Source: an uncultured Lentisphaeria bacterium
GTDB taxonomy: Bacteria > Verrucomicrobiota > Lentisphaeria > JABSQK01 > JAJFLO01
Assembly (NCBI GenBank): GCA_951812855.1
Contig: OX638337.1
Span: 450,001 to 482,000, forward strand
DNA length: 32,000 nucleotides
Reading direction: 5' to 3'
Below are positions 1 through 32,000 of the stretch, in pieces (positions within the stretch are counted from its first letter, which is position 1; every line of letters starts with the position of its first letter). The notes beneath the pieces are model-generated. The model was given only the letters and a program-made list of their open reading frames with translations. It made no database searches and was not told the origin of the DNA. Position numbers and translations under genes: made by a program.

Positions 1-575
1 AGGGTGATGCAACAAAGCACAAAACATTACTTGATTTCAGCAAGGACTACGTGCGTAGAGAATTCAATAAACCAGGAAATGTGTATCTTGGACTTGTTCA
101 TCGGTTAGATAGACTCGTTTCTGGAATAATTGTATTTGCCCGAACTTCAAAAGCGGCATCACGGCTTTCTGAACAATTTCGTGAAGGCAGCGTCAAAAAG
201 ATTTACCGGGCTGTTGTAGAAGGCTCTATATCTAAAAATGATGAATTTATTGACTCTATCGGGCGACGCGGCAGCAGGAGTTTTATTGCTAATGGTAAAT
301 CCGGTAAATATGCAGAATTAAATTATAAACTCATAAAAAAAGTCAACGATTTTTCATTTATTGAAATTAACTTATTGACAGGAAGACACCATCAAATTAG
401 AGTTCAGTTTTCTCATCGGGGATATCCTGTTCTTGGTGATTTACGTTACGGTGGCAAAAAGGTGCGACCAGATAAAACATTGTTACTGCATGCATATTCA
501 ATAACTATTATTCATCCTGTATCCAAAAAGAAACTGAATTTTAAGGCTGATATACCATCAAATTGGGATATTTAA
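1..575 (+). CDS. RluA-family pseudouridine synthase (RluC/RluD-like), 5' end outside the window
   Basis: The reading frame is open from base 3 (GDATKHKTLLDF...), upstream of the listed ORF start at 51. It has the catalytic motif HRLDRLVSG plus GRHHQIRVQ and a C-terminal LHA...H motif typical of RluA-family enzymes. Confidence 0.85.
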   Translation, partial: GDATKHKTLLDFSKDYVRREFNKPGNVYLGLVHRLDRLVSGIIVFARTSKAASRLSEQFREGSVKKIYRAVVEGSISKNDEFIDSIGRRGSRSFIANGKSGKYAELNYKLIKKVNDFSFIEINLLTGRHHQIRVQFSHRGYPVLGDLRYGGKKVRPDKTLLLHAYSITIIHPVSKKKLNFKADIPSNWDI

Positions 576-603
576 ATTTTTAATATTTAGAAAGTAGAAA
601 ATA

Positions 604-1974
604 ATGAAATCAAAAAAGAAAATACCAGGCTTAATTGCTTTTATTTTAATGCTGATATTAGAATTAAATTTATCAGCATCAACTCCTGACAATCAAACAA
701 TTACACAAGAAATGAGATCTGAGTTAGACGCCTTAAAGGCTTTTTTAATAAATCAAATAACACCCAACTTAATCGTTCCTGAACCCGCTCCGGGAAGGAA
801 CGATCTGGTTGTATCCTATGTCCATGAAAAATCGACGCCGGGCTATGCCTATGTTCATTCCAGAACCGCGGTTTATGATAATGCAGCAGCAATCATAGCA
901 CTGGTTATGCTCAATGAAAGAGATAAAGCGGTTTCAATTATAGAATCTCTTATGGGTAATATGAGAGCCGATGGCGATCTCTGGTTTATCATGAATACCC
1001 ACAATTACTGGCCAAACGAGTCCGATAATAAAGGAGCAATGATTCGAACCGGCAGCAGCAGCTGGGTTGGATATGCAGTCTGTTATTTCATTTTGACTGA
1101 ACAATTCTTAGGGATATCAGAAAGAGACAACTCAAAGACTGCTGAATTTTTAACATTCGCTGAAACGATAGCCGATGCCGTGTTACGCCGGCAAATCACC
1201 GATAGAAAGGATTTTCGTTATGGTCTTATAACAGGAGGTGACAGGACTATTGCAATGAAGAATATTGATGGAAAAATTGTTGAACAAATAGTCAACAAAC
1301 CAATCGAATGGATCAGTATTGAGCATAACATCGACAGCTATTTCTTTCTAAGAGACCTCGCCTATTTATCAGGTAAAGATAAATATAAATCTGCAGCAAA
1401 AATTCTAAAAAAGGGAATTCTAAATACGTACAACTATCATTTAGGACACTTTGAACGAGGATTTAATGCGAAAGGGCCCGACCCCTATCGTGCCCTTGAT
1501 TGTGCATCCTGGGGAACAATGTTTTTATTAGCAGCGAAACAGGAAAAGCTGGCATTGTCTACAACAAAATCACTCAACGATTTTAAAAATTCAATTAATG
1601 GACTGATTGGTTTCAAACCATACATTGATACAACCATTTATGAAGATGAAGACGCTCAAAAGTTCTACTATAGAGATGCTCCTGAAAAACGCTGGAATGA
1701 TATTCATTTTTTATGGTCAGAAGGAAGTTTCGGAGCCGCACTCGCTTATATTCGAATGGGAAAGCAAAACCAGGCAAAAGAAATTATTCAATCTTTTATA
1801 GGACCTGAAATGAATGTAAACGGCGGAATCCGATATGCTGACAAAATAATTGAGCACCAATTTACCAATGCACCATCAGCGATCGGCTCAGCCTGGGCTG
1901 TTATTGCCATTAAAAACCTTGAAAATGATAAGCTTGCATCTTTATTCTGGTGTGAAGACTTACCCAGGCGTTAA
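604..1974 (+). CDS. Exported hypothetical protein (N-terminal signal peptide); possibly an alpha/alpha-toroid fold (six-hairpin glycosidase or terpenoid-cyclase-like)
   Basis: 456-aa ORF. The N-terminus KKKIPGLIAFILMLILELNLSAS looks like a signal peptide. Repeated aromatic/Gly-rich segments (SSSWVGYAVCYF, WSEGSFGAALAY, SAIGSAWAVIAI) resemble toroid-repeat proteins. The family assignment is a guess. Confidence 0.55.
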   Translation: MKSKKKIPGLIAFILMLILELNLSASTPDNQTITQEMRSELDALKAFLINQITPNLIVPEPAPGRNDLVVSYVHEKSTPGYAYVHSRTAVYDNAAAIIALVMLNERDKAVSIIESLMGNMRADGDLWFIMNTHNYWPNESDNKGAMIRTGSSSWVGYAVCYFILTEQFLGISERDNSKTAEFLTFAETIADAVLRRQITDRKDFRYGLITGGDRTIAMKNIDGKIVEQIVNKPIEWISIEHNIDSYFFLRDLAYLSGKDKYKSAAKILKKGILNTYNYHLGHFERGFNAKGPDPYRALDCASWGTMFLLAAKQEKLALSTTKSLNDFKNSINGLIGFKPYIDTTIYEDEDAQKFYYRDAPEKRWNDIHFLWSEGSFGAALAYIRMGKQNQAKEIIQSFIGPEMNVNGGIRYADKIIEHQFTNAPSAIGSAWAVIAIKNLENDKLASLFWCEDLPRR

Positions 1975-2015
1975 GATAATTTATAGTTCGTATGAAAAAT
2001 ATCCCTCAAGGATAT

Positions 2016-2337
2016 AGCAAGAGTTATACATGAATGGCACTGAGTTGAGGGCTGAAGAGTCGGCGGCTCTCGGAACCTGAACGATTTTTGTCCCCCGGGG
2101 TTTCCCCACGATTATTACACCAGAGTACAGAGCGTCAAAACAGTCGGGATCGTATCTTCAGCCTCCATACTGTGTTTTACGCTTTTTCCTTCCAGCTTCT
2201 TTCAGGATCAGCATGTACTGAAGCCGTCAAACAGGTACAGAGCTGGTTATATTACCGGAAACGTCGGGATTCCCGGTTCAAATACAAAAGCCTATTTTTG
2301 CAGTGCTTCTAACGCAAAATCATTAAGTACTCTTGTT
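2016..2337. ncRNA. Candidate structured non-coding RNA of unassigned family (G+C-rich island between convergent genes)
   Basis: By hand count, 2041-2280 is 120/240 G+C (50%) versus 18/60 (30%) for 2341-2400. Helices seen: a 10-bp helix 2049-2058 (gggctgaaga) with 2155-2164 (tcttcagcct); nested helices 2192-2198/2240-2246 and 2200-2205/2218-2223; a small hairpin cggg-att-cccg near 2264-2274; and a possible terminal helix 2016-2024/2329-2337. Motifs gtacagagc, cgtcaaa(a)cag and gtcgggat each occur twice. The only ORF here (2088-2312) has an implausible composition. Strand is undetermined. Confidence 0.35.
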
Positions 2338-2492
2338 CATTCATGATCAAAAACTGCATAAAAGCAGAAAGACTTGCTTAATTGTGTGATATTGAAATAG
2401 GATCCCTTCTAAACTCTTCACACAGAAAAGCGGGTGTATCTGTACATTTGCTGAATTATTTTCTCAGCATAAGGCAAGCCAACTTGTGAATA

Positions 2493-5400
2493 TCAGTCTA
2501 ATTTAAACGATGAAATTATTTCGAAGAGTTCATCCAGATAATGCTTTTTATCCTGTGATTTAAGAAAATAACTCTTCTTATGATTAGGGCTAAGTCCGTT
2601 ATCAACCATTAAAATCGTCACTTTATTGCGGGTTATCTTAATCCCCCTGATACCTTTATTCTGGGCGGATATTTTCAATTTCACTAATTTTAGGTAGTTG
2701 ACTGCAGATTCAGGCATCCTGCCATAGCGGTCTTTTAGGTCAAGCTTAAATTGATTTAGTCTTTCAAGTGATTCGAGCGAGGATAAGTCACGATATACAT
2801 TAAGTCTCAATTCATCCTCCCGGATATAGTCCGAAGAAATAACGGTTTGGATTAAATCCGTATTCAAATTGTCATAAGTATTAAAGTCAAAATCAAAGTT
2901 CACCAGTGTCTGTGGAGTGAATGATTCATCTTTTATCCTGGCTACAGCTTCCTTCAATAACTGACAATAAAGATTAAATCCAATTGCTGAAATATGACCA
3001 CTCTGTTCGGCTCCGAGAATGTTGCCCGCACCTCGAATTTCTAAATCACGCATTGCCAGTTTAATTCCGGATCCGAGTTGTGTATATTTAGTTATCGCAG
3101 TTAAACGTTCCTTTGCAGCATCAATGATAAGATCATGTTTTGGAACTAATAAATAAGCATAAGCCTGTCGGTGATAACGCCCGACCCTGCCCCGAAGTTG
3201 ATATAATTCAGCCAACCCGTAACGGTCTGCTCGTTCAATGATAATGGTATTTGCATTTTGAATATCAAGGCCCGATTCAACTATCGTTGTACTAACGAGT
3301 ACATCGATCTTACCATTCATAAATCGCAGCATTACGGCTTCTAATTCAGATTCCTCCATTTGACCGTGAGCAATATCAATTTTAATACCTGGCAGGAGCT
3401 TAGCGATTGACTCTCTTCTCTGGTTAATGCTATGGATTCGATTGTGCAGAAAATAAACCTGACCACTTCGTTGTACTTCCTGCATTATTGCATTTTTAAT
3501 GATTTCCAGGTCAAATTCAGTCACAATGGTTGAAACGGGTAATCGTTCATTCGGCGGAGTCATAATTGTGCTAAGATCTCTCAATCCCGACATTGAAAAA
3601 TAGAGCGTTCGGGGAATGGGTGTGGCACTTAATGTCAATACATCAACATTTGACCTGAGACGTTTTAAACGCTCTTTATGACTGACGCCAAACCTCTGCT
3701 CTTCGTCAATAATAATCAACCCTAAATCAGCAAATTTCACATCAGGCTGTAATAATCGATGTGTACCGATAACGATATCGATTTTTTTTTCAAATAATGC
3801 TGCAACTATCTCACGCTGTTCTTTTTTCGTCCGAAAGCGGGATATTAAATCTATTAAAACCGGAAACGGTTTAAACCGATTTGTAAACGTCAAATAATGT
3901 TGCTGGACAAGAACGGTTGTGGGTGCAAGTACAACTACTTGTTTACCACAGCAAATTGACTTATAGGCTGCCCGCATAGCGACTTCAGTCTTACCAAATC
4001 CCACATCACCACAAATTAATCGGTCCATAGGCTGAGGTTTATCCATATCGTTCAGTACATCAACAATTGTTGTTTGCTGATCTTTAGTTTCAGAATATGG
4101 GAAAAATGCTGTAAAGGACCTTACTTCCTCAGGACTGGCCTGCTTAAAGGAGTATCCCTTTAATGATTTACGTTCTGCTTGTACCTGGATCAATTCTGCA
4201 GCAAGATCTGAAACCGCCGCGACCGCACCAAGTGTGGCTTTTTTCCACCAAACACCATTGACCTTACTTAATTTAGGAACTTTTTTTTTAGCACCAATGT
4301 ACCGACTTACTAAATAAATCTGATCCAGCGGGACATAAATTTTTACATTATTGTCAAACTCCAAAGTTAAAACCTCCCGACAGCCATTTTGAAATTCTGC
4401 CCGGCTCAGTCCTAAAAATCGACAAATTCCATATGCCGCATGAACAGCAAGATCGCCTTCTCCTAAATCCCATCCACTTTGTAATGCATTATCTATTTTA
4501 TAATCTGCTGATTTAACCTTATGTGAACCTGCACCAGTACGGCCAAACAATTCTGCTTCCGTGAGCAGAACTATCTTAGAACCACAGAACATCATCCCCG
4601 CAGTTAATGCATTCTGATTAAAATATGAAACAGACGTTTTTTTTAGGTGGTACTCTTTACCCAGTAATTCATTACATAAATCAAATATTCCTTGTTCTTC
4701 AGAGCAGATTACAATTTCATACCCCTCATCTATCCAGTCTTTAACATAAGTCATAAGACTGTCGTAATGGAGTTGTTCTAAACAGTCGCGGTTTTCGGGA
4801 TGGATAACGGTAGACAGGTGGGATAGAGAATTAACCCTGCAGCGGAATATTTTATGGTCAGCCGGTTTTGTTTCTACAGTATTATCGATTAAAAATACTT
4901 TTTTACAGCGACTGTCTAATATTCGACCAAGTTGATCTAAATGTGAATCATGACCAAATTGTATAAGATGTTCCTTAATTGATTCAATCTCACAAAATAT
5001 CACTGTCAATGACGACTCATCAAAATAGTCAAAAAGACAAAATTCCGTCCTGCTGCTGCTGTCAACCGTATCCACTGACAAAATTTGACACTGTTCAATT
5101 TCTTCTTTACTCCGCTGCGTTTGCGGATCAAACAGTCTAAGAGATTCTATCACATCTCCAAAATATTCAATCCTTACAGGACTGGTATGAGCGGGTGAAT
5201 AAAAATCAAAAATCCCGCCACGACGAGAATATTCACCAGGGACATAAACCTGGGATTCATTGTCATAGTTTAGGGAAACCAAATACCTCGACAGCTTTTC
5301 GGGTGGCCAGCAATCATCATTCAGTCGTAATTCTAATGTCTGCTTCTTAAATTTATTCGGATCTGGAACCGGTGCCAGCAATCCCATTATTGATGAAATA

Positions 5401-5735
5401 AACGCCCCTGTTTCCGTTAGTGCCAGATTACAAACACGGCTGCGTGCAGAATGTGATTTAAATGATTTTGAATGGGTATTATTTTGAATTCCCGGTACCA
5501 AAATATTATTTGTGTTATCATCTAACAGTTTATCAAACGATTCGATCGCCTCCTTTATTTCTTCTGTTTGAGTCAAATCAGAGGTGACAATCAAGAAATT
5601 ACCCCTGGTAATCTCTTGAATTCCTTTTACAGCAATATGAAAGATTGATCGTTCAATTGATAAAACGTTATGATTTTCAACTGCTTTTTTTATGGAATTT
5701 ATTTCACAATTAATTTTTTTTTGCCAATTTTTCAT
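2493..5735 (-). CDS. mfd: Transcription-repair coupling factor Mfd
   Basis: 1080 aa. Superfamily-2 helicase motifs GDVGFGKTEVAMRAA (Walker A), DEEQRFGV and LSATPIPRTL, a C-terminal TRG-type region, and a UvrB-homology N-terminal half. Length and architecture are typical of Mfd. Confidence 0.95.
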   Translation of the reverse strand: MKNWQKKINCEINSIKKAVENHNVLSIERSIFHIAVKGIQEITRGNFLIVTSDLTQTEEIKEAIESFDKLLDDNTNNILVPGIQNNTHSKSFKSHSARSRVCNLALTETGAFISSIMGLLAPVPDPNKFKKQTLELRLNDDCWPPEKLSRYLVSLNYDNESQVYVPGEYSRRGGIFDFYSPAHTSPVRIEYFGDVIESLRLFDPQTQRSKEEIEQCQILSVDTVDSSSRTEFCLFDYFDESSLTVIFCEIESIKEHLIQFGHDSHLDQLGRILDSRCKKVFLIDNTVETKPADHKIFRCRVNSLSHLSTVIHPENRDCLEQLHYDSLMTYVKDWIDEGYEIVICSEEQGIFDLCNELLGKEYHLKKTSVSYFNQNALTAGMMFCGSKIVLLTEAELFGRTGAGSHKVKSADYKIDNALQSGWDLGEGDLAVHAAYGICRFLGLSRAEFQNGCREVLTLEFDNNVKIYVPLDQIYLVSRYIGAKKKVPKLSKVNGVWWKKATLGAVAAVSDLAAELIQVQAERKSLKGYSFKQASPEEVRSFTAFFPYSETKDQQTTIVDVLNDMDKPQPMDRLICGDVGFGKTEVAMRAAYKSICCGKQVVVLAPTTVLVQQHYLTFTNRFKPFPVLIDLISRFRTKKEQREIVAALFEKKIDIVIGTHRLLQPDVKFADLGLIIIDEEQRFGVSHKERLKRLRSNVDVLTLSATPIPRTLYFSMSGLRDLSTIMTPPNERLPVSTIVTEFDLEIIKNAIMQEVQRSGQVYFLHNRIHSINQRRESIAKLLPGIKIDIAHGQMEESELEAVMLRFMNGKIDVLVSTTIVESGLDIQNANTIIIERADRYGLAELYQLRGRVGRYHRQAYAYLLVPKHDLIIDAAKERLTAITKYTQLGSGIKLAMRDLEIRGAGNILGAEQSGHISAIGFNLYCQLLKEAVARIKDESFTPQTLVNFDFDFNTYDNLNTDLIQTVISSDYIREDELRLNVYRDLSSLESLERLNQFKLDLKDRYGRMPESAVNYLKLVKLKISAQNKGIRGIKITRNKVTILMVDNGLSPNHKKSYFLKSQDKKHYLDELFEIISSFKLD

Positions 5736-5893
5736 TTTTTTTTCAATTTATGTATTGCAAAGACTGGTAAAACATTTGATATTGAAGCTTTTTTACCCGG
5801 AATTTTGGAACTCTATTTGTTCTCCGGGATCGATTAATGTTTTGCTGATTCAATTTAATTCAATATCATTGCTAATTAATATCAACTCAACAC

Positions 5894-6763
5894 ATGAGAG
5901 ATAACTTTATGCTTACCGGAAAAACAGACACAATGAAGGCCTATATGCAGGAAATAAGTCAAATTCCCCTTGTCACAAGACAGGAAGAAGTAGACTTGGC
6001 AGCGGAAATTGCACTGGGCAACCCCGAAGCAAGACGCAAACTAATCTCAAGCAATCTCAGATTAGTTGTAAAAATTGCCCACGATTTCAAAGGGTTGGGA
6101 TTACCCTTAGTTGACCTCATATCTGAAGGGAATATCGGTCTGATGAAAGCAGTTGAAAAGTTTGATCCGTCAAAAGGTGCAAAATTCAGCAGTTATGCAG
6201 CCTGGTGGATAAAACAATCAATGCGCCGAGCACTGTCAAATCAAAGTAGAACGATTCGTATTCCTGTCCAATCCGCGGGCAAAATAAACAAAATTAAGCA
6301 CGCAAAAATGAAAATGGGTGAGGAACTTGGAAGAGAACCAACTGACAATGAAATTGCAAATCGTCTTGATTTTAGTAAACGAACAGTCGCTGCACTGCGA
6401 TTAGCCGATCTCCGCACCTTCTCATTACAGGATCCAATCCAAACGGGTGAACAAAGTGTATTTCAGGATATTATACCTGATTATGGTGCTCCCAGACCGG
6501 ACGAAACATTTTGTGGAATTGAAATGCTCAAACGCCTAAAAATATTAATCGGGAAATTAGAATCACGAGAAAAATTGATCTTGATTTTACGATTTGGCTT
6601 AGATGGCGGTCGTCCAAAAACTCTCGAAGAAGTCAGTAAAAAAATAGGAAGAACAAGAGAGAGAGTCAGGCAAATTCAAAATTTGGCATTAAAGAAATTA
6701 AAAAAATATATTGATGAAGAATTTCCACTTTCCACAAATTGCAAATCCAGCTTAGCCATTTAA
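5894..6763 (+). CDS. RNA polymerase sigma factor, sigma-70 family (compact RpoD-like, regions 1.2-4.2, no region 1.1 or non-conserved insert)
   Basis: Region 2 reads NLRLVVKIAHDF...ISEGNIGLMKAVEKFDPSKGAKFSSYAAWWIKQSMRRAL. It is followed by TIRIPV, region 3, and a region 4.2 HTH (EEVSKKIGRTRERVRQIQNLALKKLK). The true start could be 5909 or 5933 rather than 5894. Confidence 0.9.
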   Translation: MRDNFMLTGKTDTMKAYMQEISQIPLVTRQEEVDLAAEIALGNPEARRKLISSNLRLVVKIAHDFKGLGLPLVDLISEGNIGLMKAVEKFDPSKGAKFSSYAAWWIKQSMRRALSNQSRTIRIPVQSAGKINKIKHAKMKMGEELGREPTDNEIANRLDFSKRTVAALRLADLRTFSLQDPIQTGEQSVFQDIIPDYGAPRPDETFCGIEMLKRLKILIGKLESREKLILILRFGLDGGRPKTLEEVSKKIGRTRERVRQIQNLALKKLKKYIDEEFPLSTNCKSSLAI

Positions 6764-6825
6764 ACTGAGAACCGCTTGCAACGCAATTAACATTGCACCC
6801 AGGGGGGGTGAATCAAGACTAAATT

Positions 6826-7020
6826 ATGTCAGAAATTAAACTCAAAAAAAGCGAACCCGTTGACCGTGCCCTTCGCCGTCTTAAGAAAAAATTAGACAAA
6901 GAAGGCACATTAAAGGAACTTCGCAATAGAAGGTTTTACGAAAAACCGAGTGAAATCAAACGCAGAATGGCAAAACGTGCTATATCCAGGGCTCGTGCAA
7001 TGACTCGGTATAATCGATAA
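6826..7020 (+). CDS. rpsU: 30S ribosomal protein S21
   Basis: 64-aa highly basic protein, ...VDRALRRLKKKLDKEGTLKELRNRRFYEKPSEIKRR..., typical of S21. A purine-rich gggggggtga lies upstream of the ATG. Confidence 0.93.
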   Translation: MSEIKLKKSEPVDRALRRLKKKLDKEGTLKELRNRRFYEKPSEIKRRMAKRAISRARAMTRYNR

Positions 7021-7051
7021 GCACCTTATTTTTTATTCGACCTATATTATT

Positions 7052-7089
7052 AAAAACGCGGCAACAGCTATATTGTGCCGCGTTTTTTT
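7052..7089 (+). terminator. Rho-independent terminator downstream of rpsU
   Basis: The cgcggca stem (7057-7063) pairs with tgccgcg (7076-7082). An A-run precedes it and a run of 7 T follows (7083-7089). Confidence 0.7.
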
Positions 7090-7247
7090 ATTTAAACCCT
7101 TTTGCCAACATTAAATAGATTGAATTCTCTTTATTATCAGAGTCGACCATTTCCAAGTTTAAACTATTCCAAAAATCTATTCACAAATTTCCTCACTTAA
7201 ATATAGAGAACAATTTAAAGTTCCTGAATAATTCAAGTAATATTTGT

Positions 7248-7276
7248 TTTACAAACTAAAAAAGAGATACTATTAT
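7248..7276 (+). promoter_or_regulatory. Candidate sigma-70-type promoter for tRNA-Leu
   Basis: TTTACA (7248-7253), a 17-nt spacer, then TATTAT (7271-7276), located 16 nt upstream of the tRNA 5' end. Consensus rules for this lineage are unknown. Confidence 0.35.
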
Positions 7277-7292
7277 TTCAATTCTATTTGTT

Positions 7293-7376
7293 GCCGGAGT
7301 GGCGGAATTGGCAGACGCGCTGGACTCAAAATCCAGTTCTCGCAGGAGAGTGTGGGTTCGACCCCCACCTCCGGTA
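7293..7376 (+). tRNA. tRNA-Leu (anticodon CAA), type II with long variable arm
   Basis: Hand-folded. Acceptor gccggag/ctccggt (G1-U72 wobble); D-stem gcg/cgc; anticodon stem ctgga/tccag with loop cuCAAaa; variable arm tctc-gcag-gaga; T-arm gtggg-ttcgacc-cccac; discriminator A. CCA is not encoded. Confidence 0.93.
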
Positions 7377-7445
7377 CAATATTGAACTCCGAAAAACATA
7401 TCCCGTCGAGCTTTGACTTAAAATTTTTTATATGTTTCAGCCTCC

Positions 7446-8612
7446 ATGAAAATCTGCCACGTAATAACGAGAATGATTGTCGGCGGTGCTCAAGAGAATA
7501 CGCTTCTCTCAGTTAAAGGTCATTTAGAACATGGCTACGAGTGTGCATTGGTGACCGGCCCAACAACAGGGCCAGAAGGTAAACTCCTTGACGAAGTAAA
7601 AGTTCCAGACCTACGTGTAATTATTGACTCGAATCTGTGCAGAGAAATAAATCCAGTTTTTGATTTCTCCGCCTATTTTTCACTTAAAAAATTATTTGTA
7701 TCAGAAAATTTTGATATCGTACATACCCATAGTTCCAAGGCTGGTGTTATTGCCAGATTGGCTGCTGATCATGCCAGGATACCAGTTGTTGTCCATACCG
7801 TTCACGGCCCCTCGTTTCACGATTATCAATCAGGGTGGATAAATTACCTATACATTCTGGCAGAGAAATTTGCAGCCAGGTATTCTGTTCGTATGTATAC
7901 AGTTGCAAACGCAATGAGTACATTATATCTGAACCAGAAAATCGGAAAAGATATAGACTACAAAACGGTTTACAGCGGTATGGATTTGGAACCATTTTTA
8001 CAAAGTGAAAAAGATTCAGATCTTGCAGAAAAACTGGGAATTGACTTAACTCGACCTGTAATCGGTAAAGTCGCAAGACTGTTTAAGCTAAAGGGATATG
8101 ATTATCTTCTTAAGGCTGCTCAGCTTATTGTCAAGGAAATCCCGGATGTCCAGTTCCTGATCGTCGGAGACGGAATTCTTAAAGATTCAATCTGTAATCA
8201 CGTAAAAGAAATGAATTTGACAGATAATTTCATATTTGCCGGACTGGTAGATCCAAAGGTTATCCACAACTATATCGCATTGATGGATATTTTAGTTCAT
8301 CTATCTCTAAGAGAGGGACTGCCACGTTCTGTTGTACAAGCGTTGGCTTCTGGAAAACCGGCAGTTGGATTTGATCTTGACGGGACTCCTGAAGTAATTA
8401 TCAATAATAAAACCGGATATATATGTAACCCCGGGGATTTTAAACAGGTGGCCGATTCAGTAACTAAACTGTTAAAAGCACCTGATGATATCAAAAATAT
8501 GGGTGACTTCGGCAGGGAGTTTGTGCAGAAAAGATGGGATTGGAGAATTATGGTAAGCCAATTAGAACAGGATTACAAAAAACTCCTTATAGAATCTAAA
8601 GAAAAAAACTAA
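7446..8612 (+). CDS. Glycosyltransferase, GT4 family (GT-B fold)
   Basis: 388 aa. N-terminal MKICHVITRMIVGGAQE...HTHSSKAG and a C-terminal E-x7-E-like region (SLREGLPRSVVQALASGKPAVGFDLDGTPEVI) are typical of GT4/'glycosyl transferase group 1' proteins. Confidence 0.85.
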   Translation: MKICHVITRMIVGGAQENTLLSVKGHLEHGYECALVTGPTTGPEGKLLDEVKVPDLRVIIDSNLCREINPVFDFSAYFSLKKLFVSENFDIVHTHSSKAGVIARLAADHARIPVVVHTVHGPSFHDYQSGWINYLYILAEKFAARYSVRMYTVANAMSTLYLNQKIGKDIDYKTVYSGMDLEPFLQSEKDSDLAEKLGIDLTRPVIGKVARLFKLKGYDYLLKAAQLIVKEIPDVQFLIVGDGILKDSICNHVKEMNLTDNFIFAGLVDPKVIHNYIALMDILVHLSLREGLPRSVVQALASGKPAVGFDLDGTPEVIINNKTGYICNPGDFKQVADSVTKLLKAPDDIKNMGDFGREFVQKRWDWRIMVSQLEQDYKKLLIESKEKN

Positions 8613-8644
8613 TTTTCATTCTGCAACCACACAAAACTCGAGAT

Positions 8645-8706
8645 GAAATGAAAAAGTTGTTTTTCATTTTCCAAAACTCTCTGGGTCTGGTCTTTTCTCA
8701 GAGAGT
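8645..8706. terminator. Two adjacent hairpins between convergent genes (candidate bidirectional terminators)
   Basis: Hairpin 1: 8645-8655 (gaaatgaaaaa) pairs with 8660-8670 (tttttcatttt), loop gttg. Hairpin 2: 8676-8683 (actctctg) pairs with 8699-8706 (cagagagt), 15-nt loop, followed on the minus strand by gtttt. Confidence 0.45.
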
Positions 8707-8753
8707 AACGATACCCTCTGATTTAAAACGAAAATAAACCAATCATATCGCGT

Positions 8754-9314
8754 TTAGATCGGGACGACATCCTGAACTTCCGGGATTTCTTGCTGTAACC
8801 GGTTTTGAATTCCCATTTTAAGTGTCATTGCTGAACTGGGGCATCCTGAACATGCACCGACCATTTCAAGATAAACAATTCCATTTTCAAACCGCTCAAA
8901 CGTAATATCTCCCCCGTCCATAGCAACAACAGGCCGAATTTCATTATCAATGATTTCTTTTATAGTTTGAGACGTCTCGGATATTTCTCCCCGAATTTCA
9001 GATTTATCCCGAGGCTTACAAATTAATTCACCCGATTCCAAATGATCACGTATCGTCGTCATTATTTCTTTATTCAGTTCCCGCAGTCGATCCTGATCAG
9101 ATATTGTCACTGATATAAATGCAGATCCAATCATGACACCGGAAACCTCCTCCAGTTTAAATAATTTCGCAGCAAGAGGAGAAAAGGTCAACGCTTCTGA
9201 CTCAGATGTATAATTTTCGGTCCCGGTAACGAGAAGCTGTTTATTCAATGAATATTTCAGTGCATTAGGATTTGGAGTAAATTCCAAATTGATTTCAAGT
9301 TCAATTTTTGACAT
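8754..9314 (-). CDS. Nfu/NifU-type Fe-S cluster carrier (Nfu_N domain plus NifU C-terminal CxxC domain)
   Basis: 186 aa. The N-terminus FTPNPNALKY matches the Nfu_N domain. The C-terminus IRPVVAMDGGDITF...GACSGCPSSAMTLKMGI is the NifU-like CxxC module. Confidence 0.85.
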   Translation of the reverse strand: MSKIELEINLEFTPNPNALKYSLNKQLLVTGTENYTSESEALTFSPLAAKLFKLEEVSGVMIGSAFISVTISDQDRLRELNKEIMTTIRDHLESGELICKPRDKSEIRGEISETSQTIKEIIDNEIRPVVAMDGGDITFERFENGIVYLEMVGACSGCPSSAMTLKMGIQNRLQQEIPEVQDVVPI

Positions 9315-9319
9315 ATCGC

Positions 9320-9547
9320 TTAAATTTCTGGTTTTTTTACAGTGTTTAACAAACGGTCGATAATAACAAACGCAATTGCTGCCTGTTCATTTCGATTAAA
9401 ATTTTCTTCAAGTTCCTTAATTTTTCTCTGGATTTTAGGTGAACTCTCAGGATCATCACTGGCAAGTGTGAACGCTTGCTTTAGTTGAAATTCATTAATA
9501 CAATAAACTGATTTGCCACCAGTTAGAGGAACAGGTTCGGTACTCAT
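9320..9547 (-). CDS. Small hypothetical protein (75 aa) embedded in the Fe-S carrier operon
   Basis: The ORF sits 5 nt upstream of nfu and 54 nt downstream of iscA-like, on the same strand. I recognise no family motif. The coding call rests on operon packing only. Confidence 0.5.
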   Translation of the reverse strand: MSTEPVPLTGGKSVYCINEFQLKQAFTLASDDPESSPKIQRKIKELEENFNRNEQAAIAFVIIDRLLNTVKKPEI

Positions 9548-9601
9548 AGGAAATATTACTCAGAATTTGGATTGGGTTGGTGTTGAAAAATTCAGGAAAT
9601 T

Positions 9602-9922
9602 TTATACTGAAAAACTTGCCCCGCAGGCACATGATTCAGATGCATTAGAATTTGATAACCTAAATCCAGATTGAATCAGGTCATTAGAATAATCAACATG
9701 TAATCCACCCAGGAACAAGGCACTACGGCTGTCTGAAACGATTTTTATGTCACCGTCTTCGTAAACAATTTCATCCTGATCATTGACAGTCGTATCTATA
9801 ACAGCCTTATATGTCATACCTGAACATCCTCCGGATTCTACATTGATACGCATAAATTCATTGTTATCTTTCCGATACATTCTCAGTTGCTCTTTTGCAA
9901 GATCTGTAACGACTATATTCAT
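9602..9922 (-). CDS. IscA/HesB/ErpA-family Fe-S cluster insertion (A-type carrier) protein
   Basis: 106 aa with the GGCSG motif and the C-terminal CACGASFSV signature (C-x-C-G-x-S-F) of A-type carriers. Confidence 0.9.
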   Translation of the reverse strand: MNIVVTDLAKEQLRMYRKDNNEFMRINVESGGCSGMTYKAVIDTTVNDQDEIVYEDGDIKIVSDSRSALFLGGLHVDYSNDLIQSGFRLSNSNASESCACGASFSV

Positions 9923-10188
9923 AATAACTCACGTAATAAAATTTGGTTTTAGAAATGATAACAGGTTAAAATAACACCTTTATTAAAAGCAGCATATGTA
10001 CACGATTATAGAATAAAACTGATAATTTGTCAAGATTTACCAACTGATGATCTTAGTTTTAATGGTTTATGGTCTTATAGTATAACCAATTATTACCAGC
10101 ACTGAATGCTGATTAACGATGTGTCAGGTTTCACGCCGCTGTATAAACTGACAATTGCAATACAGAAAGGTTGCGTCCGGGAATAGTC

Positions 10189-11619
10189 ATGACAAACAAG
10201 AATTCGAGAGTTCATGTCGCAGTCATTGGTGCGGGTCCCGCAGGTTATGCTGCTGGATTTAAGGCAGCGGATTTGGGATTAAGGGTTACATTGGTTGACA
10301 GGGAATATAATCCGGGTGGCGTTTGTTTATATCGAGGCTGCATCCCGTCAAAAGCACTCCTGCATGTTGCAAAGGTCATACATGAAGCAGATAAACTGTC
10401 CAATTGCGGTATTTTATTTTCAAAACCAAAAATCAATGTAGATAAATTACGTACCTGGAAAGAGAGTGTCGTTAGCCAACTCACATCGGGTTTAGGACAA
10501 CTTTCAAAAGTACGTGATATTACATTCATTCAGGGCACCGCTCAGTTTAAAAACAGCACTACTGTTTCAATTCATAAAAATGATGGCTCACAGCTGGAAT
10601 TAAATGTTGATTATACCATTATTGCTGTCGGTTCAGAGCCGATAAATATACCCGGGTTTCCAGATATCAGTGAAAAAATAATGGATTCAACCGAAGCACT
10701 GGACATTCAGGATATTCCAAAATCAATGTTAGTTGTCGGTGGTGGTTATATTGGATTAGAACTTGCTTCGGTGTATAATGCACTGGGGACAAATGTAACC
10801 GTAGCAGAAATGACATCGGGACTTTTACCCGGCACTGACAGAGATATGGCATCAATACTTGAGAAGCAGATAAAAAATCGATCTATCACGGTATTTCTTA
10901 ACACAAGAGTCGAAGCACTCAAAGAATTAAAAGGGAATGTAAGAGTAAAGTTTTCCGGGGATAGTATTGAAAAAACTGACTATAACTTTGATAAAGTATT
11001 GATCGCCATAGGTCGCAAACCAAATGCAAATAATATCGGATTAGAAAATACCAGAGTTAATATTGACAGCAGAGGATTTATTACTGTTGATCCCCAACGA
11101 CGCTCAACCGATCCATCAATTTTTGCTGTAGGCGATATAACCGGTGATCCAATGCTGGCACACAAGGGGAGTCATGAGGGAATCGTTGCAGCAGAAGTTA
11201 TTGCAGGTGAAAAAGTTGAATTTGCTCCTCACGCAATACCTGCGGTTGTTTTTACCGACCCTGAACTTGCATGGTGTGGATTAACTGAAACGGAGGCAAA
11301 ATCTAAAAATGTCGATGTTGAAATAAAAAAATTCCCCTGGGCAGCTTCCGGGCGGGCAACGACATGTAATCGAACTGATGGACTGACCAAATTGATAATT
11401 GATCCTGACTCCGGACGAATACTGGGAGTCGGAATTTGTGGACCGGGGGCTGGAGAGTTAATAGCAGAAGGTGCTTTAGCAATAGAAATGGCTGCATCAG
11501 CTTCTGATCTGAAATTAGTAATTCATCCACATCCCACATTGAGTGAAACAATTATGGAATCTGCAGAACTGTTTTATGGGCCGAGCACCCATATGTTTCG
11601 ACCTGAAAAGAACAATTAG
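10189..11619 (+). CDS. lpdA: Dihydrolipoyl dehydrogenase (E3 component)
   Basis: FAD-binding VIGAGPAGYAAG, the redox-active disulfide GGVCLYRGCIPSK, the NAD fold VVGGGYIGLE, and the C-terminal HPHPTLSE interface motif. I prefer the ATG at 10189 over the TTG at 10171 used in the ORF track. Confidence 0.93.
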   Translation: MTNKNSRVHVAVIGAGPAGYAAGFKAADLGLRVTLVDREYNPGGVCLYRGCIPSKALLHVAKVIHEADKLSNCGILFSKPKINVDKLRTWKESVVSQLTSGLGQLSKVRDITFIQGTAQFKNSTTVSIHKNDGSQLELNVDYTIIAVGSEPINIPGFPDISEKIMDSTEALDIQDIPKSMLVVGGGYIGLELASVYNALGTNVTVAEMTSGLLPGTDRDMASILEKQIKNRSITVFLNTRVEALKELKGNVRVKFSGDSIEKTDYNFDKVLIAIGRKPNANNIGLENTRVNIDSRGFITVDPQRRSTDPSIFAVGDITGDPMLAHKGSHEGIVAAEVIAGEKVEFAPHAIPAVVFTDPELAWCGLTETEAKSKNVDVEIKKFPWAASGRATTCNRTDGLTKLIIDPDSGRILGVGICGPGAGELIAEGALAIEMAASASDLKLVIHPHPTLSETIMESAELFYGPSTHMFRPEKNN

Positions 11620-11738
11620 TATCAAACTTTTGAGGATTGTTTTTTTTTAATAACCCAACTATTGTTGTACTGAATATTGTGCGAATAAAATCTATATGAA
11701 ACTTTCAAACATTAAATTTGTGATTTAAGGATCCAGGC

Positions 11739-12299
11739 ATGAAAATCAAACATTTTACACTTATTGAAATTCTGTCATCCATGGTGATCATTATGATATT
11801 AGTTGGTTTAGTTTTTGGCGGTGCAAGTGTGGCAACCCGTTTTGCGAAAAAAAATAAATGTAAGGCACAAATCACAGCACTGGAAGTTATTTTCGAACAA
11901 TATAAAACGGACTGGTATTTTTATCCTGAAGCAAATGAGAATGAAATTGAATTAACGCCAGCCTGGTGGGTGGAAAATCTATTGGATCCAGACGGAAAAT
12001 CTTATATTGACAATACTCAACTCGGGCTCAATGAGGTCATCGTTGGCGGTAATACCGGTTATGTTGATCCATATGGAAATCCCTTTTATTATCACAGTAT
12101 TGACCTGTCACCTCTTCCTGCCACGCCATTAAAACTAATGAACCCGGAAAAATTTGATTTGTGGTCAAAAGGATATGACCGAGAACATGGAGAAGCCGGA
12201 GTTGATGACGACGGCAATTCAACCAGTGATGATTCCTTTGATGCAAAAATATCGAGTGCTGAGTATTCAGACGATATTACCAACTGGTCAGACAATTAG
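11739..12299 (+). CDS. GspG-like type II secretion pseudopilin (prepilin-type N-terminal methylation domain), acidic C-terminal tail
   Basis: N-terminal MKIKH-FTLIEILSSMVIIMILVGLVF (FTLIE motif plus hydrophobic helix). The later segment DPYGNPFYYHS...FDLWSKGYD...G..DDDG resembles the GspG DPWGNPY...YDL.S.G.DG core. Confidence 0.75.
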   Translation: MKIKHFTLIEILSSMVIIMILVGLVFGGASVATRFAKKNKCKAQITALEVIFEQYKTDWYFYPEANENEIELTPAWWVENLLDPDGKSYIDNTQLGLNEVIVGGNTGYVDPYGNPFYYHSIDLSPLPATPLKLMNPEKFDLWSKGYDREHGEAGVDDDGNSTSDDSFDAKISSAEYSDDITNWSDN

Positions 12300-12579
12300 G
12301 TTTTATCTGTAAATTTTAGGAGAAACCAAAATATAGATTCAATATTTCTCATATTATTTTAGTTATGGAGATATCGAATCTGGTGTGATTGCTTTTTCCT
12401 AAATTCTATCAGATAACAGTGTTGTTAATCGTAGGATTTATTAGCAGTATTTATTATTATGCAACAACTTCATCTTTTTGATAATAGCACGGGGCTATTC
12501 AAAATAAATCAAACATCATGATCATACATGATGTTTCTTAATTGTTACCTTAAACTATCCTTATCATGGAGTAATTAAT

Positions 12580-14115
12580 ATGTTAGTGAAAATATTCAGT
12601 GCTGCCATTCAGGGATTTGATTCTTATACGGTTGAAGTTGAAATTAACGCTACAGGAATAGGTGAACAAACAAACGTTGCAATCGTCGGTCTTCCAGATA
12701 ACGCGATTAGAGAAAGTCGTGAACGCGTCAAATCAGCACTCAGTGCCTGTGGTCATACCCATCCTCTCGGGCACACCACAATCAATCTGGCCCCGGCAGA
12801 TATAAAAAAAGAAGGTGCTGCATTTGATTTACCGATTGCAATTGGAATGATTGCAGCAATAAATAAACTGCCCGGTGAGTCTCTTGAAAATAAACTCATC
12901 GTTGGTGAATTAGCTCTCGATGGGCAAATACGTCCCGTAACGGGTGTATTGCCAATTTCCCTCCATGCGAAAAAAATCGGCAAAAAATGTATCATCGTAC
13001 CCGGTCAAAACGCAAAAGAAGCCGGAATTGTTGCAGGTATCGATGTTATTGGAATTAATCATCTCAAAGACGCAGTTGACTATCTTAATGGGGATAAATC
13101 CTTATCTCCCATCCGTATTGATATTAATGATTACTATACCAATCATAAAAATTCATCACCGGACATTGTCGATATAAAGGGCCAGGATTTTGTCAAACGT
13201 GCTCTTGAAGTAGCAGCAGCCGGCAGTCACAATATTATTTTAATCGGCCCTCCCGGAACGGGTAAAACATTGCTGGCTCAACGCCTGCCATCGATACTGC
13301 CTTTGATGGAAATTGACGAAGCACTGGACACTACAAAAATTCATAGTATCGGCGGATTACTTGAAAAAAAATGTCCCCTTGTCGTCGTACGTCCTTTTCG
13401 ATCACCACACCACACGATCAGCGATGCAGGATTGCTCGGGGGCCAGAGTAATCCAAAACCGGGCGAGGTAAGCCTGGCTCACAATGGCGTTTTATTTCTT
13501 GACGAATTCCCTGAATTCAAACGAAGCGTGTTAGAGGTACTCCGTCAACCTTTAGAAAATGGTGAAGTCACAATTTCCCGTGCGGCGGGATCTGTAGTAT
13601 TTCCCGCTAACTTTCAGCTGATTGCTGCAATGAACCCCTGTCCGTGCGGGCACTATGGAAATTACCAGCGTCAATGCCGCTGCACACCGCATCAAATTCA
13701 ACGTTATAGATCACGAATCTCCGGGCCGTTATTGGACCGGATAGATATTCATGTTGAGGCAGGTCCAATTTCAGAAAAAGAATTAATGTCATCTCCTGAT
13801 GGTGAATTTTCAAAGACCATTCGCAAAAGAGTCTGCAATGCCCGCAGTAAACAAATCAGGCGATTTACCGGATCTTCAACATTAAGAAACGCTGATATGA
13901 AACCGAAAGAAATTCAAACACTGTGCAAATTAAATTCAGAGTGCCGCAATTTATTAAAAATGGCAATTAACGAATTAAATTTAAGTGCAAGAGCTTATGA
14001 TCGCATTCTCCGGGTAGCACGAACAATCTCCGATCTTGCTGATAGTGAAGACATCGATGAAGCACATCTTTCAGAGGCAATCCAGTATCGATCCCTGGAT
14101 CGCCAATTATGGTAA
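12580..14115 (+). CDS. comM: YifB/ComM-family Mg-chelatase-like AAA+ ATPase
   Basis: 511 aa. N-terminal Lon-protease-like domain ([12 protein letters not shown]), Walker [19 protein letters not shown] (Walker B), a Cys cluster NPCPCGHYG...CRC, and the C-terminal [18 protein letters not shown]. Confidence 0.93.
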
Positions 14116-14273
14116 ATTAACACGCTTTCAAGCCCGTCTAATCAGAATCAATTTTAAATCAATCAAAGAGAAACTAAATCTATCGGTTAATGAATCGAGT
14201 ATAAATTTGCTATATTCAATAATCCCGGTAAATCAGCTGAAACTATTTATTCTGGATTTTAAAATGGTATCGA

Positions 14274-14948
14274 ATGGGAAATTATAAAAAATTAACTTCA
14301 GGATTGTTTATTTCGTTTGAAGGTCCTGATTGTTCAGGAAAATCAACTCAGGTAAACCGTTTGGCAGCCAAACTAAAAGACAGAGGATATGCAGTATTAG
14401 AAACTAGAGACCCTGGCGGAACATACATTGGAGAGAAAATTAGACATTTTGTAAAACATGTCGGCGGAGAAAATGCCGTTTGTGATGAAGCTGAATTACT
14501 TCTGTTTTGTGCAGGCCGGGCACAACTTATTTCAAAAGTAATTCAGCCATTTTTGAATGAAGGCGGCATTGTTATATGTGATCGTTTTGCAGATTCAACT
14601 ACGGCTTATCAAGGGTATGCTCGTGGATTTGATTTAAATTTTATTAATGCGTTACATGAAATATCCACCTGCGGATGCTGGCCTGATATAACCTTTTTAC
14701 TTGATTTAGAAATTTGTGAAGCGTCTTCCAGGAACAAGACAAGATTGATTCAAAATAATGAAAGTGATCGAATTGAGGAAGAATCAATAACATTCCATGA
14801 AAATGTACGAAAGGGATACTTAAAAATCGCTTCAGAAAATCCTAATCGCATAAAGATTTTAAATGCGGATGAAGATAAAAATATTTTACATGATTTAATA
14901 ATCAATTATGTCGATGATACAATCAGAGTCAATTCCAGTCAGGTATAA
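14274..14948 (+). CDS. tmk: Thymidylate kinase
   Basis: The P-loop FISFEGPDCSGKSTQ, a DRF motif (ICDRFADST) and a lid region. The length (224 aa) is typical. Confidence 0.93.
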   Translation: MGNYKKLTSGLFISFEGPDCSGKSTQVNRLAAKLKDRGYAVLETRDPGGTYIGEKIRHFVKHVGGENAVCDEAELLLFCAGRAQLISKVIQPFLNEGGIVICDRFADSTTAYQGYARGFDLNFINALHEISTCGCWPDITFLLDLEICEASSRNKTRLIQNNESDRIEEESITFHENVRKGYLKIASENPNRIKILNADEDKNILHDLIINYVDDTIRVNSSQV

Positions 14949-15945
14949 GAAGTTAACGGGTTATATATGCAGCGCATGTATAAATAATCGGGTTTCACAT
15001 TCCTGGATTGTTACCTATAAAGGGAATGAACATCTTGACGCTTTTGTTAACTATTGGTTACAGTTGAATATTTGCCAAAAATTAAGTGAGATCGGGGAAC
15101 CGTGTGAAAAATGCAGTAACTGTCAGACTATAATTCAAAGACAATATCCTTTTCTTTTTGAAATAAAACCAACATCAAAATTAAGACAGATAGTAATTGA
15201 TGAAATCCGCGAGTTGGAACATTTCCTGTATCTTAAAACCAATCATCAGAAAAAAATTGGCTTAATCTACCATGCAGACAGAATGACGGTTCAGGCACAA
15301 AATGCATTTCTAAAAACATTGGAAGAACCCACACCTGACACGTTATTATTATTACTGACTTCAAACACCAATGCTCTACTTCCCACGATTAGATCACGAT
15401 GTCATGTCATATCACTGTTTAACGAAAACTATGTGTTCAATTTTGAAGGCAGAGATAAACTCTGTGAAGTATTAGCAACAATGACTAAAGGATCCGGAGC
15501 AAAAGTTGCAGCATCAGCATCTTATTCAATCAACAGTATATTGGAGAAATTACAAAAATCGGTAATTAACAATCACGAAGTAAAAGAAAAAGAAATTGAG
15601 TTAAACAGTTATAAAGATAATAAAGACATTGAAAAGAAATTAGCCAGTCAGTTTGAAGCAATAAAGATGGCAAATTATATCAGAGCCAGAGACGAATTAA
15701 TCAGTGCTGTATATAGTTGGTATGCTCAACAATATATTATCGCCTGTGGAATACCTGAATCACTGCTTGCAAATCCCGAATTATGTAATGATTTATCAGG
15801 TAAAGCGTATCAAAACAGCGAAACTGTCAATTTTTCTATGAGAAATCTTCGACTGACTGAAAATTTTATATCAACCATAAATTACAATGTTGATGAAAAA
15901 CTTGCGATTCAAAATTTTTGCCAGGAAATCTGCAAAAAAAATTAG
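14908..15945 (+). CDS. holB: DNA polymerase III delta-prime subunit
   Basis: A zinc-module-like CEKCSNCQ, AFLKTLEEPTPDTLLLLLT and SRC motif LPTIRSRC, with a degenerate P-loop as expected for delta-prime. The conserved tmk-holB order supports the call. The start overlaps tmk by 41 nt; 14914 is an alternative start. Confidence 0.85.
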   Translation: MSMIQSESIPVRYKKLTGYICSACINNRVSHSWIVTYKGNEHLDAFVNYWLQLNICQKLSEIGEPCEKCSNCQTIIQRQYPFLFEIKPTSKLRQIVIDEIRELEHFLYLKTNHQKKIGLIYHADRMTVQAQNAFLKTLEEPTPDTLLLLLTSNTNALLPTIRSRCHVISLFNENYVFNFEGRDKLCEVLATMTKGSGAKVAASASYSINSILEKLQKSVINNHEVKEKEIELNSYKDNKDIEKKLASQFEAIKMANYIRARDELISAVYSWYAQQYIIACGIPESLLANPELCNDLSGKAYQNSETVNFSMRNLRLTENFISTINYNVDEKLAIQNFCQEICKKN

Positions 15946-16320
15946 GTGTTATCAGTCATGTATCTTAAGATGATGTAAATAGTGTGCTCACTGCAATGGA
16001 TCAATTTTATGTTGATATGACAATTTGAATATGTCATGAACATAAAGAGCTAAGTTATTTGCATGTTGTCCACAAATTATTAACAATTTTCCATATTCGT
16101 GATAGAACATTTTTTCCACATGAAACATCCTTAATTTGAATAATTTATATTTTTTTTGTATAAAATTTACAAATTATATTTGAAAAAAAACTAATTCTTT
16201 TCCGAGTTTGTAAACAAATATTTTTCTATATAAAAAAAGCATCGTATAAAATCATTTAATTAAGCGAGTTACGTTTTTTTAATATTAATTTTGATTTTTT
16301 TTTTGAAGATATTTTTACGA

Positions 16321-17193
16321 TTATTCGACAAGCTTATTTAATGAATATTCGATAATTCCTTCAGCACCACCGGATTTTAATTTTGGAATTAATTCTCTTA
16401 CAACGTGTTCATCAATTACGGTATTTAATGCGGCCCAATTATCATCAACCAATGTTGAAATTGTAGGTTTTTTAAGTGCAGGTAACAGTTCCAGTATTTT
16501 GGGAATATTCTTTTTTTCAACATTCAGCATAATACCTACTCTGTTTTCTGCAGCTAAAACTGATTTGAGCAGGAGTGCCAAATGTTCCATTTTTTTTCTC
16601 TTAAAATCGTCAGCCCATGCGGTACCATTTGTAATGAATCGTGTTGTGGATACACATAACGTATCTACAATTCTTAGTTTGTTCGCTTTCAAAGATGATC
16701 CGGTTTCGGTAATTTCAACGATTGCGTCAGCCAGGACAGGTGGTTTAGCCTCTGTAGCTCCCCAACTAAACTCAACAATTGCGTCAACTCCATGTTCCTG
16801 AAGATAACGGTTTGTTATACCAACAGCCTCAGTTGCAATCCGTTTTCCTACAAGATGTTTCGGCGATTTAATTTCAGAATCTTCAGGTACGGCAAGAACC
16901 CATTGTAATGGAATACGTTTTACTTTGCCATAAATAAGCTCAGCAACTTCAATAACATCAGCACCACTTTCTACAACCCAGTCATAGCCTGTCAATCCGC
17001 AATCAAGTACATGTTCACTAACATAACGAGCCATTTCCTGGGCACGAATCAACATACATTCGATTTCTTCATCGTCTATATCCGGGCTGTAGGATCTGGA
17101 ACTGACATTTATTTTATACCCGGCTTTCTCAAACATTTCAAAAGTGCTTTTTTCAAGACTCCCCTTGGGCAATCCCAATTTTAGTATAGACAT
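16321..17193 (-). CDS. hisG: ATP phosphoribosyltransferase (long-form HisG)
   Basis: MSILKLGLPKGSLEKSTFEMFEKAGYKI matches the canonical HisG N-terminus. It also has the EITETGSSLKAN PRPP-binding motif and a C-terminal regulatory domain. I chose the ATG at 17193; the ORF-track start (17265) is a GTG adding 24 non-homologous residues. Confidence 0.92.
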   Translation of the reverse strand: MSILKLGLPKGSLEKSTFEMFEKAGYKINVSSRSYSPDIDDEEIECMLIRAQEMARYVSEHVLDCGLTGYDWVVESGADVIEVAELIYGKVKRIPLQWVLAVPEDSEIKSPKHLVGKRIATEAVGITNRYLQEHGVDAIVEFSWGATEAKPPVLADAIVEITETGSSLKANKLRIVDTLCVSTTRFITNGTAWADDFKRKKMEHLALLLKSVLAAENRVGIMLNVEKKNIPKILELLPALKKPTISTLVDDNWAALNTVIDEHVVRELIPKLKSGGAEGIIEYSLNKLVE

Positions 17194-17285
17194 TTTACAT
17201 TTCTTTCTTTTATTGTCTTTAATGCACCTGATGTTATAAAATGGTGAATTCGCAATCTTAAACACAGATGCATAAATTCTCCTGA

Positions 17286-17630
17286 CTACCGGTATTCAAT
17301 AAGTTCTCCATTGTCAACTTTTCTATAGAAACATGACCGTTTACCCGTATGACAGGCAGTTCCACCAAGTTGATCGATTTTAAAAATAACTGCATCTTTA
17401 TCACAATCAACTAATATCTCTTTAACGATTTGTAAGTGGCCGGACGTATCACCTTTTTTCCAAAGTTGATTTCGAGAACGTGACCAGTACGTAGCATATC
17501 CGGTTTCCAATGTCAAACTAAACGATTCCTCGTTAATATATGCCAACATTAAGATTTCACCTGTTTGATAATCTTGAGCGATTGCAGGAATTAACCCATT
17601 AGCATCTTGAGAAAAAGACAACGCCGCCAT
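17286..17630 (-). CDS. hisI: Phosphoribosyl-AMP cyclohydrolase (monofunctional HisI)
   Basis: 114 aa: GLIPAIAQD...MLAYINEES...[23 protein letters not shown]...VDCDKDA...[10 protein letters not shown], the classical HisI motifs including the metal-binding Cys residues. Confidence 0.92.
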
Positions 17631-18194
17631 AATTCATCCAGTCCTTATATTTATGTTAGTTACACTTTTTAATACCTAATTAAGCGGGATACGTACTTAG
17701 CTTCTAAACCAAAAATACAAGATGCCTGCCCTAAAAACAGTTCTCAATATTGATTTTATTCAGGTATTGCTCAATCCAGTAAATACTGACAGTCAGTGAT
17801 TATAAAATTACAACTGACTCTGATTGAGTGTATCCAAAATCAATTCTAAAAATAGCGATTTAAACCTGATAAATCACCGTCTATACTCTCTAAATCAATT
17901 TCAAAATCAGGTTTCTTGAACTTAAAAATATAAAAAATTAAATTGCCTGCATTCTATTTCCCAATTTAAAATTACATATGGCATCGATATCACTTCACCC
18001 GGAACAACGCCTGTCATGATAAAATATTTTAAAGGAAACATTGATTCATCTCAATACAATTTCCAAGCCGGTCATTAGAATTCATTAATAATGATAATAG
18101 CGTTTACACGCATATATTAGATGCGATTGACAAAGTTCTGTCCATACAGATGTGAATTTAATTATCTTTATCCAAACTAAACAGTAATTAATTT

Positions 18195-20111
18195 ATGTTC
18201 ATAGAAAATCAACCGGGAAAATATTGGAAACGAATTCTTTTCTTTCTTTTCTTACTTATAACATTACCAAATTCATGGATATCTGAGCTTTCGGTAAACG
18301 AAGCATTCCATTCTTGTATCGCCCGGGAAATGATTAAAAGCCGGGAATACTTCATCGCAAAATATCAAGATAATCCAATTCATAATTCTCCAATGTTATC
18401 ATGGATTCAGTCTTGTTTATATAACATGCTGCCAAGCAACGAACTGACAACACGCATACCTGGCATTCTTGCGTTGGCTCTTCTATCTGTACTGTGTGGA
18501 TATATGGCAAACAGCGTTTCCGGCCCCCGTGCCTGTGCAGCATCAGTTTCTGCATGTATTTCATCTTTCATTGCAATGCATAAGGGATTATTTGCCAGCC
18601 AGGATATGCTATTTGCCTTGTTTTTAAATTTGGCCTGGCTGACCTGGTACTTCCTCAGCAGAGAAAAGCATCTGTGGTTATTTGCATGGTTTTTCGCACA
18701 TACATTTGTTTATCTTGCATTCCTTACTTCGGGCATCGTCGCAATTTTCTACTTTTATTTCCCTTTGATATGGTTACAACGACCTCTAAAAACAGGATTA
18801 AGATTAAGGCAGTCTGATCATATTTTTTCGTTTAGCTGTTTTATGATTTTCATCATAATCTGGATATTGTATGCTCCGTTTCAAAAAGAAGGTATATTGA
18901 CATTTTTTAGTGAATTCAAGTCCCGCGAACCTACAATAAATTACATTGCCCATTTCATAACATTTCCGATACTGAGTGCAGTAAACTATTTACCCTGGAG
19001 TCTGTTAGCCTGGCCGGCGTTTTGTATGGCCTTTATCCCTTTGGAAAAAGATGGAATTTTAGGGAAATTCTTAAGAACAATTATTATATCAATATTTTAT
19101 TGTCTTTGGTTTTTACCTGAGACAAAAACTGATTCGTTATTACCCTTAATCGGGCCCTTGTCGATATTAACAGGTATCCATTACGAAATACTTGTCAGAC
19201 GCTATGGAAAACAACTGCTTATCTTACCTAAAATAATATCCTGTGCAACATTGGTAATTATTTTCGTCCACCTGTTATCTTTGTTTTTCATCGATTTCGA
19301 TTTTCAAAAGTCATCAGTTCTGCTGTTGAGTGCTTCTGGATGTTGTATTTTTATTGCTGTAATAATATCATTTTGTATCATAAAGGGGTTTTTCAACACT
19401 CAGATCTGGCTGGCCCTTTTAGTTGCTGTTATAAACATTCGTTTGGTATATACCTGTACTGTAGATGTTACAAATTCCATCTATCATAACAGAAAATCGA
19501 AAGTTGGTATAATGATCAAAAATAACATTCCAGCTGATAAGACTGTATATAATCAATTACCTGATCCTGCCGGTTTTTCAGTTGAATATTACTATATGAA
19601 ACGATTTATGGTCTCAATACGAAACATTGGAGAAATACCGAATTATGATGATATCGTCTACTTATTGACATCCGACAGCATACCAATATCTCAACAAAGA
19701 ACGTGGACGGCTTTGCCACTGGGATTACAAGGGGAAAATCAAATAGAACGACTTTGGAAAGGTGAACGTAAAATAATTGATATAAGTCCGCGCAGACTGG
19801 AATTTCGATATGATGTAGAAAATCAAAAATTCATAGTCCCGCAAAAAACAATTTCGTTATCTCACCAACTTTTACATGAATTGATTCTGACGAATGTCAG
19901 CTCTGAAAAACAGATAGTAACTGTTGATTTTGTAAACGCCACGGTGATTTCTGCAGGTGACACAGTTGAATTTAAAGTAAATGTCCCTGATTCAATGATA
20001 CTTGATGAGGAACTACATGACAAACTTACTTTCTCTTTTGAAATCAACAACAAGGTTGTCGAGCGATCAGTACGACTTTTAATAAAACCTCAAATTCCAT
20101 TGCAACAGTAA
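18195..20111 (+). CDS. Polytopic membrane protein, divergent ArnT/PMT-like GT-C glycosyltransferase with a roughly 200-aa C-terminal non-membrane domain
   Basis: Many predicted TM segments over about residues 10-430. The first-loop segment NEAFHSCIAREMIKSREYFI...NSPMLSWI resembles the DE..Y...AREM...KPPL..W motif of the ArnT/GT39/GT83 families. The C-terminal 200 aa are hydrophilic. Confidence 0.55.
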   Translation: MFIENQPGKYWKRILFFLFLLITLPNSWISELSVNEAFHSCIAREMIKSREYFIAKYQDNPIHNSPMLSWIQSCLYNMLPSNELTTRIPGILALALLSVLCGYMANSVSGPRACAASVSACISSFIAMHKGLFASQDMLFALFLNLAWLTWYFLSREKHLWLFAWFFAHTFVYLAFLTSGIVAIFYFYFPLIWLQRPLKTGLRLRQSDHIFSFSCFMIFIIIWILYAPFQKEGILTFFSEFKSREPTINYIAHFITFPILSAVNYLPWSLLAWPAFCMAFIPLEKDGILGKFLRTIIISIFYCLWFLPETKTDSLLPLIGPLSILTGIHYEILVRRYGKQLLILPKIISCATLVIIFVHLLSLFFIDFDFQKSSVLLLSASGCCIFIAVIISFCIIKGFFNTQIWLALLVAVINIRLVYTCTVDVTNSIYHNRKSKVGIMIKNNIPADKTVYNQLPDPAGFSVEYYYMKRFMVSIRNIGEIPNYDDIVYLLTSDSIPISQQRTWTALPLGLQGENQIERLWKGERKIIDISPRRLEFRYDVENQKFIVPQKTISLSHQLLHELILTNVSSEKQIVTVDFVNATVISAGDTVEFKVNVPDSMILDEELHDKLTFSFEINNKVVERSVRLLIKPQIPLQQ

Positions 20112-20130
20112 AATCTGTTAATTCAGGAAA

Positions 20131-21459
20131 ATGCCGGAAAAAATAAATTATAAGAGAGCATTAGATTTAGTCAGGAGTCTATACTTTACGGGGATCAAAC
20201 CTGGATTAGAGAATACTCTAAAATTACTGAGTCTGGTTGATAATCCACAGAATGACCTGTGCTTTATTCACATAGCCGGGACTAATGGCAAAGGGTCTGT
20301 TTCATCAATGACGGAATCCGGCTTGAGAGAAGCAGGATTAACAACAGGACTATTTACGTCACCTCATCTTATTTCGATTAGAGAGCGATTTCGGGTTAAT
20401 GAAAAAGAAATCAGTAAAGCTGAATTCAGTAGACTGGCTTTTTTCCTCTTTGAACGTACGCGTCATTTATACGAACATGAAACAGACCAAAAACCAACAT
20501 TTTTTGAGTTCATAACAGTTTTGGCAATTCTCTTTTTTAAGGAACGTAATGTTGATATAGCAATCATGGAAGTTGGAATGGGAGGTCGCCTGGATTCAAC
20601 AAATGTCATTCATCCACTACTTTCTATCATAACTGCTATTGGATTAGATCACACTAAATTACTCGGCCCGAAAATTGAAAATATTGCATTTGAAAAGGCT
20701 GGAATAATAAAATCAGGTATCCCTGTTATTTGTGGGGAACGTGACAAACGAGTCCAGAATGTTATTTCAGAAATTGCACGTGACAGAAATGCACCCGTAT
20801 ATTTTATTGGCAGAGATTTTAAGAGACTTAAATTTAATATAAATAATACCGGCGATTTTCTTACCCAGGATAATCTTGTTAAGTGGAAAGATAAAAAATT
20901 CCGGATAAAGACAAAGTTAGTTGGTCAACACCAGTGTCTTAATGTGAGTATTGCAACCGCTGCTTTCGCTGTTTTAAATGAAAATAATTTGCTTAATATC
21001 AAGTTGTCTGAAGCAATAAACGGAATTAAAAAAACAGAATGGCCGGGGCGATTGGATACCTTAAAGAATGGCCTGCTGGTTGATACAGCACATAATCTGG
21101 CTGCGATAACTCAAACAATTCATACAGTAAAAACAGTATTTCCCAATAAAAAATGGACCGTACTGTTTGCAGTGCTAAACGATAAAAAGTGGAAACGCAT
21201 GATTACCAAACTGATACCGCTCAGTCGCGAAATATGTCTAGTTTCCATAAACCACAGGAATCAGGTAAATCCAGCTGATATTGAACAGTTTATCGCTAAA
21301 AAAAGAGATACCCGGAAAATTACGGTTTTTCAAGATATACCAAAAGCAATCCGTTATATTTTAGAGAGAGGAAACGGTATTGCACTTGGTTCGTCTTATT
21401 TGATTGGAGAAGTTATATCCGCATCCAATGGTAAAACAACCTTCCCAAATGATCGCTAA
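20131..21459 (+). CDS. folC: Bifunctional folylpolyglutamate synthase / dihydrofolate synthase
   Basis: Mur-ligase P-loop HIAGTNGKGSV, then TSPHLISIRERF, EVGMGGRLDSTN and DHTKLLG. Length is 442 aa. Confidence 0.92.
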   Translation: MPEKINYKRALDLVRSLYFTGIKPGLENTLKLLSLVDNPQNDLCFIHIAGTNGKGSVSSMTESGLREAGLTTGLFTSPHLISIRERFRVNEKEISKAEFSRLAFFLFERTRHLYEHETDQKPTFFEFITVLAILFFKERNVDIAIMEVGMGGRLDSTNVIHPLLSIITAIGLDHTKLLGPKIENIAFEKAGIIKSGIPVICGERDKRVQNVISEIARDRNAPVYFIGRDFKRLKFNINNTGDFLTQDNLVKWKDKKFRIKTKLVGQHQCLNVSIATAAFAVLNENNLLNIKLSEAINGIKKTEWPGRLDTLKNGLLVDTAHNLAAITQTIHTVKTVFPNKKWTVLFAVLNDKKWKRMITKLIPLSREICLVSINHRNQVNPADIEQFIAKKRDTRKITVFQDIPKAIRYILERGNGIALGSSYLIGEVISASNGKTTFPNDR

Positions 21460-21526
21460 TGACTTCTAATTGAAACGTTTATAATTATTTATCTATTAAA
21501 ATCAGATATACTGCCATAAAACAACT

Positions 21527-21835
21527 ATGATAAGGAATCTCTTATATATGAAATCTCTATTGACTGTAATCGTATCAATTTCTCTATGTAACAATTTGTA
21601 TTCCAGTGAATTAAACTCCGTTGAATCATTGATAGAGCAGAAGCGAAAAATTGAATTTAATATGACCAAATTAAGAGTGAAGTTGTTGACAGAAAATAAT
21701 GAACTGAGAAAACTCAATGAATCAATTATAAGACAACAAAAAGTATTGATGAAAAAGCTTGATGAGCAACCTGAAATGCAATTTTTCCTGAATAAACTCA
21801 ATAATATTAATGAGAAGCTTAAAAAACTAAATTAG
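21527..21835 (+). CDS. Small secreted coiled-coil protein (hypothetical)
   Basis: From the internal Met at 21548 the protein begins MKSLLTVIVSISLCNNLYS (signal-like), followed by heptad-like K/E/L/N-rich sequence. No homology is recognised. An antisense ORF of similar length exists, so coding status is uncertain. Confidence 0.4.
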   Translation: MIRNLLYMKSLLTVIVSISLCNNLYSSELNSVESLIEQKRKIEFNMTKLRVKLLTENNELRKLNESIIRQQKVLMKKLDEQPEMQFFLNKLNNINEKLKKLN

Positions 21836-22282
21836 GTATAGCCAGTTTAGTTACCCTTTACAGTCTTAATGAAGTTGATCTATATCGAACGCATCCTCAT
21901 CTGTATTTAGAATTTCGTTTTAAAAATGATTATCTGCCAGGTCAGCTGACTCTGCAAAAACGTCATTGAGTACTGTTGATTCGCCATTTTCTTCCTTCTC
22001 TTCATTTTTAAAAATCATAGAAGGAAACGGTGCTTCCTTTTCCAAGATTTCTGCTGCATCAATTGTCGTCTCAGTAGAATTTGAACGTTCACAGTATGTT
22101 TACATGAACGTAATCGTGATTTTCAAATCGGATTAAATTATTGGAAAAATATAATAGGAAAACGGTGATTCGACACGTAAACTAATTTTCATCAGTTTCA
22201 ATCCTGATGACAGTCCCGTTAATCTTAAAATAAATTTGTTCATTTGATAAAATCACTGATATTCGTATAAAACTACTAAACA

Positions 22283-23122
22283 ATGCCGAAATTACTTTCT
22301 AAATCTGATACGAATAAGTTTCGACATAAGGGACAGCTAAACTTTAAAAAGTACGTCTTGAAATATTATGTTTGGTTTTTGATTCTTTTTGTTCCTTTAA
22401 GTATCATTGTATTTGCTAAAATCGGAGTTTATAAACTTTTTTTCTCAACAAATGATCATTTCAATTTAAACCGTATAAACATTGAAATTCAAAAAGGCAA
22501 TTTTTCAGAAGACTATGTGCACTCACTCATAAAAATAAGCTCAGAACAAGATACCATTTTTTCTATCAATCCCGGCAAATTGAGATTCGAGTTATTAGCT
22601 GATCCTCTAATTCAGAAAGTTGAGGTAAGACGCCTGCTTCCCGACACCCTACTCTTAAAAATTTATGGTCGAACTCCAATAGCTCAACTTATTAATAATG
22701 ACGGCAGATTAATTGATTCAGATGGAATAATATTAGGTGATCGTCTAAAAAAAGACTTAAAAACATGGCCAATTATAACTGGAATTCAAAATGTTAAGAG
22801 TTTTAAAACGGGTGAAGTCTTAGATAATCCTCTGGTTATAAAAGCAATACATTTTCTCTCACATAAAGAACTCATGAAAAATGGATACTGGCTGGATGTT
22901 AAGTTGGTTCAATTGAATGAAAATGATAATGAATTAAGGATATACCTAAATCCCAAAGAGAATACATTCATTAAGAATAATGCCGTTTTAATACTACCCC
23001 GTGAAAACATGGAACAAGCCCTTGCAAAAGCCCTTGAAATTTTAACCGTAAGAATCCAGGCACAACAGCCTACGAGTTATATTAACGCAACATATCAACG
23101 AAAAATTCCAGTTCGGCCTTAA
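22283..23122 (+). CDS. FtsQ/DivIB-like cell-division protein (single N-terminal TM helix plus POTRA domain)
   Basis: TM segment YVWFLILFVPLSIIVFAKIGVY, followed by a POTRA-like LNRINIEIQKGNF...LLADPLIQKVEVRRLLPDTLLLKIYGRTPIAQL...LIDSDGIIL pattern. Confidence 0.68.
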   Translation: MPKLLSKSDTNKFRHKGQLNFKKYVLKYYVWFLILFVPLSIIVFAKIGVYKLFFSTNDHFNLNRINIEIQKGNFSEDYVHSLIKISSEQDTIFSINPGKLRFELLADPLIQKVEVRRLLPDTLLLKIYGRTPIAQLINNDGRLIDSDGIILGDRLKKDLKTWPIITGIQNVKSFKTGEVLDNPLVIKAIHFLSHKELMKNGYWLDVKLVQLNENDNELRIYLNPKENTFIKNNAVLILPRENMEQALAKALEILTVRIQAQQPTSYINATYQRKIPVRP

Positions 23123-23237
23123 TGAAAATCACGAATAATCCGATTTAAAATTTATACTCAGAAAATCTTTCAGATGTAAAAATAAAAATCCCGGATATCA
23201 GATATCGGTTGTTCATTGCGGGTTCCTGACAAAAACC

Positions 23238-24224
23238 TTAATGTGTACCAAATATTTCCGAATATTGATTTGCCCAATACGATACAAATATATCTGTTCC
23301 TGATCGATATAAGGCCATTATTGATTCCTGAACCAATGAATTTAGATCGCCCCAGCCATTTTGCGAGGATGCAGCCAACATTGAATATTCTCCGCTAACA
23401 TTATAGGCAGCAACAGGCAGGGAACATGTTTCCCGCAATTTGGAAATAATATCCAAATAGAATAACGATGGTTTTACCATTAAAATATCTGCTCCCTCAT
23501 CAATATCAGCATAAGATTCACGAAGTGCCAAATGACCATCCCTGTAAGAGGCTTGACAGGATTGTCGGTCTCCAGTGCCCGGTTTCGATAGAGCAGCTTC
23601 TCGAAACGGTCCATATAATGCCGACGCGAATTTTGTGGAATAACTCATAATAATTGAATTGACAAACCCTTCATTATCAAGTGCGTTGCGAATAGAGAGA
23701 ACTTGACCATCCATCATAGCACTCGGTGCTATCCCGTCGGCACCGGCACTGACATGGGATAAGGCCACCTTATCCAATAAGTCTAATGTTTGATCATTAT
23801 CCACATCACCATATTTATTCAAAACACCACAATGACCATGGTCAGTATAAGCACATAAACATACATCCGTAAAAATAATCAGTTCCGGATAATGTGATTT
23901 AAGTTCCCTGACAGCCTGCTGAACCAAGCCTTTGTCATCAAATGCATATTTCCCTGTTGAATCCTTGTGATTGTCTAAAACACCAAATAATAAAATTCCT
24001 CCTGTTCCAGATGATATGACAGGCTCCAGAGAAACGATTAACGTATCAATTGTATATCGGTATTGGCCCGGCATTGAGTTGATTGGAATTTTTTGGTTTT
24101 TACCTTCAATAATAAAAACCGGCCAAATAAATTTTTCTGGCCCGGGGAATGGCAGACCTGTCATATTCCGTAACGATTTTGTACGCCTTAATCGTCTGAG
24201 TCGAACATCGGGAAAACTACTCAT
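23238..24224 (-). CDS. hemB: Porphobilinogen synthase (delta-aminolevulinate dehydratase)
   Basis: RLRRLRRTKSLRNM near the N-terminus, a DVCLCAYTDHGHCG metal site (Cys-rich, zinc type), the active-site Lys region MVKPSLFYLDII, and YNVSGEYSM. Confidence 0.95.
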   Translation of the reverse strand: MSSFPDVRLRRLRRTKSLRNMTGLPFPGPEKFIWPVFIIEGKNQKIPINSMPGQYRYTIDTLIVSLEPVISSGTGGILLFGVLDNHKDSTGKYAFDDKGLVQQAVRELKSHYPELIIFTDVCLCAYTDHGHCGVLNKYGDVDNDQTLDLLDKVALSHVSAGADGIAPSAMMDGQVLSIRNALDNEGFVNSIIMSYSTKFASALYGPFREAALSKPGTGDRQSCQASYRDGHLALRESYADIDEGADILMVKPSLFYLDIISKLRETCSLPVAAYNVSGEYSMLAASSQNGWGDLNSLVQESIMALYRSGTDIFVSYWANQYSEIFGTH

Positions 24225-24328
24225 ATAAACTATCCATTTTTAGCCATTATTATCATTAAATAAAACCTGTGTATATATCTCAATATTTCATCAAAAAAAT
24301 TCAGACATTAAGCTGTGCACCGGTCATT

Positions 24329-26464
24329 CTACTCTAATTTTAGCATATTTGCGAAAACATAATTCGATGCAGCCGCACGAATACTTGCTTCAATGCCGGC
24401 TTCATTTGAAACAAGATAATGGGTACATGCCGCTTTTGATAAAGCATTTGCAGTAGGGCCTCCAATAGCAACAACAACCTTTTGGTCTAATGCTGCACTC
24501 TTAAAATTTGTTACAAATGCTGAAACAGCCGAACTGCTGGCAAAAATAACCGCATCAAATTCTGGTAATATGCTATAGTTCTTCAATTGGTTTTTGTAAA
24601 TCACACAATCTGTAACACCGGCACCTGGATTACAAAATGCATTTTCGACACGCTTATCGGCTAAATCAGAACGAAGTCTTAAGATTTTATCTTTTTTCTG
24701 AACAAAATCAATCGCTGATTTAATCATCGAATCTGCACTGAACCTGGAATCTGGAACAACCTCCGCCTGTAATCCATATTTTTGCAGTTCCCGATTGACG
24801 CCCTCTCCTGAAACTATAATTTTTGGTATCTCCCTAATATCTATTTTACTTAAAATGATTAGATCCATCATACAACGAACAGACGATGGAGACGTTAAAA
24901 TAACCCAGTCAAACTCATGAATCCGTGAGAGAACATTTATTGCGGACATATTCGGGATTAATCTGATCATTGGCATTTTGACTGGAATTCCACCATAATT
25001 CAATACCTCATTTTCTGCAATATCCTGCAAAATATCACTACAGGTAATTAAAATGCGTTTCCCCTGTAATGCACTGTGAGAGGCAACATATTTAAACTTT
25101 TTGTTGGCAATTGTTCCAACGATCAGCAACCCGGGAAGGTCTGATTTATTTTCCTCAACTAAATCTGGAATAGTCTCTAATGTTCCCGAAATAATTTTCT
25201 GACATGAGGTGCCGGCTGCAAATATCATGACAGCATATTCTTTTGGATTGCGTCCTTCTCCTAAAAGTTGATTAATAATTTCTCCTGTTTTAGTAACAGC
25301 CATATAAAATACAAGAGAGAGTTTGCTTCTAACCGATACGTCAATTGGGTTACTGTTACCGTCAGCCAGCCAGGGAGTGATGACAGTATACCCTCTGGAA
25401 ATCCCCCGCCGTGTAAGAAGAAAACCTGTTCCGGTAGTAGCAGCATTCAGGCTTCCAACACCTGGAATAACACGAAAAGGCAAATGCCAGTGACCTATTG
25501 CGGAAATTTCCTCAGAAAGTCGCCCGAATATTCCGGCGTCCCCGCCTTTTAATCGGACAACCCTTTTCCCCTGCCTAATATAATCTACCATCAATTGCTC
25601 AAGCTTATGTTTGGGCAGAGAGTATTTACCGTGCCTTTTCCCACAATCTATTCCTTCTGCATCGTCTCTCAAATGGGCTAATAATTGGTGCGACACTAAC
25701 GCATCGTACAAGCAAACATCACAAACTTTAAGTGCTTTTACGCCTGCTGCCGTACATAAATCCTCATGCCCCGGACCTCCACTTACAAATACGGCGGGAT
25801 GAATGAATAAACTCCTTAACTGTTGAACCCGTCGATCTGATTTTCGAAATGTAACAGCAAGATAACCTTGCCCTTTTGGAACCTGCAATTCTGATAATGG
25901 AATTATTTCTGAAATTCGGTTCTTGAGATTTAATCGATTCAATGCAGCTGCAGCCATAATCAGAACATCGAATTCACCATTATCCAAAGCTGTTAATCTT
26001 TTTTCTATTGTTCCTCTGACATGTTTCAATTTACAATCGGGAAAACGATGCAGTGCATAGGCTTCCCGTCGTTCACTGCTAATCCCAACCAATGGCTGCT
26101 TTGGTAGATTTTCTATCAAATCGTCACTGCGGAAGACCAGTGCATCCCGGGAATCTTCCCGCCATGGCAGCCAAAACCAATCTAATTGATCATCTAAGCA
26201 TTCAGGCATATCTTTAGCACTGTGAATTGCAAAATCCAGTTTATTATCCAGAACTGCCCTGTCCAAATAGTTAGTGAAAAAATCAGGGTTACTTGATTGT
26301 AAATCAGACGTTTGATCCTCATCACCGGGACTGCTCATCGGAATGATTGTAAATGAAATCCCCGGAATAATAGTTTGAATTCTGTCAACAGCATCTTTGG
26401 TCTGTACTCTTGAAAGATTACTTGAACGAGTTCCAACCGTAAAAATTAATTTAGATTTTGCCAA
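24329..26464 (-). CDS. Triple-fusion tetrapyrrole enzyme: HemC-like N-terminal domains (about aa 1-220), uroporphyrinogen-III C-methyltransferase CobA/SUMT (about aa 224-456) and uroporphyrinogen-III synthase HemD (about aa 468-705)
   Basis: HemC part: TVGTRSSNLSRVQT, HSAKDMP, GISSERRE, VRGTIEKRLTALDNGEFDVLIMAAAALNRL, VPKGQGYLAV. SUMT part: VSGGPGHEDL...DVCLYDALV, VRLKGGDAGIFGR, VIPGVGS. HemD part: RILITCS...GGIPVKMPMIRL...DWVILTSPSSV...FASSSAV. The start is TTG at 26464, preceded by GGAGA 8 nt upstream. Confidence 0.9.
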   Translation of the reverse strand: MAKSKLIFTVGTRSSNLSRVQTKDAVDRIQTIIPGISFTIIPMSSPGDEDQTSDLQSSNPDFFTNYLDRAVLDNKLDFAIHSAKDMPECLDDQLDWFWLPWREDSRDALVFRSDDLIENLPKQPLVGISSERREAYALHRFPDCKLKHVRGTIEKRLTALDNGEFDVLIMAAAALNRLNLKNRISEIIPLSELQVPKGQGYLAVTFRKSDRRVQQLRSLFIHPAVFVSGGPGHEDLCTAAGVKALKVCDVCLYDALVSHQLLAHLRDDAEGIDCGKRHGKYSLPKHKLEQLMVDYIRQGKRVVRLKGGDAGIFGRLSEEISAIGHWHLPFRVIPGVGSLNAATTGTGFLLTRRGISRGYTVITPWLADGNSNPIDVSVRSKLSLVFYMAVTKTGEIINQLLGEGRNPKEYAVMIFAAGTSCQKIISGTLETIPDLVEENKSDLPGLLIVGTIANKKFKYVASHSALQGKRILITCSDILQDIAENEVLNYGGIPVKMPMIRLIPNMSAINVLSRIHEFDWVILTSPSSVRCMMDLIILSKIDIREIPKIIVSGEGVNRELQKYGLQAEVVPDSRFSADSMIKSAIDFVQKKDKILRLRSDLADKRVENAFCNPGAGVTDCVIYKNQLKNYSILPEFDAVIFASSSAVSAFVTNFKSAALDQKVVVAIGGPTANALSKAACTHYLVSNEAGIEASIRAAASNYVFANMLKLE

Positions 26465-26702
26465 TTTTATATCTCCGCATTTTTCACATAAAGAAGAAAA
26501 ATTTGTATTTATCAGCGTGGCAGTATATGCCGGATTTTATCCGACCCAACCTAAGGGCATACTGGCAATACTAAGCAGAACAATGAGTTTAGGGCAGTGA
26601 TAAATTACTCATTTATTATATCAAAACATACCATATCGATTCGGGGTTTTCATTCTATGAACAGGTAATGCAATTTTTTTCTGGAATTTATTTCTATCAA
26701 TC

Positions 26703-28007
26703 TTATTCCGGAATATCTTTGCCGTGCGGATCTTGTGTAGGCAGTTCTGTTTTCAGCAGAAGTTGTTTCTGCATTTTAGAATCGGTTACATGCTCAAATC
26801 GTTCTGCACTAAAATGTAAATGATCAATTGGAAGATTCAGATATTTATGGAGATAAGCCTCCCATAATCGATGGGATCGGATCAATGATTTCGCCATCCT
26901 TTTCCCTCTGTCTGTCAATTTGAAGTTACCATTATCAACACAAATTTTTTTATCCAGTTTTAATGAAATTATAGCTGAAAAATACATCCCTTTCCCGTAT
27001 CCTGTCACCTTACGGAATAAATCAGAGTTAACCTGTAGATCATTAACGTTTTTCAATTCTCCCAAACGGTATAAAAGCCCCAGAATATCCTCCCGGGATA
27101 TTCTTAGAAGAGTCCAAAAACGCTCTACAGACTTAATTACAATTCCATGCTTAGGTCCGAAAAACAGTGTGATGAAAAATAATGCACCGGATGCAACTGC
27201 AATCATCCCCGCAGTACTGGTGTCCTCATATCCTATAAAATTTGGTAATTTCAGTGCACCGACATGTCCGAGTACTGCACTCAGTTCTGCAATAAGTAAA
27301 CTAATAAGTATCATCGTACGCAAACGGTCGGTAATAAGCCAGGCCGTTGCCGGTGGAACAATAAGCATTGCTATAACCAGTATGCTTCCGACACTTTCAA
27401 ACGATGCAACAGTTGTTACCGCAACAAGTGTCATTAAAATAAAATGCATCCATAATGCATTCGCGCCGACTGTTGTGGCAAGCTCCGGATCAAACGAACT
27501 AATTTTTAATTCTTTGTAAAAAAAAATAACAAATAACGCATTTAGAACGAATACTGTTGTCAATACAATCACAGCTCTGGGAACTGGAATATTAAATACC
27601 GTTTTCGTGTCCAGCGGTACAAGTTCTATTGCACCATAGAGTACACAACCGGGATCTAAATCCACAGCGTCGGCTCCTTTTACAATCATAATCAGTCCCA
27701 CCGCAAACAACGTGGTAAAAACAACACCCATTGAAGCACTTTCTTCAACTTTTCCTAATCGATGAATCAAATCGGTAAAAACTGCCGTTAATATTCCAAC
27801 CACAGCTGCACCGAAAAACATGGTAATGCTGTCTCTGCTGCCACTGATAAGAAAAGCAGCGGCCAAACCGGGCAAAACAGCATGGCTGATCGCATCACCC
27901 ATCATGCTTAATCGGCGTAATACCATAAAATTACCCAATAACGCACAGGATAATGCACTTAAAATACCCGTTATGACTATCCAGTTGTCAAGATCTGTCC
28001 AATTCAT
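26703..28007 (-). CDS. Metal ABC transporter permease (ABC-3/TroD/YtgD position) fused to a C-terminal DtxR-like repressor domain (about 26703-27125)
   Basis: Residues 1-290 are a polytopic ABC-3-type permease (MGDAISHAVLPG, SFESVGSILVIAMLIVPPATA). Residues about 295-434 align colinearly with DtxR residues 1-130: REDILGLLYRLGE, a winged-helix region, LTDRGKRMAKSLIRSHRLWEAYL, HLHFSAERFEHV, DPHGKDIPE. Confidence 0.85.
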   Translation of the reverse strand: MNWTDLDNWIVITGILSALSCALLGNFMVLRRLSMMGDAISHAVLPGLAAAFLISGSRDSITMFFGAAVVGILTAVFTDLIHRLGKVEESASMGVVFTTLFAVGLIMIVKGADAVDLDPGCVLYGAIELVPLDTKTVFNIPVPRAVIVLTTVFVLNALFVIFFYKELKISSFDPELATTVGANALWMHFILMTLVAVTTVASFESVGSILVIAMLIVPPATAWLITDRLRTMILISLLIAELSAVLGHVGALKLPNFIGYEDTSTAGMIAVASGALFFITLFFGPKHGIVIKSVERFWTLLRISREDILGLLYRLGELKNVNDLQVNSDLFRKVTGYGKGMYFSAIISLKLDKKICVDNGNFKLTDRGKRMAKSLIRSHRLWEAYLHKYLNLPIDHLHFSAERFEHVTDSKMQKQLLLKTELPTQDPHGKDIPE

Positions 28008-28096
28008 TTTCGATATGTTGGTTATGTTTAATACGCTATAGACCGCAGAAAATTATAAACAAAGAGATCTCATACTATTGAGTAAACTCTCTAAAT

Positions 28097-29494
28097 TCAT
28101 TTCTCATCAGCCAATGGATGAGGGCTTGGCAGCAACACTGAGTCGGGTTGCTCAGATAATAATAATCGTTCAAGTCTGTCGACCATCGAATGTCCAAGTA
28201 CATGTTCAATCTGATCTGCATCTCTATCGACCTTTCCAGGTGCCAGTTCGGCATAAAATATTAAATATGTTTCCCATAATCGATGATTTCTTACGATCCG
28301 TTTTGCTTCAACGAACCCATCTTCTGTGAAATGATATTTATCATCTGCACCTCGGTAAACGAGGTCATCGGATATGGCTTCAGCTAAGAGTTTTAACAAT
28401 TTCCTTTTTGACCATGAACGATCTGAAAGCAGGTAATCCAAGGTAATTCCGGGCCGTTGGGAACACTTTTTCAGTTGGGTATCCAACAAATTTTTATCAA
28501 AATTTTCAATCCCTTCACAGATTGATCTCAGTAGATGTTGTCGCGACACTTTCTTCTCCAACTTCCAGGACATGAAGTATCGAATACACAACCCTCGAGA
28601 ATATCCAAAAAATAAGCTGACAGAAAAAATGAATGAAGAAACAAGAACAATGATCGCCCCGGCAGGAAGTTTTTCAAAAAGTGCACTCAGAATGGCACCA
28701 AACAATCCACTTGCAGCACCAATGACAGCTGCTATAATTACCATTCTAAATAGTGAATCTGTCCAGAATCGAGCAGAAGCTGCCGGTATAACCATAATCG
28801 CAATGATAAGAATCAGCCCTACAGACTGCAGACCGATAACCGTAACAGAAACGACCAGAAGCATCATCGCAATATCCAGCCTGACAGTCGGCCACCCCTG
28901 GGTCCCGGCATAGTCTTGATCGAAACATAAAATAGAAAATTCCTTGAAAAGGAACAGACATAATACCACAATGATCATTGCAGTTCCGGCAATTAAGTAT
29001 GCATCCCGGGTCAGCATTGATGCAGTCTTTCCATATATAAATGATTCCAAACCCGCAGCACTGCCCTTGCTCATCTTTTGGATAATACCCAGAATTGATA
29101 CACCAATACCGAAAAATACACTCAAAACAATTCCGAGAGCGGCATCTTCTTTTAAATGACTTGTCTGTGTGATTAATAATATTAATCCCATTCCGGTGAT
29201 CCCGGATAAAAATGCTCCGGACAACAGCCCGGGAAGAAACTTTCCATCACCGCCATTTGCGACCATAATCATAAATGCTATTGCAATGCCCGGTAATGTT
29301 GCGTGGCTCACAGCATCTCCCATTAACGATCGTTTTCGTAATAACATGAATGTACCAATTATTCCCCCGGCAAGTCCCAGCAGCATAACACCGACAATGA
29401 CCAGCCGCGTATTATAATCTTTCAATAATAACACGCGCATTAAATCCGTACGCTCCGGCAATTGAGAGTAAATGTTCAAGAGGATTTTATTCAT
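28097..29494 (-). CDS. Metal ABC transporter permease (ABC-3/TroC/YtgC position) fused to a C-terminal DtxR-like repressor domain (about 28097-28564)
   Basis: Permease core (MGDAVSHATLPG, GLQSVGLILIIAIMVIPAASA), then a tail: SRQHLLRSICEGIE, ITLDYLLSDRSWSKRKLLKLLAEAISDDLVYR, FTEDGFVEAKRIVRNHRLWETYL, DRDADQIEHV, PSPHP. I chose the ATG at 29494, which gives an ATGAATAA start/stop overlap with the upstream ATPase (stop at 29487-29489). The ORF-track start at 29536 would overlap by 50 nt. Confidence 0.85.
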   Translation of the reverse strand: MNKILLNIYSQLPERTDLMRVLLLKDYNTRLVIVGVMLLGLAGGIIGTFMLLRKRSLMGDAVSHATLPGIAIAFMIMVANGGDGKFLPGLLSGAFLSGITGMGLILLITQTSHLKEDAALGIVLSVFFGIGVSILGIIQKMSKGSAAGLESFIYGKTASMLTRDAYLIAGTAMIIVVLCLFLFKEFSILCFDQDYAGTQGWPTVRLDIAMMLLVVSVTVIGLQSVGLILIIAIMVIPAASARFWTDSLFRMVIIAAVIGAASGLFGAILSALFEKLPAGAIIVLVSSFIFSVSLFFGYSRGLCIRYFMSWKLEKKVSRQHLLRSICEGIENFDKNLLDTQLKKCSQRPGITLDYLLSDRSWSKRKLLKLLAEAISDDLVYRGADDKYHFTEDGFVEAKRIVRNHRLWETYLIFYAELAPGKVDRDADQIEHVLGHSMVDRLERLLLSEQPDSVLLPSPHPLADEK

Positions 29495-30284
29495 GAATTC
29501 TCGCTTCCCGGGTATAGGCTTGAACAGCTTCTTCAAGCAGGGTTAAACGGCCGCCATAAGTCTTGTGTAGATTTTCCTGGGTGAAAACATTCTTTGTTAA
29601 ACCGGTGGCAACGATGCGCATATTCAGCATGATTAAACTATCAAAATACTGTTTCACGGTCTGTAGAGTATGATGAACAATTAATACCGTTTTACCTTTT
29701 GATTTCAGATCATGCAGAATGGTGACAATCGCTTTTTCAGTTGCAGCATCAACCCCGACAAAGGGTTCATCCATAAAGTAAATTTGTGCATCCTGAGCAA
29801 GGGCGCGCGCCAAAAAAATACGTTGCTGCTGTCCGCCCGACAACTGGCTGATTTGACGATGGGCATAATCTGCCATACCCACACGTTCCATAGCAAACAT
29901 TGCCAGATTTTTATAATGTTTAGTTACCGGTTTACACCATCCAATTTTCCCGTACAACCCCATAGAAACAACATCAAGGGCATTGACAGGAAAATCCCAA
30001 TCAACACTTTCCCGTTGAGGGACATAGCCGACAAGTGAGCGTTGTTTTTTGTAAATTTCCCCGTAAATCAAAATTCTGCCGGAAGTTTTAGGCACCAAAC
30101 CCAGAATAGCCTTTATCAGTGTACTCTTCCCGGCCCCGTTGGGGCCGATAATCCCGATAACCTGTCCTTCTTCAACCTCAAAATCAATATCCCACAACAC
30201 CGGTTTATGCTGATAGGCTACTGTTAAATCATGGACCAAAACCGGAATTTTACTTACGTTCTCAACATTGTGTATTCCATTCAT
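29487..30284 (-). CDS. Metal ABC transporter ATP-binding protein (TroB/ZnuC/YtgB-like)
   Basis: Walker A GPNGAGKST, Q-loop, signature LSGGQQQR, Walker B IYFMDEP, H-loop VHHTL. The size (265 aa) and operon position are typical. Confidence 0.93.
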   Translation of the reverse strand: MNGIHNVENVSKIPVLVHDLTVAYQHKPVLWDIDFEVEEGQVIGIIGPNGAGKSTLIKAILGLVPKTSGRILIYGEIYKKQRSLVGYVPQRESVDWDFPVNALDVVSMGLYGKIGWCKPVTKHYKNLAMFAMERVGMADYAHRQISQLSGGQQQRIFLARALAQDAQIYFMDEPFVGVDAATEKAIVTILHDLKSKGKTVLIVHHTLQTVKQYFDSLIMLNMRIVATGLTKNVFTQENLHKTYGGRLTLLEEAVQAYTREARIHE

Positions 30285-30291
30285 ATAAAAA

Positions 30292-31287
30292 TCAATGATT
30301 TGATTTTAGTATTAATTTCCCATGCATACCCTTTTCAGGCGCGAATCCACCCAAAGCATTGGTAATGGTTGTTACATTATGATCAATCATACCGATATAA
30401 GTCCCCTCGTATGATCCCGCTTCTCCCATAGCATCAGAATATAATGTCCCCCCAATCTTAATTATTTTTCCCTTCTCAGCAGCCCCCTCAATGAGTGCCT
30501 TTACATTCTTACTTGCAACACTGGTTTCAACGAATACGGCTTTAACATCACGCGTTACAATCAGGTCAATTAAATTATTGATATCTCTTAATCCGGCCTC
30601 CGATTCTGTTGAAATTCCCTGGATCCCCATCACGTCAATCCCATAGGCACGCCCGAAATAGTTAAATGCATCGTGTGCTGTAACGAGCACCCTGCCGGAT
30701 TCAGGAATAGAAGCAATGGATGTTACGGCATAGTCATTAAGTGTATTTAACTGTTTTATATAGGTATCTGCATTTTTTAAATAATAGGATGAGTTCTTCG
30801 GGTTGAATTCAGTTAATGATGTTGCGACCGCCTCAACAGCTCTGATCCATCCCCTGACATCCATCCATACATGGGGATCATAATGTCCTGAAAACTCAGG
30901 TGGCTCTAAAAGGTATTGTTCATCAATTAATTCAGTTACAGCATAAACAGGCTTCCCTTCAGCAGCAACTTTTATGAGTATATCTGCCATCTTCCCTTCC
31001 AGTGACAAGCCGGAATAAAAGATTATATCAGCATCCAAAAATTTGGCAACATCTCCGCGAGTTGGTTTATACAGATGGGGATCGACTCCCTCACCGATAA
31101 TATTGATGACTTCTGCTTTGTCCCCGGCAACATGTTTAACAATATCACCAACCATAGCAACCGTTGTTACAATTTTATATTCACCGGCTTCAGAAAATTC
31201 AGATTTACCAGGATTTCCAGATTTTCCGCATCCATTACTCAATATCATCAAAGCGATCAAAATCAGAAAAAAACGGAATTGTTTCAT
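30292..31287 (-). CDS. Metal ABC transporter substrate-binding lipoprotein (cluster A-I, TroA/ZnuA/YtgA family)
   Basis: Signal peptide with a lipobox-like LSNGC. Also GVDPHLY, YDPHVWMD, VTAHDAFNYF and LYSDAMG, the four metal-ligand segments of TroA/ZnuA/PsaA-type proteins. Confidence 0.92.
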   Translation of the reverse strand: MKQFRFFLILIALMILSNGCGKSGNPGKSEFSEAGEYKIVTTVAMVGDIVKHVAGDKAEVINIIGEGVDPHLYKPTRGDVAKFLDADIIFYSGLSLEGKMADILIKVAAEGKPVYAVTELIDEQYLLEPPEFSGHYDPHVWMDVRGWIRAVEAVATSLTEFNPKNSSYYLKNADTYIKQLNTLNDYAVTSIASIPESGRVLVTAHDAFNYFGRAYGIDVMGIQGISTESEAGLRDINNLIDLIVTRDVKAVFVETSVASKNVKALIEGAAEKGKIIKIGGTLYSDAMGEAGSYEGTYIGMIDHNVTTITNALGGFAPEKGMHGKLILKSNH

Positions 31288-31347
31288 TGGTCTACTTTCT
31301 ATATAGATGCAAACATTATTCTATAAATGAAATTTTTAATTTTATAT

Positions 31348-31369
31348 ACTAAAAATATGTATTTTTAGT
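31348..31369. promoter_or_regulatory. Candidate DtxR-family operator: perfect 10-bp inverted repeat with a 2-bp spacer
   Basis: actaaaaata (31348-31357), tg, tatttttagt (31360-31369). It lies in the 204-bp divergent intergenic region between the ABC operon and the free-standing dtxR-like gene, 61 nt upstream of the SBP start codon. Confidence 0.4.
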
Positions 31370-31491
31370 AATCGAAATAAAATTGATGCCATTATAATAA
31401 TTATTTTTTTGATTTTTGCAAAACAAATTGTACCGTTTATAGAAATTTTCGATATTTAAAGAAAACGAACCTCGTCTAAACGGTAAAAAAG

Positions 31492-32000
31492 ATGCCCAGC
31501 AGTACTGTTGAAAATTATTTAAAACAGATTTTTCTAGAGCAGCAAAAAAATTGCAACGATATCGTTGCAATGGGAAAATTAGCTGAAAGAATGGGGGTAT
31601 CACCCGGCACGGCAACATCAATGGTGAAATTACTCAGTAAATCTGAATTAGTTAACTATGAACCACGTAACGGCAGTAAATTGACACCGAAAGGAAGTGA
31701 ACTTGCAATTCATGTTTTACGCCGCCATCGACTCATTGAACTGTTCCTGGTACAAGAATTAGGACTTGACTGGTCCGAGGTCCATGAAGAAGCAGAAGCT
31801 CTGGAACATGCGATTTCCGAACAGGTATTAGAAAAAATTGATAAAAAATTAGGACACCCCGGCGTTGATCCGCACGGTGACCCGATTCCATCAGCCGAAG
31901 GAAAAATTAAAAAGAAAAAACTTGTAAATCTGGCGGATTGCAGGGCCGGTCAAACTACAATAATTGGCAGAATACTTGACCAAAATAGTGAGTTTTTAAA
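31492..32000 (+). CDS. DtxR/MntR/TroR-family metal-dependent transcriptional repressor (free-standing; 3' end outside the window)
   Basis: Not in the ORF track because it runs off the window. My translation: MPSSTVENYLKQIFLEQQKNCNDIVAMGKLAERMGVSPGTATSMVKLLSKSELVNYEPRNGSKLTPKGSELAIHVLRRHRLIELFLVQELGLDWSEVHEEAEALEHAISEQVLEKIDKKLGHPGVDPHGDPIPSAEG...LADCRAGQTTIIGRILDQNSEFL. H79, E83, H98, E102, E105 and H106 fall exactly on DtxR numbering. The end enters the SH3/FeoA-like domain. Confidence 0.9.
   Translation, partial: MPSSTVENYLKQIFLEQQKNCNDIVAMGKLAERMGVSPGTATSMVKLLSKSELVNYEPRNGSKLTPKGSELAIHVLRRHRLIELFLVQELGLDWSEVHEEAEALEHAISEQVLEKIDKKLGHPGVDPHGDPIPSAEGKIKKKKLVNLADCRAGQTTIIGRILDQNSEFL

Follow-up and report, generated by a model that had tools for sequence, protein, structure and literature searches.

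At the troABCD-troR locus of Treponema pallidum, as at the locus described here, two ABC-3 permeases are accompanied by a DtxR-family regulator. That regulator, TroR, is a short protein that is not known to have an SH3 domain and is encoded inside the operon, unlike the regulator described here, which is divergent. To our knowledge, neither TroC nor TroD has a DtxR-like tail. A permease and a repressor are joined in a single protein in Chlamydia trachomatis, in which YtgC-YtgR is cleaved to a product of approximately 28–30 kDa that binds its own promoter with Fe2+ (PMC5599777, PMC6504234, PMC7755916). YtgR has been described as the sole iron-dependent regulator of Chlamydia (PMC6504234), and permease-repressor fusions have been reported from 11 phyla (Thompson 2012, as cited in PMC5599777). 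In the related zinc importers, ZnuC has a zinc-sensing motif, CxxxHxCC, at the C-terminus of the ATPase (PMC12236471).

Here, we describe a metal importer locus from an uncultured Lentisphaeria bacterium (assembly GCA_951812855.1, contig OX638337.1), contained in a window of 32,000 nucleotides (the whole stretch of DNA analysed, positions 450,001 to 482,000 of the forward strand), in which both permeases have a DtxR-like tail and a free regulator is adjacent. The double-fused layout is a widespread, yet undescribed variant of the permease-repressor fusion: no description of it was found in the literature searched, in which the 11-phylum survey is represented by the citing paper alone.

Results

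The four minus-strand genes encode, in this order, a TroA-like substrate-binding protein (SBP), an ATPase and two ABC-3 permeases (Table 1), at the coordinates given in the initial annotation. The operon content is one PF00005 and two PF00950 (ABC-3) domains and, judged by its predicted genes, the locus is a cluster A-I/ABC-3 metal importer of the Tro/Ytg/Mnt/Psa type. The closest solved structure to the SBP is T. pallidum TroA (1toa, E 8e-72), and in the alignment to TroA the H-H-H-D ligand motifs DPHLY, DPHVW, TAHDAF and SDAMG are conserved, with the fourth ligand in SDAMG; such TroA-type ligands are compatible with Zn, Mn or Fe as cargo. PsaC and ZnuB are the closest solved permeases to the pair, and residues 11–288 of permease 2 match PsaC 7kyp. 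Permease 1 as a whole (28097–29494, minus strand) is 465 aa long when started from the ATG at 29494, which overlaps the ATPase stop by 8 nt, and a longer ORF with a TTG start extends to 29536; permease 2 as a whole spans 26703–28007 (minus strand). On reading of the sequence, the C-terminus of the ATPase (ending in ...EEAVQAYTREARIHE) has no Cys motif, and the CxxxHxCC of ZnuC is absent.

Table 1 Features of the importer locus, in window coordinates
Feature	Position	Strand	Basis
SBP, TroA-like substrate-binding lipoprotein, 331 aa	30292..31287	-	Pfam ZnuA (PF01297), 262 bits
ABC ATPase, 265 aa	29487..30284	-	Pfam ABC_tran (PF00005); NCBIfam Mn/Fe ABC ATPase, 232 bits
Permease 1, ABC-3 membrane domain, aa 1-302, TroC/YtgC position	28589..29494	-	Pfam ABC-3, 203 bits
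Permease 1 tail, helical connector and two-domain DtxR-like module, aa 303-465	28097..28588	-	PF02742, 50-53 bits
Permease 2, ABC-3 membrane domain, aa 1-288, TroD/YtgD position	27144..28007	-	Pfam ABC-3, 159 bits
Permease 2 tail, helical connector and two-domain DtxR-like module, aa 289-434	26703..27143	-	PF02742, 70-73 bits
Free DtxR-family regulator, first 169 codons of 225 aa	31492..32000	+	PF01325, PF02742
Divergent promoter/operator region (candidate)	31288..31491	.	sigma-70-like motif; inverted repeat

The stand-alone DtxR-type gene that had been annotated as divergent from the operon does start at 31492 and runs beyond the end of the window; on the source contig it is complete, with PF01325, PF02742 and a FeoA/SH3 domain, and its best NCBIfam match is the Thermus-type MntR (157 bits, below the model cut-off). 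The intergenic region contains a sigma-70-like TTGCAA-16-TATTAT (31421–31394, minus strand), which inspection of the closest relative finds conserved as TTGCAA-16-TATAAT, and a perfect 10+10 inverted repeat at 31349–31368. The repeat is not conserved in that relative, which has a different imperfect palindrome beside its position, and it is a candidate operator only; a chance estimate for it is circular, since this very sequence supplied the pattern.

Each permease continues past its membrane domain into a cytoplasmic tail of approximately 145–165 residues. Pfam finds ABC-3 and the metal-binding/dimerisation domain Fe_dep_repr_C (PF02742; 70 and 50 bits, cut-off 27) in both permeases, as the initial annotation had anticipated, but the N-terminal DNA-binding domain that it had also placed there (PF01325) is undetected in either isolated tail by a Pfam search even at E<=10. 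We do not read this as absence of the domain, because profile and structure tests detect the winged helix. Compared with DtxR-family PDB chains, the permease-2 tail profile matches over residues ~5–135 (E 5e-24) and the permease-1 tail profile over ~16–122 (E 4e-13). AF2 models of the two tails, predicted as single chains, have helix 1, the helix-turn-helix (HTH), a beta-hairpin wing and the long helix 4, with a pLDDT of 81 for the permease-1 tail and 72 for the permease-2 tail. Nearly all of the best 50 Foldseek matches in the PDB for each tail model are DtxR/MntR-family regulators, and the permease-1 model fits DtxR-family structures with an rmsd of 2.0–2.2 Å over ~129 columns (Foldseek). 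As modelled, both tails are complete two-domain DtxR/MntR folds, including the winged helix, and the claim of DtxR-like modules on both permeases is borne out by PF02742, the tail profiles and the AF2/Foldseek comparison. The further claim that the tails align to DtxR without gaps is contradicted by insertions that both tails carry in the helix 1–helix 2 loop; in permease 1 a further insertion precedes the C-terminal SPH motif. The DPHG..IP end motif is retained in the permease-2 tail.

A connector of fixed length joins each tail to the last membrane helix; for each permease, 120 homologues were compared and none has a connector that is lengthened or shortened. AF2 predicts it as a single continuous helix (pLDDT 80–94), and helix 1 begins ~13 residues past the membrane domain. 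In PsaC, the last helix, TM9, sits at the permease dimer interface (PMC8346216), and the two tails would therefore exit the membrane near each other.

An origin of the fusions in an assembly or frameshift error that joined separate genes is refuted, and we leave it next to no probability; nothing was found in its favour. The same genes, with identical ORFs, occur both on a contig of 1.94 Mb and on an alternative one of 30 kb, and the permease-tail architecture is shared by all 240 homologues among the matches listed and recurs in thousands of homologues overall. The junction is conserved without insertions or deletions, and both permeases are fused in 47 species-level loci. The tails are also under purifying selection, with a pN/pS of 0.2–0.27 against the closest relative, for which pN/pS ratios were used given that dN/dS is saturated at synonymous sites.

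These 47 loci, out of 80 species-level loci, belong to Planctomycetota, Kiritimatiellia and some Verrucomicrobiota and Spirochaetia, and the double-fused layout is the usual one in Planctomycetota and relatives. It is also present in the isolate genomes of Rhodopirellula sp. SWK7, Tautonia sociabilis GM2012 and Poriferisphaera sp. WC338. Only permease 1 is fused in 24 of the 80 loci, all labelled Verrucomicrobiota (the chlamydial YtgC-YtgR pattern), and only permease 2 in 5; a permease-1 tail accompanies the permease-2 tail in 47 of the 52 permease-2-fused loci with a scorable permease 1. A free regulator is adjacent in 19 of the 47 double-fused loci, or 19 of the 39 for which the upstream region is available, and for 17 of these 39 the sequence fetched contains none. 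The rarity that the initial annotation had implied thus finds no support. The annotation had named, as an outcome that would refute it, an architecture already common and annotated, and this applies in part: common it is. Databases name the fused permeases plainly 'metal ABC transporter permease'.

Both window tails have D, E or H at all of the ligand positions 8, 79, 83, 98, 102, 105 and 106, and across 71 permease-1 and 53 permease-2 tails the ligand columns are nearly all invariant and better conserved than in 39 free regulators of the same loci. In permease-1 tails the invariant ligand-position residues are H79, E83, D98, D102, E105 and H106 (DtxR-like numbering, taken from the free regulator), and in permease 2 all or nearly all of 120 homologues share the residues D307, H379, E383, H398, E405 and H406. 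The helices of the metal site and dimer interface are more conserved in tails (entropy 1.2–1.8) than in free regulators (1.6–1.8), whereas conservation in tails is lower for helix 2, the recognition helix and the wing (2.2–3.3 versus 1.7–2.0). Recognition-helix residues T40, V41 and T42 are conserved in free regulators but not in tails, and the DNA-contact residues of free regulators are unconserved in tails, with permease 2 the most variable (entropy ~3 bits). Both tails nevertheless maintain the winged-helix fold and a basic recognition helix; an R..W motif at the start of the recognition helix is invariant in permease-1 tails, and W82 is invariant in both tails and absent from free regulators. 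Net charge of the HTH favours none of the models, because the tails are at least as basic as the free regulators. Loci of the chlamydial type, in which permease 1 alone is fused, show equal HTH variability, and this weakens the variability as an argument against DNA binding.

In a neighbour-joining tree, permease-1 tails, permease-2 tails and free regulators form three clades, with one stray sequence. Bootstrap for the permease-2 tail clade is 62/100, and the two kinds of tail group weakly as sisters (mean distance 2.0 versus 2.2–2.5). The two tail clades differ in their ligand sets, as expected for differentiated partners.

Discussion

Layered control by three DtxR modules, as the initial annotation proposed, is plausible. 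Our preferred reading, still a tentative one, is an importer of Mn, Zn or Fe that is subject to metal feedback at two levels, in which a tethered tail dimer would gate transport and a free repressor would act beside it. The permease-1 and permease-2 tails of one transporter would pair as a pseudo-symmetric DtxR-type dimer, and cytoplasmic metal, on occupying the tail sites, would shift helix 1. The shift could reach the membrane domains because helix 1 carries a ligand and runs on from the last membrane helix, and import would be slowed or locked (trans-inhibition). The free regulator would perform transcriptional repression at the shared promoter, and some proteolytic release and DNA binding of the tails may also occur. 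Gating by a tail dimer is favoured by ligand columns that are better conserved in tails than in free regulators, by the constraint on metal-site and dimer helices alongside relaxed DNA-reading parts, by the fixed-length, predicted continuous helical connector, by the position of TM9 in PsaC, which puts the tails near each other (PMC8346216), by the rarity of permease-2 tails without a permease-1 tail, and by the adjacent free regulator in about half of the assessable double-fused loci (19/39). A stricter form, in which the tails are an obligate membrane-tethered DtxR-like heterodimer, off DNA, and metal moves helix 1 such that an allosteric gate shuts the importer, is more doubtful; here the movement of helix 1 would act on the importer because it is continuous with the pore-lining last membrane helix. 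Several points weigh against the preferred reading: single-fused loci (24 for permease 1, 5 for permease 2) cannot form a within-complex dimer, the winged-helix fold and basic recognition helix of both tails suit DNA binding, with which the HTH variability, being present in chlamydial-type loci, is also compatible, and the sole experimental data on such fusions are of cleavage and iron-dependent operator binding by YtgR (PMC5599777, PMC7755916).

Release of the tails by cleavage as repressors is nearly as likely as gating by a tethered dimer. On this route, a serious contender in its own right if also a tentative one, the tails would be cleaved off, homo- or heterodimerise, bind metal and repress the operon and other genes, and the contribution of the free regulator would be control by a further metal or a separate regulon. 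The chlamydial precedent agrees in gene order and in the fusion of the first permease, the full winged-helix fold and basic recognition helix are present in both tails, the R..W motif of permease-1 tails is invariant, and 17 of the 39 assessable double-fused loci are without a free regulator in the sequence fetched. However, the DNA-contact residues of free regulators are not conserved in the tails, least in permease 2, the connector is a conserved predicted helix and not a flexible linker, the divergent promoter here already has a canonical regulator, and one transporter subunit would be lost for each repressor released. Uncleaved tails might instead bind operator DNA at the membrane, in the manner of membrane-anchored regulators, and couple transport to repression, given that full-length YtgC repressed a reporter in E. 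coli and that reviewers call membrane-anchored repression possible (both PMC5599777), and the fold and positive charge of the winged helix are kept. We consider this improbable: with helix 1 ~13 residues past the membrane domain there is scant space for DNA between tails, membrane and ATPases, and the HTH contact residues are unconserved. Equally improbable is that the tails have no regulatory output and instead support or help to assemble the permease heterodimer, or accept or buffer metal at the cytoplasmic exit. No part of the tail is better conserved than the dimerisation domain, and the tails adjoin the presumed exit of the pathway, but many relatives function with one tail or none, and complete DtxR-type ligand sets that are invariant over a deep phylogeny argue for specific metal binding with a consequence.

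Work on permease-repressor fusions has been confined to the single-fusion form and to Chlamydia, an obligate intracellular pathogen that is intractable. In free-living Planctomycetota, Kiritimatiellia and some Verrucomicrobiota and Spirochaetia, the common state is fusion of both permeases, in many cases beside a free regulator, and the isolates that carry it make released repressor versus transport-gating sensor testable in tractable organisms. They also offer a way to ask how a membrane-fused repressor works and whether YtgC transports (PMC7755916).

The tails have the two-domain fold and ligand positions of the free regulators DtxR, IdeR, SloR, ScaR, MtsR and DR2539, and the permease-2 tail also shares the DPHG..IP end motif of free DtxR/MntR-family regulators. 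Unlike these, they are membrane-tethered, have no SH3 domain, and combine an invariant W82 with an unconserved recognition helix. The SBP has its H-H-H-D ligands in common with TroA. ZnuBC belongs to the same transporter family (ABC-3 permease), and it has a covalently attached metal-binding domain in the cytoplasm that dimerises and exerts feedback on transport beside a free regulator, Zur, as the tails here may do; the sensor of ZnuBC is a small Cys/His motif on the ATPase, whereas in this locus a full DtxR-like fold on each permease would do the sensing. The nearest parallel is YtgABCD of C. trachomatis, which like the source organism belongs to the PVC group and has the same gene order of SBP, ATPase, permease 1 and permease 2. 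The comparison drawn with YtgC-YtgR in the initial annotation is apt, since permease 1 here is likewise a first-gene ABC-3 permease and ends in a DtxR-like domain whose metal ligands are retained; by analogy, and with orthology taken from architecture alone, its tail is the same kind of fusion. In Chlamydia, however, the first permease alone is fused and no free DtxR regulator is known, whereas here the second permease, unfused in loci of the YtgC-YtgR type, has a tail that belongs to a separate clade, and a free regulator lies next to the operon. The survey suggests that Chlamydia has a reduced form of an older PVC design. If the stricter form of gating holds, ABC importers would have a new mode of trans-inhibition, in which a repressor fold is re-used as an allosteric gate. 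It would be widespread in Planctomycetota and relatives, and YtgR would be a derived, single-tail offshoot of it.

Results

Both permeases of the importer carry, after the ABC-3 domain, a C-terminal DtxR-like module (the tail), a proposal of the initial annotation that is borne out by Pfam, by tail profiles and by AlphaFold models searched with Foldseek. The Fe_dep_repr_C domain is found in both permeases at 70 and 50 bits (Pfam cut-off 27), and the N-terminal DNA-binding domain escapes Pfam in both tails, also with the threshold relaxed to E≤10. Three independent tests place this N-terminal domain in both tails. Residues 304–434 of permease 2 align with residues 4–131 of SloR and ScaR in phmmer; profiles made from homologous permease-2 and permease-1 tails (A2 and A3, respectively) match DtxR, IdeR, SloR, ScaR, MtsR and DR2539, spanning residues ~5–135 for permease 2 (E 5e-24) and ~16–122 for permease 1 (E 4e-13); and the AlphaFold tail models (pLDDT 72 for permease 2, 81 for permease 1) place two short helices and a beta-hairpin wing between a long helix 1 and a long helix 4. 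DtxR/MntR-family regulators make up nearly all of the top 50 Foldseek PDB matches of either model, and the permease-1 tail model superposes on DNA-bound DtxR at 2.0–2.2 Å over ~129 columns. The alignment to DtxR had been described as gap-free, which is an overstatement, since both tails contain loop insertions. The C-terminus of an ABC-3 permease is probably cytoplasmic, judging from the type II importer fold and from PsaC, a protein of nine membrane helices whose expression construct had a GFP tag at the C-terminus (PMC8346216).

That the fusions arose by misassembly or frameshift is ruled out by several lines of evidence. Gene order is identical on the 1.94-Mb metagenome contig that holds the window (ENA ERZ18545485) and on another contig of 30 kb, ABC-3 and PF02742 occur together in 120/120 homologues listed for each permease, and the junction from the last membrane helix to tail helix 1 is free of indels across the 120 homologues of either family. 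In comparison with the closest relative (82% identity), the tails have a pN/pS of 0.2–0.27 and the membrane domains one of 0.10–0.12; synonymous sites are saturated.

The four importer genes (26703–31287) run in one direction with short or overlapping junctions. The substrate-binding protein has Treponema pallidum TroA as its best match (E 8e-72) and keeps all four TroA ligand motifs, which points to a Tro/Ytg-type importer, predicted to carry Mn, Zn or Fe. The C-terminus of the ATPase lacks the CxxxHxCC sensor motif of the ZnuC type. Beside the operon lies a divergent DtxR-family gene (the free regulator), which, read beyond the window, encodes 225 aa with an additional FeoA/SH3 domain. Directly downstream on the importer strand, 238 nt past permease 2, are a HemC-methylase-HemD ORF and then hemB. 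The only Rfam match in the window at the gathering threshold is a tRNA gene.

Features of the importer locus and other features of the window
Feature	Position	Strand	Domains or details
tRNA gene	7293–7376	+	Rfam
ALAD/hemB	23238–24224	-	
HemC-methylase-HemD ORF, 711 aa	24329–26464	-	HemC (porphobilinogen deaminase), tetrapyrrole methylase (SUMT/CobA-like), HemD (uroporphyrinogen-III synthase)
Permease 2, 434 aa	26703–28007	-	Pfam ABC-3, Fe_dep_repr_C
Permease 1, 465 aa counted from ATG	28097–29494	-	Pfam ABC-3, Fe_dep_repr_C
ABC ATPase	29487–30284	-	Pfam ABC_tran
Substrate-binding lipoprotein (SBP)	30292–31287	-	Pfam ZnuA
Inverted repeat, 10+10	31349–31368		CTAAAAATA-TG-TATTTTTAG
Promoter-like element	31421–31394	-	TTGCAA-16-TATTAT
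Free regulator	31492, extending past the window end	+	Pfam Fe_dep_repress, Fe_dep_repr_C

The promoter-like element of the operon, read by eye, is conserved in the nearest relative. The perfect inverted repeat falls within the putative SBP 5' UTR and is nested within a longer imperfect repeat of 23 nt. It is not conserved in the locus of the closest relative (L003), which has ATTTTGgTTAAtCAAAAT instead, a few bases off. We do not claim it as an operator.

From the surveyed loci we aligned 39 free regulators jointly with the tails of permease 1 (71) and permease 2 (53); the three groups fall into separate clades, with the exception of one stray sequence that may be a split permease-1 tail. Both tail clades have an invariant tryptophan, W82, within HRLWE; it is not favoured in free regulators of the same loci, which have V, I or L instead. 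This tryptophan is a signature of tethered modules. Compared with free regulators, the tails are more conserved in the metal-site and dimer-interface helices and less conserved in helix 2, the recognition helix and the wing. Entropy in the permease-2 recognition helix is ~3 bits per exposed position, and permease-1 tails have an invariant R..W where this helix begins. The recognition helix is basic in both tails.

Predominant residues in the two tail clades, numbered by the free regulator, whose H79, E83, H98, E102, E105 and H106 lie at DtxR ligand positions
Position	Permease-2 tails	Permease-1 tails
7	E (72%)	Q (90%)
8	D (100%)	H (86%)
79	H (100%)	H (100%)
83	E (100%)	E (100%)
98	H (100%)	D (100%)
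102	E (74%)	D (99%)
105	E (100%)	E (100%)
106	H (100%)	H (100%)

We surveyed one genome per GTDB species, classifying ORFs by phmmer; the search was seeded with permease-2 motifs and the best 80 loci were kept, so the counts are frequencies among relatives and not among all bacteria. Both permeases are fused in 47 of the 80 loci, permease 1 alone in 24 (all labelled Verrucomicrobiota: Opitutales, Akkermansiaceae, Verrucomicrobiales), permease 2 alone in five and neither in one; in three, permease 1 was not recovered and the locus is unscored. A free DtxR-family gene is adjacent in 19 of the 47 double-fused loci and nearby in three, with none in the fetched flank of 17 and eight not assessable. 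The initial annotation had allowed that the architecture might already be common, and among relatives it is. Double-fused loci occur in Pirellulaceae, Planctomycetaceae, Phycisphaerae, Gemmatales and Kiritimatiellia, in Kuenenia, Tautonia sociabilis, Rhodopirellula sp. SWK7, Poriferisphaera sp. WC338 and Gimesia, and in some MAGs with the labels Verrucomicrobia, Spirochaetia, Sumerlaeota and Desulfobacterales. Among named relatives, the one closest to the window is a MAG with the label Verrucomicrobia bacterium OFTM167. The single fusion is reversed, with permease 2 fused and permease 1 not, in loci L043, L047, L048 and L049, from MAGs of Pirellulaceae, Phycisphaeraceae, Planctomycetales and Gemmatales, two of the four with long permease-1 ORFs; all three fusion states therefore occur in nature. 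Searched against 1.84 billion cluster representatives, the permease-2 tail profile matches 175 clusters at E≤1e-30 and 3701 at E≤1e-10. Library protein P0269 (806 aa) is a variant that unites both permeases in one polypeptide: its chain holds two ABC-3 domains and only one sensor module, a tail of the permease-2 type.

Discussion

The permease-DtxR fusion itself is already known, and Thompson 2012, as cited in PMC5599777, reportedly found it in 11 phyla. A literature search of incomplete coverage turned up no account of the double fusion, of the permease-2 tails as a clade of their own or of the free regulator that often lies beside the double fusion. The double-fused layout is common and recognisable by domain annotation, and database names for the fused permeases read only 'metal ABC transporter permease'. 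The double fusion offers a tractable way into the mechanism of these fusions and possibly leads to a new kind of trans-inhibition.

For the double-fused form we tentatively favour a built-in sensor, in which the paired, tethered tails would sense cytoplasmic metal and feed back on the transporter. We do so because the connector is rigid, length-fixed and conserved, a metal ligand sits on tail helix 1, TM9 of PsaC sits where the two permease subunits meet (PMC8346216), the two tails co-occur almost obligatorily, DNA-contact positions are under relaxed constraint and the divergent promoter already has a canonical regulator. Nearly as likely, and itself quite conceivable, is that the tails are released by cleavage and repress transcription in a metal-dependent manner, as YtgR does. 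This is the sole mechanism backed by experiment, a basic winged helix is retained, and chlamydia-like single-fusion loci show an equally variable HTH. Both models, the built-in sensor and repression by released tails, come from the literature, and they are not mutually exclusive. In Chlamydia, a YtgR product of ~28–30 kDa is cleaved from YtgC and, with Fe2+, represses the ytg and trpBA promoters (PMC5599777, PMC6504234, PMC7755916); the 24 loci with permease 1 alone fused share the chlamydial YtgC/YtgD pattern.
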